From Synechococcus sp. (GTDB taxonomy: Bacteria > Cyanobacteriota > Cyanobacteriia > PCC-6307 > Cyanobiaceae), in NCBI GenBank assembly GCA_047285535.1, contig JBJBDC010000001.1:2944136-3008135 (forward strand): 64,000 bases of DNA, written 5' to 3'. The notes below the pieces were generated by a model. It had not been told where the DNA came from and ran no database searches. It saw only the letters and a program-made list of their open reading frames with translations. The position numbers and the translations under genes were made by a program. This document shows, one piece after another, positions 1-64,000 of the stretch (positions within the stretch are counted from its first letter, which is position 1; each line of letters begins with the position of its first letter).

Positions 1-159
1 CGCTTGCATGTGACGGCGAATGTGCTTGCGGCGGTATTGTTTTTAACACAAGGTCTAACGGGCACACGCGATCTTCTTGAAATTCCACTGAGTTGGCAGA
101 AGTCCACGATCTATCAATGTGACTTCAATGCCAGGACATGTCCCTCTTTCCCAGATTAG
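1..159 (+). CDS. C-terminal fragment of a conserved cyanobacterial membrane protein (DUF4079-like), truncated by window edge
   Basis: Frame 1 reads RLHVTANVLAAVLFLTQGLTGTRDLLEIPLSWQKSTIYQCDFNARTCPSFPD*, stop TAG 157-159. Confidence 0.6.
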   Translation, partial: RLHVTANVLAAVLFLTQGLTGTRDLLEIPLSWQKSTIYQCDFNARTCPSFPD

Positions 160-439
160 TGCTGGGCAGCAACTTATTTCAATTTGAATGGTATTTTGAT
201 TAAGTAAAATTGTCTTTTAATTTTATCAATTAGCTGGTGATTGGAGAAGCGTATTGGGGCGATTCGCGGAATTGTTTATTAAATGGAAGGTTGGTGTCTG
301 CTTGGTAATAGTGTTCGCCTATGCATTGAAGAATTAATTGGACTTCGCAAAGAAAGGAAAACTAATTTGCTGGTTTACTTCTTGGGAGAGCTAATTAAAA
401 TGTAATGTGAAGCCTTGAATGTGTTTTGGCTTCATCTTT

Positions 440-685
440 TCAGAGGACTTGGACAACTTCGCTCACTTCTGGGATGCATTCCCTCAGTTTGCGTTCGATG
501 CCCATTTTCAAGGTCATCGTGCTGCTTGGGCAGCTTCCACAAGCTCCCTGTAAGCGTACTTTCACGATTGGACCGTCAATCTCTACAACTTCAACGTTTC
601 CTCCATCGGCCATCAAAAACGGGCGAAGTTCATCGAGCACCTTTTCCACGTTCTCGTTTGTGAGGGCCATGGTCTCAGTGCTCAT
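440..685 (-). CDS. nfuA: NifU-like/NfuA Fe-S cluster carrier
   Basis: [18 protein letters not shown]...[11 protein letters not shown] (CxxC) NifU C-terminal signature. Confidence 0.95.
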
Positions 686-727
686 CGATCAAATATCAAC
701 TACCAACCACCTTAGACAATTATGTAA

Positions 728-2233
728 ATGCTCGGCCACTTAGCCTGTTCTGAGAGATCAATTTGCGCCTTGGATCGCTACGACGCTGTGCTCGTGGGTG
801 CTGGGATCATGAGTTCCACCTTGGCCACCCTGTTGCATGAGCTTGATCCAGACTTGCGTTTGTTGTGTATTGAACGTTTAGAAGCACCAGCGCTGGAAAG
901 CACCGCTGCCGTGAATAACGCTGGCACTGGTCACGCCGCTAACTGTGAGCTTAATTACACCCCTATTCAGGCTGATGGCACTGTCTCAACAGAGAAGCCG
1001 ATCGCCATCAATGCAAGTTTTGAGCGAAGCCTTGAGTTTTGGGCTTCGCTTCGTGAACGGGGGCGTTTAGACCCCCGTTTGTTCTTGCACCGTGTGCCTC
1101 ATATCAGTTTTGTGTGGGGTGAAGCTGATGTTGCTTATCTGCACCAGCGCTATGAGCAGTTCAAGGCTCTTCCTGCTTTCGCGGCCATGCAATGGAGCAG
1201 TGACTACGCCGAGCTGTCCGCCTGGATCCCGCTGGTGATGGCAGGGCGTGATCCCCAGTTGCCAGTGGCGGCGACCAAGGTTGAGCGAGGCACTGACATT
1301 GATTTTGGTGCTCTGTCACGTGCCCTTTTGGCTCCTCTTCAGGGATCAGGAGCCCTCGATGTGCTCTTCGGAACTTCGGTGTCAGACCTGAATCGATGTG
1401 CCGAGGGTTGGGAGGTGAGACTGCGTTGTCCTTCAAGTCGCCGAGTGGTATCAACACCTTTTGTTTTCCTCGGCGCTGGTGGTGGTGCGCTTCCCCTGCT
1501 GCAACGCTCCGGCATTCCAGAGGCTGGGAATTACGCCGGTTTTCCCGTCAGCGGGCAATGGCTGGTCTGCAGTGATCCAGTGTTGTCGCAACATCATTTT
1601 GCCAAGGTTTATGGCAGAGCAAAGGTGGGAGCTCCTCCCATGTCGGTGCCCCATCTCGACACGCGTTGGATTGATGGTCGTCGTTCTTTGCTGTTTGGAC
1701 CCTATGCAGGATTCAGCAGCAAGTTTTTGAAGCAAGGATCAATCTTGGATCTGCCTCGATCGGTGCGCTCTACCAATGTGTTGCCGATGCTGCAAGTGGG
1801 TGTGAATAACATTCCTTTGGTGCGGTATCTCATTAATCAACTGCGCCAGAGCGATTCGGATCGGATTGAGGCTTTAAAAGCTTTTCTGCCAGCAGCTCGC
1901 GATCAGGATTGGACGTTGTCTGTAGCTGGTCAGCGGGTTCAGATCATTAAACGGACGTCAAAAGGTGGCCGTTTGCAGCTTGGTACCGAAGTGGTGGCAG
2001 CAGCTGATGGTTCTTTGGCGGCACTGCTTGGAGCCTCTCCTGGCGCAAGCACTTCAGTCACGATCATGCTGGAAGTGTTGCAACGCTGCTTCTCTGCACG
2101 TTTGGCCACAGAGGCATGGCAGCAGAGATTGCAAGCTTTATTGCCGAGTTATGGTCAAGACCTCAGCCTTGACGCGGAGCTTCTTCATCGCAGTCGTGAA
2201 CGCAGTGATGCTCTTTTGGAACTTGGGGTTTAA
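728..2233 (+). CDS. mqo: Malate:quinone oxidoreductase
   Basis: GAGIMS FAD motif, [40 protein letters not shown]. Confidence 0.95.
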
Positions 2234-2671
2234 GGGGATCCAGATCAGCCGCCTTGAGATGGGCCTCTTCAAATTCAAGACCATGAATCCTGCTGGAATC
2301 AAGGCCATTTCAAAGCTTTGGCCTGGAGTCAGGACCTAGGCCAAAGCAATCGTTTCAATCAGACCAAGCGCCTGAATTCCGATCCATCTCGAGATGGCGT
2401 TGGTTATGGCGACGGGATGTTCTGCTCAACACTTTGCGAGAGCTTCATCGAGAGCATCGATGCGGCATAGGTCCCGAATACAACGAGAGTCGAATGGACC
2501 TGGTCAATTCTTGCGACGGTTGAGCTAGGAGGTTCCAATCACGTCTGAACTGATCGTCAGCCATCAAAGGATTCAGGATTTGGGACCAGCGATGTTTCTA
2601 AGGGGCTTGTGGTGGCTCCTTAGGATCGTTGTACTGCTTTCAGAAGCCCTAGCCGGGATTGAGCCAACCGC

Positions 2672-4486
2672 ATGACTGACGCTCCCGTCAAAAGGATTCG
2701 CAACTTCTGCATCATTGCCCATATCGATCATGGCAAGTCGACCTTGGCTGATCGGTTGTTGCAAGACACCGGAACGGTGGCTAACCGCGACATGCAAGAG
2801 CAGTTTCTTGACAATATGGAGTTGGAGAGGGAACGCGGGATCACGATCAAGCTCCAAGCCGCTCGCATGCTTTACCAGGCAGTGGATGGAGAGGAGTACG
2901 TCCTTAATTTGATTGATACTCCTGGGCATGTGGATTTTTCCTACGAGGTGAGTCGCAGTCTCCAGGCTTGTGAAGGGGCACTGCTTGTGGTGGATGCAAG
3001 CCAGGGCGTAGAGGCTCAGACGTTGGCCAATGTGTATATGGCGCTGGACAATGATCTGGAGATCATTCCTGTGCTCAACAAGATTGATTTGCCCGGCGCG
3101 GATCCCGATCGCATCACAGAAGAGATCGAGGCGATCATTGGTTTGGATTGTTCCAATGCAATCCCCTGCTCTGCCAAAACAGGTCTGGGTGTCCCTGAAA
3201 TTCTTCAAGCTGTGGTTGATCGTGTGCCACCCCCTGCTGATGCGGTGAAGGAATCCACCAAGGCACTGATTTTTGATTCCTATTACGACCCCTACCGAGG
3301 GGTGATTGTGTATTTCCGGGTGATGAGCGGAAGCATTAGCCGCAAAGACAAGGTGTTGTTGATGGCGAGCAATAAAACCTATGAGCTTGATGAAGTGGGG
3401 ATCATGGCTCCGGATGAGAAGAAGGTGGACGAGCTCCATGCCGGCGAGGTGGGGTATCTAGCGGCTTCCATCAAGGCGGTCGCTGATGCGCGGGTGGGGG
3501 ACACCATCACGTTGGTGAATGAGCCAGCTGATGCACCACTTCCTGGTTATTCCGAAGCCAAACCGATGGTGTTTTGTGGTTTGTTTCCTACCGAAGCGGA
3601 TCAATATCCTGATTTACGTGAGGCACTCCATAAATTGCAGCTTTCCGATGCGGCGCTTCAATTTGAACCTGAAACCAGTAGTGCAATGGGTTTTGGTTTC
3701 CGTTGTGGATTTCTTGGTCTTCTGCACATGGAAATTGTGCAAGAGCGCTTGGAGCGTGAATATAACCTTGATCTAATTGTTACTGCTCCATCGGTAATTT
3801 ATACCGTCAATTTAATTGATGGAGAGCAGGTCATGATTGATAACCCTGCCACTCTTCCAGATCCACAGAAGCGTGAGTCAATCGAAGAGCCCTATGTACG
3901 TATGGAGATTTATGCACCTAATGATTTTAATGGAGCGCTAATGGGTTTGTGTCAGGAGCGCCGTGGTGACTATCTCGATATGAAGTACATCACCAAAGAA
4001 AGAGTGACTCTGATTTACGAATTGCCCTTGGCCGAAGTCGTTACAGACTTTTTTGACCAAATGAAAACTCGCACCCAGGGTTATGCCTCTATGGAATATC
4101 ACTTAATTGGGTATCGAAAGAACGAACTTGTGCGCCTTGATGTCCTAATTAATGGGGAAAGAGCTGATCCACTCACGACTATTGTTCACCGCGATAAAGC
4201 CTATACTGTGGGTAAAGGTTTGGTTGAGAAGCTCAAAGAATTAATCCCACGTCAACAATTCAAAATTCCTTTACAGGCTTCCATTGGTAGCCGAATCATT
4301 GCCAGTACGAGCATCAGTGCTATTCGTAAGGATGTGCTTGCTAAGTGCTACGGCGGCGATATCTCCCGTAAGAAAAAACTTCTGAAGAAGCAGGCCAAGG
4401 GCAAAAAACGCATGAAGGCGATGGGCAAGGTGGATGTGCCTCAGGAGGCTTTCATGGCGGTTTTAAAGTTAAATCAAACTCCTTAA
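2672..4486 (+). CDS. lepA: Translation elongation factor 4 (LepA)
   Basis: [29 protein letters not shown]-terminal [14 protein letters not shown]. Confidence 0.99.
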
Positions 4487-5182
4487 ATCGATTGCTTTTG
4501 AGTGACGATGGCGTGAATTTTGTTAATCATGAGATGCTTGTATGTGTGGAGAGTGGCTAGCTGATTCATCCAAGCAGAATCAAGCCCAGGAATCATTTTG
4601 ATAATGGTAATTTTTTGACTGCGTTACTTATTGCTGGCGACATCATGATCAACGGTCGGTGGATCAAAAACTGATCATTATTGACTCATTTGTTTGCTAT
4701 GATTCTGTCAATATCTAATTGTTTGGTGATATGTCGATAGTTGTTTTTCAGCGATAGTGAAGAGGTCAAAGAGGGCTTGTTTGCAGAAGTCTTGATTCCA
4801 TGAAAATGATGTCTAGACTCAATGTTGTGGGAACTGGTGACGCTTCGGGGCCAGTAATTCGTCTGTGCGTGGCTCTATGGCATGATTTAAGACGATCATT
4901 CGTCTATGAATTGTCAGCTTCGTTGCTTGCTTGAGTACATCTAAAAACAATGACAGATAGATTTGAGATTTTGAATCACTAAAGAGTTAGTCTCTGCCTG
5001 AAAGCTATTGTACTCATTCGACATAGCTTTATGAGTGGAAACGTGGTCGTGTCATTGACTACAAAATCGGAAATATTCAATGACGAATGATGAAATGTTG
5101 AGAAATACAGATTAGCAACGATCGATACAGATGCATGTCTATTCAAAGCTATTGAGTACTAGGGCGTTCACAAGGTAGTCCA

Positions 5183-5356
5183 ATGCCCTTTCATCTTTAC
5201 CCATTGAGCGAACTTGAAGCTGCAGAATACATGAGGTTTTATGGATCAGAGAAAGAAGGGCTTAAGAAGGAATTCATCACTGGTGCGGAATCCTCAATAG
5301 GGGAAACAAACCGATTTGCTTGGGATCTCAATAGGCGCATACCAGAGATGAGCTAA
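5183..5356 (+). CDS. Small hypothetical protein (57 aa)
   Basis: ATG 5183 to TAA 5356, MPFHLYPLSELEAAEYMRFYGSEKEGLKKEF...; ends tail-to-tail with the next gene. Confidence 0.35.
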   Translation: MPFHLYPLSELEAAEYMRFYGSEKEGLKKEFITGAESSIGETNRFAWDLNRRIPEMS

Positions 5357-5847
5357 ACAATGCGCTCCTCTGAACCACCGCTTAAAAAGCCCCTGTTTGA
5401 TAGCTCATACATGGTTTGATGAATGCTCTCTGACTCCATCACAAACCAATCGATATATCTGGGCTGTTTCACTTTTTTAATGCCTAAGTCATAGATTTTA
5501 TATTCAAGAGTAATGAATTCTTTCCCTGCAGTTTTGTATCCAAGTTCTAACAAAACTTTTCCATTTTCGGCTGGAAGATGTATCTCCGCATGGTTTTGAT
5601 TTGTAGTCGTTTCTATGATCAGCGAAGCACTCGTTCGATCGCCAGATATATCTCTTATCCGTAAAAATAAAGCGGAGCCAAAATCTCTGTCTATCAGAGT
5701 CTTTGTACTGTGCCGAAGCTTCCAGTTGCACTGAATCGTGCCAGGGGAAAGACTGCATTCAAAGCTAGACATGTCTTGCCCGCGGAGCCTAGAAAGAGAG
5801 TTCATTAGGGATAGACTCAGACCTGAGAGCAACCGTTTCATTTCCAA
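5353..5847 (-). CDS. DUF4912-like hypothetical protein
   Basis: LFLRIRDIS...IHLPAENGKVLLELGY pattern resembles DUF4912; C-terminal GGSE. Confidence 0.55.
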   Translation of the reverse strand: MEMKRLLSGLSLSLMNSLSRLRGQDMSSFECSLSPGTIQCNWKLRHSTKTLIDRDFGSALFLRIRDISGDRTSASLIIETTTNQNHAEIHLPAENGKVLLELGYKTAGKEFITLEYKIYDLGIKKVKQPRYIDWFVMESESIHQTMYELSNRGFLSGGSEERIV

Positions 5848-6211
5848 CCAGACTCGCGGACCCGTATTCTTAGGACATCCAATGCGTCCTTACATGCGTT
5901 CGTTTAATACCTTAATGCGTGTCATTCACGATACATTTTTCTTTCAATTCAGACCAAGAAAACATCACGTATCCAGACGTGTATTGAAGGCCTTTGAAGC
6001 TGATTTGTAAATGTTTAAAGGGGAGATCAATGGCGACACTTATCTCTTCTACTCATTCATTGAAGCTTCCACTCCTACGACTGAAAATCAACAAAGTGTG
6101 TTCGTTGACGCTGAAAGCCACTGTTAAGTATTTATACTTGCTGTTTTTGTCGTCTTTCATGCAATCAAAACAATGAAATTTAGTTTGAATTGAAGTTGAT
6201 TTGATCATACG

Positions 6212-6490
6212 ATGTCTTTCTACTCTTCCGATCCTTATCATCGCGCTTTAGATCTGTTTACTGAATCAGTCATCAAGCCGGATCATGAGCTGCGAGCCAA
6301 TGCAGCCTATGGTGATTGTTATCCCGAACTGATGGAGATACGTCAACACTGCCTTACATACTTACAAACGCTGAAAGAAATTCATCAAATTGAGTTTTCA
6401 GACGAAAGTGATGAAATTGAGGCTAGCAAGATTTCAAGCGCTAAAATGGCATCAAGGCGAATGGCCTTCTCTCATGATGAAATGATGTAA
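6212..6490 (+). CDS. Conserved picocyanobacterial hypothetical protein
   Basis: Well-formed 92-aa ORF, RALDLFTESVIKPDHELR...CYPELMEIRQHCL. Confidence 0.7.
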   Translation: MSFYSSDPYHRALDLFTESVIKPDHELRANAAYGDCYPELMEIRQHCLTYLQTLKEIHQIEFSDESDEIEASKISSAKMASRRMAFSHDEMM

Positions 6491-8387
6491 TCAAAAACAT
6501 CCTATATGCTGCCGAGCCTGTATAGATTTGGCGAGGAGATCGATTGCATGGATTTGCTGAAATAATGTATGATCTTGGAGTGTAATCAGTGGCTACACGT
6601 TCGAGACAAAGCAACAGGAATACAGCGCAGATTGCAAGCGAAGTGATGAATTCAAACTGCTTCTTCAATTGAATTTATCTGCGCGGAGCTTGGTATTTTT
6701 AAATCCCAACTCGCTTCGGATAAGAAACATAGAAATGCTTATCAAGTCAATCGTGGCAGTTCAGTCTAATAGCGTGATTGCAATATTGAAAGTATTCATT
6801 GAACATATCCCCTCTGGAAAACTTCTTCGAAACGCTAATGTCATTAATAAGTTCACTAGTATTCAATTAAATCAATTTTTTGAATATTAAAGTGGCTCTC
6901 CGTCTGATTGTTATTCGCTGACTTCAGCTCCAAGCATTGCCTTGGAAACCAATAGAGGCAAAGTCTTCTTGAGTCATAAAATCCATAGCAATAGAATTGA
7001 TCGTTGTAAGAGGGTGGCTAGGGCTCTCAAGCAAACCATTGCAAGCCGGAAACCTCTCTTGTGTCAATATAATTTTGATAGGTGTAAGTACTATCAATAG
7101 AGCCTGTTGAAGGGTGATGTATTTACTGTTTATCAAATGGATGATGATAACAAAGTCCTGCCTCAAAGTTTTTACGTGCTTGCCACAACCTAGATTCAAT
7201 TGTGACGATGCTGTGCTGCGCTACAGACCAGTTTTGCTATTCAGAGATACAAAGTTCTGATGACTTAACTTGAGTCTTGTTTTGATAGTTCTTGCCTTCA
7301 CGAGAATTACTTAGATCTCAAAAGCAATACAATCGTATTTCTTTTCGTCTTAACTGTTAGGATTGCTGCTTCTCTTGTATAGACCTAGATCGAAAAATGT
7401 AATTTCATGGCGCGGATATAGAGTGTGTTGGATGTGCGTGAAGAGTTCTTTTCTCGTCCAATTGATAACGCTGGAGAAAGTAAACCTGGCGAGCTTCGTT
7501 TGTTTTAGCTTCGATTTCTAGAGCCAAGTCCATAAGTTGGCCATTCTGGTTTCGGAAGCGGGATGAAACTTTGCGATTCATTGGAATTGCCTTTGATTTC
7601 CAAAAAAAACTAAAATGAACGAAGACACATCCTTGCTAACGCTTAATATAACTTGTGGTTGGTGTTTAGTTGTGTAAATTCCGTAGTCTGTGCTACTGGT
7701 TTGTTGCGGTTATTTGTATTCAAGGGATACTTTTTTCGTGTAGAAGACTCTTGCTTTCAGTGCCGGTATGAGTTCTGGGTGCGCAAAATCATAGATACTC
7801 CCATTGCTCATGGTGTTGGGTATTTGATCTTTCGCGGGGCATGAGAGTTCCGGCAAACTCGGCGAGGCCTGAGAGGTAGGAGATCCCAACTCTTGCCACA
7901 GCAATCAACATGACAGGTGCATGCTTCATGACAGTGAGTCACTAAATAGGATTTTTGATCAGTTATGCAATCAGTATTCAGTGTCAACTCAGCTCATGAT
8001 TTGAATGAATTGACTGAGTATTGCCTCATTGGTGTTTGGATGTTGGTGTCAGCTTGTCAAAAACAACGATCCCTCCCCATTGTCTAAGAGTGCACTCTGC
8101 AAAAAAAACAATTCATCGATGATATGGGTAGAACAGACCCATTAGCCTTCTGAGCTGGCGAGAGAACCGATTCATTAGGAGCCTGGGATATGCACTGATG
8201 ACTTTCGGTTGGTTTCATGACGGGTTTAAATGGGATTCTCGTGTTAGGAGTGTCACTTGCTTTGGACGCGGATGGTTGTACTGCAGTCGATGCCGCTAAT
8301 AAAAAAGGCCGGTCCCCTTGCCCAGCCTTGCTTGAAACTATTCCCGAAGGGTTCTACTGATTGAGTAAAAAGTCGAGAGGCTGTTGT

Positions 8388-9650
8388 TCATGGCTTGGGG
8401 TAACACCATCCATCATCGGTGATTTCGTATTTTTTCTCCAGGTCTAATTTTTCTGTAAAGATATACATAAAGTAGTCGCTACTGTTTTCACGCTTTACGC
8501 ATTTTGCGAAAAGGATCGGCTTTTGGTTAAAGCATTTTTTGTCCCTATAGAAATCAATCTGGGTAATCATATGCTTTTTGATTTGATCCTCATTGGTGCA
8601 TTTGAATAGTTCTTCAGTTGTATTGAAGTCGGGTGGAAGAACAAAGATTAATGCATCAACGTAATTGGGATCATTGGCGATGGCAGAAACGATTGGTACT
8701 TCGTTCCAGCCCCAATATGTTTTTACGTCAGGATTTCTGCTCCACTCGGCTCTTCTTTCCCAAAGACGATTTTGTATTGCGATCATGTCATGGGGATTGT
8801 TCACCCATCCAATAGTGTCGGCCTTGAAATCCCAATGAGCACATGAATCTTCTCCTTTCCAGTCAAAGTTATTTGCTGCTGTAATGAATTGATCGACATA
8901 GTTGTCCCAGTCGTGATCGCCTTTGAGGTCATAATTAATCCCCCAGAAGTATCCTAGGTAGCTGTTTTGATCTAAGAATTTATATTCCTTCGTAAATTCT
9001 TGGAAATGATCATCAGCATGAAGACCAGTTCCTCCTCCATTGTGTGGCCCTCCTGTTAAAGGGTTGCCCATATGTAAATTCATACTTGAGTCTTTGAATT
9101 CAGCAGGAGGGCATGGACCTGCTGTCCAAAGTCCATCAGCACCTTGAGTCCAATTAAATTGAGGAACTGAGCGCTTATCTGAGTTTCCATCATGCGGGTA
9201 AAACACACCGCATCCATAGATGGTTTCATTCGTTTTAGTATTGATGTCATACATATGGTAATAATATTCTTTTGGATAGCCATTAGCTGTCGGGAAAAAT
9301 CCGTTGTCTAAGATGTTTGCATACACAGCAACAAGAGTAGGAACTTGCCACGCGGTCCCATCTGCACCACCCCAGTCATCATTGGAACAATCCAAACCAT
9401 TTCGTAAGAATGGATAACACTGATTGGCAGCAGTTATATTCCGTTGCCACATTGTTGCTATTGATATTTGGTGTCCCGGATCGATTCCGTCATCCCAATT
9501 TCTAATGATCACTCCGGGCCAATAGGGGTTTGAATCGACATTCGTGTCTGGTTTAACCGGTTTATAGTCAAAAGCCTTATTGAGTAGATCGCAAAACTTT
9601 CTGGGGGAGCTTGTGGTGGTTTGTGGACTTGCCATCGTGCTGATAGTCAT
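8388..9650 (-). CDS. 420-aa hypothetical protein, W/D/N/G-rich; possible ADP-ribosyltransferase-like fold
   Basis: Long uninterrupted ORF with AGGAG upstream; motifs GVIIRNWD, FYPHDGNS, YWGWNEVP. Confidence 0.8.
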   Translation of the reverse strand: MTISTMASPQTTTSSPRKFCDLLNKAFDYKPVKPDTNVDSNPYWPGVIIRNWDDGIDPGHQISIATMWQRNITAANQCYPFLRNGLDCSNDDWGGADGTAWQVPTLVAVYANILDNGFFPTANGYPKEYYYHMYDINTKTNETIYGCGVFYPHDGNSDKRSVPQFNWTQGADGLWTAGPCPPAEFKDSSMNLHMGNPLTGGPHNGGGTGLHADDHFQEFTKEYKFLDQNSYLGYFWGINYDLKGDHDWDNYVDQFITAANNFDWKGEDSCAHWDFKADTIGWVNNPHDMIAIQNRLWERRAEWSRNPDVKTYWGWNEVPIVSAIANDPNYVDALIFVLPPDFNTTEELFKCTNEDQIKKHMITQIDFYRDKKCFNQKPILFAKCVKRENSSDYFMYIFTEKLDLEKKYEITDDGWCYPKP

Positions 9651-9730
9651 GGGTTTCTCCTGTAGAGATCTAATGAATGTGAGCTTTTGAATGGAATGAA
9701 GCTTGATGGGTAGCTAACCCTGTGGATTGA

Positions 9731-9904
9731 TCACCCACCGCAACGACAATCACAAGTTTCTATGCCATGTCCTGGCCCTTGATTGAAGTGACCACTGGCG
9801 CAAGCTTCAGAGCAGAAGCGCTTGATGCCACGCTCTGCTGCTTTGGCTTCAGCCCCATTGCATGAGCAAAGCGGCCATTCGCACCTCACAAGAATTGCTG
9901 TCAT
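9731..9904 (-). CDS. bmtA: Bacterial metallothionein (SmtA/BmtA family), atypical ligand set
   Basis: MTAILVRCEWPLCSCNGAEAKAAERGIKRFCSEACASGHFNQGPGHGIETCDCRCGG; FCSEACASGH matches SmtA YCSEACADGH. Confidence 0.85.
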   Translation of the reverse strand: MTAILVRCEWPLCSCNGAEAKAAERGIKRFCSEACASGHFNQGPGHGIETCDCRCGG

Positions 9905-9932
9905 GGGAGTCTCCGAAAAAGACCCCTTCGGT

Positions 9933-10115
9933 CTATGCCTGCTGCCTGATGCCTGGAAGCTGGGACAGCCGTCCTTCAAGGTACGGTTTCAGGACTTGTT
10001 CTGATGTGTCTTGCAGAGGAGCATGTTCTCCTGCTGATCCGCCGGGGTTTTCTAGAAAGGTTGTCTCTTCGTCGATGAATGACGCGGGAAATGGCACTGC
10101 TTGGCCTATCACCAC
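9933..10115 (-). CDS. Small hypothetical protein upstream of the metallothionein
   Basis: 60-aa ORF co-oriented with bmtA, 28 nt gap. Confidence 0.4.
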   Translation of the reverse strand: MVIGQAVPFPASFIDEETTFLENPGGSAGEHAPLQDTSEQVLKPYLEGRLSQLPGIRQQA

Positions 10116-10186
10116 TAGATGCTGTCGTGGTATGCGGCTACCAACATCTGTTGCACATTAGGGATCAAGTTGAAGCAATGCCCGTT

Positions 10187-10209
10187 ATCAAAATGAGAAT
10201 ATCCTTGAC
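10187..10209. promoter_or_regulatory. Possible Zur/Fur-type operator
   Basis: ATCAAAATGAGAATATCCTTGAC, imperfect dyad with an AATGAGAAT half-site, upstream of the metallothionein unit. Confidence 0.3.
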
Positions 10210-10241
10210 GCTTGCAAATTAAAAACATCTTGATCGATCGT

Positions 10242-10445
10242 TTAGGAGGAGAGTCCAAGGCATTGGACTCTCCTTTGAATGAATGGCCTTAGGTGACAAA
10301 CATTCAATTGAAGTGTGTTTCCCCTGAGTCTGAACAACTGAGAGATAAGAACTAATTTCGCTATGAGGACACACTCAATCCATGAGGAACAAAACCACTC
10401 GTCTTGTCGTCCATCGCGATGCGATCGGTCTGACGCTGATGTCAT
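10242..10445 (-). pseudogene. Probable frameshifted small hypothetical gene
   Basis: MTSASDRSHRDGRQDEWF continues more plausibly in a shifted frame (MD*VCPHSEISSYLSVVQTQGKHTSIECLSP...) that has an internal stop. Confidence 0.3.
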
Positions 10446-11183
10446 GGCATGACGACCCAGGAAAGAGGAGGTGAGATCGCCTGATGCGAGAATAAAAAAT
10501 CTGGAACAGAAGGCAAGATCATCTTCGCGAGATAAGCTTCGATCGGGCAAGCCTGGCAAGATTCCCAGCTACGTAAAGCAATTTAAAGAAGTTTCAATCA
10601 AGGGTCTGCAGTTCTAAGGTTGTGCTTGACAGATAACCGTCGCACTTTTAGGTTTAAAAGGTAGTTTGCTATGGTTTAATCAGGTCATCAGTCAGCAGAT
10701 CTCTTTTGAGGGCTTGAATTCCCTGCGCTGAGGAAGCAGAACTTTTAAGCTCTTAAGATTTGCTATTCATCACTTTCAACCTGCAATTCATGCTCAGCAT
10801 TGATTACGGGAATCCAGCTGAAAATTGCTAGATGCTTAGGTCCCTAGTGCTGATTTTGTCGGCTTGAAAATTGACCGCTCAAGTTTGTCTTCGGACTGCT
10901 CTTCTTGCGTAGATGCATTTTCCTTTTTCATGCATGAATATTGTTGAATCCAAAATTTCAATTCAACAATTATATGGATGAAGAATGGCCTTAAGCGTCA
11001 CACTTTTTAAGGAAAAAGAGTTCTACGGTATGGATTTGAGCTTAAGTAGGCATCAATCTTGAGGCTCTTTTGACTGGCCTTCAGAGTCTTTACCGGTGAT
11101 CAGTGGATTGCTGGGATGCAATAAGAAAAGCATTCTATTGCAAATTCATTTTTCAAGGTTCCTGTTTCTCTCGCAAGAGATTT

Positions 11184-11582
11184 ATGAAAACTCTTACGCA
11201 TTTAGATGCACAAAACTTACTCTTCGCTCAGGGCACTTCTGTTGTCATCCCAGAGGGGTTCACCTCCATTGGCCATGGCGCTTTCCTTCGTACTGAACTG
11301 CAGAGTGTTGTCATCCCAGAAGGCATCACTTCTATTGGTGATTTCGCCTTCGACACCACACTATTAACGAGTGTTGTCATCCCAGAAAGCGTCATCTCCA
11401 TTGGTCGTTTCGCCTTCAGGAGAGCTCCACTGACTAGTGTTGTCCTCCCAGAAGGTGTCTCTATTGGTAATGATGCCTTCGTCGGTGTTCCGCTGGCCAG
11501 TGTTGTCATCCCTCCGGGAGCGACAATTGACCCTACAGCCTTCGATGTTGGGGTGAATTTGATTACATACTCCAACCATTAA
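11184..11582 (+). CDS. BspA-type leucine-rich repeat (LRR_5) protein, 132 aa
   Basis: Five SVV(I/L)PxxxxxIxxxAF-type repeats of 21-22 aa. Confidence 0.9.
   Translation: MKTLTHLDAQNLLFAQGTSVVIPEGFTSIGHGAFLRTELQSVVIPEGITSIGDFAFDTTLLTSVVIPESVISIGRFAFRRAPLTSVVLPEGVSIGNDAFVGVPLASVVIPPGATIDPTAFDVGVNLITYSNH
11241..11560 (+). repeat. Coding tandem repeat, 66-bp period
   Basis: GTTGTC(A/C)TCCC at 11241, 11307, 11373, 11439, 11502. Confidence 0.9.
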
Positions 11583-12363
11583 GAATGAATCAACATCTAT
11601 AGCCATCATCTCTGCTTTCGTCGATACGATCTTAGCCCCGATACTCGTTGAGTTTCGTGATGCTGAGCTGAAAGTCTGCGAATGAATCAGCATGGGCATT
11701 GAAGCAACCGAATTGCTTTTTGAGTATTAATGGATAGTCCTCAACTCAACCCTTTGACACCATTGAAACGTTCAATCGAATTCACTCTGGATTCACGTTG
11801 ATCAGGAACTTTGAGTTCAGTATTGAGATCATCGTCGCTGGGTTAATGCTGGACATAGTCTTGACGGAGAGGAGCTGTCGTCGGCATCCGAATCATTGCT
11901 GATGCAGACAGCACTCATGCCAACAACCGAGATGACATTGTTGGGTTGTCTTAGATCATATCCATCGACAAGAGGTGTGCTCCCTTTCAGGATTGGAGAT
12001 CGGGGCGCAAGGGATGCACTATGACCCCCATGACAATGACCTCTGCCAGAAGACTTAAGGATCAGAACCAAACTCATCGCAGCAGCGATCGCCTTTGGCT
12101 CTTTGGCCGCTTCAGCCACTGCCGATGAAGCCAAGAACAGGCTCTCGTTCACGAAGGTTCTGCAGAAGCAATGAAGAGTTGATTGCGCTTCCCCCAGCAC
12201 TCAAACGATCAAGGATTGTTCCGCCTCAACAACCAAATCGATCGGCGTTGAACACATCGTCCTGACCCAAGATTCTTGACCAAGCAGGGTGATGTCCTTT
12301 CTGCCTTGCGTCTGCACACCTTCTGTTTGCACACAATGTCAATAGACATTGGAAGGCCTACAG

Positions 12364-13284
12364 ATGCCCAGCCTAGAACTCGCCCACGTCATCGATCACC
12401 TTCATGGCCTGGCCGCTGATGTCAGCGCTGCCGTTGATCTCGAAGAAAATCGGCGCGTGTCAGACCGTTTCGGCGATGCGCATCCTTCGGCGCGGGACTT
12501 TGAGGCCGAGGTGCGTGAGATTCGCGTCGAAGACGTGCCCTGCGAGTGGCTGCTCGCCCCCGGCGCGGATCCGGATCGCAGGCTCCTCTACATCCATGGC
12601 GGCGGCTGGACTGCGGGCGGTCTTGATTCGCATCGCCCGCTCTCGGCGCGCCTCTCGGCTGCCACTGGCTGCGCCGTCCTTGCCGTCGCCTACCGCCTCG
12701 CTCCCGAGCACCCTTACCCGGCCGGTCTTGACGACTGTCTCCTCTGCTACGGCTGGCTTCGCGAAAACGGCCCAACCGGCGCAGGCCTGGCGCGGAGCGT
12801 GTTCGTGGCGGGTGACTCTGCTGGCGGAAATCTCACCCTCGCGCTGCTGCTCGCTCTGAAGCAGCGCGGATTGATGCTTCCGAACGCCGCGGTGCCGATC
12901 TCGCCAGCCACCGATTTCCTTGCGACGGGAGATTCCTACCGAACGCGCGCCGATCGCGACCCGATCCTCACCATGGGCCCCGATGGCATGCGCCAGGTCG
13001 CGGACGTCTACCTGCAAGGCAACGCCAAACCCGAAGATCCGCTCGTCTCACCGCTCTACGGCGACTTCGCCGGCCTTCCCCCGCTCCTCTTCCACGTTGG
13101 CGATGCCGAGGTGCTTCTTGATGACTCGACCCAAACTGCCGAGAAAGCCCGCGCCGCAGGCGTTGACGTTACGCTTCGCGTCTATCCCGACATGCCCCAC
13201 GTATGGCATGTGTTCGCTCCCTACCTCCCGGAAGCAACCCAAGCCATAGAGGAGATCGGCAGCTTCGTGAGAAAGCACGGTTGA
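12364..13284 (+). CDS. Alpha/beta hydrolase, HSL-family esterase/lipase
   Basis: HGGG oxyanion motif, YRLAPEHPYPA, GDSAGG nucleophile, C-terminal HVW; unusually high GC. Confidence 0.95.
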   Translation: MPSLELAHVIDHLHGLAADVSAAVDLEENRRVSDRFGDAHPSARDFEAEVREIRVEDVPCEWLLAPGADPDRRLLYIHGGGWTAGGLDSHRPLSARLSAATGCAVLAVAYRLAPEHPYPAGLDDCLLCYGWLRENGPTGAGLARSVFVAGDSAGGNLTLALLLALKQRGLMLPNAAVPISPATDFLATGDSYRTRADRDPILTMGPDGMRQVADVYLQGNAKPEDPLVSPLYGDFAGLPPLLFHVGDAEVLLDDSTQTAEKARAAGVDVTLRVYPDMPHVWHVFAPYLPEATQAIEEIGSFVRKHG

Positions 13285-13569
13285 GGCGAGAGCCGCCTGG
13301 AGCATCTCTGGCATCATGGTGTTGGCCGGGACCCGGAACGTCTGCCAATCCTCCCTCGTTGCTTCGCTCCAATCCTTCATGACGATGTCGATCGGGTGGC
13401 GATGGGATGTAGGGCTGCCCGTTAGCGAAGGTTTCCGTTTGTTTGTTTGGCTTGGAATTGGTGAAAGAGTGACAGGTAGTGCTCAAATCCAGGCGAGCAT
13501 CATGGAATTCTTTTTGTGTTAGAAATTGGTTTTCGTTTTCATCAATGCGTGAGGATTTGATCGTGCCAC

Positions 13570-14559
13570 TTATGTGGAAAACCTTTGAATTAAAGAAAAA
13601 TAAAGGGGGATGCCAACAATGATATTGAATGGAAACGTCACGCCAAGCGCGGCAGAAAGGTAAAGGCTGGGATTTGCTTTTGGCAGCGCTGTTCTCATGG
13701 CAGCGGGCACCGCGATGTAAGAAGCACTGGCACTGAGAATGACAAATAGGAGTGCATTGCCAGGCTCCAGGCTAAAGAATGCGGCTAAAGCGATGGCGAT
13801 ACAGGCATTGAGGAGTGGAAATAAGATGGAAAAAGCAATCAGGAAAATGCCACTTTTTCTTAATTCACTGATCCGCGAGCCTGCAGATATTCCCATTTCC
13901 AGCAAAAAGAGGCATAGAACCCCATAGAAAATTTGGTTGGTGAATGGAGCAATCTTTTCCACGCCTGAATGATCAAAAAATTCGGAGAGCGCCCCTGTTA
14001 TAAGGGCTCCAATGAGTAAGAAAACTGATGTATTTAAAATTGAAGTTTGGATGATATTGTTTAAGCTTGTCTTCTTTTTAATTCCCCCTTCCGCCGGGCT
14101 TTTCGACTTTTCATAGAGTATTAATCCCATCACGATCGCCGGAGATTCCATTAAAGCAAGTGCTGCAATCATGAATCCAGAGTGTGGAACTTGGATTTCA
14201 TTGAGAAACGAGCTAGCGGTGATGAAGGTGACTGCACTGATGGAGCCGAATGATGCAGCCAAGGCGGCAGAATCTTCCGGATCAAAGCGTTGTCTGAGGA
14301 TTGGGAATCCATAAATTGGTACGATGACTGCCATTACAAAGCAGAGAAAAAGAATTTTCAACACTGATGCGCTTAATCCGCTGAGAACCAGCTCTACACC
14401 ACCCTTGAAGCCAATCGATATCAGGAGGTAAATGGAGAATAGTTTGGAAATTGGCGGTGGAATTTCAAGATTGATCCGCAGCAGGACGGCTGTAATTCCC
14501 ATGACAAAGAATAAGACAGCGGGAGAGAAAATATTCTCTAAAATCAGGCTTTGATTCAC
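13570..14559 (-). CDS. sbtA: Sodium-dependent bicarbonate transporter family permease (SbtA family)
   Basis: About 10 TM segments; IGFKGG, FGSISAVTF, ALMESPAI, SASYIAVPAAMR, TFPFNI. Confidence 0.9.
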   Translation of the reverse strand: MNQSLILENIFSPAVLFFVMGITAVLLRINLEIPPPISKLFSIYLLISIGFKGGVELVLSGLSASVLKILFLCFVMAVIVPIYGFPILRQRFDPEDSAALAASFGSISAVTFITASSFLNEIQVPHSGFMIAALALMESPAIVMGLILYEKSKSPAEGGIKKKTSLNNIIQTSILNTSVFLLIGALITGALSEFFDHSGVEKIAPFTNQIFYGVLCLFLLEMGISAGSRISELRKSGIFLIAFSILFPLLNACIAIALAAFFSLEPGNALLFVILSASASYIAVPAAMRTALPKANPSLYLSAALGVTFPFNIIVGIPLYFSLIQRFST

Positions 14560-15067
14560 TCTCGCAAGGCTTCTTGTGTGATGTTACCGTTTGCTAGGAA
14601 GGCTGCAAGCCTGCTGGATTTGTATTGAGAGGCTGCTTTTCTTGTCTTGGTCGATAACTATAGGCGGTTGATTTTGCGCTTGTCTCTTCCTGATCGATGG
14701 ATTGATCGTGAAAGGTGATTCGCTGATCACTCTTCCTGATCACTGCAAACCGGTTGAGCTGAGGAGGTTTTCTTTGGGAACGATCAAGAGGTGGATTCCT
14801 GATCCCAATTCAAAATTCTTGGTTCGTTTTCCATGGCTTGCCAGATGAAGATGAGCACGAGCATTGGTTCGTACCGAAACGATCGGCTTGTCACCAGCTC
14901 CCTCCAAGATAGTTCGTGGAGTTAAAGCTGATGGAGCCACTGGCTCAGAGCATGAAAAGAAGGAAGGCAACCAGCAAAGCGGGTCTTCATCCCCCAAAGC
15001 TCTTTTCCGTGCGCCAGTGAAACGATGATTGGAGTCAGTGAGAGCTCCCGCCAAGACGATGGGGCAT

Positions 15068-16681
15068 TCAGGTGATCTCGTCTTGGTTGTCCTGTAGGGA
15101 ATCCTTATCGATCTGGTTGTAGTAGCCCTGAGTCTTTTCCGATAGTTGCTCCAGCCAGGGTGACTCAAGCCCAAGCGATGTTGAGTTCACGATGAGCGCA
15201 CGGTCTTCTCCCTCATGCTGCCGGTTGTTGTTCTCTCCGGCGTAGTAATTGGCCGTGGATTGATGATCCCAGCTTGACCAACCGCCACCATTGCGATCCC
15301 TATTGGGTTGACCGTCAGACATGAGATAAAGCGTGTCGGTTTCTGTGTCGTCAAAGGCTTGCTGGATGGCGTTCCATGGATCCGTGCCGCCCCATTTGGT
15401 GACCCTTGCATCATCCAGAGTGTTCACAAATGCAATGGCTGAATCCCTTTTCCCCTCATCCCCAAGCCTGACCAGTCCATCCGTGGATTCACTCCATTCC
15501 TTGTTGTTTCGATAGCTGCTGGAGCTGAATGATGTAATGCCTATTTTTGTGTTATTGGGCAATTGTTCCAGGATCATTGTCATCTCACTGATCAACGCTT
15601 CCATGCGTGTGAGAGCGCAAATTTGTCGTGTGTCCTGATAGCGCCCTCGGTTTGGGTTGTAGAACGTACGCCATGGCCCATATCCATCGCCCCACATCAC
15701 GCAGGCGCTCATGGATCCTGAACCATCGATGACGAAGCGCACATTGTTGCTGGTGATGTTTTGGAAGAATGCACCACTCAAGGGGCCGCCTTGACCCTCG
15801 CCTCCGAAGTTGTCAATGCGCTTGTCCGCTCTGGCGAAGGCTGTGAAATACAGGGGCTGAGAGGTCAGCTGCTTGTCGCCGACTCCAAGCTTATTGATGA
15901 AGCTCTGAGTGATGCTGTCTTCCTCTTGGCCACTCGCTGATTGGGTGGGATCAATGAATTTCACCAGCTTGTAGTTTGTGTCTGTTTCGATGCGAAGTGC
16001 CGGTTGTCGTTCACTTCGGCTGGGCGTTTTGCCCTCTGTGAATGTGAAGTTTGTTGATGCAAGAATCTGTGCCAGCGAAGGCCCATTGTCTGCGCAGACT
16101 GTGGACAAACTTTCGCCTTCTTTGAGCTCACTTTCCTTACGGCAGGGAATGGCACCAACGTGATCGATGACGCGTGATAAAAAGAGATTGGCGGTTTCTT
16201 TGTATTTGCCATCCGGATCGAGTGGTGCTCCGCAGCGTTCGATGCTGTAGCCCCCTGATCCAAGGCTGACACCATAAAGTACAGGCTTATTTAATTCAAC
16301 CATCTTGACGCCAAATAGTGGCTTAAAGGGTCGATTTCCCGCCAGTGCTGCACAATCGCTGAGGAGAGAGCTATAACGACTGTCGCTGAGATTGATGTGT
16401 GCTTGATCCTCAGAGGTGCTTTCCGTTTTGTTGATCACTAGATGCATACTGCGTTCCACTTCTGATCGCATTAATCGCAAGCCATTGATTGAATTTTGGC
16501 GAAGCGTTGTTTTTTCTTCTGACTGGTTGATCAAGGTGCCAGTGGATTGCAAAGCCGCGCCGGACGCCATGATTAACAGCGTTCCAACCCCTGATGCGAT
16601 GACCAGCTCACTCATGCCAGCGAAACCATTCCGCTTTTGTGGTTTACGGGGAATCGTGGATAGGAATGCTTTCATTGCCAT
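15068..16681 (-). CDS. Pilin-like N-terminus fused to a C-terminal vWA domain (PilW-position tip protein)
   Basis: KRNG|FAGMSELVIASGVG hydrophobic helix; FVIDGSGSM MIDAS, GGTDP, YLMSDGQPN. Confidence 0.85.
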   Translation of the reverse strand: MAMKAFLSTIPRKPQKRNGFAGMSELVIASGVGTLLIMASGAALQSTGTLINQSEEKTTLRQNSINGLRLMRSEVERSMHLVINKTESTSEDQAHINLSDSRYSSLLSDCAALAGNRPFKPLFGVKMVELNKPVLYGVSLGSGGYSIERCGAPLDPDGKYKETANLFLSRVIDHVGAIPCRKESELKEGESLSTVCADNGPSLAQILASTNFTFTEGKTPSRSERQPALRIETDTNYKLVKFIDPTQSASGQEEDSITQSFINKLGVGDKQLTSQPLYFTAFARADKRIDNFGGEGQGGPLSGAFFQNITSNNVRFVIDGSGSMSACVMWGDGYGPWRTFYNPNRGRYQDTRQICALTRMEALISEMTMILEQLPNNTKIGITSFSSSSYRNNKEWSESTDGLVRLGDEGKRDSAIAFVNTLDDARVTKWGGTDPWNAIQQAFDDTETDTLYLMSDGQPNRDRNGGGWSSWDHQSTANYYAGENNNRQHEGEDRALIVNSTSLGLESPWLEQLSEKTQGYYNQIDKDSLQDNQDEIT

Positions 16682-16781
16682 GATGTATCAACTGCTTGTT
16701 CTTCTTAATATCGTCGATAATTGCGGCTTGGATCTTTGCGCGTGATGATGATGAACTGAGCTCTATCTGAGGACTTTTAAC

Positions 16782-17450
16782 CTATTTCTCACAACTTGAT
16801 GTGGCTTCATTCCAGCTGGCGCTAAATACTGTACCGGTGCCGGAAATTTGTAAGCAACGTGTGCGCAGCCTTTGTTCACTGGTGTTCGTGGAACGAATGA
16901 GAAAGATCAGATCATCAGACATGGTGCTGGTCCCTGGGGGTGTTAATTCATAGGTTGCGGAATTAACAGCAACTTCCACGACCTGGGATTCAGCGGTGCC
17001 TTCTCGATCGACTAAACGTAATGATCGGTCACGTTGTACTTTGCTTTTCTGTAGAGAATCAGTGATGGATGATGCAAGTAAAGCTCCGATCTGTGGTCCA
17101 TAGGCGCAACCACTGGGTTCTCCTGCTTCCCTGATATCGCTATTGCAACATTCAAGGCGTTCAGGATGCTCGCCCATCTCCACCAGATCTGCCGGAGGTA
17201 CAAAATTATTTAGGCCCGAGTGATCAAACCTGATCGTGCAGCTTGTTTTTTGCTTGCCTAGCTTGGCACGAAGCCCAAAGAATCCCGCTTCAATTTGCTG
17301 GGTGTAGCGATCGACTTCGCCTTGTCGCATGTTTCGGATATAGGTGGGAATTGATGTTGACAGGCCAATCGTGATGATCACGATGCCTACCAGTAGTTCT
17401 AATAATGAGAATCCTTCAGATGGGTGTTCCTGCATCATGTTCTGTAGCAC
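16782..17450 (-). CDS. Type IV minor pilin (FimT/GspH-like)
   Basis: EG|FSLLELLVGIVII class III signal; C-terminal RCLQISGTG. Confidence 0.85.
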   Translation of the reverse strand: MLQNMMQEHPSEGFSLLELLVGIVIITIGLSTSIPTYIRNMRQGEVDRYTQQIEAGFFGLRAKLGKQKTSCTIRFDHSGLNNFVPPADLVEMGEHPERLECCNSDIREAGEPSGCAYGPQIGALLASSITDSLQKSKVQRDRSLRLVDREGTAESQVVEVAVNSATYELTPPGTSTMSDDLIFLIRSTNTSEQRLRTRCLQISGTGTVFSASWNEATSSCEK

Positions 17451-17926
17451 TGAGACGCAAAATTTGGACTCATTTCTATAACTCGGATTTCTTCCTCGAT
17501 TTGCTGTTCTGGCCCTTCAAAACTATAAATGATCTTGAGGATTCCTGGAATTGTATTGAAATCATAGGTGCGGGTGATCGTCGCTAGCCTTGGTTCCGGG
17601 ACAACAGATTGGAGGTGGTCACTTAAGGTGCCAGCCGGATTTTGGCAGGCCGTTTCGAAATCAACATTGGCATTATCTTTGATCCATTCTCGTGTGAAAT
17701 AAGAATCTTCTTTTTGCATGGTCTGAATGTTGTCATTGATCGCTGCTTCAATGCTGGCCCTGGTGGACGAATGCGCACTCACACTGAGGGCTGCTACGGA
17801 AAGTCTGCCCACGGCTGCGAGGGCGGAAGCTAGTAAAATTCCAGCAATCAGCACCTCTACCATGGTGAATCCATTGGCTGGCACCTTGTGTTGACTTTGG
17901 TGTCGATAGCGACCCTTGATATTCAC
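17435..17926 (-). CDS. Type IV minor pilin (PilV-like)
   Basis: NG|FTMVEVLIAGILL class III signal. Confidence 0.85.
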   Translation of the reverse strand: MNIKGRYRHQSQHKVPANGFTMVEVLIAGILLASALAAVGRLSVAALSVSAHSSTRASIEAAINDNIQTMQKEDSYFTREWIKDNANVDFETACQNPAGTLSDHLQSVVPEPRLATITRTYDFNTIPGILKIIYSFEGPEQQIEEEIRVIEMSPNFASQCYRT

Positions 17927-18020
17927 TCTGTGTTGTTAAATCAATGCGTGATTCATGAAACTACTTTTTCAGTTTAAATGTATTGATTCGCCCAATTCTG
18001 AAGGGGTAGTGAGAGTTGAA

Positions 18021-19727
18021 TTACCAACGGCGGAATGTATCCAGACCAGTGCCCCGAATGCCCCGCGCCACCATTTGGCCATAGCCAGGAAAGTTTTTAT
18101 TTTCCCAGTCCCAACGTTCATTGAGATCGCGAACCACACTGCTGCTTCCGCTGGTGTCGGTGATCAAGGAGAACGGTCCTGAGTTGGTGCAGATTCCATC
18201 AGCCCAGATCAGGCCATTCAGCTTGGTGGTGCTGCTGCCTGTTTTGACAAAACCTGGAATGAGATGAACAGTTGCATGGGGCAGGCTGTCGCCATCAAAG
18301 GCCAGCACGTATCGATCGGTATGTGGAGAGACCGAACAGCTGCGTACGCCTGAGGGCTTCGGTGCTGCCGAAAGAATCACGAGTTGCTCCGGTTTGGCGT
18401 TGCAGGTTGTTTCCCCACTGTTCACACCACAAAGCTGGCTGCCGTTGCCGAGATTGATGCTGCCGGTGATGCCAGGTTCTGAGGGTTCCACGGTGGAGGT
18501 TCCTGGATATTCCAAATGCAAGACCACGGGCCTGCTGGCACTGGTTTCAATCAGCAGCCTTGTCTGGGTAAGGTTGATGTGTTCGACGAACACGTGGCAG
18601 TCGGACCCTGAGCCATTGCACAGTTCATTGGCACTGAGTCGGATCACGGCGCCGTTATTTTCTTCGAGGTCTGGTCGGCTCAGCGCAGTTTCTGTGTTGG
18701 CGGCTCGATTGCAGGCAATGGACTGGCATTCCGCCAGGGATTGCGTGTCATCAAAGGTCCAGATCCGTACGTTGTCGGATCCTGTCTGTTTGTCCTGGGT
18801 GAGTCCTAAGTCCCAGATATTGCTTGTGGGAAGACCTTTCTCCAGGATTGGAATGATTCTGTTCTCGAGATTGATGTTGGCAGCACTGGCGTGAACATCG
18901 CTCAGCAGATTGGATGGAAAGCATCCTGTTGCCGTTTGATAGGGCTCAGCACTACTCACATTGAGCAATACTTTTCCATCGCCGATGGATCCGTTGCTGT
19001 TCAGGATTTCGGTGTCACCTAGGAAGAGTGTGGGGCCTGATAACACAGCCCAATCTCCCTCGCCTGCGACGATTGAGTTCACATAGAGGGAACGTAACAA
19101 CAGCGTTCTCGCTAAGTAATTTGTTTTGGGGTCATCTCCTTCACGCAACACGATGCCTTCGATCTGGAAGCGGCCTTCTCCTAATCCGTTGTTCTCGGCT
19201 GTTGCTGTTGTCGCATAACCCCTCAGTCGATACTGCAGCTTGATGTTCTTCTGTCCATCCTTGCGTTGGCTGGATGTGCCTGCTGTTAGATCCCTATGGG
19301 GAGGATTCGCGTTTCCTGCATCAGCCGGCACCGCTGCTGGTAGGTGACGGCGATCGGTGCAGAGCTCTCTGAGCGGGAAGTCTGTCTGGTTGGCCGCGTT
19401 CCATCCCCATTGTTCAGATCCTGGATTTTCTGGATCGCCGCCGTTGTGATTGAGGGTGAAGAGGTATCCCTTGTAGGTGGTGTGGTTGTCCTCATTCAGC
19501 TCGCTGAGGATTCGGTTGAATCCATTCAAGGCTGCCGTTTCGGCCATTTGCTGATAGCTCTCAGCGGCTGCAAGTTTTCGTCCCATCAGTTGCCTTAGCA
19601 GCAATCCGCTCACCCCTGCCATCAGCACCATTCCCATCATCAGGGCCAGCAACAACGAAAGCCCCTGCTCTTGTGCGGGGATGTTTGGCCCCGATTTTTT
19701 GATGCTGATGGCTTTTGGAGATTTCAT
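18021..19727 (-). CDS. Large PilX-like minor pilin with Cys-rich C-terminal domain
   Basis: QG|LSLLLALMMG (no E5, typical of PilX), AETAALNG, long beta-rich C-terminus. Confidence 0.75.
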   Translation of the reverse strand: MKSPKAISIKKSGPNIPAQEQGLSLLLALMMGMVLMAGVSGLLLRQLMGRKLAAAESYQQMAETAALNGFNRILSELNEDNHTTYKGYLFTLNHNGGDPENPGSEQWGWNAANQTDFPLRELCTDRRHLPAAVPADAGNANPPHRDLTAGTSSQRKDGQKNIKLQYRLRGYATTATAENNGLGEGRFQIEGIVLREGDDPKTNYLARTLLLRSLYVNSIVAGEGDWAVLSGPTLFLGDTEILNSNGSIGDGKVLLNVSSAEPYQTATGCFPSNLLSDVHASAANINLENRIIPILEKGLPTSNIWDLGLTQDKQTGSDNVRIWTFDDTQSLAECQSIACNRAANTETALSRPDLEENNGAVIRLSANELCNGSGSDCHVFVEHINLTQTRLLIETSASRPVVLHLEYPGTSTVEPSEPGITGSINLGNGSQLCGVNSGETTCNAKPEQLVILSAAPKPSGVRSCSVSPHTDRYVLAFDGDSLPHATVHLIPGFVKTGSSTTKLNGLIWADGICTNSGPFSLITDTSGSSSVVRDLNERWDWENKNFPGYGQMVARGIRGTGLDTFRRW

Positions 19728-20240
19728 TTATCCACAGTTGGGAGTTGTGGCGGCGGTGTCTTCAAAGCCCTTGCCCTGGTTGATCCCGCTGGCGCCATTG
19801 GTCAGATTGATGCAGGCGATCACGTTGAGATTGGGTTCGTCGTCGCGGGTTGCGGTGATTGTGAATAAGTTGGCAGTATTCGTGATGGCTACGTTGTAAA
19901 AACCTCCAGCTAAGTTGATCGCTGCAAAATCATTGTCTGTAGCGGGTCCGTTCTCGGTCATGATTGCATTGGTGTTGTTTAAGTCTGCCCAACTGGTTGG
20001 AAGAACACCAAATTCATCGGCATAGGCTGCGATTGTGGTTTGGATCTGGGAGATTACCGATGCTGTTTCGTTTTGCCTGGTGCGATTTACTTGATTGAGA
20101 TAACTTGGGAATGCAATACTTGAGAGGATTCCAATAATCACTACGGAGATTAATACTTCTGTTAATGAAAAGCCTTCCGCTTCAGCCTTTGCTGAGCTGC
20201 CGAAGGCATTTACTGTGCATTGTGATATTTGATTTAGCAT
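19728..20240 (-). CDS. Type IV pilin (PilA2/PilE-like)
   Basis: EG|FSLTEVLISVVIIGILSSIAFPSYLNQ; C-terminal Cys pair. Confidence 0.9.
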   Translation of the reverse strand: MLNQISQCTVNAFGSSAKAEAEGFSLTEVLISVVIIGILSSIAFPSYLNQVNRTRQNETASVISQIQTTIAAYADEFGVLPTSWADLNNTNAIMTENGPATDNDFAAINLAGGFYNVAITNTANLFTITATRDDEPNLNVIACINLTNGASGINQGKGFEDTAATTPNCG

Positions 20241-20262
20241 GATTGATCAGTCCTTTGATTGT

Positions 20263-20297
20263 CTGCCTTCTGGTTATTTTTTGCATTCAGAAGGCAG
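20263..20297 (-). terminator. Stem-loop downstream of the major pilin
   Basis: CTGCCTTCTG-N15-CAGAAGGCAG, 10-bp inverted repeat. Confidence 0.55.
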
Positions 20298-20325
20298 TAT
20301 TTAGGGATTCAGATGATTGATATGA

Positions 20326-20814
20326 CTATGCGCAATTTGGAGCGCTAGCGACAGTGCCATCAGCCTTAATTGCTTGTTTTCTCACTCCTGTGGCAGGATT
20401 CACACAAGCTGCTGCATTGTATTTCCCATCTAAGTCGGAATTCGTCACACCAACTGCTGTGACTGTATAGATATTGTCTCCAGTCCCCGAAAAGTCTCCA
20501 GATGTGAAGTCACAAAGGTCTGAGTCGTGTTGTGCCACAACTGCGGTCATGGCAGCATTTTTCTCTGCATCGGTACCAGTAGTGAGGCCTTCAGCACCAG
20601 CTTGGGACAAGATGGCGCCTAGTCGAGTTGTGCACTCTGTGGCTTTGGCTTTACTGGTCTGACTTAAAAAATTAGGAAGTGCTACTGCTGAAAGAATCCC
20701 AACAATCACAATCACAATCATCAACTCCACCAAGGTGAAGCCTTTTTCAAGCAGATTGCGACCTTTTTTTCTGTTGAGGATGGAAAGTTGTAGGCGGCGA
20801 TTGAGTGTGCTCAT
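20326..20814 (-). CDS. pilA: Type IV major pilin
   Basis: KG|FTLVELMIVIVIVGILSAVALPNFLSQTSKAK with basic cyanobacterial leader. Confidence 0.95.
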   Translation of the reverse strand: MSTLNRRLQLSILNRKKGRNLLEKGFTLVELMIVIVIVGILSAVALPNFLSQTSKAKATECTTRLGAILSQAGAEGLTTGTDAEKNAAMTAVVAQHDSDLCDFTSGDFSGTGDNIYTVTAVGVTNSDLDGKYNAAACVNPATGVRKQAIKADGTVASAPNCA

Positions 20815-20942
20815 GATGTTTTTGCGAGGAATAATTGGCTTGGCACAGGTTGTGCTCACAGATCAATCATTCCCCTTCCAAGTGGCCAGCAAGCAAGGAA
20901 TCGGCTAGAGGTCTCTAAGAACCTTCTTAGGTAACCAGTTTT

Positions 20943-22238
20943 TTGTCCCAATCTCAGCCCTTACCGTCGCTGCGTCTTTGGCTTCAATCCACGGCTTTGC
21001 TCACAGTGATCGCTGGCTATGCATTGATGCTGTTTTTTAATGCTGTTCTGGCCGATGGGCAACGGCGTCATCATCACCAGAAGTTGCGGTCCTCTGTTGA
21101 GCGTCGTCTTCAGGAGCGATCGGACCTGATTCTGCCGTTCGACAACACACAACTTCATATTTCACTGGGTTCTCGGGGACCTGAGTTGTCTCCGGAGCTG
21201 CAGTTGCTGGCCGATGGTCAGCATTGGATGGTGAGTCGTCGGCTTTTGTCCGAATCGGGAAATCAGTGGCTTTGGTTGGAGGTACGTCAGAACGTCACCA
21301 GCTCTTTGCGTCAGGAGCGCTTCAGTCAGTTGATGTTGATCGCTGCAGCCTGTATTTCCATCTTGCTCACTGCTTTATTGCTACGGCCTGTTCTGTATCG
21401 GGGATTGGTGCTTCCGCTGAATACCCTGATTGGGCAATTGCAGAATGTAGAGGCCGATACCCTCGCTCAAAACCTGCCTGAGGCTGACCTTCAGCCTCAG
21501 GAGTTGCGGCCGATTATTCTTGCCTTCAATCAATTGCAACAACGCCTAGCCCTTGCTTGGCAACGAGAAAAGGACTTCATCGATGGTGCCGTCCATCAGC
21601 TGCGCACTCCGATCACGGTGATCTCTGGGCACGCGCAACGGCTGAACCTTCAGCCCCTGCCTCCTAAAAGTGAACGTTCTGTTGCGCTGATTGCATCAGA
21701 GTCGCACCGAATGGCTGAGATTCTTGCTGTGTTGCGCGATCTGTCTCGCATTGATGCGGGGCGATTGTCATTGCAACTTGAACCTCTTGATGCCGATGAG
21801 CAGTTGCTGGCTGCGTATGAACGCTGCTCGTCGGCTGCGCTGGATCGATTGCGACTTCCTCTGCCTGCTTCAGACCCAGAGTTGATGTTTCAGGCAGACC
21901 GCATGCGGTTGCAGCAATGTCTGGATGCTCTGATTGCCAATGCTTTGCTGTACAGCGAAGGCCACGTGCAGTTGCAGTCAGAAATGGGCAACGATGAAGT
22001 GATCATGCATGTTCTTGATTCTGGTCCTGGAATTGTGTGCGCTGAACGTGAACTCGTGCTTGCGAGGTTTGAAAGGGGCTCCACGTCTGTTGGCACCCGG
22101 GGAACAGGGCTTGGACTGGCCCTTGTTGATGAGTTGGTGAGGGCGATGGGTGGCGATCTACTCATCGCCGATGCGTCAGGGGGTGGGGCTGACTTGCAGT
22201 TGCGATTCAGTCTTTTGACTTCTCGATCCGAGCCATGA
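20943..22238 (+). CDS. Sensor histidine kinase (2 TM, HAMP)
   Basis: H-box AVHQLRTPIT, N-box ANALLYS, DSGPGI, GTGLGLA. Confidence 0.93.
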   Translation: MSQSQPLPSLRLWLQSTALLTVIAGYALMLFFNAVLADGQRRHHHQKLRSSVERRLQERSDLILPFDNTQLHISLGSRGPELSPELQLLADGQHWMVSRRLLSESGNQWLWLEVRQNVTSSLRQERFSQLMLIAAACISILLTALLLRPVLYRGLVLPLNTLIGQLQNVEADTLAQNLPEADLQPQELRPIILAFNQLQQRLALAWQREKDFIDGAVHQLRTPITVISGHAQRLNLQPLPPKSERSVALIASESHRMAEILAVLRDLSRIDAGRLSLQLEPLDADEQLLAAYERCSSAALDRLRLPLPASDPELMFQADRMRLQQCLDALIANALLYSEGHVQLQSEMGNDEVIMHVLDSGPGIVCAERELVLARFERGSTSVGTRGTGLGLALVDELVRAMGGDLLIADASGGGADLQLRFSLLTSRSEP

Positions 22239-22920
22239 AGCCCACACCACGAATGGTGTGGATCAGTTGAGGTAATTCAGGCTTTTCGATCTTTCGCCGC
22301 AAGTAGCCCATGTAAACATCCAATGTGTTTGGATCACCCACGAATGGTGCACCCCAGACTCCTTCAAGAATCTCGCGACGTTCCAGCACTTGTCCAGATC
22401 GCTTCACAAGGAAATGAAGCAGATTGAATTCGCGTTGCGACAGCGACAGCTCTTTCTCTCCACGATGGACGACTCGGCTGAGGAGGTCTATCCGTAGATC
22501 ACCAAGCTCTAGTTGCTCTTCTTGTTGTTCTGCTTTTGCGAACTGACCACGTCGTAATCGAGCACGCACTCGGGCATGGAGTTCTTTCAGCTCAAAAGGT
22601 TTGGTGATGTAGTCGTCTGCTCCAAGATCGAGGGCTTGAACGCGGTCTTCTAGATCGTCATGAGCGGTGAGCATCAACATTGGGGTGGTGTCGCCGCTGA
22701 GACGCAGCCGTCTGCAGATTTCGATTCCGTCAAAGTCTGGAAGCGACCAATCCAGGACGACAAGATCAAAGTGTTCCTTTCGCAGCAGCATCAAAGCGTC
22801 GACACCACAGTTGACACCGATACACTTCACCTCCTCGCTCGCGAGCTCTTCCACGAGAAAGCTCAATAGCTCTGGGTCGTCATCAACGATCAGCAACCTG
22901 GAACGTGTCTCCTCCGACAT
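22207..22920 (-). CDS. OmpR-family response regulator
   Basis: LLIVDDD, VLDWSLP, GADDYITKPF, winged helix LIHTIRGVGF. Confidence 0.95.
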   Translation of the reverse strand: MSEETRSRLLIVDDDPELLSFLVEELASEEVKCIGVNCGVDALMLLRKEHFDLVVLDWSLPDFDGIEICRRLRLSGDTTPMLMLTAHDDLEDRVQALDLGADDYITKPFELKELHARVRARLRRGQFAKAEQQEEQLELGDLRIDLLSRVVHRGEKELSLSQREFNLLHFLVKRSGQVLERREILEGVWGAPFVGDPNTLDVYMGYLRRKIEKPELPQLIHTIRGVGFMARIEKSKD

Positions 22921-22993
22921 CGGGGCTTCATTGTCTTCTCAAAAGATACGGTGATTGGCAGTGGAACGCTTTCACTAGTTGCCTTGAGTCCTT

Positions 22994-23491
22994 GTGATCT
23001 GTTCGCGGGTTGTTTGGCCCCGATCGCAGTCGGGATTTGTGTTGCCCTTGGCTGTATCCGCTTCAGCGGTGTTGCTTTTAGGCAGCGCTTCCATGCTTAC
23101 GCTGAGTCTTCAGCGGCGACTGAGCATTCAATCGTCCAGTCGTCGAGACATCAGCGCAGATCAATTACGTTCTGCAGCGCAGGCGTTTGCTGCGCATGCC
23201 CGCGGGCCGGAGGCCTGTTTGCTGTTGCGAGCAAAACTTGATTGGCCCCATCGTCTTCAGCTCTGCGATGACGTTGATCCCTCTCGTTTAAGTCATGGTG
23301 TTGTGGGAGAAACCCATTGGTCTTTGCTCGATTGGCAGCCCAGTGTTGATAGCGGATGGCTGAGTTTGCAAGTAGGCCATGACCGAACTGCGAGATTTCG
23401 CCTTGCGTTAGATCCAGTTGCTCCTGCGGTGATCGGGATCAGTGAACCGCAGCGTTTAGCTCCATCCACGCATGGGGAGATTGATCGATGA
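22994..23491 (+). CDS. Short PilX-like pilin
   Basis: QSG|FVLPLAVSASAVLLL (no E5); first gene of a coupled 4-gene set. Confidence 0.7.
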   Translation: MICSRVVWPRSQSGFVLPLAVSASAVLLLGSASMLTLSLQRRLSIQSSSRRDISADQLRSAAQAFAAHARGPEACLLLRAKLDWPHRLQLCDDVDPSRLSHGVVGETHWSLLDWQPSVDSGWLSLQVGHDRTARFRLALDPVAPAVIGISEPQRLAPSTHGEIDR

Positions 23492-23928
23492 CGTTGATTG
23501 AAGTCTTGATGTCCTCGGTTGTGCTTGCTGGGAGCAGTAGCGCAGCACTCGGCATTTGGAGTCAAGCTGCAGGAGAGATTCAACGTGCTCAGCGACTGGA
23601 GGGGCTGTCCCTCCAACTGGAAACGGTACGCATTGCCACGCATCGTTGGCTTGAGTCTGGACTGTCGTCGTCGGATCTTTTGGATCCAACGGCGCATGAT
23701 TGTCGGTTTGAGCCAGCAGCTTTAGAAGCAGCAGCGGCTGCGCATTTGAGCGCAGAGGCTGATATTCACCTTCTCTGGCAGCCTGATCCCCAGGGGCTCG
23801 GCCATTGGCTAGAGCTGACTGTGCCATCTGAGGATCAATCTGAGCATCAGTCATCTCTATTGACGAGACGTCAATTGTTTACACCTGCGGCCTATGGCCT
23901 TTGTCGTTCTGACGAGGAGCGGCGATGA
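23488..23928 (+). CDS. PilV-like minor pilin
   Basis: MTLIEVLMSSVVL; ATGA overlap with upstream gene. Confidence 0.75.
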   Translation: MTLIEVLMSSVVLAGSSSAALGIWSQAAGEIQRAQRLEGLSLQLETVRIATHRWLESGLSSSDLLDPTAHDCRFEPAALEAAAAAHLSAEADIHLLWQPDPQGLGHWLELTVPSEDQSEHQSSLLTRRQLFTPAAYGLCRSDEERR

Positions 23929-24443
23929 CCTTGATGGAGCCCTTATTGGTCGTGGTTCTGTTGGGGATTCTGGCCTCAATGGCAGTGGTGTCTGGTGGCA
24001 CCGATCGTGATCAGCTTCAGCTCGCCGCTGCTGCGCGCCGTTTACAGAGTGGTTTGGATCGTGGTCGTAGCATCGCAAGACGTGAGCAGAGACCCTGCGG
24101 CATTGCTCTCGGCCAGGAGGGGTGGATGGCCCCGGAGCAGGTGATGTTGCCTGGCAACATCCGCGCCTGTTCGGACAGTGGCATGTCGTTGCAGGAATCT
24201 GTTGAGACAGGGCCAATAGAGCTGAACACCAACATGCCAGCCGTGCTGCGTATCGCCGCAAATGGTCTGATCTTGGATGGCGGTATTGCTGTTCTCAGTC
24301 ATCAGCGCTTACCCAACACTCGATGCTTGGTGGTGAGCATCCCCTTGGGCGTAAGTCGCATTGGTGTCTATCAAGAGCCGCTTCCCCTGAGGCAAAGACG
24401 CCTAAGTAGTAGCCGTTGCCTACCTGATCAGGATCAGAGTTGA
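23925..24443 (+). CDS. FimT/GspH-like minor pilin
   Basis: MTLMEPLLVVVLLGILASMA; RCLVVSIPLG; ATGA overlap. Confidence 0.8.
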   Translation: MTLMEPLLVVVLLGILASMAVVSGGTDRDQLQLAAAARRLQSGLDRGRSIARREQRPCGIALGQEGWMAPEQVMLPGNIRACSDSGMSLQESVETGPIELNTNMPAVLRIAANGLILDGGIAVLSHQRLPNTRCLVVSIPLGVSRIGVYQEPLPLRQRRLSSSRCLPDQDQS

Positions 24444-24447
24444 GCCG

Positions 24448-25023
24448 ATGTCTGACAAGGCGCAACGATCTGGCTTCACCTTGATTGAACTGATGCTTGC
24501 GATCAGCCTTGGCAGCGTGTTTTTCAGCGCGTTGCTGAGCTTGGTTGGCGCTGATCTACAACTAGGGCAAACGATGGCGAGTCGATTGCGTGAATTGGCG
24601 TGGCAACGCCGCACATTGGATCTTATTCGTGAAGAATTGGCTGTTGGCTCCAGCTGGACCTTGGATCCAGCGTTATCTCAGGACTGGCCTTGTGCCATGG
24701 CAGGCCGCCGACCAGTGTTGGCGATTCAGCTGGATCACACCGGAACTCAACCGTTCTCAAACAGCATTGTGTACAGCGTTGGTCCTGCACCGTCTCCGAT
24801 CTGGCGTGGTTTGGTGTTGATGCGTTGTGGTCCTGCCTATGGACTCGATGGTGTGATCAGGCCGGAGGGGATTGCCCAGAACCGAGTGATGATTGATGGT
24901 TTACCCAAGGATGGTCTTGGGTTTCAGGCACGCAAGGATCCCCACACAAGGGTTCTGTACCTTCAATTGGAACAAAGGCTTAAGGCTGGTTCAGCTCGTT
25001 ATCGTTCTGCTGCTGTCTTCTGA
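24448..25023 (+). CDS. PilW-like minor pilin
   Basis: SG|FTLIELMLAISLG; LMRCGPAY echoes IERCGAPL in the vWA pilin. Confidence 0.85.
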   Translation: MSDKAQRSGFTLIELMLAISLGSVFFSALLSLVGADLQLGQTMASRLRELAWQRRTLDLIREELAVGSSWTLDPALSQDWPCAMAGRRPVLAIQLDHTGTQPFSNSIVYSVGPAPSPIWRGLVLMRCGPAYGLDGVIRPEGIAQNRVMIDGLPKDGLGFQARKDPHTRVLYLQLEQRLKAGSARYRSAAVF

Positions 25024-25359
25024 CGATGGTGCCGGCATGAATAAGAAATAGATATCCACACTCGCAGCTGCGAGTGCAAGAAAAAGGTGAACAATCCAGC
25101 CGTTCTTCACACCCATTCCCCTTATGGCAATGGAGGAATTGATCACCACCATGACACTCAGAAAAGTGAACAGAATGATGCTGATCAAGCGATCCAAATG
25201 TCGGCGTTGGGTCCAAAGGCTGGCGATCAACGGCAGCAGGATCAATGTTGAGACTCCATGCAAGACCTTCATGCTGAACAGACTATGCAAATGTGGAGTG
25301 ATTGCAGCCCACAGGTTGATAGGAATCAACAGGGAACAAAAGATTAAATAAAACACCAT
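24991..25359 (-). CDS. Hypothetical 4-TM membrane protein
   Basis: Hydrophobic ORF from MVFYLIFCSLL, 8 nt after the kinase stop. Confidence 0.7.
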   Translation of the reverse strand: MVFYLIFCSLLIPINLWAAITPHLHSLFSMKVLHGVSTLILLPLIASLWTQRRHLDRLISIILFTFLSVMVVINSSIAIRGMGVKNGWIVHLFLALAAASVDIYFLFMPAPSSEDSSRTITS

Positions 25360-25367
25360 GATTAACT

Positions 25368-26864
25368 TTAGGCTGGTTTTGTCAGAATGACAGAGAAACA
25401 GCTGCCTGAACCTTCTTTGCTTTCGACGCAAACATTTCCGCCCATGGCCGAGGTCAGCAACGTGACGACTGAAAGTCCAAGTCCCGTTCCACTGTTGTTA
25501 CTACTGTTTTTCCCCCTATAAAAACGCTTGAAGATATGGGGGAGATCGCTCGCTGGGATTCCAATGCCCTCATCTTTCACATCAATGGCGATGCCGTCTG
25601 TATGAGAATGAAGTATCAATGTGATCAGTGATTCCGCGTCTGAGTATTTCGCAGCGTTGTCAATTAAATCCATCAGTACTTGCTGGAGGCGTGCGGGATC
25701 TGCTAACGCGTTGCTGTTTTCGTCGCTCGGGATTGTGTTCAGCACTTCAATTCTGCGAGAAATAAGGTTGCTTTTGCTCAGATCAGCAACTTTTTGCACC
25801 AAAACTGCGAGATCAACCACCTCTTGATTCAGCTGGAGTCGACCAGAATCACCTCGAGAGAGGTCCAGTAAGTCGTCGAGGAGCATGCGCATGCGGATGC
25901 TTTCTTCCTCTGCCGTTTGGAGTCCTCGACGCTCTTTGGCGGTGAGGCCTTCGCCGCGTTTAATGGTGCGATGTAGATAACCTTGAATAATCGTCAGTGG
26001 TGTTCGCAATTCATGGCTGACGGCACTGACAAACCGGCGTTGATCGCTCCAAGATAGGGCGAGACGTTCAATTAATTCGGAATAGGTTTTGGCGAGCTGA
26101 CGAACTTCCTTGGGGGCCGTTTTCATCTCTGGAATCGGATCTTGAGTGAGAGTTTCGGCGGTCAGTGAGGCACTGCGCTCACTAAGTTGCAGCAAAGGTT
26201 TCACAATGCGCTTCACCAACACCGTGATGGTGATCAGCGAGAGTGACATGGATCCCACCCCAATCAAAATCATCCAGCTCAGAAATTCGTTTTGGATGCG
26301 GCTTGAGTCGTTGGTTGTTGTGATGCTCCAGAGACGTTCTCCAGTTGGGTAAGACTGAGTCAGCATGGTGAGGTACTCCTTGCCCTCGCTTTTAATGAGA
26401 CTGGGATTTGTCGAGTTTTCATTATTGTTATGACTATCCATAGCAAGTTGCATGATTTCCCTTGGGATGGAACTGTGTCTGTCGGAGCTGTGGCCGGCAG
26501 CGGGCTCAAGAAGGGATCCATCGGCAAGCTCTAGCCAGTTGGCGCTACGAGTGGTGGAGTGGTCGCGAAGCTTTTGTTTTACTTTTGTTTGAGCTTTGGT
26601 GCTCCAATCGCTGGCTGAATGGCCTTCTCCTAACAGGCCATCCGATGCAAAGATGTTGATTAAATGGGCTGCATTCGTTCTTAATTCTGCTTCTGCAATG
26701 CGGGTTTGATTGCGATTGTTGAGCCATAACCCAGTGGTGGTCGCCCCTGTGAAACCGATCAACACTGCCGTGTAAGTGGCCAATTGAAGTTGGCCTCGAA
26801 GACTTCCGAGAATTCGAGAACGCCAGTGAGGCTCAGATGCCACGAAATCGGTCCCCGCAAACAT
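25368..26864 (-). CDS. Sensor histidine kinase (2 TM, HAMP)
   Basis: SHELRTPLT, DNAAKYS, DEGIGI, FKRFYR, GTGLGL. Confidence 0.95.
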   Translation of the reverse strand: MFAGTDFVASEPHWRSRILGSLRGQLQLATYTAVLIGFTGATTTGLWLNNRNQTRIAEAELRTNAAHLINIFASDGLLGEGHSASDWSTKAQTKVKQKLRDHSTTRSANWLELADGSLLEPAAGHSSDRHSSIPREIMQLAMDSHNNNENSTNPSLIKSEGKEYLTMLTQSYPTGERLWSITTTNDSSRIQNEFLSWMILIGVGSMSLSLITITVLVKRIVKPLLQLSERSASLTAETLTQDPIPEMKTAPKEVRQLAKTYSELIERLALSWSDQRRFVSAVSHELRTPLTIIQGYLHRTIKRGEGLTAKERRGLQTAEEESIRMRMLLDDLLDLSRGDSGRLQLNQEVVDLAVLVQKVADLSKSNLISRRIEVLNTIPSDENSNALADPARLQQVLMDLIDNAAKYSDAESLITLILHSHTDGIAIDVKDEGIGIPASDLPHIFKRFYRGKNSSNNSGTGLGLSVVTLLTSAMGGNVCVESKEGSGSCFSVILTKPA

Positions 26865-26933
26865 TGCATTGACTTCGTCAAGTTTGCCAGCAGAACCAGC
26901 GAGAATGAAATTGCATTTGTCAGCCTCTTTGTC

Positions 26934-27806
26934 TTGAGTTTTGCGGCCTCGCCCCTGGGAAGAGCACGCCCTACCCTTTCGGCCCGTATGGCCCGTTGGG
27001 GACTTGTGATTGTGGGGATTTACATCGCAGTCGCCTTGCTAACGCCTGCTTTGATCAGTGTTGGTTTTCTTCCGGATCCGAATGCGGGTCTGGACAATGC
27101 GATCTATGCCCCGCCGTCTCCTCAGCATTGGTGTGGCACTGACCGACTGGGCCGCGATGTTTGTGTGCGCACACTTCAAGGAAGTGGTGTTGCTTTGCAG
27201 GTGGTGTTGCTGGCCGTCGTTTTTGCTTTGGTGGTGGGCGTCCCTATTGGCATGATCAGTGGCTACTTGGGTGGTGGAGTTGACCGGGTTTTTGTGCTGC
27301 TGATGGACACCCTTTACACCTTGCCGGTGCTGTTGCTGGCTGTGGTGTTGGCGTTTCTAATCGGCAGAGGCATTCCGAATGCAGCGGCAGCGTTGTGTGT
27401 TGTCTACATCCCTCAATATTTCCGGGTGGTTCGCAATCAAACGGCCCAGGTGAAATCTGAGCTCTTTGTCGAAGCCGCACGAACCCTGGGAGCAGGTCCG
27501 ATCTGGATTCTGCGCCGATATTTGCTGCGAAATGTGATTACTTCAGTCCCCGTGTTGCTCACGCTCAACGCTGCTGATGCTGTTTTGGTGCTGGGAGGTT
27601 TGGGGTTTCTCGGCTTAGGACTGCCCGAAACGGTGCCTGAGTGGGGGAGTGATCTGAATTTGGCGCTTGCTGCTGTGCCCACAGGGATCTGGTGGACGGC
27701 TTTGTATCCAGGTCTGGCGATGTTTGTGCTTGTGTTGGGCTTGTCCTTCCTTGGAGAGGGGCTTGAGGCTTGGGTGAGCAGTACAGGTCGCGACGCGGCA
27801 AACTGA
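26934..27806 (+). CDS. dppC: Peptide/nickel ABC transporter permease (DppC/OppC)
   Basis: HWCGTDRLGRDV, EAARTLGA (EAA loop), GFLGLG..PEWG; start uncertain. Confidence 0.9.
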   Translation: MSFAASPLGRARPTLSARMARWGLVIVGIYIAVALLTPALISVGFLPDPNAGLDNAIYAPPSPQHWCGTDRLGRDVCVRTLQGSGVALQVVLLAVVFALVVGVPIGMISGYLGGGVDRVFVLLMDTLYTLPVLLLAVVLAFLIGRGIPNAAAALCVVYIPQYFRVVRNQTAQVKSELFVEAARTLGAGPIWILRRYLLRNVITSVPVLLTLNAADAVLVLGGLGFLGLGLPETVPEWGSDLNLALAAVPTGIWWTALYPGLAMFVLVLGLSFLGEGLEAWVSSTGRDAAN

Positions 27807-27816
27807 ACACAGATGT

Positions 27817-28086
27817 TTGCGCACCATGCCTGTTTGGGCCACGATTTCTTTGCTTGGCCTGATGACCTATCTATGGGTGTCTGGGCGGTCCAACCCTGAT
27901 GATGTCATCGGTCTGTTAGAGCAGATCTTGGCGATCACCCTTGGACTTGTGGTTCTTTTTATCGGTCGCAGTTTATTGCTGGAAGCGCTGGTGTTGGTGT
28001 TTGCTCTGCGGTTACCGGCTGCTCGTCGCAACCATCCCGTGGCGGCTCGTTCCAGGGCTGGAAAAGATATGTTGATTCCATTCTGA
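27817..28086 (+). CDS. Small hypothetical membrane protein
   Basis: Hydrophobic 89-aa ORF directly after dppC. Confidence 0.6.
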   Translation: MRTMPVWATISLLGLMTYLWVSGRSNPDDVIGLLEQILAITLGLVVLFIGRSLLLEALVLVFALRLPAARRNHPVAARSRAGKDMLIPF

Positions 28087-28111
28087 TCCAAAGCCTGAAC
28101 GCACTTTTTGG

Positions 28112-28801
28112 TCAGTACCGCAGTTTGGTGGTGCGGGGTAGGTCTTCTTGGATGACTCCCTCATCGTTGAGTGGTGGATAGGGTCTGTTCTGGTCGCGAC
28201 ACCAAGACGCCACCTCCGGATAAGCCCATTCGAACAAAATGTTTTGGTAATCCTCTGCTGGGATGCCTTCCCCTGAAGATGGAGCAAGTCCAGCTGCTTC
28301 ACGCTGGCGCAGTGCTTCAAATAAAAGGGTGGCGGTAGCCACAGAAACGTTGAGTGACTGCACCATTCCACGCATTGGAATAAAGAGATCTGTGTCCATC
28401 AACATGGTGGCCTCTTCCGTTAATCCCCATTTCTCTGCTCCCAGCACAAAGGCGCTGGGACCCGTGAAGTCACAGTCTCGGTAATCGATCGCATTGACGC
28501 TCAGATTGGTGCCATAGAGGTGAAAGCCCCTTGCTTTCAGCATTTGGACGGCTGAATGGATGCTGTGGTGGTCGCGCAAGGGCACCCATCGTTGACTCCC
28601 TTGTGCCGTACTGTTGTAGGTGCGCGAACGACCACTGAGGCTGACGGCATGGGCCTCGAGGACGCCAACGGCATCGCAGCTGCGCAGGATGGCGGAAAGG
28701 TTGTGGGGTTTGTCCACATGCTCGATCAGAACGGTGAGGTCGGACATGCGTTCGTTCAGTACCGCACGCAACCGCTCAAAACGGCGGGGAAGCAGGGGCA
28801 T
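28112..28801 (-). CDS. trmH: tRNA (guanosine-18-2'-O)-methyltransferase
   Basis: KPHNLSAILRSCDAVG, GAEKWG, IPMRGMVQSLNVSVA (SpoU). Confidence 0.95.
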   Translation of the reverse strand: MPLLPRRFERLRAVLNERMSDLTVLIEHVDKPHNLSAILRSCDAVGVLEAHAVSLSGRSRTYNSTAQGSQRWVPLRDHHSIHSAVQMLKARGFHLYGTNLSVNAIDYRDCDFTGPSAFVLGAEKWGLTEEATMLMDTDLFIPMRGMVQSLNVSVATATLLFEALRQREAAGLAPSSGEGIPAEDYQNILFEWAYPEVASWCRDQNRPYPPLNDEGVIQEDLPRTTKLRY

Positions 28802-28931
28802 GAAACCTTCGCTCTCTGGCTTTGAGGGTATGAGATGCCGATCCCAGTCACATTCGGACGCATCGTGACCCTGGCTCGGTCATTGATTCCTGGCTGTCAT
28901 CCAGAACGATGGATGAGTTGCTACCACTTCC

Positions 28932-29255
28932 ATGACACGCGCTTCCTTCGCGGTTGCTCTAGTCCTGCTGTCTGCGCTACCAGCTTCTGCAAGGCCCTAC
29001 AACGTCTACAACGATCATTCTGAGTATGTGAATCAGCGTTATGGGGGTTCCTCCCGCGATCAATTGGTTAGAGCTAATCGAAATATCTACGCTAACAATC
29101 AAGACACCAACAGTTGCATCGAAGGCAGTGTGATCGGAGGGTTACTGGGTGCTGGGCTTGGCGCTGTTTTGTCTCGGGGAAATGGACGTTGGGTGGGTAT
29201 TCCCGTGGGTGGTGCCGCCGGAGCTCTGCTCGGCTGCCAAGTCGATGGGGGTTGA
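28932..29255 (+). CDS. Glycine-zipper 2TM secreted protein
   Basis: Signal peptide; GSVIGGLLGAGLG...GGAAGALLGC. Confidence 0.8.
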   Translation: MTRASFAVALVLLSALPASARPYNVYNDHSEYVNQRYGGSSRDQLVRANRNIYANNQDTNSCIEGSVIGGLLGAGLGAVLSRGNGRWVGIPVGGAAGALLGCQVDGG

Positions 29256-29267
29256 TGCATTCAACTC

Positions 29268-29471
29268 TTAGCGTTCTCCTGTAAAGCCGAAATTGGCCTC
29301 CAAGATGGCTGCTTGCAAAAGAGTTTGCATATTTTGCAAATGCTCTTGGTCATGGGGGTCTCCTCCTGGCCAGCGTTCAAGTCGGTAGGAGACTGCATCG
29401 CACAGAAGTCTCAGATCTGCTGGATTTAAGGAAAGATCAATACGTACATCGTCATTATCTTGTGTTGTCAT
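29268..29471 (-). CDS. Conserved small hypothetical protein
   Basis: DLRLLCDAVSYRLERWPGGDPHDQEHL. Confidence 0.7.
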   Translation of the reverse strand: MTTQDNDDVRIDLSLNPADLRLLCDAVSYRLERWPGGDPHDQEHLQNMQTLLQAAILEANFGFTGER

Positions 29472-29646
29472 AAGCCTGGAAAGAACGTCTGATGTGTGAG
29501 GACAGAGTCGATCGCAACAATGAGTTTCCTGTTGATCAAGGCAATTGCGAGGTGATAGGTCCGGGCCTAAGACACGCTGGCTGATTCTGGGGGTGCATCA
29601 CGCTGGGTCGCAAGGAGCACTCAGTTGATGGAGATTAAGAGCATCT

Positions 29647-30018
29647 GTGCATCCAAGCAGCGAGATGAGATTTGATGAGCGCGTTTGGCAAGCGGTCAGC
29701 TTGATACCGCCTCGTCATGTGGCCACCTATGGCCAGGTGGCCGACTGGATCGACGCTTGGGGGGCTGCTCGTCAGGTGGGATGGGCTCTGCGCCGGCTGA
29801 CCTTGCCTTCGAAAGTGCCCTGGCACCGCGTGGTGAATGCGCAGGGGCGTATCTCTATGTGTCTCAGTCGAGAAGGCTCTGATTGGATGCAGAGGGAGCT
29901 TTTGATTGCAGAAGGAATCCCTGTGGATGAGGAAGGCAGGCTCCCTCTGAAGGAATTTCTCTGGACACCAGACTTAGAAGTTCTGGCTCTGGAATTCAAG
30001 AAAAAGACTGATCCTTGA
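29647..30018 (+). CDS. MGMT-family alkyltransferase-like (ATL) protein
   Basis: ATYGQVA, ARQVGWAL, VPWHRVVN (Trp in place of catalytic Cys). Confidence 0.9.
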   Translation: MHPSSEMRFDERVWQAVSLIPPRHVATYGQVADWIDAWGAARQVGWALRRLTLPSKVPWHRVVNAQGRISMCLSREGSDWMQRELLIAEGIPVDEEGRLPLKEFLWTPDLEVLALEFKKKTDP

Positions 30019-30343
30019 AGTGCTAGCCATGAGTCTCAGCAGTTGATGATTCGTAGGCTTTTGCAGATTTGACCACGTTCTGTTGCCAATCGTTACCTTG
30101 CTGGCCTGTTTTATGTCGTGAGGCCGTCTTCATCGTCCTTTCTTCTTGTTCAGATTGTTGGCTTGCGAACCTTGTTTGATGACAATGTCAACCATTGACA
30201 GTGACGAACCACAAGTAACAACACCATGCACAGATTTGTGGGATGTTGATCCGTGGAGGCCATCCCTACAAGGCCTGTGATCCGTTCATAGTGATGCGAA
30301 GAGAGACGTATCGCTATGGCCAAAATGGCTGTCAAACCGGTCC

Positions 30344-31678
30344 ATGCCTAAGGAGGCTGCCAAGAGTGGATTGCCTGCTCGGCGTTTGGCCTGGGGGGTG
30401 TTGGAGGCTGTTGCTGCTGGTGCTTATGCCGATGTGGCCTTAGAGCGGGCCCTGCGCCAGCATCGGTTGTCTCCAGCAGATCGTGGTTTGACCACAGAGC
30501 TGGCCTATGGATGTATTCGATGGCGTCAATGGTTGGATGGCTGGCTGAATCGTCTCGGTAAAATTCCAGCTCACCAACAGCCTCCACGGTTGCGTTGGCT
30601 GTTGCATCTGGGCCTTTACCAGTTGCTGCGAATGCAGCGCATCCCTGCTGCAGCGGCAGTGGACACCACAGTGGAGCTTGCCAAGCGTCACGGCTTCTCT
30701 CGGTTATCAGCGGTTGTGAATGGTGTGCTTCGGTCGGCGCTTCGCGCTAAGGATGCGGGCGAGACGTTGCCATGCCCTGAACAACCTGCAGAACGAATGG
30801 CGTTATGTCATTCGCTTCCCGTTTGGTTGACTGAAAACCTCTTGGAGTGGTTTGAACCGGATCAGGCTGAACGTGTTGCTATCGCATGCAATCAAGTTCC
30901 TCCATTGGATCTACGCGTCAATCGCTTGCGCAGAACGCCTGATGCGGTGGCGGCTGCATTGGCAGAAGCTGGGGTGCCCACCCAGCCGATTGATGGATCC
31001 CCAGATGGCTTGCAGGTGCTTGCACCTGCAGGGGATCTACGGCTTTGGCCGGGCTTTGAACAGGGGCATTGGAGCGTGCAGGATCGATCTGCTCAGTGGG
31101 TGGCTCCGCTGTTGGCTCCTCAGCCTGGTGATCGGATTCTTGATGCTTGCGCTGCTCCTGGTGGAAAGGCGACCCATCTTGCGGAACTGATTGGGGATGT
31201 TGGTGAGATCTGGGCGGTGGATCGTTCGGCTGGCCGTTTGAAAAGAGTGGCGATGAATGCATCACGTTTGGGCTGTGGCTGCATCAAAGCGATGGCCGCT
31301 AATGCGGCCGATTTGCTTGAGCGACAGCCCGACTGGCTTGGATCCTTTCAGCGCATCTTGCTTGATGTTCCTTGCTCCGGACTGGGGACCCTGTCCCGTC
31401 ATCCAGATGCGCGTTGGCGCGTGACGGCAGAGACTGTGGAGGAGCTTCTACCCCTGCAAGCGCGCTTGTTAGACGCAATGTTGCCATTGCTGGCACCTGG
31501 TGGGCGATTGGTTTACGCAACCTGCACGATTCATCCAGCAGAGAATTGTGCCCAAGTCCAAAGGTTTCTTCACGACCACATGGACTTTCATTTGCTATCC
31601 GAGCAGCAGAGCTGGCCTGATCCTGAAGGCGGCGATGGTTTTTATGCTGCGGTCATCACTGCACCGGCAAAGGCCTGA
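30344..31678 (+). CDS. rsmB: 16S rRNA m5C967 methyltransferase
   Basis: NusB-like N-terminus; DACAAPGGK, LDVPCSGLG, YATCT. Confidence 0.95.
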   Translation: MPKEAAKSGLPARRLAWGVLEAVAAGAYADVALERALRQHRLSPADRGLTTELAYGCIRWRQWLDGWLNRLGKIPAHQQPPRLRWLLHLGLYQLLRMQRIPAAAAVDTTVELAKRHGFSRLSAVVNGVLRSALRAKDAGETLPCPEQPAERMALCHSLPVWLTENLLEWFEPDQAERVAIACNQVPPLDLRVNRLRRTPDAVAAALAEAGVPTQPIDGSPDGLQVLAPAGDLRLWPGFEQGHWSVQDRSAQWVAPLLAPQPGDRILDACAAPGGKATHLAELIGDVGEIWAVDRSAGRLKRVAMNASRLGCGCIKAMAANAADLLERQPDWLGSFQRILLDVPCSGLGTLSRHPDARWRVTAETVEELLPLQARLLDAMLPLLAPGGRLVYATCTIHPAENCAQVQRFLHDHMDFHLLSEQQSWPDPEGGDGFYAAVITAPAKA

Positions 31679-33686
31679 AGAACTCATCCACTGGTGGTCC
31701 GCCAGCAGGACTCACATATCGGGGAGTTGGGGCAGGTGCAGGTGCTGATGAGTCTCCCAAGGAATTGGGGTCCGCATCCAATAGATCACGATCCGGAGGT
31801 GGACCATCTCCAGGGATGGGGTTATTCGGGCTGCTTGGTTTCGCTGACCCAGGTCGTCGTACTAACGGCCGTGTGAGCTTGGGCTTGGGTGGAAATTTCT
31901 GAACAGGAAACTCGCCCTTGATCTGATTCATGAACTGCTTCCAAGCCCATGCAGACTCGCCACTGTTGCTTTTCGTCTCTGCATTGTTGTCATGCCCAAA
32001 CCAAACGGCAGTGGTGAGCTGTGGAATGGAGCCGATGAACCAGAGATCACGCCCCCCCTCAGAAGTGCCAGTTTTTCCTGCCACCGGTCGATCATCGAGC
32101 TTTGCGGCAACTCCAGTGCCACCAGTCACGACCCGCTGAAACATCCAGTTCATGGTATCGGCCACCTCACTATCCATGGCTCGTCTTCCTCGCTCGCCAT
32201 CGAGTCTGCGGCTCCATAGCACTTCGCCGCCAGGACCTCGGATCTCTTCAAAAGCGGTGGGTTTCACATACACACCGCGGTTGGCGACAGCGGAATAGGC
32301 GGCTGTCATGTCCAAAACGGTTTGTTCATATGCGCCGATCGCCATCGGGTAATAGCGACCCAGAGGGCGTTCGTTGCCGATACCGAGCTGATTGGCCATG
32401 GCAATGATTGGGTCAAATCCCACCTTGTCTTGCAATTGAACGGCAACTGTATTGAGAGAGTTCTTCAGGGCATCGGCGAGAGAAATCCTTCCAAAATATT
32501 TTTTCCCAAAGTTTTTAGGGCAGTAACCGTTCCAGCAGCGCGGCTTGTCTATAAAAATATCTTCCGGTTTCACTCCGGCATTAATTGCTGCGCTGTAAGG
32601 AAAAAGTTTAAAGGTGGAACCAGGAGATCTCAGTGCCTGTGTGGCGCGGTTGAACTGGCTGGAGTAAAAGTTTTTCCCTCCAACCATTACGCGCACCAAT
32701 CCAGTACCAGGAGCAATCGAGACAATGACTCCTTCCGTTCCATTGGGCGCGATCTCACGCACGACTTTCTGAGCTTTACGCTGCCAATCAAGATTCAGGC
32801 TAGTTCGAATATTTAGGCCTCCTACCTCAAGTTGCTCTGGGGTGAGCAATGTGGGTAATTGCTGGGCGACCCAGGTTGTGAAATAAGGAGCAGTGCTGTT
32901 GAAGTACTTGGGTACAGCAGGTTTGAGTGCCAGTTGGCTATTGCGGGCCTCTTCCTCCTCTGCTTTGGTGATGAATCCTGCCTGCTCCATGCGGCTGAGA
33001 ACAATGCTTCTCCGCTGCAGGGCAATTTCGGGATTCACCAGGGGGGAATAAAGCGAGGGGGCTGGTGGCATGCCAGCGATTAGAGCTGCTTCTGGGAGGG
33101 TTAGCTCTTCTGGTTGCTTAGAGAAATAAACCCATGCAGCATCAGACACTCCATAAGCACTGGATCCGAGATAGACATAATTGAGATACTGCTCAAGGAT
33201 CTGTTCTTTGCTCAGTTGGCGCTCGAGTTTGTAGGCCAGGGCGGCTTCTTTGAGTTTGCGTGTGATCGTTCTGTCTTGGCTCAGAAAGACAGTTCGGGCC
33301 AGTTGTTGGGTGATCGTGCTCGCCCCTTCTCGAACAGAGCCTTGCTTCAAATTGGTCAGGATCGCTCGCCCTACTCCCCAGAGATCAACGCCGTCGTGGT
33401 CATAGAAACGGCGATCTTCAGCTGCGATGAAAGCTTGCCTCACGAGCTGGGGCATTTGGCCTGGCTTGATCTTTTCTCGGGTGGCTGGCCCCAGTTTTTG
33501 GATCACTTCTCCAGTACTGGAGAGAAGATTGATCGTGCCGGGCCTGTTGAAAAGATTGATGCCTCTTGCATCTGGCAAGGTGGCATCGATCGCTCGGGTA
33601 ATGGCTGCCTGTCCGAGTGCAGCTCCACTCCCAATCGCAACGGCGACGCCTGCGATCAGAATCCAGTGACGACGTTTGCGAGTCAA
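31656..33686 (-). CDS. Class A penicillin-binding protein (PBP1A family)
   Basis: EDRRFYDH, GASTITQQL, SxxK (STFK), SLN, KTG. Confidence 0.95.
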   Translation of the reverse strand: MTRKRRHWILIAGVAVAIGSGAALGQAAITRAIDATLPDARGINLFNRPGTINLLSSTGEVIQKLGPATREKIKPGQMPQLVRQAFIAAEDRRFYDHDGVDLWGVGRAILTNLKQGSVREGASTITQQLARTVFLSQDRTITRKLKEAALAYKLERQLSKEQILEQYLNYVYLGSSAYGVSDAAWVYFSKQPEELTLPEAALIAGMPPAPSLYSPLVNPEIALQRRSIVLSRMEQAGFITKAEEEEARNSQLALKPAVPKYFNSTAPYFTTWVAQQLPTLLTPEQLEVGGLNIRTSLNLDWQRKAQKVVREIAPNGTEGVIVSIAPGTGLVRVMVGGKNFYSSQFNRATQALRSPGSTFKLFPYSAAINAGVKPEDIFIDKPRCWNGYCPKNFGKKYFGRISLADALKNSLNTVAVQLQDKVGFDPIIAMANQLGIGNERPLGRYYPMAIGAYEQTVLDMTAAYSAVANRGVYVKPTAFEEIRGPGGEVLWSRRLDGERGRRAMDSEVADTMNWMFQRVVTGGTGVAAKLDDRPVAGKTGTSEGGRDLWFIGSIPQLTTAVWFGHDNNAETKSNSGESAWAWKQFMNQIKGEFPVQKFPPKPKLTRPLVRRPGSAKPSSPNNPIPGDGPPPDRDLLDADPNSLGDSSAPAPAPTPRYVSPAGGPPVDEFFRPLPVQ

Positions 33687-34636
33687 ATTCCCTGAGCCAG
33701 GGAACTATGGCCGATCGCCAAGGCTGTTACCAGCATTCCAAGGACAAGAAATGGCTGGGCGCTTGCCTGATATTTGACGTCGTACTCCACGGGGTCTCGA
33801 AGCAGCCAGATGTCTTGAAAAGTGATCTGAGGCACGATCAACAAGACCAACAACACAGCTGCGAAATGCTGCCCGATCGCCATCAGAACCGCAACCATGA
33901 GGAGTTGGAAGATATCGATCATCCCAGCGCTGATCCAGCTTGCGGGCCCAATTCCAAATGCGACTGGGAGTGACTGAAGGCCGAGGGCGCGATCCCCTTC
34001 AACGCTTTTGAAGTCATTGACCACAGCAATACCTAATCCAGCAAGGCTGTAGGCAAGCGTGAGTAGAGCGGTCGCCCACGTGAGTTGCCCGAAGAGGGCT
34101 TGTCCAGCCCACCATGGAAGAGCGATGTAACTGGCACCAAGGGCGTAATTGCCAAGCCATCCGTTTTGTTTCAACTTGAGCGGAGGTGCTGAATAGATGA
34201 AGCTCACCAACGAGCCTCCAAGGGCGAGCAGAAGTAAGACAGGAGTGGTGTGACCTGCCCAGAGATCTAAACCCCAGGCCACAGCCAGGCCGAAAATCAA
34301 CAGCGTCAAGATCTGAACTTTGACTTGGCCTAAACCAATGGCACCTGAGGGGATTGGGCGATAGGGCTCATTGATGGCATCGATCTCCCGGTCGTAATAG
34401 TCGTTGATGGTTTGGGTGTAGCCGGCAAGAAGAGGGCCACTCATCACCATGCAGGCGAACGCCGCAAGAACATGGTCTAAGCGCCATTCATAGTTACCAC
34501 TTGCTGCAGCGCCACAAACCACACCCCAAATCAAAGGGATCCAAGTGACTGGTTTCATCAGCTGCAGTCGCAGCTTCCAAGTGTTGGAGGTGCCACTGGC
34601 ACCTTTCATTCCCAGCAGCTGACGGGCGTCACTCAC
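33683..34636 (-). CDS. chlG: Chlorophyll synthase
   Basis: LMKPVTWIPLIWG, NDYYDREIDAINEPYRPIPSG, NDFKSVEGD. Confidence 0.98.
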   Translation of the reverse strand: MSDARQLLGMKGASGTSNTWKLRLQLMKPVTWIPLIWGVVCGAAASGNYEWRLDHVLAAFACMVMSGPLLAGYTQTINDYYDREIDAINEPYRPIPSGAIGLGQVKVQILTLLIFGLAVAWGLDLWAGHTTPVLLLLALGGSLVSFIYSAPPLKLKQNGWLGNYALGASYIALPWWAGQALFGQLTWATALLTLAYSLAGLGIAVVNDFKSVEGDRALGLQSLPVAFGIGPASWISAGMIDIFQLLMVAVLMAIGQHFAAVLLVLLIVPQITFQDIWLLRDPVEYDVKYQASAQPFLVLGMLVTALAIGHSSLAQGI

Positions 34637-34647
34637 GACTTCAATCC

Positions 34648-34869
34648 TCAGACTGGCGCGATTTCGTCTTCGAAGAACCAGCTGGTCGAGCCATCACTGA
34701 GCTGAATCACCACGCCGATTCCTTGTCCGTCAACAGTCCGAAACTCAATTACGGTGCCGGAGGAATCTTTTTTGAGAAGCTCTACGAGTGCAGCAGGAAT
34801 GCGATCTCGGACTCGGGTGACTCGGACCTTTGAACCGATGTCGATCGTGACTGACGTCTGTTGTGACAT
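34648..34869 (-). CDS. petP: Cytochrome b6f subunit PetP (DUF2862)
   Basis: [15 protein letters not shown]...[10 protein letters not shown]...SWFFEDEI. Confidence 0.85.
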
Positions 34870-34923
34870 GGCCTGCAAGGCTTGAGAAGTGGCCGCAACC
34901 CTAACAGCCTATTTTCAACTGAC

Positions 34924-35712
34924 ATGGTCGCTCTTCGTTTGATTCCTTGCCTCGACGTGGCTAATGGCCGGGTGGTGAAAGGTGTCAATTTTGTTGGCCT
35001 GCGCGATGCAGGCGATCCGGTGGAACTGGCCTGTCGTTACAGCGAGGCCGGAGCCGATGAACTGGTGTTCTTGGATATTGCTGCCAGCCATGAGGGGCGA
35101 GCCACATTGGTTGATTTGGTGCGTCGAACCGCTGCCAGTGTGACCATTCCCTTCACGGTGGGGGGTGGAATCGGTTCTGTGGAGGGGATCACGGAACTGT
35201 TGCGTGCTGGTGCTGACAAGGTGAGTCTCAACTCATCGGCTGTGCGACGTCCTGAACTGGTGTCAGAGGGGGCCGAGCGTTTTGGCTGCCAGTGCATCGT
35301 TGTCGCGATTGATGCGAGGCGTCGGTTGAGTGGCGGTTGGGATGTTTATGTCAAAGGTGGCCGTGAAAACACAGGCTTGGATGCGGTGGACTGGGCGCGT
35401 CAAGTTGCTGCGTTTGGCGCAGGAGAGATTCTTCTGACATCGATGGATGGAGATGGAACCCAAGCGGGTTACGACCTAGCACTGACGCGAGCGGTGGCTC
35501 AGGCTGTTGGGATTCCCGTGATTGCCTCTGGTGGGGCCGGATGTCTGGATCACATCGAAGCCGCTCTCGACTCTGGGCCAGGGGGAGGGCATGCATCGGC
35601 GGCTTTGCTGGCGTCACTCCTTCATGACGGCGTACTTACCATTGAGCAAATCAAGCAGCATCTGCAAAGCAGTGGACTGCTGATCAGACCCATAGAGGCT
35701 GAGATGTCTTGA
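34924..35712 (+). CDS. hisF: Imidazole glycerol phosphate synthase cyclase subunit
   Basis: [32 protein letters not shown]. Confidence 0.98.
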
Positions 35713-35744
35713 CGTAGATGATGCCTTTTTAAGGTAATTTTTGT

Positions 35745-35966
35745 TTGAATGTTGCTCCGCTAGCAATGACTCGCCAACAGGCGTTGCCTATTGGAATTGT
35801 GTTGGTTGTTGTGGTCATCATATTGATTGCATGGGCATTGCAGTTGATGCAATCTGCCTTGGATCAGAGAGAATTTTCGTTGATGCTCGCCGGTTGTTTG
35901 GTTTGTTCAGCTGCAGTTGGTCTGGCCACCGTGATGTTGATCACCTTTAACGGATTGATTCTTTGA
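35745..35966 (+). CDS. Small hypothetical membrane protein
   Basis: Two hydrophobic segments; lies between hisF and ubiE. Confidence 0.7.
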   Translation: MNVAPLAMTRQQALPIGIVLVVVVIILIAWALQLMQSALDQREFSLMLAGCLVCSAAVGLATVMLITFNGLIL

Positions 35967-35976
35967 GCTTCTTCTC

Positions 35977-36678
35977 GTGAAACCTCGTGATTCTGCAGCG
36001 ATAGAGGAGTTATTTAATGAGGTGGCTCCTCGCTATGACCGCCTGAATGATTTGCTGAGTTTGGGCCTTCATCGACAGTGGAAGCGTCAACTCCTCTCTT
36101 GGCTAAGCCCACAAGCTGGCGAGCGTTGGCTTGATCTGTGCTGTGGTACTGGGGACCTTGCCATTGCTTTGGCGCGGAAGTTAAGACCGGAGGGCTCGGT
36201 TTTGGGTTTGGATGCTGCAGCCGCTCCGCTGGCTTTAGCAACTGAAAAAGCCAATCAAGAGCCTTGGTTGCCAGTGCGATGGATGCAAGGGGATGCCCTC
36301 TCGACAGACTTGCCAGATCAGAGATTTGATGGGGTTGTGATGGCCTATGGATTACGCAACCTTGCCGACCCGTTCGTGGGATTTCAGGAGATGGCAAGAG
36401 TGTTGAAGTCTGGAGGGCGTGCTGCTGTACTGGATTTCAATCGGCTGCCTCAAGGGAGTGCGGCGGCAACGTTTCAAAAGGCCTACCTGCGCCGTGTGGT
36501 TGTACCAGTGGCGACCGTAGTAGGCCTTGAAGATCACTACGCTTATCTCGAAACAAGTTTGGAGCAGTTTCTGACAGGGGTTGAGCAGGAAAATTCGGCT
36601 CTCGCTGCTGGATTTACGTCTGCCCACCATCGTGTTCTAGTCGGAGGTCAGATGGGTGTGCTGCTTCTCATTCGTTAA
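35977..36678 (+). CDS. ubiE: Demethylphylloquinone/menaquinone methyltransferase (UbiE/MenG)
   Basis: YDRLNDLLSLGLHRQWK, LDLCCGTGD, YGLRN. Confidence 0.93.
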   Translation: MKPRDSAAIEELFNEVAPRYDRLNDLLSLGLHRQWKRQLLSWLSPQAGERWLDLCCGTGDLAIALARKLRPEGSVLGLDAAAAPLALATEKANQEPWLPVRWMQGDALSTDLPDQRFDGVVMAYGLRNLADPFVGFQEMARVLKSGGRAAVLDFNRLPQGSAAATFQKAYLRRVVVPVATVVGLEDHYAYLETSLEQFLTGVEQENSALAAGFTSAHHRVLVGGQMGVLLLIR

Positions 36679-36761
36679 GGATGGTTGAGGCCTGCTGAGT
36701 TGCTTGCGATCTTCCTTGATATGGGATTAAGAAAGAAAAGCTTAAGAAATGGAGGTTTGCG

Positions 36762-37115
36762 TTGGCCTTTCCTTTCCCTTCATTGCTGGCTTCGATCGAA
36801 GATCTTTTGGTCGAGGTGGAATGGTTGGACGGGATGATCCTCGTCACTGAGTCCCAGAAGGCCACCTTCGTGTCCCTGACGCAAGTGAATCCTGTGCTGA
36901 CCAGATTGCGTTCCAGGCCGCGTGGCGCAGAAGTTGCCGAAAAGTTGAGCTCGTCACTGTTGAAAGCACAAGGGAATCGTGCCAGTAAACCTGTACTGGT
37001 TTTTCAGGGGGATGGGCGCTTTTGGTTGGGAATTGTCAGCCCCAGCTTGTCCCGATCTGATCCTCAACGACGGCGCGCGATTTCACATCTTTATCGCTGT
37101 TTCTCGCAGGGCTGA
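36762..37115 (+). CDS. Conserved hypothetical protein
   Basis: 117-aa ORF, EVEWLDGMILVT...KPVLVFQGDGRFWLG. Confidence 0.7.
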   Translation: MAFPFPSLLASIEDLLVEVEWLDGMILVTESQKATFVSLTQVNPVLTRLRSRPRGAEVAEKLSSSLLKAQGNRASKPVLVFQGDGRFWLGIVSPSLSRSDPQRRRAISHLYRCFSQG

Positions 37116-37374
37116 TGTCTGTCATGTGAAGGCCATCGTCGGTCCTTCTAAGTTAATATTAAATCTTTGCTTGGATGCAACTCTTGATGATCGATTTGTT
37201 TTCCGCGTGTTGAATCAATGGATGTTTTTTGTTTTAAGAAGAAAAATTCATTGACAAGTGATTATTTTGCTTGAATTTAAATTATCTATTGATCTGTCTT
37301 TTCTTTTTGAGTTGGCTGTTTGTTCTTGCGGTATTTCCTGTGGCTGCTAGCTTTTTAGAAGTACATCTCATTGA

Positions 37375-37968
37375 TTGAAGAGGCCCTCCACGCTGGCTTT
37401 ATTTGTAGCTGTTGCAGGCCTCGGCTTGCTGAGCTTGCTTCTTTATGCGGGGTTTTTTTACTCCAATGCCAGACGTGCCGTTCAGTCCTCGAGTGAGGAC
37501 AATAGCTCTGTGTATCCGTCCAAGGAAGCGGCTGAAGATGTGGCTAACCAGTGGATTGCCCTTGGCGGTGTTTATGTCGTGCAGACCCTGAAGAACGTCC
37601 GGCGATCTGTACCTCTATCAGAACTCGAAAAGATAAAACTTAGGTCCCAACGAGAGCAGTCTTTAAGGCGCAAAATTGAGGATCGATATAGTGCGTGCCT
37701 TGCCCAGGCTGAGAATGATCTGGCGAAGGAATTGTGCTCATTTGGTCCATATGGTGTGCAACCAGATCCTGAGACTAAGATTCCAAAGGTCAAGACGATT
37801 GAAGTGAAGCAGGTTCAAAATGCTGAATATCCTCGTCGAAAATGTACCCATGTGCACGAATTAAGATCGTTTGATTGTGTCGAGCTGGATGTTGCTCGTG
37901 ACTCTATTGTGAGTGATCTTGACCCTGAGCCGATGCCTGTCAAGGTCCGTCTTAGATTTAATTACTAG
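37375..37968 (+). CDS. Hypothetical membrane-anchored protein
   Basis: N-terminal TM segment, 4 Cys, 197 aa. Confidence 0.7.
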   Translation: MKRPSTLALFVAVAGLGLLSLLLYAGFFYSNARRAVQSSSEDNSSVYPSKEAAEDVANQWIALGGVYVVQTLKNVRRSVPLSELEKIKLRSQREQSLRRKIEDRYSACLAQAENDLAKELCSFGPYGVQPDPETKIPKVKTIEVKQVQNAEYPRRKCTHVHELRSFDCVELDVARDSIVSDLDPEPMPVKVRLRFNY

Positions 37969-39114
37969 GTTTCATAAATGTTTCCAGAGTCAAGGCCTTC
38001 ATCCATTGGTCTGTGCAGGGTATTCAATTGATTGGCAAGTGAGAATTTAATCTGTTGCTTGACTACCTCTGAATCGTATGTGGTTGCCTTACTATTTAAA
38101 AAAATAATTGTCAAATCCATTATGAAAGATAGGGGTCTAAGTCTCTCTCTGAATGTAGTCTTTGTGCTTTAAGTGGCTGGCCAAATCGTATGTCAGTATC
38201 TTGCTGTGGAAGTCTCTTCGGTTTTTTATATTTCAGAGATCAATTGTGAAGATGTGATGATTGCGCTGAGCCTGAATCAAGCTGATTCACAGCCCTGGCT
38301 GTCTTGAGTTGTTGGTAATTGTTATGCCGGTGTTCCAATCGATTCAGAGTGGTTTGGTCTGTATTGCCTAGCGACTCGGTTGAGAAATATGGAAGCCTTT
38401 GCTTCTTCAGGGATGCACCGAAGCCTTGGCTGTCTGGGGTGAGTGCAGTGAAGGATAAAAATGAGAGGGCTCTCAAACCCTCTCAGTGGGTCTTGCTTCC
38501 GCCTAGTCACTATGGCTTTTTCGTCGGTAGGGATGTGACAAGCAGGCGGTTAAGTCGCTACTAAATCAGTCTGAGGTGAAAATGAGGCGATATCAAGAAG
38601 AGTGATTGTCTATTGCGGACCACTTTGGTTGATGCATGCAGCCCGCTTGAGTCGACAATCACTATGAAGAGTTCTCGATTGGATGACCCTTGAGATAGTG
38701 GATTGCTTTTCGTTGGTCAAGAAAATGATGCTTTCTAAAGAGAATCTAGGTCTGGCTTCTGTTCCCTCGAAGTGGGGTCTGGTTGTGTTGTCTTTGTATT
38801 CAGTTGAGAAGTCTGTGCTCGTCTAACCTTCATTGCTAGGAGTTCTCTGTGTTGCCTGCCTGTTTCGGATGAGTCCAATGAACGTGAATGGCTGGCGATT
38901 TCTCGGAACTCAGTGAGCAATACACATAAAGGTGCTTTTAAATCAACTTTATCGTTGTGTTTATTTTGGTTTGCCCAACAAATTGTCAATTTTTTCGTTT
39001 TCTGCCATCATCATTTGTTCGCAAGGAATGTTGTCGTTTGAGTTTTTGTGTGGAAGGCATTTGTCCTTGCTTCGCGTATTCAAGTCAGAGTATTTTGTGT
39101 CTTGGCAGTCTTTT

Positions 39115-39870
39115 TTAGCGGAGATAGAGGGCACTATGGCATGCCTCGATTGCATTTGTGTCTTCTGTTGAAACCCATAGATAATCCTGATGGGTACCAT
39201 CCCAGCCTGGGTTTTTTTGTTTGTTGAAATTGCTTATATTTCGCTGTAGCGTAAATCTGTTGCTCAACAATAAATTATTGATGTCAAATGCATTGGATTT
39301 TCTTGTTTCGACGATTAAAATTCTTGGCAATGGTCCTTCAAGCATGCCTTTTAGAGCAGAAAGCTCAAAGCCTTCTATATCTATTATCATGATGTCGATC
39401 CTGTTTGCACCACACTGACTAATTAGATCACTAATTGTATTCATTGGTACTTTGATTAGCTGTTCTCGTTTCGGCGTGGACCCGAATTGGATTACATGCC
39501 TAAGAAAAGAATAAATATTTCTTAGTGAACTTGTCATGGTGTTTCTTTTTGCGTCTGATTTGCACGAGCCTGTAAGGGCTCCTTCTGCAAAATTCCCAGT
39601 AATAAACATGTCTTTATTCTCCCCTATAGCACAATTGAATAGCCAAGAATTTGGTCTGTTTTTGCTTAGTTGTTGATATGCTTTAGGTGATGGTTCTACT
39701 AGCAATCCTTGCCATCCTAGAGGCTCAAGGTCAATGGTATTGTTTTGGGTTAAGCCGTCATTTGCGCCAGCTTCAAAAAAATAATGTTTTTCGTCCGGTT
39801 CAAGAGAGGATAATGCTTTTGCGATGCTATAAATTTTACTTGGTAAATCAATTTCTGCTTCGGAGTTCAT
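39115..39870 (-). CDS. FkbM-family methyltransferase
   Basis: FFEAGANDG, GLLVEP, IDIMIIDIEGFE; AT-rich. Confidence 0.9.
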   Translation of the reverse strand: MNSEAEIDLPSKIYSIAKALSSLEPDEKHYFFEAGANDGLTQNNTIDLEPLGWQGLLVEPSPKAYQQLSKNRPNSWLFNCAIGENKDMFITGNFAEGALTGSCKSDAKRNTMTSSLRNIYSFLRHVIQFGSTPKREQLIKVPMNTISDLISQCGANRIDIMIIDIEGFELSALKGMLEGPLPRILIVETRKSNAFDINNLLLSNRFTLQRNISNFNKQKNPGWDGTHQDYLWVSTEDTNAIEACHSALYLR

Positions 39871-40543
39871 GGAAATGATAAAGGTTGTCTAAATCACTTT
39901 ATCGTTCAGGCCCAGATCCCGCTAGGTGTTTTCGGGTTTCAATATGTTGTAGTCCGTTAACGCCGTGATGTGAAATTTCTGATGTCTTTGCATTGTTGCT
40001 AGTTGTTGGTTCGCGGATTTTCCGCAAACTGAACTCTATGCTGTTGTCCTTTTGTCTTCCGGCTAAGTTTTTTTGTTTTGTCTCTCGTATTCTTTGTCTT
40101 TGATGAGAGTTGTTGAATCAAATAGTCCTGAAGTTATCTATTTGTTTTCGCGGATGTAGTTTCGCTCTGTCTTGGCGCTTCGGGAATGGCTGTGCAATGA
40201 ATGTATGGCATCCTATCCAACAAGTTGTGATTTTTCTATAAGGCTTTCTGGTGCGGTTTTGTTGTTCTTGGCGTTGTTGTCTTTTGAATAGCTGTCTTGA
40301 CTTGTATCGATCGATAAACTATGGGTTTTACATGCTGTTTTGAGCTGCGTGTAAACGGCGTTGCTTCTTCAGTACATGTGTATTGGTATCGGTTGGAAAG
40401 GAAAGCGCTTTGGGAGAATGGTTTTTTATCACTTCTCGCTTGGCTGGAAACAGCTTTCAGAATACTTTTGATGTCTCGCTCAATGTCGTTCCCAACCGGC
40501 TCGTAGCCGTAGTTAGTCCAGTAATCATGATGGAGATTAATTA

Positions 40544-41434
40544 GTGCACTTCCAGGACATCATCAGCACGCTCAATCGTTATTGGGGTGAACAGGGTTGC
40601 GTTTTGTTGCAGCCTTATGACACTGAAAAGGGTGCTGGAACGATGAGCCCCCATACGGTGCTTCGGGCGATTGGACCTGAGCCTTGGGCGGTGGCCTACC
40701 CGGAACCTTGCCGGCGTCCCACCGATGGGCGTTATGGCGATAACCCCAACCGGGCTCAGCACTACTTCCAATACCAAGTGCTGATCAAGCCTTCTCCTGA
40801 TGGTATTCAGGAGGCCTATCTCAATTCTCTCGCGGCTCTTGGTATTTCCGCTGCAGATCATGACATTCGCTTTGTGGAAGACAACTGGGAGTCACCAACT
40901 CTTGGGGCTTGGGGTGTGGGCTGGGAGGTGTGGTTAGACGGTATGGAGGTCACCCAGTTCACGTACTTCCAACAATGTGGTGGCATCGACTGCAGGCCTG
41001 TATCGATTGAGATCACTTACGGCCTAGAACGCTTAGCGATGTACCTACAGGATGTGGAAAGCATTTGGGATTTGAGTTGGAATGCTGAACGCAGTTATGG
41101 GGATATTTGGCTTCCCTTTGAAAAGGGGCAATGTCATTTCAACTTCGAAGCGTCAAATCCTGATCGTCTGAAACAGCTCTTTGCACTCTACGAGGCAGAA
41201 GCAGCGGATCTCATTGAACAAAAGTTGCCAGCTCCTGCCCTTGATTTTGTACTCAAATGCAGTCACACCTTTAATCTACTCGAAGCTCGTGGCGTGATTT
41301 CGGTTACAGAACGGACCGCTACGATCGGCCGTATTCGTAACCTTGCTCGACAAGTAGCAGAAGCTTGGTTGGCAGAACGAGAGGCGTTGGGATTTCCTTT
41401 GCTGCCAAAAACATCGGCGGTTGTGGGGCAATAA
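40544..41434 (+). CDS. glyQ: Glycine-tRNA ligase alpha subunit
   Basis: [34 protein letters not shown]. Confidence 0.99.
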
Positions 41435-41654
41435 TGATGCAGAATGCTCTAGGAGAATTCACGCTTGATTGAAATTTTCTAAAAATGTTTTGACTGTGTT
41501 GGTTGCTCGATAAAAGGTGGTTACCGCACGATTCATTGTTGGCTAGGTCATTCCTTGATCCATAACAAGCTGACATTTGAGGAACAGTTTGTGCATGGCT
41601 CATCAGGCAATGGCTCTCTTTTCCTTCTTTTTTTAGGGGAATGGTTTAACCAGC

Positions 41655-43640
41655 TTGATCCTTTTGGGGTGTATGCCCTTCGCTCTTTGGCTGGTGCTGT
41701 TAATGCTCGTGACCCAGCTTGGGGCGGCTTTATCAACTGGGTATCAACACTGGTGTTTGTTTCTCTGCGGCCTTGCTGCTGCTGTTCTGCTGATCTCTCG
41801 GACGTTTTCAATCAGGCCTTGGAAGGTTGTTGGCCTCGTTGGCTTGTTGTGCTGTTTGTGGTTTCGCTCCGCAACAGGTCAGCAGGAGAGTCCTCGAAGA
41901 CTTGATCCACTGCATCTTGTGCCGACGACCGCAGGTCAGGAGCATCTTGTCCTTGAAGGTCGGGTTCTGGCCGATGCACCTGTTCGACAAGGCCGTTGTC
42001 AAGCTCTTGTGCAAGTGGATCGTATTGCTGGGCTTGATCGTGCCGGTCGCACTGAGGTGATTGTTGATCCCTGTGATCAGGCCTTGCGTGTTGGATCTTG
42101 GGTTAAGGCTGCAGGTCACCTGGTGATCCCGGCGGTGGCGTCCCATCCGCTTCTCCCCAATCCAGCGGAACGTCTTGCCGCACGAGGGAGTTGGACCCAG
42201 TTGCGTACGGAGCATGTGGAGCTTCTCCATCAAGATCGGACACCACTGGCCGATGCACGTCGACGCCTTGCTGCTCGATTTCATGGCATGGCCGGCGAGC
42301 CTCGAGGAGGCTTATTGGCGGCATTGGTTCTTGGGAGTGCTCAAGTTGAACTGAGCTCTGATTTGAGAGATGCCTTTCGATCGGCGGGTTTATCGCATGC
42401 TTTGGCCGCTTCGGGGTTTCATCTCTCTGTGCTGGTGGGAACCACGCTCGCGCTATTCCGCAGGCGCTTGAAGTCATTGCGAGGGTTTGCTGGGCTGGGA
42501 GCGATGGCTCTTTTTCTTGCCTTGGCGGGAGGGCAGCCATCTGTTGTGCGTGCTGTGTTGATGGGAGTAGCCGCCCTCTTGATTCGTGAAAGCGGCGGCC
42601 GTGCCAAACCATTGGGCGTGTTGCTCACCACGTTGGTTCTGATGTTGTTGGTGTCTCCAGCGTGGGCACGTTCCATCGGGTTTCAGCTCAGTGCTGCCGC
42701 TACGGCTGGTTTAGTGCTCAGTTCGCAGCCGTTCGAGAGTTGGCTGATGCAGCGTTGTGGTGGCCGCTGCGTGCGGTTGATCGCACCTGCTTTGTCGGTG
42801 TCTGGGGCAGCGTTGCTCTGGACCCTTCCTTTGCAGCTGGTTCATTTCGGTGCTCTGCCTCTTTATTCACTGGTCAGCAACCTGATTGCTGCCCCTCTGC
42901 TGGCACCGCTCACCCTCTCGGCAATGGCACTAGCGCTGTTGACGCTGCTTCTGCCAACCGCGATTGCTGATGCGGTCTTACCTGTTGTGTTTTGGCCGGT
43001 GAAGCAGTTGGCAACTCTTTTGATTGCTGTAGTGACTGGGATCAGTGAGTTGCCCCATGCCCAATTGCTCACGGGCCATCCTTCACCCTGGCTGGTGTTG
43101 TTCGTTGTTATTGCCCTGCTTCCGTGGCTCTTGTCTTCGCTGCAACACTGGCGTTGGCAGGTTTTTCCTCTATTCCTCCTGGCCACGTTGGGACAAGCCT
43201 TTGTTCAGCTCAGCGATGACGTTGTGTTAGTTGAGCAATGGGGGAGGCAGTGGTTGCTTGCTCGTCATCAAGGACGAGCAGCACTGATGAGCAGTCATGG
43301 GGATTTACTGAGTTGTCGTCTGGCTGAGCAACTTGGTCACGGTCATGGACATCGACGCCTGGACTGGGTGATGGTGATCGATCCTGTGGCGAGTGATGAC
43401 TTGAGTTGTTGGAGAACACTGGCTCATACTGTGAGGGCTGAGCATCAGGGTCAGCCTGCTTTGCTTCCAGGCCAACGCCTTGAAAGTCCTGGCTTGATGC
43501 TTCGTCCTTTAGGTGGCGATGATCGGCGCTGGCATTTGCGAGTGAATCGGCGGATCCATCGCTTCAAGCAATCAGACGGTGGAGCTTTACGATGGGATGA
43601 CGCTGGTGAAGCGTTTGGAGAGGTGGCAGAGCCAGGTTGA
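41655..43640 (+). CDS. comEC: ComEC/Rec2 competence protein
   Basis: GLSHALAASGFH, PSVVRAVLM, SIGFQLSAAAT, SNLIAAP. Confidence 0.92.
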   Translation: MILLGCMPFALWLVLLMLVTQLGAALSTGYQHWCLFLCGLAAAVLLISRTFSIRPWKVVGLVGLLCCLWFRSATGQQESPRRLDPLHLVPTTAGQEHLVLEGRVLADAPVRQGRCQALVQVDRIAGLDRAGRTEVIVDPCDQALRVGSWVKAAGHLVIPAVASHPLLPNPAERLAARGSWTQLRTEHVELLHQDRTPLADARRRLAARFHGMAGEPRGGLLAALVLGSAQVELSSDLRDAFRSAGLSHALAASGFHLSVLVGTTLALFRRRLKSLRGFAGLGAMALFLALAGGQPSVVRAVLMGVAALLIRESGGRAKPLGVLLTTLVLMLLVSPAWARSIGFQLSAAATAGLVLSSQPFESWLMQRCGGRCVRLIAPALSVSGAALLWTLPLQLVHFGALPLYSLVSNLIAAPLLAPLTLSAMALALLTLLLPTAIADAVLPVVFWPVKQLATLLIAVVTGISELPHAQLLTGHPSPWLVLFVVIALLPWLLSSLQHWRWQVFPLFLLATLGQAFVQLSDDVVLVEQWGRQWLLARHQGRAALMSSHGDLLSCRLAEQLGHGHGHRRLDWVMVIDPVASDDLSCWRTLAHTVRAEHQGQPALLPGQRLESPGLMLRPLGGDDRRWHLRVNRRIHRFKQSDGGALRWDDAGEAFGEVAEPG

Positions 43641-43703
43641 ATGCGCACGACTCGAAATCGTGTAGGGGTAACACCCTCGTGGGTTCGAATCCCACCCTCT
43701 CCG
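43617..43703 (+). tRNA. tRNA-Ser(CGA)
   Basis: GGAGAGG acceptor/CCTCTCC, anticodon arm CACGA-CTCGAAA-TCGTG, long variable arm, GGTTCGAATCC T-arm. Confidence 0.97.
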
Positions 43704-44312
43704 TTTAAATTTGTTTAGGGCCACCAGTCCCCTTGCTCGACTGCTGCGCAATTGATCAAGGAGAATCAAAAGAGCGTCATCGTTAGCTGTAAATCGTCGC
43801 CTTTCTGGCTTTTGATTTTAGGACAATCGTTGTGATTTCAGAAAAAATGGTCAAAGTTGTTCGCTCAGGTGAGTGACGGCAGAATATTGACTGTTACCTT
43901 CTCAGTTTCCCTAAGTGTTATCAGTTTTGTTGAAAAGAAATACCATATCTTTTCGGCAGAATCCTCAACTCTAAGTTTGCTAACATCTAGTGCATATTCC
44001 ACTTCAAACTTGATCAAGTCATGTTTATCAAAAAACATCCTTTCGCTCGATGAATCATCACAGATTCAAGGATTCAGTGATTGCGATGCACTATGTCATT
44101 GATGTCAATAGAACTCAAAGCACAATCATTAGATCGTTAAATAAACGACAACAACCAACCCAAAACATTGGTCAGGCATGGTCTTGATACAGGGGTTTTA
44201 AATTCCCAGACATTAGTGTAGGTTGCTCGGTGATTATGATTATCATTGACGAGGAATGAGGCCATGTGGATTGGACGCATCCTTCTGCTAGGAGTTGGAT
44301 CCTCATACATTG

Positions 44313-44336
44313 CAGGCTGGTTCATGAACCAGCCTG
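44313..44336. repeat. Perfect 24-bp palindrome (hairpin/terminator or operator)
   Basis: CAGGCTGGTTCATGAACCAGCCTG is its own reverse complement. Confidence 0.8.
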
Positions 44337-44662
44337 ATCATCGCAACTATGTTGCCAGATGGATGAAGGCTTTACGCAAAACAACTGGATGGCTACCACG
44401 AGGAAAGCATAGGGTCCGAAGATTTGGCATCAAGACTTTTAGGGCTACATTAAGGAAAGCAAAAACCAATACTATCAATGGCGAATCGAATCTTTTTTCA
44501 ACCAGAACCACTGACTTTCTGAGCTCTGATCCTACAACAACCAGGACTTGATCAACCCTGGCTCATTCAACACCCAACGCAATGGGTATCGTTTCTCCTG
44601 ACAATGAAATCAAGATCTTGCAATTCAGAACATTGAATGACTCAACCAATCTGCGCAACAAT

Positions 44663-45571
44663 TCATTCAACCAACCCACGTGGATTTGATTTGGGAATAG
44701 TAATCTGAACTTGAGCTCGGATTGTCCAATCCCCTAGAAGACTTTCCCCACCATCAAATTCGGGCTTAATGGCATTATAAAAGCCTTCAAGTGAAATCAA
44801 AGCCTGAGATTTGTTTGATAGATTTATCGTGCGTCCAATACCACCACCAATGGGAAGATTCCAAGCTTGGGATAAATTAAAATCAGCGCTGATAATTGGC
44901 GAGCTGATAAGATACCAATTCTTATCTAGTTGATATCGAAGGATTGGCTGCACAACAAAATTATTGATGTCTTCAAGATTAGAGCGATTGTTAACACCCC
45001 AGATTTGACGTGCTCGTAATCCTGCAGTCCAACGTCCCAATCGCTGAAAGGCCATGAATGCTGGACCAACACCGAACTGATTACTACCAACATCGTTATC
45101 AATCGAAACCGCAAATGAAGGACCAATACCAATGGCTGAAGATTGACCAGTATTGGGAACAAAGAAAAAGCTGGGATTTATAGAATCAAGACCAGATTGA
45201 TTTTTTTCATCAAAGCCTACAAGTCCGGGCTGAGCCGTAATTGGATTCAAGCCAAAAACGGGATCAGCGCTTGGCTTATTCACAAAGCGCATCACAGTAC
45301 GGGTCACCAGAGTCCAATCGTCAGAAAGCTGAAAAGGTATGACAGGCTGAAACTTCACAACTTGCAAAGACTTATTTGGCTTTGCATGCCTATCAATCAC
45401 ACGTGGAGCCCACTGTGTATTAGGAATCGTGTTCCACTCAAACCACAACCGTTTTACTTGAGTGAAAGGGTTGCCTTGCAGAGATTGGGATTGTGCAGGT
45501 AAAATGCAGAAGAAACTTACAAAAAGAGTGCTAATCAGAGCTCTAAACTCTTGTTTAAAAGAATTTTTCAT
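44663..45571 (-). CDS. Putative outer-membrane beta-barrel protein (family often mis-annotated 'neuromedin U')
   Basis: Signal peptide (LPAQS), FQPVIPFQLSDDW, alternating strands, WNLPIGGGIG, terminal WTIRAQVQITIP. Confidence 0.75.
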   Translation of the reverse strand: MKNSFKQEFRALISTLFVSFFCILPAQSQSLQGNPFTQVKRLWFEWNTIPNTQWAPRVIDRHAKPNKSLQVVKFQPVIPFQLSDDWTLVTRTVMRFVNKPSADPVFGLNPITAQPGLVGFDEKNQSGLDSINPSFFFVPNTGQSSAIGIGPSFAVSIDNDVGSNQFGVGPAFMAFQRLGRWTAGLRARQIWGVNNRSNLEDINNFVVQPILRYQLDKNWYLISSPIISADFNLSQAWNLPIGGGIGRTINLSNKSQALISLEGFYNAIKPEFDGGESLLGDWTIRAQVQITIPKSNPRGLVE

Positions 45572-46538
45572 TTGCACGTCTTGAAGCGAGAGTTTGGCGA
45601 GGAGTTTCCAAAAAATGTTGTTTATAACATCGAGCAAAGTGAGAACGGCCCACAAAGCCGAAATGAGTAGCAATATCAACGACGCCGTCAAGATTATTTT
45701 CTATACAGAATTCGGTATTAAGCAGTGCATGCCTAACTTGATGCAAACGTACAGACCTCACTACCTCGATAGGAGACATTCCAAATTTTTCCTTGCATCC
45801 ACTAAAGAGAGATGTTCTAGATTGATGGAGCAATAAAGATATGTCTTGGATTTCGAATGGTTTTCGAGGCGAATAATTTGTCATTGATACAATTTTCATA
45901 GCGGCCGCGTGCCGATCTTTTCTGTTGAGCACAGTCCCAAGCTTTCTACTGTGATTATCCTCAAAACATTCAAGCAAAATGGATACAACATTATCTTCAA
46001 TCTGTTGCTCTGTAAATGAATCTACCAAAGGATCTGAAGAAAAAAGAGCTTTAAGTATTGGCGAAAGCTTTGCGGAAACAAGTTCGCTTGAAAAGATGTT
46101 GTAATCATTAAAAAAATCTGTCAAGCCTGAACATTTGTACAGATGCAAAACAGACTTCAGATGGTCCACTGGAATCACCACAGAACACAAACACGAGTTG
46201 GCATTCATATGCAGATCAAGATCTTTCAAACACGAATTAAATCCAAATATTGCTGGTCGTGAAATACTTACACCCTGCGCAATAATCTTCGATGCACTCA
46301 CCTCAGAGCAAAGATCAACTGTGAAAGTTAGTCGATCTGGTGATCGATTGGCGTAAATTGCAATCTCCTTATTGCATTGAATGAGGGAAATACGAAGATT
46401 CGGCAAAGGCAGGACCTGAACCAATCCATGAATTGGACCTATTTCCAAAGGCAAAACGCAAGCATCTCGGAATTGCCGATTCAGGATCGAAGCAAAATCA
46501 ACAGTGCTATTGATGCAGAACGAAAGAGGCTTCAACAC
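45555..46538 (-). CDS. AraC-family transcriptional regulator (EutR-like)
   Basis: C-terminal SRTSLFSGCKEKFGMSP...IATHFGFVGRSHFARCYKQHFLETPRQT double HTH. Confidence 0.92.
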   Translation of the reverse strand: MLKPLSFCINSTVDFASILNRQFRDACVLPLEIGPIHGLVQVLPLPNLRISLIQCNKEIAIYANRSPDRLTFTVDLCSEVSASKIIAQGVSISRPAIFGFNSCLKDLDLHMNANSCLCSVVIPVDHLKSVLHLYKCSGLTDFFNDYNIFSSELVSAKLSPILKALFSSDPLVDSFTEQQIEDNVVSILLECFEDNHSRKLGTVLNRKDRHAAAMKIVSMTNYSPRKPFEIQDISLLLHQSRTSLFSGCKEKFGMSPIEVVRSVRLHQVRHALLNTEFCIENNLDGVVDIATHFGFVGRSHFARCYKQHFLETPRQTLASRRANEKFF

Positions 46539-46829
46539 CTTCTCAAGGTGTAGTGGTCGTAATCATCACTAGCGCATGAAAGAAGAGGCTTACTTGTCAC
46601 TGAGCCAATCGGATGACAAATTCTACATTTGGTTTGACACTCTTCACAGCGAAAAGGTCTTGAAGTGATGTTGACAAACCACCTCTGAGGTGGATGGTTG
46701 TTTCGACGCAAAACGTTAACACATGCAAAAGAGCAAGCTATGTGATTTTTTATACAGTTTTGAGCGGGTGAGCTGCTCATCATCCGCTTCGATCAAGCAA
46801 GTTCTTCAGCAGACCACGGGGATCAAGCT

Positions 46830-47360
46830 TTATTTGTTGAATAATACTTTCCGGACATCCTTGAGCAACGACGAGAGATCTTCGTCAGATAATAGACCTG
46901 CTTGATGAAGCGTTGTGGCTAATTCGATTTTTTTGTTTGCAATAGACAATTCATAAGCTTTGTCACAATTACGAGCATTTCTAGTGTGCAGAGGAATGGT
47001 AATTGCAGCTCCAAAGGCATAACCACCTCCCAAGCCTGAAAAATTTTTACCTATTACTGAATTTTGAATCACTTCGTCTTTGCGCTCAGAAGAACCACCA
47101 TAAAGATTAAAAGTCGCTGGAGTCCCATCATGACTGGAACATCGAGTCCCATCAGGAAGGTCAACCTCAAATCGTGCGCCTTGTAAATTTTGGATTGTCA
47201 ATCCTGTCAAATCTCCCAAGGGTAATTCGTCTATCGGAGAAAATTCCACCTGCGCTTGCGCAGAATGCGTTGATAACAAGAACGCGTTAGCACAGTTAAT
47301 TGTGAGCCAGAGGATGAGGCAGAATTTTTTGGCGTGCCTTTTTCGCGGATGCAAATCCAT
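46830..47360 (-). CDS. Secreted hypothetical protein with beta-hairpin and C-terminal helices (TolC-repeat-like)
   Basis: AQA|Q signal cleavage; strands TFNLYGG and GYAFGAAITIPL; Cys pair; helix ending HQAGLLSDEDL. Confidence 0.7.
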   Translation of the reverse strand: MDLHPRKRHAKKFCLILWLTINCANAFLLSTHSAQAQVEFSPIDELPLGDLTGLTIQNLQGARFEVDLPDGTRCSSHDGTPATFNLYGGSSERKDEVIQNSVIGKNFSGLGGGYAFGAAITIPLHTRNARNCDKAYELSIANKKIELATTLHQAGLLSDEDLSSLLKDVRKVLFNK

Positions 47361-47644
47361 AATGGACCAGGTTTGAGAGAGGATGTAGGAATACTCAGCA
47401 GAACTCGCCTTGCTCGATTATCACGTAAGAAAAGTTTGGGCGGACTCACGCGTACATCTTGAATTTTCTCGCCGGGGGTATCTCTCTCTGAATTTTTAAA
47501 TGCATCAACAAGGTATTCACCTGGTTTTGAGTCCACTAAAAATGCCTGAGTACGAACAACAACCCGAGAGCCCAAGCCCGGGGTGATCACTTTATTGTTA
47601 GGGGTGAGCCCTAATGCCGCTGCAAAAAAGAGAGATGAAAGCAT
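47231..47644 (-). CDS. Small fimbrial-chaperone-like (PapD_N-like) protein
   Basis: LGLTP start of mature part; DVRVSPPKLFLRDNRARRVLLSI resembles the PapD/CsuC VSPP..L..G..Q.VR motif; LWIC...RSC Cys pair. Confidence 0.6.
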   Translation of the reverse strand: MLSSLFFAAALGLTPNNKVITPGLGSRVVVRTQAFLVDSKPGEYLVDAFKNSERDTPGEKIQDVRVSPPKLFLRDNRARRVLLSIPTSSLKPGPLWICIREKGTPKNSASSSGSQLTVLTRSCYQRILRKRRWNFLR

Positions 47645-47759
47645 TGATTGACAAGTATTTGGTAAAGGATTTATAGCGTGGGATCTCCGCGAATAGTCAA
47701 AATAAGCAGTGAAAGCTTTGCTTTGGCCTCGACAAGTTGATTCACTATTTGTTTCATGA

Positions 47760-48317
47760 CTACGAACCCAAGCTTGTCAGTACTACGTCAAATTGATATC
47801 CTACAAACGGATAAAAATTTTTCACGTTCGCTGAGACAGTCAGAGTGATGTCGTTTTGTTGCCCCACAGTGTAACTATGTGCGATCAACTTGGAACTTGG
47901 GATAGACATAGTCACATCAGGATCCTTAGTCAGCTGGTTCGATGTGACATACTGAATGTATTGATTGGTTGCCATAGAACGGACCCAGACCCCTCGAAAG
48001 CTCGCAGGATGAGGTTGTAGCACAGATTGAAGTCTTACATCTAATCGTGGGACCTTATTCGATTCAATCGATATCGGCTCAGATGTACCCATCATTCGCC
48101 CAGTTCCTCCGCTTCCACGGTGATCGTTATTGCGTGTATATGACATTTCTACATTATTGTCACAGTCACCTGTATATGAGCATGTAAACGGAACAGTGCC
48201 CGAAAATGTCGTTGTATTTTCTGCAGCTAAACCAATCTTGATCTCAAAGCACATCAGCAACAGCATTAGCAGTGTAATGCCCGTGTTTGGGGGTGAATTT
48301 GGGCTCCACGCTGTCAA
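47760..48317 (-). CDS. Fimbrial subunit-like protein (minor), paralog of 48544-49020
   Basis: Signal peptide then NTTTFSGTVPFTCSY; SEPISI; C-terminal GYQFDVVLTS. Confidence 0.7.
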   Translation of the reverse strand: MTAWSPNSPPNTGITLLMLLLMCFEIKIGLAAENTTTFSGTVPFTCSYTGDCDNNVEMSYTRNNDHRGSGGTGRMMGTSEPISIESNKVPRLDVRLQSVLQPHPASFRGVWVRSMATNQYIQYVTSNQLTKDPDVTMSIPSSKLIAHSYTVGQQNDITLTVSANVKNFYPFVGYQFDVVLTSLGS

Positions 48318-48490
48318 ATGTTCATAAGGGATGGACTCTTGCTGATGAACCTCGATCGGCTTGAGACTATAACTTGTTAACTTCTTGAAAAGCCAATAAA
48401 GAAGTTGTGTTGACCGGGTTGTTGGTTATTAGCTGTTTAATATGATCGAAATTGAGAGTCTTTGCTAAAAAATATAGGAATGATCCTGAG

Positions 48491-48541
48491 GAAAGCCACC
48501 CATTAACGATAAAATTTATTTATCGTTAATGGGTGGCTTTC
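48491..48541 (-). terminator. 23-bp perfect inverted repeat just after the major subunit gene
   Basis: GAAAGCCACCCATTAACGATAAA-ATTTA-TTTATCGTTAATGGGTGGCTTTC, begins 2 nt after the stop. Confidence 0.8.
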
Positions 48542-48543
48542 AA

Positions 48544-49020
48544 TTATGAGAAAGTAGTTGTAAGTACAACTTCGTACGAATAATTTCCGGGAATACTTGC
48601 ATCTCCAACATCTAGTGTAATAGTGACAGCGTTTGTTCCACCAGAATTGCTAAGATCTACTGTTTCTGATTCTTCTGAACCACTTTCGGTAAGTATTTGA
48701 CCAGCACTATTTTTCAAGGTTGCTAAGTTGGTCGTGGTCGTTGGATTTGAAGTTCCTGGAGTCACTGCACTCAAAGATACGTCGGCTCCTGTGTTGCAAC
48801 TAATCGAAATAGGTTGAGATACACCATTGAAACTGCCGTTGAAAGCAGCGTTGTAATCCATAGGCACAGTTTGGCTCGATCCACCTGAATAGCTGCAAGT
48901 TCCAGGAACTGTTCCTACAAATGTGGTCGTGTCATTGATCGTTGCTGCGAGAGCGGCCGCGGGAAGGAGGCCAAGTCCAATGGCTTGGATTGCCGCGATG
49001 GAAATACGTTGGAGATTCAT
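48544..49020 (-). CDS. Fimbrial subunit-like protein (major; Csu/spore-coat-U-like)
   Basis: Sec signal (AALA|A), TTTFVGTVPGTCSY...ISISCN Cys pair, C-terminal PGNYSYEVVLTTTF; S/T/G/N-rich. Confidence 0.75.
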   Translation of the reverse strand: MNLQRISIAAIQAIGLGLLPAAALAATINDTTTFVGTVPGTCSYSGGSSQTVPMDYNAAFNGSFNGVSQPISISCNTGADVSLSAVTPGTSNPTTTTNLATLKNSAGQILTESGSEESETVDLSNSGGTNAVTITLDVGDASIPGNYSYEVVLTTTFS

Positions 49021-50135
49021 TAAATGAGTCCTGTTGCTTCACCAGTTTGGCTTTCTGAGAATCTCCTGAGTGACTTTGTGGCCATTCCCTCCTTTGGTAA
49101 GCCATAGCAGCAACCGCAGGGCCTTTCTTCCTAAACAAATAGGTTCAAAGGTTTGAACATTTGGGCTCATTGGTTTGGTCTGGTTAAGGGCTGAAGCGGG
49201 AGAGCAAGGACTGGTGTCTCCTGGATGCCCAAAAAAGGGGGGCAGGATTTGTGCTGAGTCGGGTGCCACGCTTCAAGAACCTGAACCCGAACCAGTGCTG
49301 ACAGGTGACCTGTTCATCCATTTCTTGTTTGATCCAGTGGAGGCGACGCGTTGATGCCAAGGCACAACACCCCTGCACTCTGTTTCCTTGGCTCCCAGGG
49401 GTGCATGATCTGGTTTGGGTGATGTCATCAACCCCTGCCGATAAATGAAGGCAGGAACGTTCCCCAAGCAGATCTCATTTGGTGCTAACACCGTCGTCTG
49501 GCTGGACGCGGCTATCACCGGTTGGATGGAAGGCCAGATAGCCAGGCGATGAGCGCGTAGGAAGAGCACTCTTCGGTGCTCTTCCTTTTTTGTGCCTGCC
49601 TGAAATCGTCCAGGGCATTGCCCTTCGTGAATTGGACGAAGGGGGCACCCGTACTCCTGATGGCGGTTGTCCCCGTATTCAGATCCCTGGTCTTGTCCGA
49701 AGGTGGGATTGTTGAGCAGTTCATGAGGGCATGGGACCTTTGGGGTTGAGCACCCAAGGGTCTTTTTCTTTCAGATGCTTTGTTCTGACTGCTGTGTCAG
49801 GGGGGCATTGCACTCGTCACGACATCCTCAGTACTGCAGGGGGCTCAAAACGATCTGGAACTAACGCTCAGACCGTCGCCTGCTCATTTCAAGTGAAATC
49901 GATTGATATCTTCTCCCTTTTTCTATAGGTGATTGGTTGGGTTGAGTTGCTATTGCTGATTGAATTTAAAGTGCTTTTTGCTTTTAAGTACTTCTGGTTG
50001 ATGATGGTGCTGAGGCATAAGTGTCTTATTGTCTTGCTTATTTCTTTTTGAGAACTCTTTGCTTTTTGTTGATGTGTTTTGTATTGATTTGAGGAGTGTC
50101 GCGCGCCGTAGTAAGGAATGTTTTTCCCTTATGCA

Positions 50136-50393
50136 TTAAGAATGAAAGAGGAGTACTAAGCCTTCTTTGACTTGATGAAATTCTCTCTCTTCCCTGCTTA
50201 AATCCAGCCCCACCTCCAGACCTTCTTTGATGGCTTCTTCAAATGGTGGAGTCGTGGGTGAGGACTCTGCTTGCCATAACGCAGCGATTCCGATTGAGGT
50301 GGCGTGCCATCTGAAGTTTCCTGTTGCTCCAATTGAGGGCTCTTGTAGGGCCTCTTCGAGCATGGTGCTGATGGGAGTATGAGTTAAAGCCAT
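50136..50393 (-). CDS. Conserved picocyanobacterial hypothetical protein
   Basis: FRWHATSIGIAALW...GLEVGLDLSREEREFHQ. Confidence 0.7.
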   Translation of the reverse strand: MALTHTPISTMLEEALQEPSIGATGNFRWHATSIGIAALWQAESSPTTPPFEEAIKEGLEVGLDLSREEREFHQVKEGLVLLFHS

Positions 50394-50554
50394 GCCCTAG
50401 CTTCGGAATTCTTTCCTCTTGATGCAATTGGCTGAGAGACTTCTTGATCTGTTCTTGTCAGCAAATGCTGTTTCTGGCTTGGAGATGTTTGGAGTGGTCG
50501 TACGGCAGCCAGCTGTTTTCCCTGTGCCGTTGGGGTCACTGGACCCATTAATCT

Positions 50555-51360
50555 ATGAATGGTGTTGTCTTGCTGTTCAGTGGAGTGAGGCTGAAGAGAC
50601 TTTGGATGCAAGTGAGTCTTCGTCGCACTCCATTTCAGGCAGCTGGAATCAGTTCGAGTCGGAGGGCTACAAGACGTCACGTTGAGTTGTTGTCGGCGCC
50701 GCCTTCTGTGCTGAAGTCTGTGGCTTTGGTTCGACAACAGAGCAAGTTAGGCCGTTCGCTCAAGCGGGGTGGTGATATTGCTTTTTCACTTTTGGTTCTA
50801 GGCCTTGGATCTCCTGTTTTTGTGCTGATTGCCTTTTTGGTTGCTTTGAGCTCCCCTGGTCCTGTTTTTTACACTCAACAGCGGGTTGGACGGGGCTATC
50901 GCAGATTTGGTTGCATCAAATTTCGAACCATGCGGGTCGATGCAGATGCCGTCCTTCAACGAGTCTTGTCTAAGTCTCCAGAGTTGCGTGCAGAATATGA
51001 GCGGGATTTCAAACTTCGCCAAGACCCTCGAATTACCCCAATCGGTCGATTCCTGCGTCGATCAAGTCTGGACGAACTTCCTCAGTTCTTCAATGTTTTG
51101 CAGGGTGAAATGAGTGTTGTAGGACCTCGTCCGATTGTGAATAAAGAGATTCAGCGTTATGGCCCCTATATGGATGAAGTCTTGGCTGTTCGCCCTGGAC
51201 TCACCGGGTTGTGGCAGGTGAGCGGTAGGAATAATCTGAGCTATGACAAGCGGGTGAAACTTGATCTGGCCTACTCGAGAGGGCGTTCATTTATTCTTGA
51301 TTTGGCCATTATTTTGCGCACGTTTGGTGTGTTGCTGCTGCCTATGGATCGTGGTGCTTA

Positions 51361-51364
<4 letters not shown>
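50555..51364 (+). CDS. Bacterial sugar transferase (priming phosphoglycosyltransferase, WcaJ/WbaP C-domain)
   Basis: KFRTM, DPRITPIGRFLRRSSLDELPQ, GEMSVVGPRP, RPGLTGLWQVSGR; start uncertain. Confidence 0.93.
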
Positions 51365-53378
<2,014 letters not shown>

Positions 53379-53401
53379 TTACGGATGGGCCGGATCGACC
53401 C

Positions 53402-54004
53402 TCAGGCCTCGTTGGGATGAGAAATCACCCGATCGATTAAGCCATAATCTTTCGCTTCTTCTGCACTCAGGAAATAATCGCGGTCGGTATCTTTTTCAAT
53501 TTTTTCATAGCTTTGTCCGGTCATGTCAGACATGGAGCGGTTGAGCATTTCCTTCATCCGCAAAATTTCCTTCGCTTCGATCTCAATATCGCTTGCCTGG
53601 CGTTTTGCAGTGCCTCCCATCGGCTGGTGGATCATGATCCGGCTGTGGGGCAGGGCTAAGCGCTTGCCTTTGGTCCCTGCCGTCAGCAAGAAAGCACCCA
53701 TGGAAGCGGCGAGTCCAACACAGATGGTCACGACGTCACTTTTGACATATTGCATGGTGTCGTAGATCGCCAAACCAGCGGTCACTGATCCACCCGGGGA
53801 GTTGATGTAGAGATAAATCGGTTTGCTGCTGTCTTCCGAATCCAGATAAAGCATCTGGGCCACAAGGCTGTTGGCGACTCCATCATTCACTTCCTGGCCG
53901 AGAAATAAAATTCTTTCGACTCCGAGACGGGTGTAGATGTCGACCCACCTCTCCATTTGGCTTCCAGGAAGGCGGTAGGGAACGCTGGGGGTACCGATCG
54001 GCAT
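53402..54004 (-). CDS. clpP: ATP-dependent Clp protease proteolytic subunit (ClpP3-type)
   Basis: [16 protein letters not shown] catalytic Ser, RIMIHQP. Confidence 0.97.
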
Positions 54005-54097
54005 AGGTTGTTAGGAGAGAAGTGCAATGAAAAAGGTGAGGCTGTTCATCACTCGTGATTGTGAACAACCTTTGGCTGACGAAGCAGCGAGGATGAA

Positions 54098-54763
54098 TTA
54101 ACTCACGTCTGCAGCTAACTCCTTGCGGCTCTTCAAGACCCTGTCAATGAGCCCGTAGCTCACCGCATCCTCAGGCGTTAAGTAACTCATCCTGTCCGAG
54201 TCTTCGGAAAGCTCTTCAACGCTGCGCCCAGTGTTCTCCGAGAGGATTTCAAGCATGGCCCGTTTGTTGTGCAACACCTCCTTGGCACGGATCTGAATGT
54301 CTGTTGCCTGACCCCGCGCTCCACTGCGGGGCTGATGCAAAACAATCGAGGAATGGGGTAAGGCTGCTCTCTGACCTTTTGTACCTGCCGAGAGGATGAC
54401 GGCAGCTGTTCCCATCGCCTGACCTATACAAATGGTGTGCACGGGGGGCTTCACATAGCGAAGCGTGTCGCAGATAGCAAAAGCTTCAGTTTCAAAGCCA
54501 ATGGACTCGCCTGAATACCAACTGGTTCCAGTGGAGTTGATATAGAAATAAATGGGCTTATCTGGATTGTCGAATTCCAAAAACAGCAGTTGGGCAATGA
54601 TCAGCTCGGTGACGTCAAGTCCGAGCTGCCGCTTGGTGTCTCCATCGGAGAACAGGGGGAGACCCAAATAGACAATTCTCTCTTTCAGCATTAATGAGGG
54701 CAAATCGGGCGGTGGAGTGCGCATCACGCCCGTGTCGCCGTAATAAGGCGCTGATGTGGTCAT
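54098..54763 (-). CDS. clpR: Non-catalytic Clp subunit ClpR
   Basis: PPPDLPSLMLKERIVYLG; GQAMG lacks the catalytic Ser. Confidence 0.93.
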   Translation of the reverse strand: MTTSAPYYGDTGVMRTPPPDLPSLMLKERIVYLGLPLFSDGDTKRQLGLDVTELIIAQLLFLEFDNPDKPIYFYINSTGTSWYSGESIGFETEAFAICDTLRYVKPPVHTICIGQAMGTAAVILSAGTKGQRAALPHSSIVLHQPRSGARGQATDIQIRAKEVLHNKRAMLEILSENTGRSVEELSEDSDRMSYLTPEDAVSYGLIDRVLKSRKELAADVS

Positions 54764-54802
54764 TCGTCTAATGAGCCCTGTCGTAGAGGGAGCCTAGCGG
54801 GG

Positions 54803-55951
54803 TCAAGTGGATGGCTGCTCCTTCGGGGTGTCAGTACGAGGAGACTTGGTCTTGCTGCTCTTGCTACTTCGAGTGTTCCGTTGGCCATTTTTGTCGCGAC
54901 GAGCAAACACCATGCGCCCTGTTGGGGTCTGTAAAGCTCCAGTGACGACGACGGGTTGTCGAGATCCGATCCATGAGCGTCCTTCTTCGACGACCACCAT
55001 TGTTCCGTCTTCGAGATAGCCCACTCCTTGGCTTTCTTCTTTGCCTTCTCGCACGATTTTGAGTAGCAGCTCATCACCGGGTTGAACCTCTGGGCGCAGG
55101 GCGATCACCAATTCGCTCAGATTCATCACTTTGATTTCCTTGACCTCCGCAACCTGGGCCAAGTTGAAATCAGCGGTCACGAGTGTTCCGCCGGTGTCTG
55201 CGGCAAGACGCAGGAGCCGATCATCGGTTCCAGGTCCCTCGTAACGGGTGCTGTTAATGACCAGTCGTCGTCCATAGGTGTCGCGCAGATCTCGTAAAAG
55301 CTTGAGTCCACGGCGGCCTTTCGCTCGCTTCTCCAAATTGGAAGAGTCAGCCAGCTTTTGCATTTCGTCGATCACTGTTTGAGCGACAATCGCCTGGCCT
55401 TCCAGCAGACCGCAGGCCATCATTCCGCGAATGCGTCCATCAATGATCACGCTGGTATCAAGGATTTTGGGTGTGGCCGGTGTGAGCACACCATCCGCCA
55501 CCAGCAAGGCTTCTGTGCTTGTCGGGTTGAAAAGGCGCAGAAGAGTGCGTCCGTGCACCTCGGCAAGGTTGTAACCAAGCACTCCAAAAAACACATTGCT
55601 GAGAACTGCGGACAGAGGTTTGACCAGCGTCACCCCGCCGCTCAGCGGCAGCAGCAGGATGGGTGCAAGCAATAAGTTCGCGACCAACAAACCAAGAATC
55701 AAGCCCACCGATCGGCTGATCAGTAAATCGGTGGGCATCGTGCGGACCTGCTGCATGAGTTGCAGGCGCAGACGTTTAAACACAAGACCGGCAAGCGCAC
55801 CAACCCCGGTGCCGATGCCGGTGAGCACGAGCCGAACAGGTTGGACATCAGTGAAATCTTCCAGCATCTCCTGGGGAAGGAGATGAATACCCATCCAGCC
55901 AGTGGCTCCACCGGAGATCAGAAACAGGACCAGGATGAGAACTTCCACCAT
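54803..55951 (-). CDS. PIN/TRAM-domain membrane protein (YacL-like)
   Basis: KILDTSVIIDGRI, TADFNL, GYLEDGTMVVVE, QTPTGRMVFA. Confidence 0.92.
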   Translation of the reverse strand: MVEVLILVLFLISGGATGWMGIHLLPQEMLEDFTDVQPVRLVLTGIGTGVGALAGLVFKRLRLQLMQQVRTMPTDLLISRSVGLILGLLVANLLLAPILLLPLSGGVTLVKPLSAVLSNVFFGVLGYNLAEVHGRTLLRLFNPTSTEALLVADGVLTPATPKILDTSVIIDGRIRGMMACGLLEGQAIVAQTVIDEMQKLADSSNLEKRAKGRRGLKLLRDLRDTYGRRLVINSTRYEGPGTDDRLLRLAADTGGTLVTADFNLAQVAEVKEIKVMNLSELVIALRPEVQPGDELLLKIVREGKEESQGVGYLEDGTMVVVEEGRSWIGSRQPVVVTGALQTPTGRMVFARRDKNGQRNTRSSKSSKTKSPRTDTPKEQPST

Positions 55952-56022
55952 GGCGATAAGTCGTGGCCGTTCATTCCGTGTCTTGGCAGCATGCCCCATC
56001 TTCCGTTGCTCTGCCTGTTCAG

Positions 56023-57261
56023 ATGACCGGATCTGCACCTCGCAGCGCCTATCTCCATATTCCCTTTTGCCATCGGCGATGCTTCTACTGCGATTTCGCT
56101 GTTGTACCTCTTGGTGATCGTGCCGATGCTTTTGGAGGGGCAGGTAGCGCCTCGATCGAGGCCTATTTGGAGCAACTCAAGGCAGAAATAGCCCTCTCTC
56201 CGAAAGGCCCTGCCCTGGCCACCATTTATGTGGGTGGAGGCACACCATCGCTCCTTCGGCCCGATCAAATCGCTGCCTTGCTGCAGCAGCTCCGAACTCA
56301 TTTCGGAGTCCAGAGCGGTGCCGAAATAACGCTGGAAATGGATCCCGCGACATTTAACTCTGCAGATCTTCAAGCCCTCATCAGTGCTGGTGTCACACGA
56401 GTGAGTCTGGGAGGCCAGAGTTTTGATGACGTCAGGCTTGCCGCTATCGGCCGGCGTCATCGAAGGCAGGATGTGCTTGAAGCGTGCCATTGGCTGCAAA
56501 TGGCGCTCCAGCTTGGAGAGTTGAGCAGCTGGAGCTTGGACTTGATCCGAAACCTCCCGGAACAAGATGATCAGGAATGGGAGGCGCAGCTGGAGCAGGC
56601 CGTTGCTTTGGACGTCCCCCATCTGTCGATCTACGACCTCAGTGTGGAGCCAGGCACCGTTTTTGCTTGGCGAGCAAAGCGAGGTGAACTGGTCCTGCCG
56701 GAGGAAGAGGCTGCAGCCGATCGCATTGCCTTGACCACCGGCAGGCTCCGACGTGCTGGCTATTGCCGGTATGAAATCTCAAATTTTGCTAGGCCCGGGC
56801 ACGCGTCTAGACACAACCGCGTGTACTGGAGTGGTGCTGGATGGTGGGCTTTTGGGCTTGGGGCTACCAGTGCTCCCTGGGGGGAGCGTCTGGCTCGCCC
56901 CCGAACCCGGGAGAGCTATGGCTCATGGCTGAAGGAGCAGCACGTTCAGCTTGATTCCAGCTTGCTCCAGGATGCCGCGGCCAGCATGCCGCTTGATGAT
57001 CGTCTCCTCGTAGGACTTCGTTGTCATGAGGGCGTGGATCTGTTGGATCTTGCAAGATGCTGCGGCTGGAATGAATGGCGCTGCAGCCGTGATTTGCCTG
57101 GACTGGAAGCACGTTGGCAATCGTATGTGGCTCAAGGCCTGATGGAGCGCTTCGGTCGCCGCTGGCGCTTAAGCGATCCCAATGGCATGGCTCTTAGTAA
57201 TCAGATTCTTGTGGAGGTTGTGGAGTGGTGGGAGTCACTCCCTGATCCCGTTGATCCTTAA
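56023..57261 (+). CDS. hemW: Radical SAM heme chaperone HemW (HemN-like)
   Basis: [34 protein letters not shown]. Confidence 0.93.
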
Positions 57262-58012
57262 GCCAACTTTTTAAGGCGGTGATGCTGAGTGCACGACCTT
57301 GCATTCGAGCTGAAGTGAATGGCGGCTGGGTTGGCGTTAAGCCCAAGAGATCAGCGGTCACGCTGACCTGTCCGTCGCAATCGCTTCCCGCACCGATACC
57401 GATGATCGGGATCGACAGGCTGCGACGCAGGTGTCCAGCAAGTTCGGAGGGCACATGCTCAACAACAAGAGCGAAACAACCGGCGTCTTGTAAGGCTTGC
57501 GCTTGCCGCTGCAGTTTGTCTTGGCTTCGTGGATCTTCGGCTTGTCGTTTGTACCCGAGTCGATGCACCGCCTGAGGTGTGAGTCCGAGATGTCCCATCA
57601 CAGGAATCCCTAAGCGCACCAGCCGATCGACCACTGCGATCACCTCTGGCTCACCACTTTCAATTTTGACTGCTGCAGCATCCGACTCTTTGAGGATGGT
57701 GCCCGCAGCTGCGACGGCGCGATCGATGCCGCAGTGATAACTCAGAAACGGCAGATCACACACCACAAGAGGTTGCTGCGTAAGCGGTTTGGAAAGGCCA
57801 CGGCATACGGCCTGGCTGTGATGGAGCATTTGTTCAAGGGTCACCGGCAGGGTGGTGGAATGACCCAGTGCCACCATCGCGAGCGAATCACCGACCAGGA
57901 CGACGTCGGCTCCTGCTTCCTCCACCAAAGCAGCGCTAAGGCCATCCCATGCTGTGAGCATGGTGATCGCTCGTCCTGATTGCTTGAAGTGAATCAATTC
58001 AGCTGGGCGCAT
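57194..58012 (-). CDS. panB: 3-methyl-2-oxobutanoate hydroxymethyltransferase
   Basis: [32 protein letters not shown]. Confidence 0.97.
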
Positions 58013-58055
58013 TCGCCCTTCCGCTATCAAAGAGATTCATTGCTAGCATTGCATC

Positions 58056-58151
58056 GATTCGGATCCATGCGGTCCAGACGCCCAAACCTGGTCAGAACCG
58101 GAAGGGAGCAGCCACACGGGATGCTCTGGGCAGGCGTGGACTCCGGGTCAC
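58056..58151 (+). ncRNA. ffs: Signal recognition particle RNA (4.5S)
   Basis: Domain IV GGTCAGAACCGGAAGGGAGCAGCC within a long hairpin between panB and ftsZ. Confidence 0.9.
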
Positions 58152-58158
58152 CAATCGA

Positions 58159-59283
58159 TCAGTTGTTGTTTTGGCGTTGTTGACGCTGACGAAGGAAGTC
58201 AGGAATGCGAGCACCTGCTTCTGGTGTTGTGCTGTTATTGGTTGAAAAATCTGATACTGCGGTTCTGGCCTTGCTTCGGTCCGAACGATAGGGAGTCCCA
58301 TTTTCAAATCCAGTGGCAATCACCGTGACATGAATCTCACCTTCGAGGCTTTCATCGACGACGGCACCCACAATGATGTTGGCCTCTGGATCGACCACGT
58401 CATAAATCACCTCCGAGGCGCTGGTCATATCTTCAAGGGTCATGTCGCGACCGCCGCTGATATTGATCACGCAGCCATTGGCACCATCGATTCGGGCTGC
58501 CTCTAGTAAGGGACTATTGATTGCTGTTTGTGCAGCTTCAATCGCGCGGGATCGGCCGGAACCAACTCCGATGCCAAGCAGAGCTGTGCCTGCTTCTGTC
58601 ATCACAGAGCGGACATCTGCGAAGTCAACATTCACCAGTCCTGGAAGGGTAATGATGTCGCTAATTCCTTTGACACCCATCCTGAGAACGTCATCGGCAC
58701 TGCGGAATGCTTCTTGCAGCGGTGCTCCAGCAATGGCATCACGAAGTCGGTCGTTCGGGATGACGATCAAGGTGTCAACGTGTTCTGCCAGGCGTGCAAT
58801 GCCTTCATCGGCCTGACGCATTCTCCGACGCCCTTCAAAGCTGAATGGTTTCGTGACGATTCCAACGGTGAGGGCTCCGCTTTCCTTGGCAACTTCCGCG
58901 ACGACAGGAGCCGCTCCTGTACCGGTGCCCCCTCCCATCCCTGCAGCAATGAAGACCAGGTCTGCCCCCTGCAGTGCTTGTTGAAGATCCGCGCGTGACT
59001 CTTCAGCCGCTTTTTGGCCAATGCTTGGGTTACCGCCAGCACCAAGACCACGGGTGAGGGTTTGTCCCAACTGAACTCGATTGTCGGCAGCGGACTGAAT
59101 GAGGGCCTGCGCATCGGTGTTTAAAACCCGATAAGCCACGCCTTCCAGATCGCTCAAAATCATGCGGTTTACGGCATTGCTGCCACCGCCACCAACACCG
59201 ATGACTTCAATGCGTGCTGATTGGCTTGGCGAGATACCCTCTTGATTCATTGATGAGGACGTCTCACTGCTCACAATCTCCAT
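58159..59283 (-). CDS. ftsZ: Cell division protein FtsZ
   Basis: [17 protein letters not shown] tubulin motif, C-terminal IPDFL. Confidence 0.99.
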
Positions 59284-59392
59284 TCCTGGACTAGAACCTT
59301 AGAGACCGCACGCATTATGTCTGTGATGATGGCGTTTGCCGACAACACTGATACAGGAACTTGATTGTCCTGGTCATTTTCGCCCTGCAGTG

Positions 59393-60262
59393 TTAACGAT
59401 CACTGGCCTTGGAAAGCGGGGAAGTCTTAAGTCGTGGTCTCAGTTTCAGCTCTGGTTGACTTGGGTCACTGAGATCTAGACCCGCGTTGGATGCACCACG
59501 TAAGTTGTCGGGAAGGCTTTGATTCAATTGCGCAATGGTTTTGAATTGCTGATCCAATAGGGCGTCATTGGATCCCAGGTAAACAAGGCCAAGCGACTCA
59601 ATGCGCAAGCTGATTCCACCAGCGGGCTCGACTAAAATTGCCTTGAGTGGTAGGCCCAGTTTCTCTCGTTGTTGAAGGACATGGGCAATGATTGCGCGCC
59701 GACTCGAAATCCAGCCTTCGACTTTCACCGAGCTTGCAGGTTTTTCTCCTTGCTGGGCCATGGTCATCGACATCCATTGACCCTCTCGATCCACCATGCC
59801 CTTTTCGACCCCCTTCGGACCAACGCGCGTGGCAGCAGCCATTGGCCTGCGTTCAACGATGGTGATGTTTAATCCGGGGGGCAGAAGACGCCTCTGAACT
59901 GAAGCCTCCTGCACTGGAAGCTCCTGCCTCAATTTGGCTTCGATCTTGCGAGGTTCAAGTTTTAAAAGGGAGTGTGGAAATGTCAGGCCTGCTGCATTCA
60001 CAACCACCTTTTGCCCCATTCTCTGGCTGCCGCTGATTTGAATTTGTTGCTCGGAGCGCAGGTTCCATCCCAGCGTCAGCAGCAGCCAGCCCAATCCAGC
60101 GGCTGATGTCGAGAAAAAAAGAAGTCGCCAGACTTGGATCAAGCGTTCTTTTCTTCGCTCTTGCCGCAGCCTTCTACGCCGTTCGACCCCAGGGGAGAGT
60201 GGGGTTTGGCTTTTGCGCTTGCCGAGCTTGAAGCCTTTATTGCGGGATGCTTCAGAACTCAC
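59393..60262 (-). CDS. ftsQ: Cell division protein FtsQ
   Basis: Single TM, POTRA-like region, upstream of ftsZ, LDLSDP. Confidence 0.88.
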   Translation of the reverse strand: MSSEASRNKGFKLGKRKSQTPLSPGVERRRRLRQERRKERLIQVWRLLFFSTSAAGLGWLLLTLGWNLRSEQQIQISGSQRMGQKVVVNAAGLTFPHSLLKLEPRKIEAKLRQELPVQEASVQRRLLPPGLNITIVERRPMAAATRVGPKGVEKGMVDREGQWMSMTMAQQGEKPASSVKVEGWISSRRAIIAHVLQQREKLGLPLKAILVEPAGGISLRIESLGLVYLGSNDALLDQQFKTIAQLNQSLPDNLRGASNAGLDLSDPSQPELKLRPRLKTSPLSKASDR

Positions 60263-60669
60263 AAGTCGCAGCGTGCACGAGACATCAACTGATCCATCCA
60301 GCGGCGGGCGCGATCGGCATCGGAAAAAGGCACGTCTAGCTGTTGTCCGTTGCCAATGAGTCTGAGTCGGCAGCGACCTTGAGATTCATTCGCTAACGGC
60401 GCCTCTCCCGAAGCTAAGGCCATTAATTCAACCAATTCCAAACCTTTAATGACAAAATGGCCCTCATCTTGAAACGACCCTGCTCTAAAGCTGCACCAAC
60501 GCAGTTCTCCGTCTTTGAGCAGTGCTGCACCGCAGCCGTCTAATTTCGCTATCTCAGAGCCATCGCTCCAGGCGCGAAAGAGGTTTTGGCGTCTGCGTTC
60601 GAGCCATCCCAGTGCTACGAGCAGCACAAAGGCGAGGAGGAGCGGAACCCAGAGCAGACCTTCAATCAT
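60259..60669 (-). CDS. Conserved hypothetical membrane protein
   Basis: N-terminal TM; overlaps the ftsQ start in the ddl-ftsQ-ftsZ run. Confidence 0.8.
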   Translation of the reverse strand: MIEGLLWVPLLLAFVLLVALGWLERRRQNLFRAWSDGSEIAKLDGCGAALLKDGELRWCSFRAGSFQDEGHFVIKGLELVELMALASGEAPLANESQGRCRLRLIGNGQQLDVPFSDADRARRWMDQLMSRARCDL

Positions 60670-60688
60670 CGCGAGTCTGGAAGCTGCA

Positions 60689-61750
60689 TCATTCTTGCGC
60701 CGTCTGGACCAGCTGGGCCACTAGATCGGGTAAAGCGATACCACTGGCATCCCAGAGCATGGGATACATGCTTTGGGATGTGAAGCCTGGCAAGGTATTG
60801 ATCTCGTTCAGCCAGATCTTTTCCTTGATCTCATCATAAAAAACATCCACCCTCGCCAGCCCAACCGCGTGAACAGCGCTGCAGGCTTGCAACGCCATGT
60901 CCTGAATCCGAGCGCTGACCTTGGATGAGAGCGGGGCTGGGATCAGCGTGTAGCTATGTCCATCGCTGTATTTGGTCTGATAGTCATACCAGTCGGCGTC
61001 AAATCGAATTTCGCCAACAACAGAGGCTTTGAGCTGCGCCCCTCCGAGTACGGCGCATTCCAACTCCCTGGCGGAAACGCCTTGTTCCACAACCAGGCGG
61101 GTGTCATGGGTTGCAGCAGATCTCAAACCCTCGAGCAATTCCTCTCGGGTACGGACCTTGCTGATGCCAACCGATGAGCCCATATTGGCCGGTTTTACAA
61201 AACAAGGATATCCCAAATCAGATTCGACTTTGAGGACCAACTCATCACTGTGTTGAGGATGGTTGAGGTCAGAAGCATTCAGGCCTACGTAGGGCACCTG
61301 GGGGAGTCCTGCGGCTGCAAAAGCAGCTTTCATCGCCAGTTTGTCCATCCCCACGGCTGAACCAAGCACACCGGAGCCAACGAATGGCTGCCCCATCATG
61401 GTGAATAAACCCTGAATGGTGCCGTCTTCGCCATTGGGGCCATGAAGAACGGGGAACCAAACATCAATGGTTTCAGCCTCGATCGGCAGGGAGCGGAATC
61501 CTGCTGGAGGTAGGGGGTGGGGCAGACTTTGTTCTGCAAGCGGCTGACCTTGCTCGAGAACTCCTGCAGCAATGTGCTCAGGCCACCAGCGTCCCTGCTG
61601 GTCGATGTAGAGCGGAATCACGACAAAGAGCGTCTTGTTCTGACCCTCGCGAAGGGCCTGGATCACGGTGATTGCCGAGCGAATCGACACGGCATGCTCG
61701 CCGGATGCGCCTCCGAAAACCACGCCAACGCGAACGGGAGAAGAGGGCAT
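60689..61750 (-). CDS. ddl: D-alanine--D-alanine ligase
   Basis: [39 protein letters not shown]. Confidence 0.98.
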
Positions 61751-61788
61751 GATGCGGCCTTCCCTTTAACAAGCGAACACGAAAGTTA

Positions 61789-63210
61789 TCAGCTGATCAC
61801 AGGTGTGCCAGTCAGGGAGAACGAGCGAACTTCATCGATTTGAACATCCACAAGATCCCCAGCCCGATGGGTTGTTCCATTTGGCGATTGAGCGCAGAAA
61901 AAGGTCAGCCTGTTGGTGCGAGTCCGTCCCATGAGTTGGGATGGGTCCTTGGGGTTGACTCCTTCCGCGAGGACTTGCTCGATGCGTCCCGCATAGCGTG
62001 CATTGCGCTTTTTGGCAGTGGATTCAACAAGAGCGTTGATCTCACGCAAACGAGCTACCTTGACCTCTTCAGACAGCTGGTTGTTCCAGTCTGCGGCTGG
62101 CGTGTTGGGTCTTGGTGAATAGGCAGCAGTGTTCACTTGGTCAAAGCCAATCGCTTCAATTAACGCCAGGGTGCGTCTGTACTGTTCAGCGGTTTCTCCA
62201 GGGAACGCAACGATCACATCAGCGCTGATGGCTGCGTCGGGCATGCGCTCTCGAATGCGATCAATGATTCGGCGGTAGCGTTCAACGGTGTAACCGCGGG
62301 CCATCGTTTTAAGAACTTCGTTATCGCCGCTTTGGAAGGGGATATGAAAGTGTTCGCACACTTTGGGGAGGTCCGCGCAGGCGTCTATCAGCCGTTCGGT
62401 GAAGTACCTGGGATGACTTGTGGCAAATCGAAGTCGTTCGATGCCCTTGACGTCATGAACCTGGCGAAGCAGATCCGTGAGGGTGTGCTGTCGTCTTCCT
62501 TCAGCCGTGATGCCTGGTAGATCGCGGCCATAGGCATCGATGTTCTGGCCCAGCAAGGTGATCTCTTTGAAGCCGCGAGCCGCTAAACCCTCCATCTCCA
62601 GGTGGATCGCCTCAGGCATCCTCGATTGCTCCTTGCCGCGAACAGAGGGCACCACGCAATACGTGCACCGTTCATTGCAGCCGTAGATCACATTCACCCA
62701 GGCGCAGATGCTGCTGTCACGCCTTGCGGTGGTGAGATCTTCGAGAATGTGATGCTCTTCAGTGGCGACCACCTGCTGGCCGGTTTGAACTTGCGTCAGC
62801 AGGGTTTCGAGGCGATTGGCATGCTGTGGCCCCATCACCAGATCCAGCTCTGGCACTCGGCGGAGTAAGGCTTCTCCCTCTTGCTGAGCGACGCAGCCGG
62901 CCACCACCAGGGTGAGATCGGGATTGGTCCGTTTTCGGATGGCTTGGCGCCCCAAGTAGCTGTAAACCTTTTGTTCGGCGTTATCGCGAATGGTGCAGGT
63001 GTTGTAGAGAACCAGATCGGCTTCTAGTTCAGCTTTGGCTTCCTGATAGCCCATGGTTTCAAGGATTCCTGCCATCCGCTCGGAATCGGCCTTGTTCATT
63101 TGGCAGCCAAAGGTGGTGATCCAGTAGCTGCCTCGGTGCCGTCCATCAATGATTGAGGAGGCAGAACCGGTCTTGGTGAGACTGGTATTGGCGGGACTGG
63201 AGAGAGCCAA
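61789..63210 (-). CDS. miaB: tRNA-2-methylthio-N6-dimethylallyladenosine synthase
   Basis: [25 protein letters not shown] domain; start uncertain (TTG 63210 chosen, ORF open to 63474). Confidence 0.96.
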
Positions 63211-63307
63211 GGCGGGTGGCGATCCTGGAGACCGACGACGGGGAAATCTTCTTTCAGTTTGAGACACCGTCAGCCTGTGCCAACTTGGGGATTGGAGTCT
63301 TAGGACG

Positions 63308-64000
63308 ATGGGCTGGTCTCTCCGGCACTTTCCTCTCACCAAAGCGGTTCCGCTCGCGATCAGCAGGGGAACCACTGCCCACGTGGAGCATCTCGAACTC
63401 ACATACAGCCTGGACGGCTGCATCGGTCGAGGGGAAACAGGTGGCTTTGATACTGGGCATCGTGCCTTTAGCACCGATCAACTGGCCCTGGAACTCAAGG
63501 CATTGATGCCAAAACTCGGCGATGTCGACCCCGCCGATCGCCAGCGCCTTGCCCCCTTGCTGCAGTCCCTATCTCCCCCCGCCCGTTGTGCGGTGGATTT
63601 GGCTCTTTGGGACTGGTGGGGGCAACGGCTCGGTCAGCCGGTTTGGCGTTTGTTTGGCCTCGATGGAAGCCGCAGCATTGCCACTAGCGTGACCTTGGGT
63701 CTGGGTTCCGTGGATGAGGTTCTCAGTCGGTTACAGCGTTGGTGGCGACAGCTGCCTGCAACGCGCATCAAGTTAAAACTTGGCAGCACCGAGGGCTGTG
63801 ATCACGATCGGACCGTTCTGGCGGCGGTTTCCCAGGTCTTGCAGGAGCATCAGCAGGAGCATCAGCAAGCTCTTGAACTTCAAGTTGATGCGAATGGTGG
63901 CTGGAGCCTTGAGGAGTCAAAGGCCATGCAGGTTTCACTGCAGAAGGCTGGGGTAGTGCTGCTCGAGCAGCCCATGCCGGCAGTGCTCGATCCAGATCAA
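63308..64000 (+). CDS. Dipeptide (L-Ala-D/L-Glu) epimerase, enolase superfamily; truncated by window edge
   Basis: [22 protein letters not shown]...RIKLKLG...VDANGGW...LEQP. Confidence 0.85.

Follow-up and report, generated by a model that had tools for sequence, protein, structure and literature searches.

Gene content and distribution of the cassette

We analyzed a 64,000-nucleotide stretch of a Synechococcus genome (the window; the host genome is a single contig, 99.99% complete). Four co-oriented ORFs lie on its minus strand at the coordinates given by a first-pass annotation (Table 1). Together they make up a conserved cassette in the order subunit(s), single-domain chaperone, small beta-hairpin protein (gene 4). 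The proposed island character was borne out by a GC content of 0.40 to 0.46 in the cassette genes versus 0.51 in the genome. Purifying selection, measured against two relatives, supports the ORFs as real genes; pN/pS against L011 was 0.11/0.53 for the chaperone, 0.08/0.47 for gene 4, and 0.23/0.51 for subunit 2. Signal peptides had been predicted for all four proteins and were judged by eye; that of the chaperone is doubtful, being short and lacking a charged N-region. None of the four proteins had a significant match in Pfam, PHROGs, or NCBIfam, and family-wide profile scans gave weak leads only. Profile searches of PDB sequences returned chance-level matches (thioredoxin, xylanase, and others), which were discarded.

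Table 1. Features of the cassette and its surroundings (positions in the window)
Feature	Coordinates	Strand	Remarks
Subunit 1, probable major fiber subunit	48544..49020	-	158 aa, ~133 aa mature; Ig-like beta-sandwich with free N-terminal extension
Stem-loop	48491..48541	-	Perfect 23-bp stem directly after subunit 1; -36.9 kcal/mol
Subunit 2, paralogous minor or tip subunit	47760..48317	-	Start TTG 48317 (185 aa) or ATG 48266
PapD_N-related single-domain chaperone	47231..47644	-	137 aa; invariant Pro and two invariant Cys
Dual-coding overlap	47231..47360	-	130 nt; chaperone C-terminus and gene 4 start codon/signal peptide in different frames
Beta-hairpin protein (gene 4), candidate oligomeric outer-membrane pore	46830..47360	-	176 aa, ~140 aa mature (46833..47252)
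AraC-family regulator	45555..46538	-	Accessory; PF12833, E 1e-13
~300-aa protein, outer-membrane beta-barrel-like by eye	44663..45691	-	Accessory; not required by the cassette

The overlap of the chaperone gene with gene 4 was missed by the first-pass annotation, and the public gene call (P0007, 139 aa) leaves out the gene 4 signal peptide. In 25 of 26 overlapping loci, the gene 4 ATG is composed of a codon-final A and the TG of a chaperone Cys or Trp codon; an A occupies the corresponding position in one of six nonoverlapping chaperones. In comparisons with two relatives, the pS of the chaperone is lower inside the overlap than outside it (0.29 versus 0.64 and 0.46 versus 0.74). The longest stem among 100 shuffles of the stem-loop region was 9 bp, and stems above the shuffle maximum were found in seven of nine spacers between subunits 1 and 2 versus none of five other spacers. 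The stem-loop may act as an attenuator or an RNA-stabilizing element. It resembles the situation in chaperone-usher pili, where a stem-loop lies behind the gene of the first pilus subunit, papA. The AraC-family regulator follows the cassette in this subclade only (syntenic in L005, L006, L142, L143, L145, and L146).

Gene 4 was detected in 28 of 301 related genomes, with two copies in the host genome. The chaperone lies directly upstream in 31/31 loci, and a subunit was identified in 29/31. By this linkage the cassette is kept as a unit across genomes, as the first-pass annotation supposed. The chaperone was found in 26 of the 301 genomes, all among the 28 gene 4 carriers and none among the remaining 273. 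Chaperone and gene 4 similarities covary over 20 cassettes (Mantel rho 0.80, 0/5000 permutations), among which kin are not independent.

The proposed occurrence of similar trios in phages was confirmed by cyanophage S-B68, whose copy consists of the three genes only. In phage tblastn searches, P0120, P0072, and the S-B68 protein matched S-B68 only; P0004 and P0124 gave no match and P0003 one chance match. Scans of viral contigs with cassette-type gene 4 queries yielded no relative or the single locus L059, which proved spurious. No match was obtained in a plasmid search with one chaperone or in a genome-contig scan with P0124, the latter yielding no locus from bacteria other than cyanobacteria. 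The phrog_2996 profile was silent everywhere, controls included. In a sample of the phylum, 10 of 401 genomes matched. Of these, five fell outside the family; four proved to be unrelated membrane-fusion-like proteins, and the fifth was a Gp165-like protein that no cassette accompanies. The cassette is a small mobile gene set of picocyanobacteria, present also in one cyanophage. A description of it was not found in a literature search, which did not reach most subscription papers and bioRxiv supplements.

Pilin-like subunits and a half-size chaperone

The two subunits are paralogous, as proposed (45% identity over 66 columns, BLASTP E 1e-9; subunit 2 belongs to the subunit family alignment A7), and both contain the motifs TTTFxGTVPxTCSYxG and S(Q/E)PISI and the terminal YxxxVVLT. 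The Cys pair attributed to them holds for the family, which usually pairs residue 17 (30/30) with residue 130 (26/30); in the two window subunits, the terminal Cys is missing and the second Cys sits elsewhere. We call subunit 1 the probable major subunit because of its first position and the stem-loop behind its gene.

In the AF2 model of subunit 1 (pLDDT 81, pTM 0.74), residues 1 to 16 are unpaired and form no strand, and the N-terminal extension has an alternating residue pattern. Foldseek placed the PapG pilin domain first (E 8.7e-4), followed by FimG (3.5e-3) and FimA (7.2e-3). The top VIA matches were donor-strand filaments: the Pyrodictium cannula CanA (Z 8.8, rmsd 3.4, 127 aligned), the Hyper2 tube (Z 8.6), and the CS17 pilin (7.9), all with Z below 9, near the level that common beta-sandwiches reach. 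TM-scores were moderate (0.40 to 0.55). At this level, the models support an incomplete Ig fold with an N-terminal donor extension, the fold on which the first-pass proposal depended.

Its more specific assignment to Csu/spore-coat-U-like pilins was not upheld at the sequence level. Comparison with seven neighbors of canonical cyanobacterial chaperones gave an hhalign probability of 1.1%, and Pfam, including SCPU (PF05229), had no match in 30 subunit members. VIA scored the Csu pilus (Z 6.8) and CupE (6.3) no better than other pilins, the structural matches of subunit 1 being spread over several donor-strand families.

The chaperone contains the VRVSPP motif, the first Pro of which is invariant in 30/30 chaperones. 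Against 13 canonical cyanobacterial PapD-type chaperones, hhalign gave 87% (E 3.8e-6) when centered on L030 and a weak 25.5% (E 7.5e-4) when centered on the window chaperone, with controls at 0.1 to 0.2%. The alignment is restricted to the PapD N-terminal domain, in agreement with a PapD_N-related single-domain protein. P0042, a relative of the window chaperone, reached Atlas PapD_N clusters at 0.88 and 0.87; the cassette chaperones stay below the Pfam cut-off for this domain. Their ORFs span 116 to 192 aa versus 222 to 321 aa for canonical chaperones, and they fall short of the roughly 220 to 260 aa of a two-domain chaperone.

Usher absence and the predicted gene 4 hairpin

The usher is regarded as indispensable for chaperone-assisted pili, since it catalyzes strand exchange and forms the channel. 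The host genome contains none: PF00577, PF13954, and PF16967 each gave zero matches, and the E. coli control was positive. PF00577 was also absent from all 28 carrier genomes, each at least 92% complete, so the cognate usher elsewhere that would have spoken against the first-pass proposal was not found. A Pfam profile search of the host genome for PF00345 was likewise negative, and none of 14 canonical two-domain chaperones had a gene 4 relative within 1.5 kb.

These counts bear on the reading that the cassette is an ordinary chaperone-usher system with its usher elsewhere in the genome. A cyanobacterial precedent is described in PMC4390875, where Synechocystis CccS/CccP (slr1667/slr1668), a subunit and a chaperone, are proposed to work with the remote usher Slr0019. 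Like the cassette, these genes form a cyanobacterial operon without an usher; in contrast, CccS has an SCPU domain, CccP scores for PF00345, and an usher exists elsewhere (PMC4390875), whereas PF00345 and PF00577 had no match in our host genome. A very divergent usher could escape detection, and long queries lose 2 to 3% of weak matches. Nevertheless, with PF00577 in 0/28 carriers, the further usher and chaperone profiles silent in the host genome, and canonical chaperones being two-domain proteins without a gene 4 neighbor, we rejected this very improbable reading as largely refuted.

The neighboring ~300-aa barrel-like protein was considered as the export pore, since it comes after the cassette and the AraC gene in this subclade. 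It has no significant Pfam, PHROGs, or NCBIfam match. It was found in 10 of the 28 carrier genomes and not in the other 18, including the single-contig G281, and it is absent beside the second cassette of the host and beside the phage copy. Moreover, the cassette accompanies it at only 4 of its 17 loci; the 13 without a cassette include some on short contigs. This candidate, which we hold to be most unlikely, was therefore dropped.

The gene 4 product is predicted to carry, in this order, a short hairpin, a Cys, a long amphipathic hairpin whose loop varies, an IPL motif, a second Cys, and two helices. C38, P87, and C96 are invariant in 72/72 sequences. Its AF2 model (pLDDT 82, pTM only 0.56) has strands at 47 to 60 and 72 to 85, 14 residues each. 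Positions 48, 50, 82, 84, 86, and 88 are hydrophobic in 99 to 100% of the 72 sequences, charged residues are absent from positions 48 to 52 and 80 to 84, and the loop varies in length (Cys to Pro, 29 to 64 residues). With its alternating pattern and uncharged core, the modeled hairpin could span a membrane, and it is predicted to be membrane-like and clamped by the invariant Cys pair. The helices have a weak SHOCT likeness (10 of 72 members at E<=0.05, best 0.0015).

In Foldseek searches of solved structures, the gene 4 model had no match at E<=0.001 and none to a pore resembling it, and VIA matches were limited to the two helices (Z<=6.8); a missing whole-fold match proves neither a new nor a different fold. 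Sequence inspection revealed no lipobox and no C-terminal aromatic barrel signal. Barrels built from many small subunits are known from CsgG, MspA, and hemolysin-type pores, and the idea of an oligomeric barrel that exports or anchors a fiber likens gene 4 to CsgG. CsgG, however, is a lipoprotein with four strands per subunit, and Pfam, Foldseek, and VIA found no sequence or fold match of gene 4 to it or to other oligomeric hairpin barrels. CsgG itself was rejected as the pore identity, because gene 4 has neither a PF03783 match nor a Cys at the signal cleavage site; the sole CsgG match in the host genome is a broken fragment. From its anatomy and strict linkage, gene 4 is the likely candidate for a substitute export pore. 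Judging by the size of the usher, about a dozen copies, if not more, would have to join in one ring to let a folded subunit through.

Proposed assembly, related systems, and significance

The best reading is that the cassette acts like a chaperone-usher system yet is no member of that class. With P/type 1 (PapD-PapG, FimC-FimG/FimA), class 5 (CFA/I, CS17, CS20), and archaic (CsuA/B, CupE) pili, it has in common an Ig-like subunit with an N-terminal extension, a PapD_N-related chaperone, and the order subunit, chaperone, export gene. Unlike them, it comes without an usher in all 28 genomes, its one-domain chaperone has its own Cys pair, its subunit disulfide usually links the first and last strands, and a 140-residue hairpin protein occupies the position of the usher in the gene order. 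Archaeal filaments were the best or near-best subunit matches: the cannula CanA (9h8b), the Hyper2 tube (9bac), and the Sulfolobus 0406 filament (7pnb), at 6 to 10% sequence identity to subunit 1. Such cannulae and tubes are donor-strand filaments assembled without an usher and have no outer membrane to cross; we know of no PapD-like chaperone for them. The cyanobacterial tubular (CT) pilus of Microcystis is likewise a non-type-IV cyanobacterial pilus. Identity with it was rejected: its cluster, as given in PMC12397347, comprises glycosyl- and methyltransferases with no chaperone listed, and that study sets the pilin apart from the Ig fold of chaperone-usher systems.

With modest confidence, we favor a donor-strand surface fiber that is made without an usher and leaves the cell through a ring formed by the hairpin protein. 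Like the subunits, the chaperone and the hairpin protein would cross the inner membrane by Sec, as the signal-like N-termini of all three suggest. By homology, the chaperone would lend its last strand to a subunit whose Ig fold is incomplete, as the N-terminal domain of PapD does. Subunits would then chain, the free N-terminal extension of one filling the groove of the next; here the fold is supported by the models, and the exchange is extrapolated from it. Many gene 4 copies, each contributing one disulfide-clamped amphipathic hairpin, would make up a beta-barrel in the outer membrane that bears a collar of helices and exports or anchors the fiber in place of the usher. The stem-loop may lead to excess production of subunit 1, and the overlap may couple translation of the chaperone and pore genes. 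The product would probably be an adhesive or protective surface fiber, whose cassette seems to travel between genomes as an island, sometimes via phage.

A competing account, to which we assign a real but minor share of probability, keeps the subunit and chaperone as described and makes gene 4 an anchor, nucleator, or base rather than a conduit; the polymer would stay in the envelope or leave through some general channel, for instance a secretin or one of the TolC type. The missing pore match in the PDB (Foldseek, VIA) and the lack of a recognizable outer-membrane targeting signal are consistent with this account, and a sister family of gene 4 (below) adjoins unrelated cargo. The lumen-facing residues are small and apolar, not polar, so the hairpin could instead pack into a soluble oligomer. 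On the other hand, alternating hydrophobicity, two uncharged long strands, and a hypervariable loop typify membrane-spanning hairpins, and the phage carries the three-gene set complete.

Alternatively, donor-strand subunits might build a wide hollow tube or spine outside the cell, comparable to the cannulae of archaea or the spinae of bacteria; gene 4 would then serve as its base or its exit. Cannulae, however, are not known to use a chaperone. Although the two best VIA matches were the cannula and the Hyper2 tube, Z gaps within 1 amount to ties with chaperone-usher pilins, which Foldseek puts first. Cyanobacterial spinae are described as genetically uncharacterized in PMC4390875; spinin is reported at 42 kDa (PMC3517982), far above the subunit size here. 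We consider a tube or spine improbable.

The sister family consists of Gp165-like cyanophage proteins, which share with gene 4 the core Cys, hairpin, P-L, Cys, helix (hhalign 92.9%, E 3.6e-7, 68 columns). Foldseek matched the gene 4 model to viral proteins named Gp165 (E 1e-3); we use Gp165-like as an inferred label. This is a common, unannotated cyanophage family, with 483 viral stretches matching one query. Its members adjoin small exported beta-rich proteins, and a chaperone match was found in 0 of 80 viral loci; with a sister family lacking chaperone and pilin, gene 4 is not pilus-specific. Tentatively, and at somewhat less than even confidence, gene 4 and the Gp165-like proteins may form a previously undescribed superfamily of miniature secretion pores that assemble by themselves in the outer membrane, with one hairpin per subunit. 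One branch would take over from the 800-residue usher in a pilus of three genes, and another would export small beta-rich proteins in many cyanophages. If true, this would be a new fiber-secretion pathway and, to our knowledge, the smallest known pilus system.

With a pilin and a half-size chaperone in about 1.4 kb and without an usher, the cassette makes it testable whether the tasks of the usher can be split or replaced, and it may show the chaperone-usher pathway in an ancestral or stripped-down form. It also offers a way into an unannotated gene family that is very common in cyanophages, and it supplies candidate genes for uncharacterized surface appendages of abundant picocyanobacteria.

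Gene content and conservation of the cassette

The four minus-strand open reading frames proposed in the first-pass annotation were confirmed in the window (see the table). None of their products had a significant match in Pfam, PHROGs or NCBIfam, and a literature search returned no description of the cassette. Signal peptides of the four proteins were judged by eye. The genes have a GC content of about 0.42-0.46, compared to 0.51 genome-wide, and are under purifying selection, as judged from two relatives. The two subunits are paralogous, as had been proposed (45% identity across 66 columns, E 1e-9). A perfect stem-loop directly follows subunit 1; stems exceeding the shuffle maximum were found in seven of nine equivalent spacers between subunits 1 and 2, versus none of five other spacers.

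Of the 301 genomes searched in the order, 28, from 9 of 34 genera, had a match to a profile of gene 4. We analyzed the neighborhoods of the 30 loci returned by this profile and of one phage locus. The chaperone gene (C) was directly upstream of gene 4 (P) in all 31 loci, and a subunit gene (S) was present within the 1.5-kb flank in 29, in line with the expectation that the genes are conserved together. The orders were S-C-P (22 loci), S-S-C-P (5), C-S-C-P (2, the single subunit gene lying between two chaperone genes) and C-P (2). In cyanophage S-B68 (MK016664), the trio of subunit, chaperone and gene 4 recurs with its order unchanged. In the reverse search, the chaperone profile matched 26 of the 301 genomes, all among the 28 carriers, and none of the other 273; since it was built from cassette chaperones, only the absence from these 273 counts as independent. 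At the loci of the two carriers missed by this profile, divergent chaperones were seen. Chaperone and gene-4 similarities correlated across 20 cassettes (rho 0.80; relatives are not independent). In a phylum sample of 401 genomes, full cassettes were confined to the Cyanobiaceae.

The window's own genome contains a second cassette, divergent from the first (GC 0.40), to which a weak tblastn match (E 0.27) pointed. It is one of the two C-P loci, its subunits lying further upstream, and is located between genes that we take to be dnaB-like and gidA-like. In genome G095, a window-type cassette lies between the same pair, suggesting a reused insertion site. The opening stretch of subunit 2 of the second cassette (P0038) resembles the N terminus of the chaperone. 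Elsewhere, gene-4 fragments with stops just downstream of an intact copy suggest a decayed local duplication, and the cassette region of genome G047 is bordered, as judged by eye, by a truncated gidA-like gene and by ORFs resembling transposase genes, which is consistent with recent mobility. At four loci, a divergently transcribed ORF upstream of the cassette encodes a donor-strand-like segment and a Cys, and matches the subunit profile with E about 1e-5 in L143 and L146. None was seen in the window. Its product could be a cap, a terminator or a decayed subunit.

Coordinates of cassette genes and related features (window positions unless a locus, L, or genome, G, is named)
Feature	Position	Remark
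Subunit 1	48544-49020 (-)	
Stem-loop	48491-48541	perfect, 23 bp
Subunit 2	47760-48317 (-)	
Chaperone	47231-47644 (-)	
Gene 4	46830-47360 (-)	
AraC-family regulator	45555-46538 (-)	
Barrel-like protein	44663-45691 (-)	~300 aa
Second cassette, same genome	G000:C1:2085008-2088434 (L008:5009-8435)	two subunits, chaperone, gene-4 relative
C-S-C-P cassettes	L029:1863-3311; L031:3-1486	
Divergent ORF	L005:5741-6079; L006:11027-11371; L143:783-1127; L146:1950-2294	112-114 aa
Gene-4 fragments	L014 (G343:C15:1369-1599)	
Transposase-like flanks	L006:3305-4981 and 11883-13498	G047
Broken CsgG-like gene	L056:1390-1986 (G000:C1 near 2309787-2310041)	matching open frame just 69 aa
Gp165-like hairpin genes	L057:3959-5905; L058:3438-4240; L054:3-1953; L050:1429-3203	beside small exported beta-rich proteins

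Subunits and chaperone

The predicted model of mature subunit 1 (pLDDT 81, pTM 0.74) is a beta-sandwich with residues 1-16 free of strand. As anticipated for a pilin-like subunit, pilin domains ranked first in Foldseek (PapG, E 8.7e-4; FimG, 3.5e-3; CFA/I complex, 4.6e-3; FimA, 7.2e-3), with moderate TM-scores of 0.40-0.50. VIA-align returned archaeal cannula (Z 8.8), Hyper2 tube (8.6), CS17 (7.9), PapG (7.8) and Csu (6.8). For this model, donor-strand filament proteins are abundant in both lists, though at moderate scores. The suggested Csu/spore-coat-U-like affinity found no support at the sequence level: profile comparison detected no specific link to SCPU pilins. Conservation across 30 subunits is complete for Cys17, nearly so for Tyr122 and Thr129 (29), and lower for a terminal Cys (26), which neither window subunit has, and for Gly120 (23).

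The chaperone had been described as a single-domain PapD_N-type protein, and hhalign against 13 genuine PapD-type chaperones, extracted from 13 of 14 loci in other cyanobacteria, agrees with this. The match, restricted to the N-terminal domain, reached 87% (E 3.8e-6) with an alignment centered on L030 and 25.5% (E 7.5e-4) with one centered on the window protein; controls gave 0.1-0.2%. One Pro and two Cys are invariant in 30 chaperones. As a lead only, Atlas placed a chaperone relative with PapD_N clusters of 137-147 aa (0.87-0.88).

Gene 4 and the search for an export pore

The first-pass annotation missed that gene 4 starts 130 nt within the chaperone gene. Across genomes of 40-69% GC, where A occupies 7-34% of third positions, its ATG is formed by a codon-final A and the TG of a chaperone Cys/Trp codon in 25 of the 26 loci with an overlap. 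Non-overlapping chaperones have A at the matching place in one of six cases. Within the overlap, the chaperone frame shows roughly half the synonymous change seen outside it. The upstream start, and thus the signal peptide, is very likely real; the public call (139 aa) omits the latter.

The gene-4 profile search yielded 90 representatives (E<=0.001; two long repeat proteins were dropped). Cys38, Pro87 and Cys96 are invariant in an alignment of 72 sequences, to which proteins from the window and the loci also contributed, and 10 members show weak SHOCT likeness at the C terminus. The predicted model (pLDDT 82, pTM 0.56) comprises two helices and two hairpins, one short and one long, with the strands of the latter at 47-60 and 72-85. 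In the long strands, whose cores are uncharged, hydrophobic residues alternate with small or polar ones; the connecting loop is highly variable in length. No whole-fold match was found among solved folds. Among viral models, an unnamed 142-aa protein ranked first (E 1.6e-5), judged by its length probably that of S-B68, followed by Gp165-named proteins. Viral contigs very commonly carry a related, Gp165-like family, which was reached via L050 (483 stretches; hhalign to gene 4, 92.9%, E 3.6e-7). At 80 viral loci of this family, no chaperone match and no subunit match better than E 0.15 was found, and the neighbors encode small exported beta-rich proteins. Gene 4 thus seems to be a module combined with various kinds of cargo. 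Cyanophages of the T4-like and T7-like groups carry Gp165-like hairpin genes, as do chromosomes of picocyanobacteria; with their beta-rich neighbors, these genes possibly form a second export module based on the same hairpin family.

The claimed absence of an usher held genome-wide: PF00577 was found in none of the 28 carriers, the window's genome included, while the E. coli positive control matched. PF13954, PF16967 and PF00345 were absent from the window's complete genome. The genome-wide scope matters because the Synechocystis CccS/CccP usher is remote from the subunit and chaperone genes, according to PMC4390875. The sole CsgG match in the window's genome is a broken fragment. The barrel-like gene occurs in 10 of 28 carriers, and the cassette is present at only 4 of its 17 loci; it and the AraC gene downstream of the cassette are thus passengers of one subclade. 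This pair also occurs without the cassette in Synechococcus loci L140, L141, L144 and L152-L154, and may be a separate regulator-transporter module.

Proposed mechanism

Gene linkage, the lack of a recognizable usher, the pilin-like predicted fold, PapD_N homology and the hairpin anatomy were computed here. In the proposed model, the proteins would be exported by Sec, the chaperone would complement subunits with a strand, subunits would then be joined by strand exchange, and gene 4 would assemble into a ring serving as the pore for a surface fiber. The cassette would work like a chaperone-usher system but does not belong to that class, having neither an usher nor a two-domain chaperone. We consider the full model, an usher-less donor-strand surface fiber exported through a gene-4 ring, slightly better than an even bet; the narrower claim, that the cassette builds a donor-strand polymer with the help of a chaperone but no usher, is, in our judgment, quite probable.
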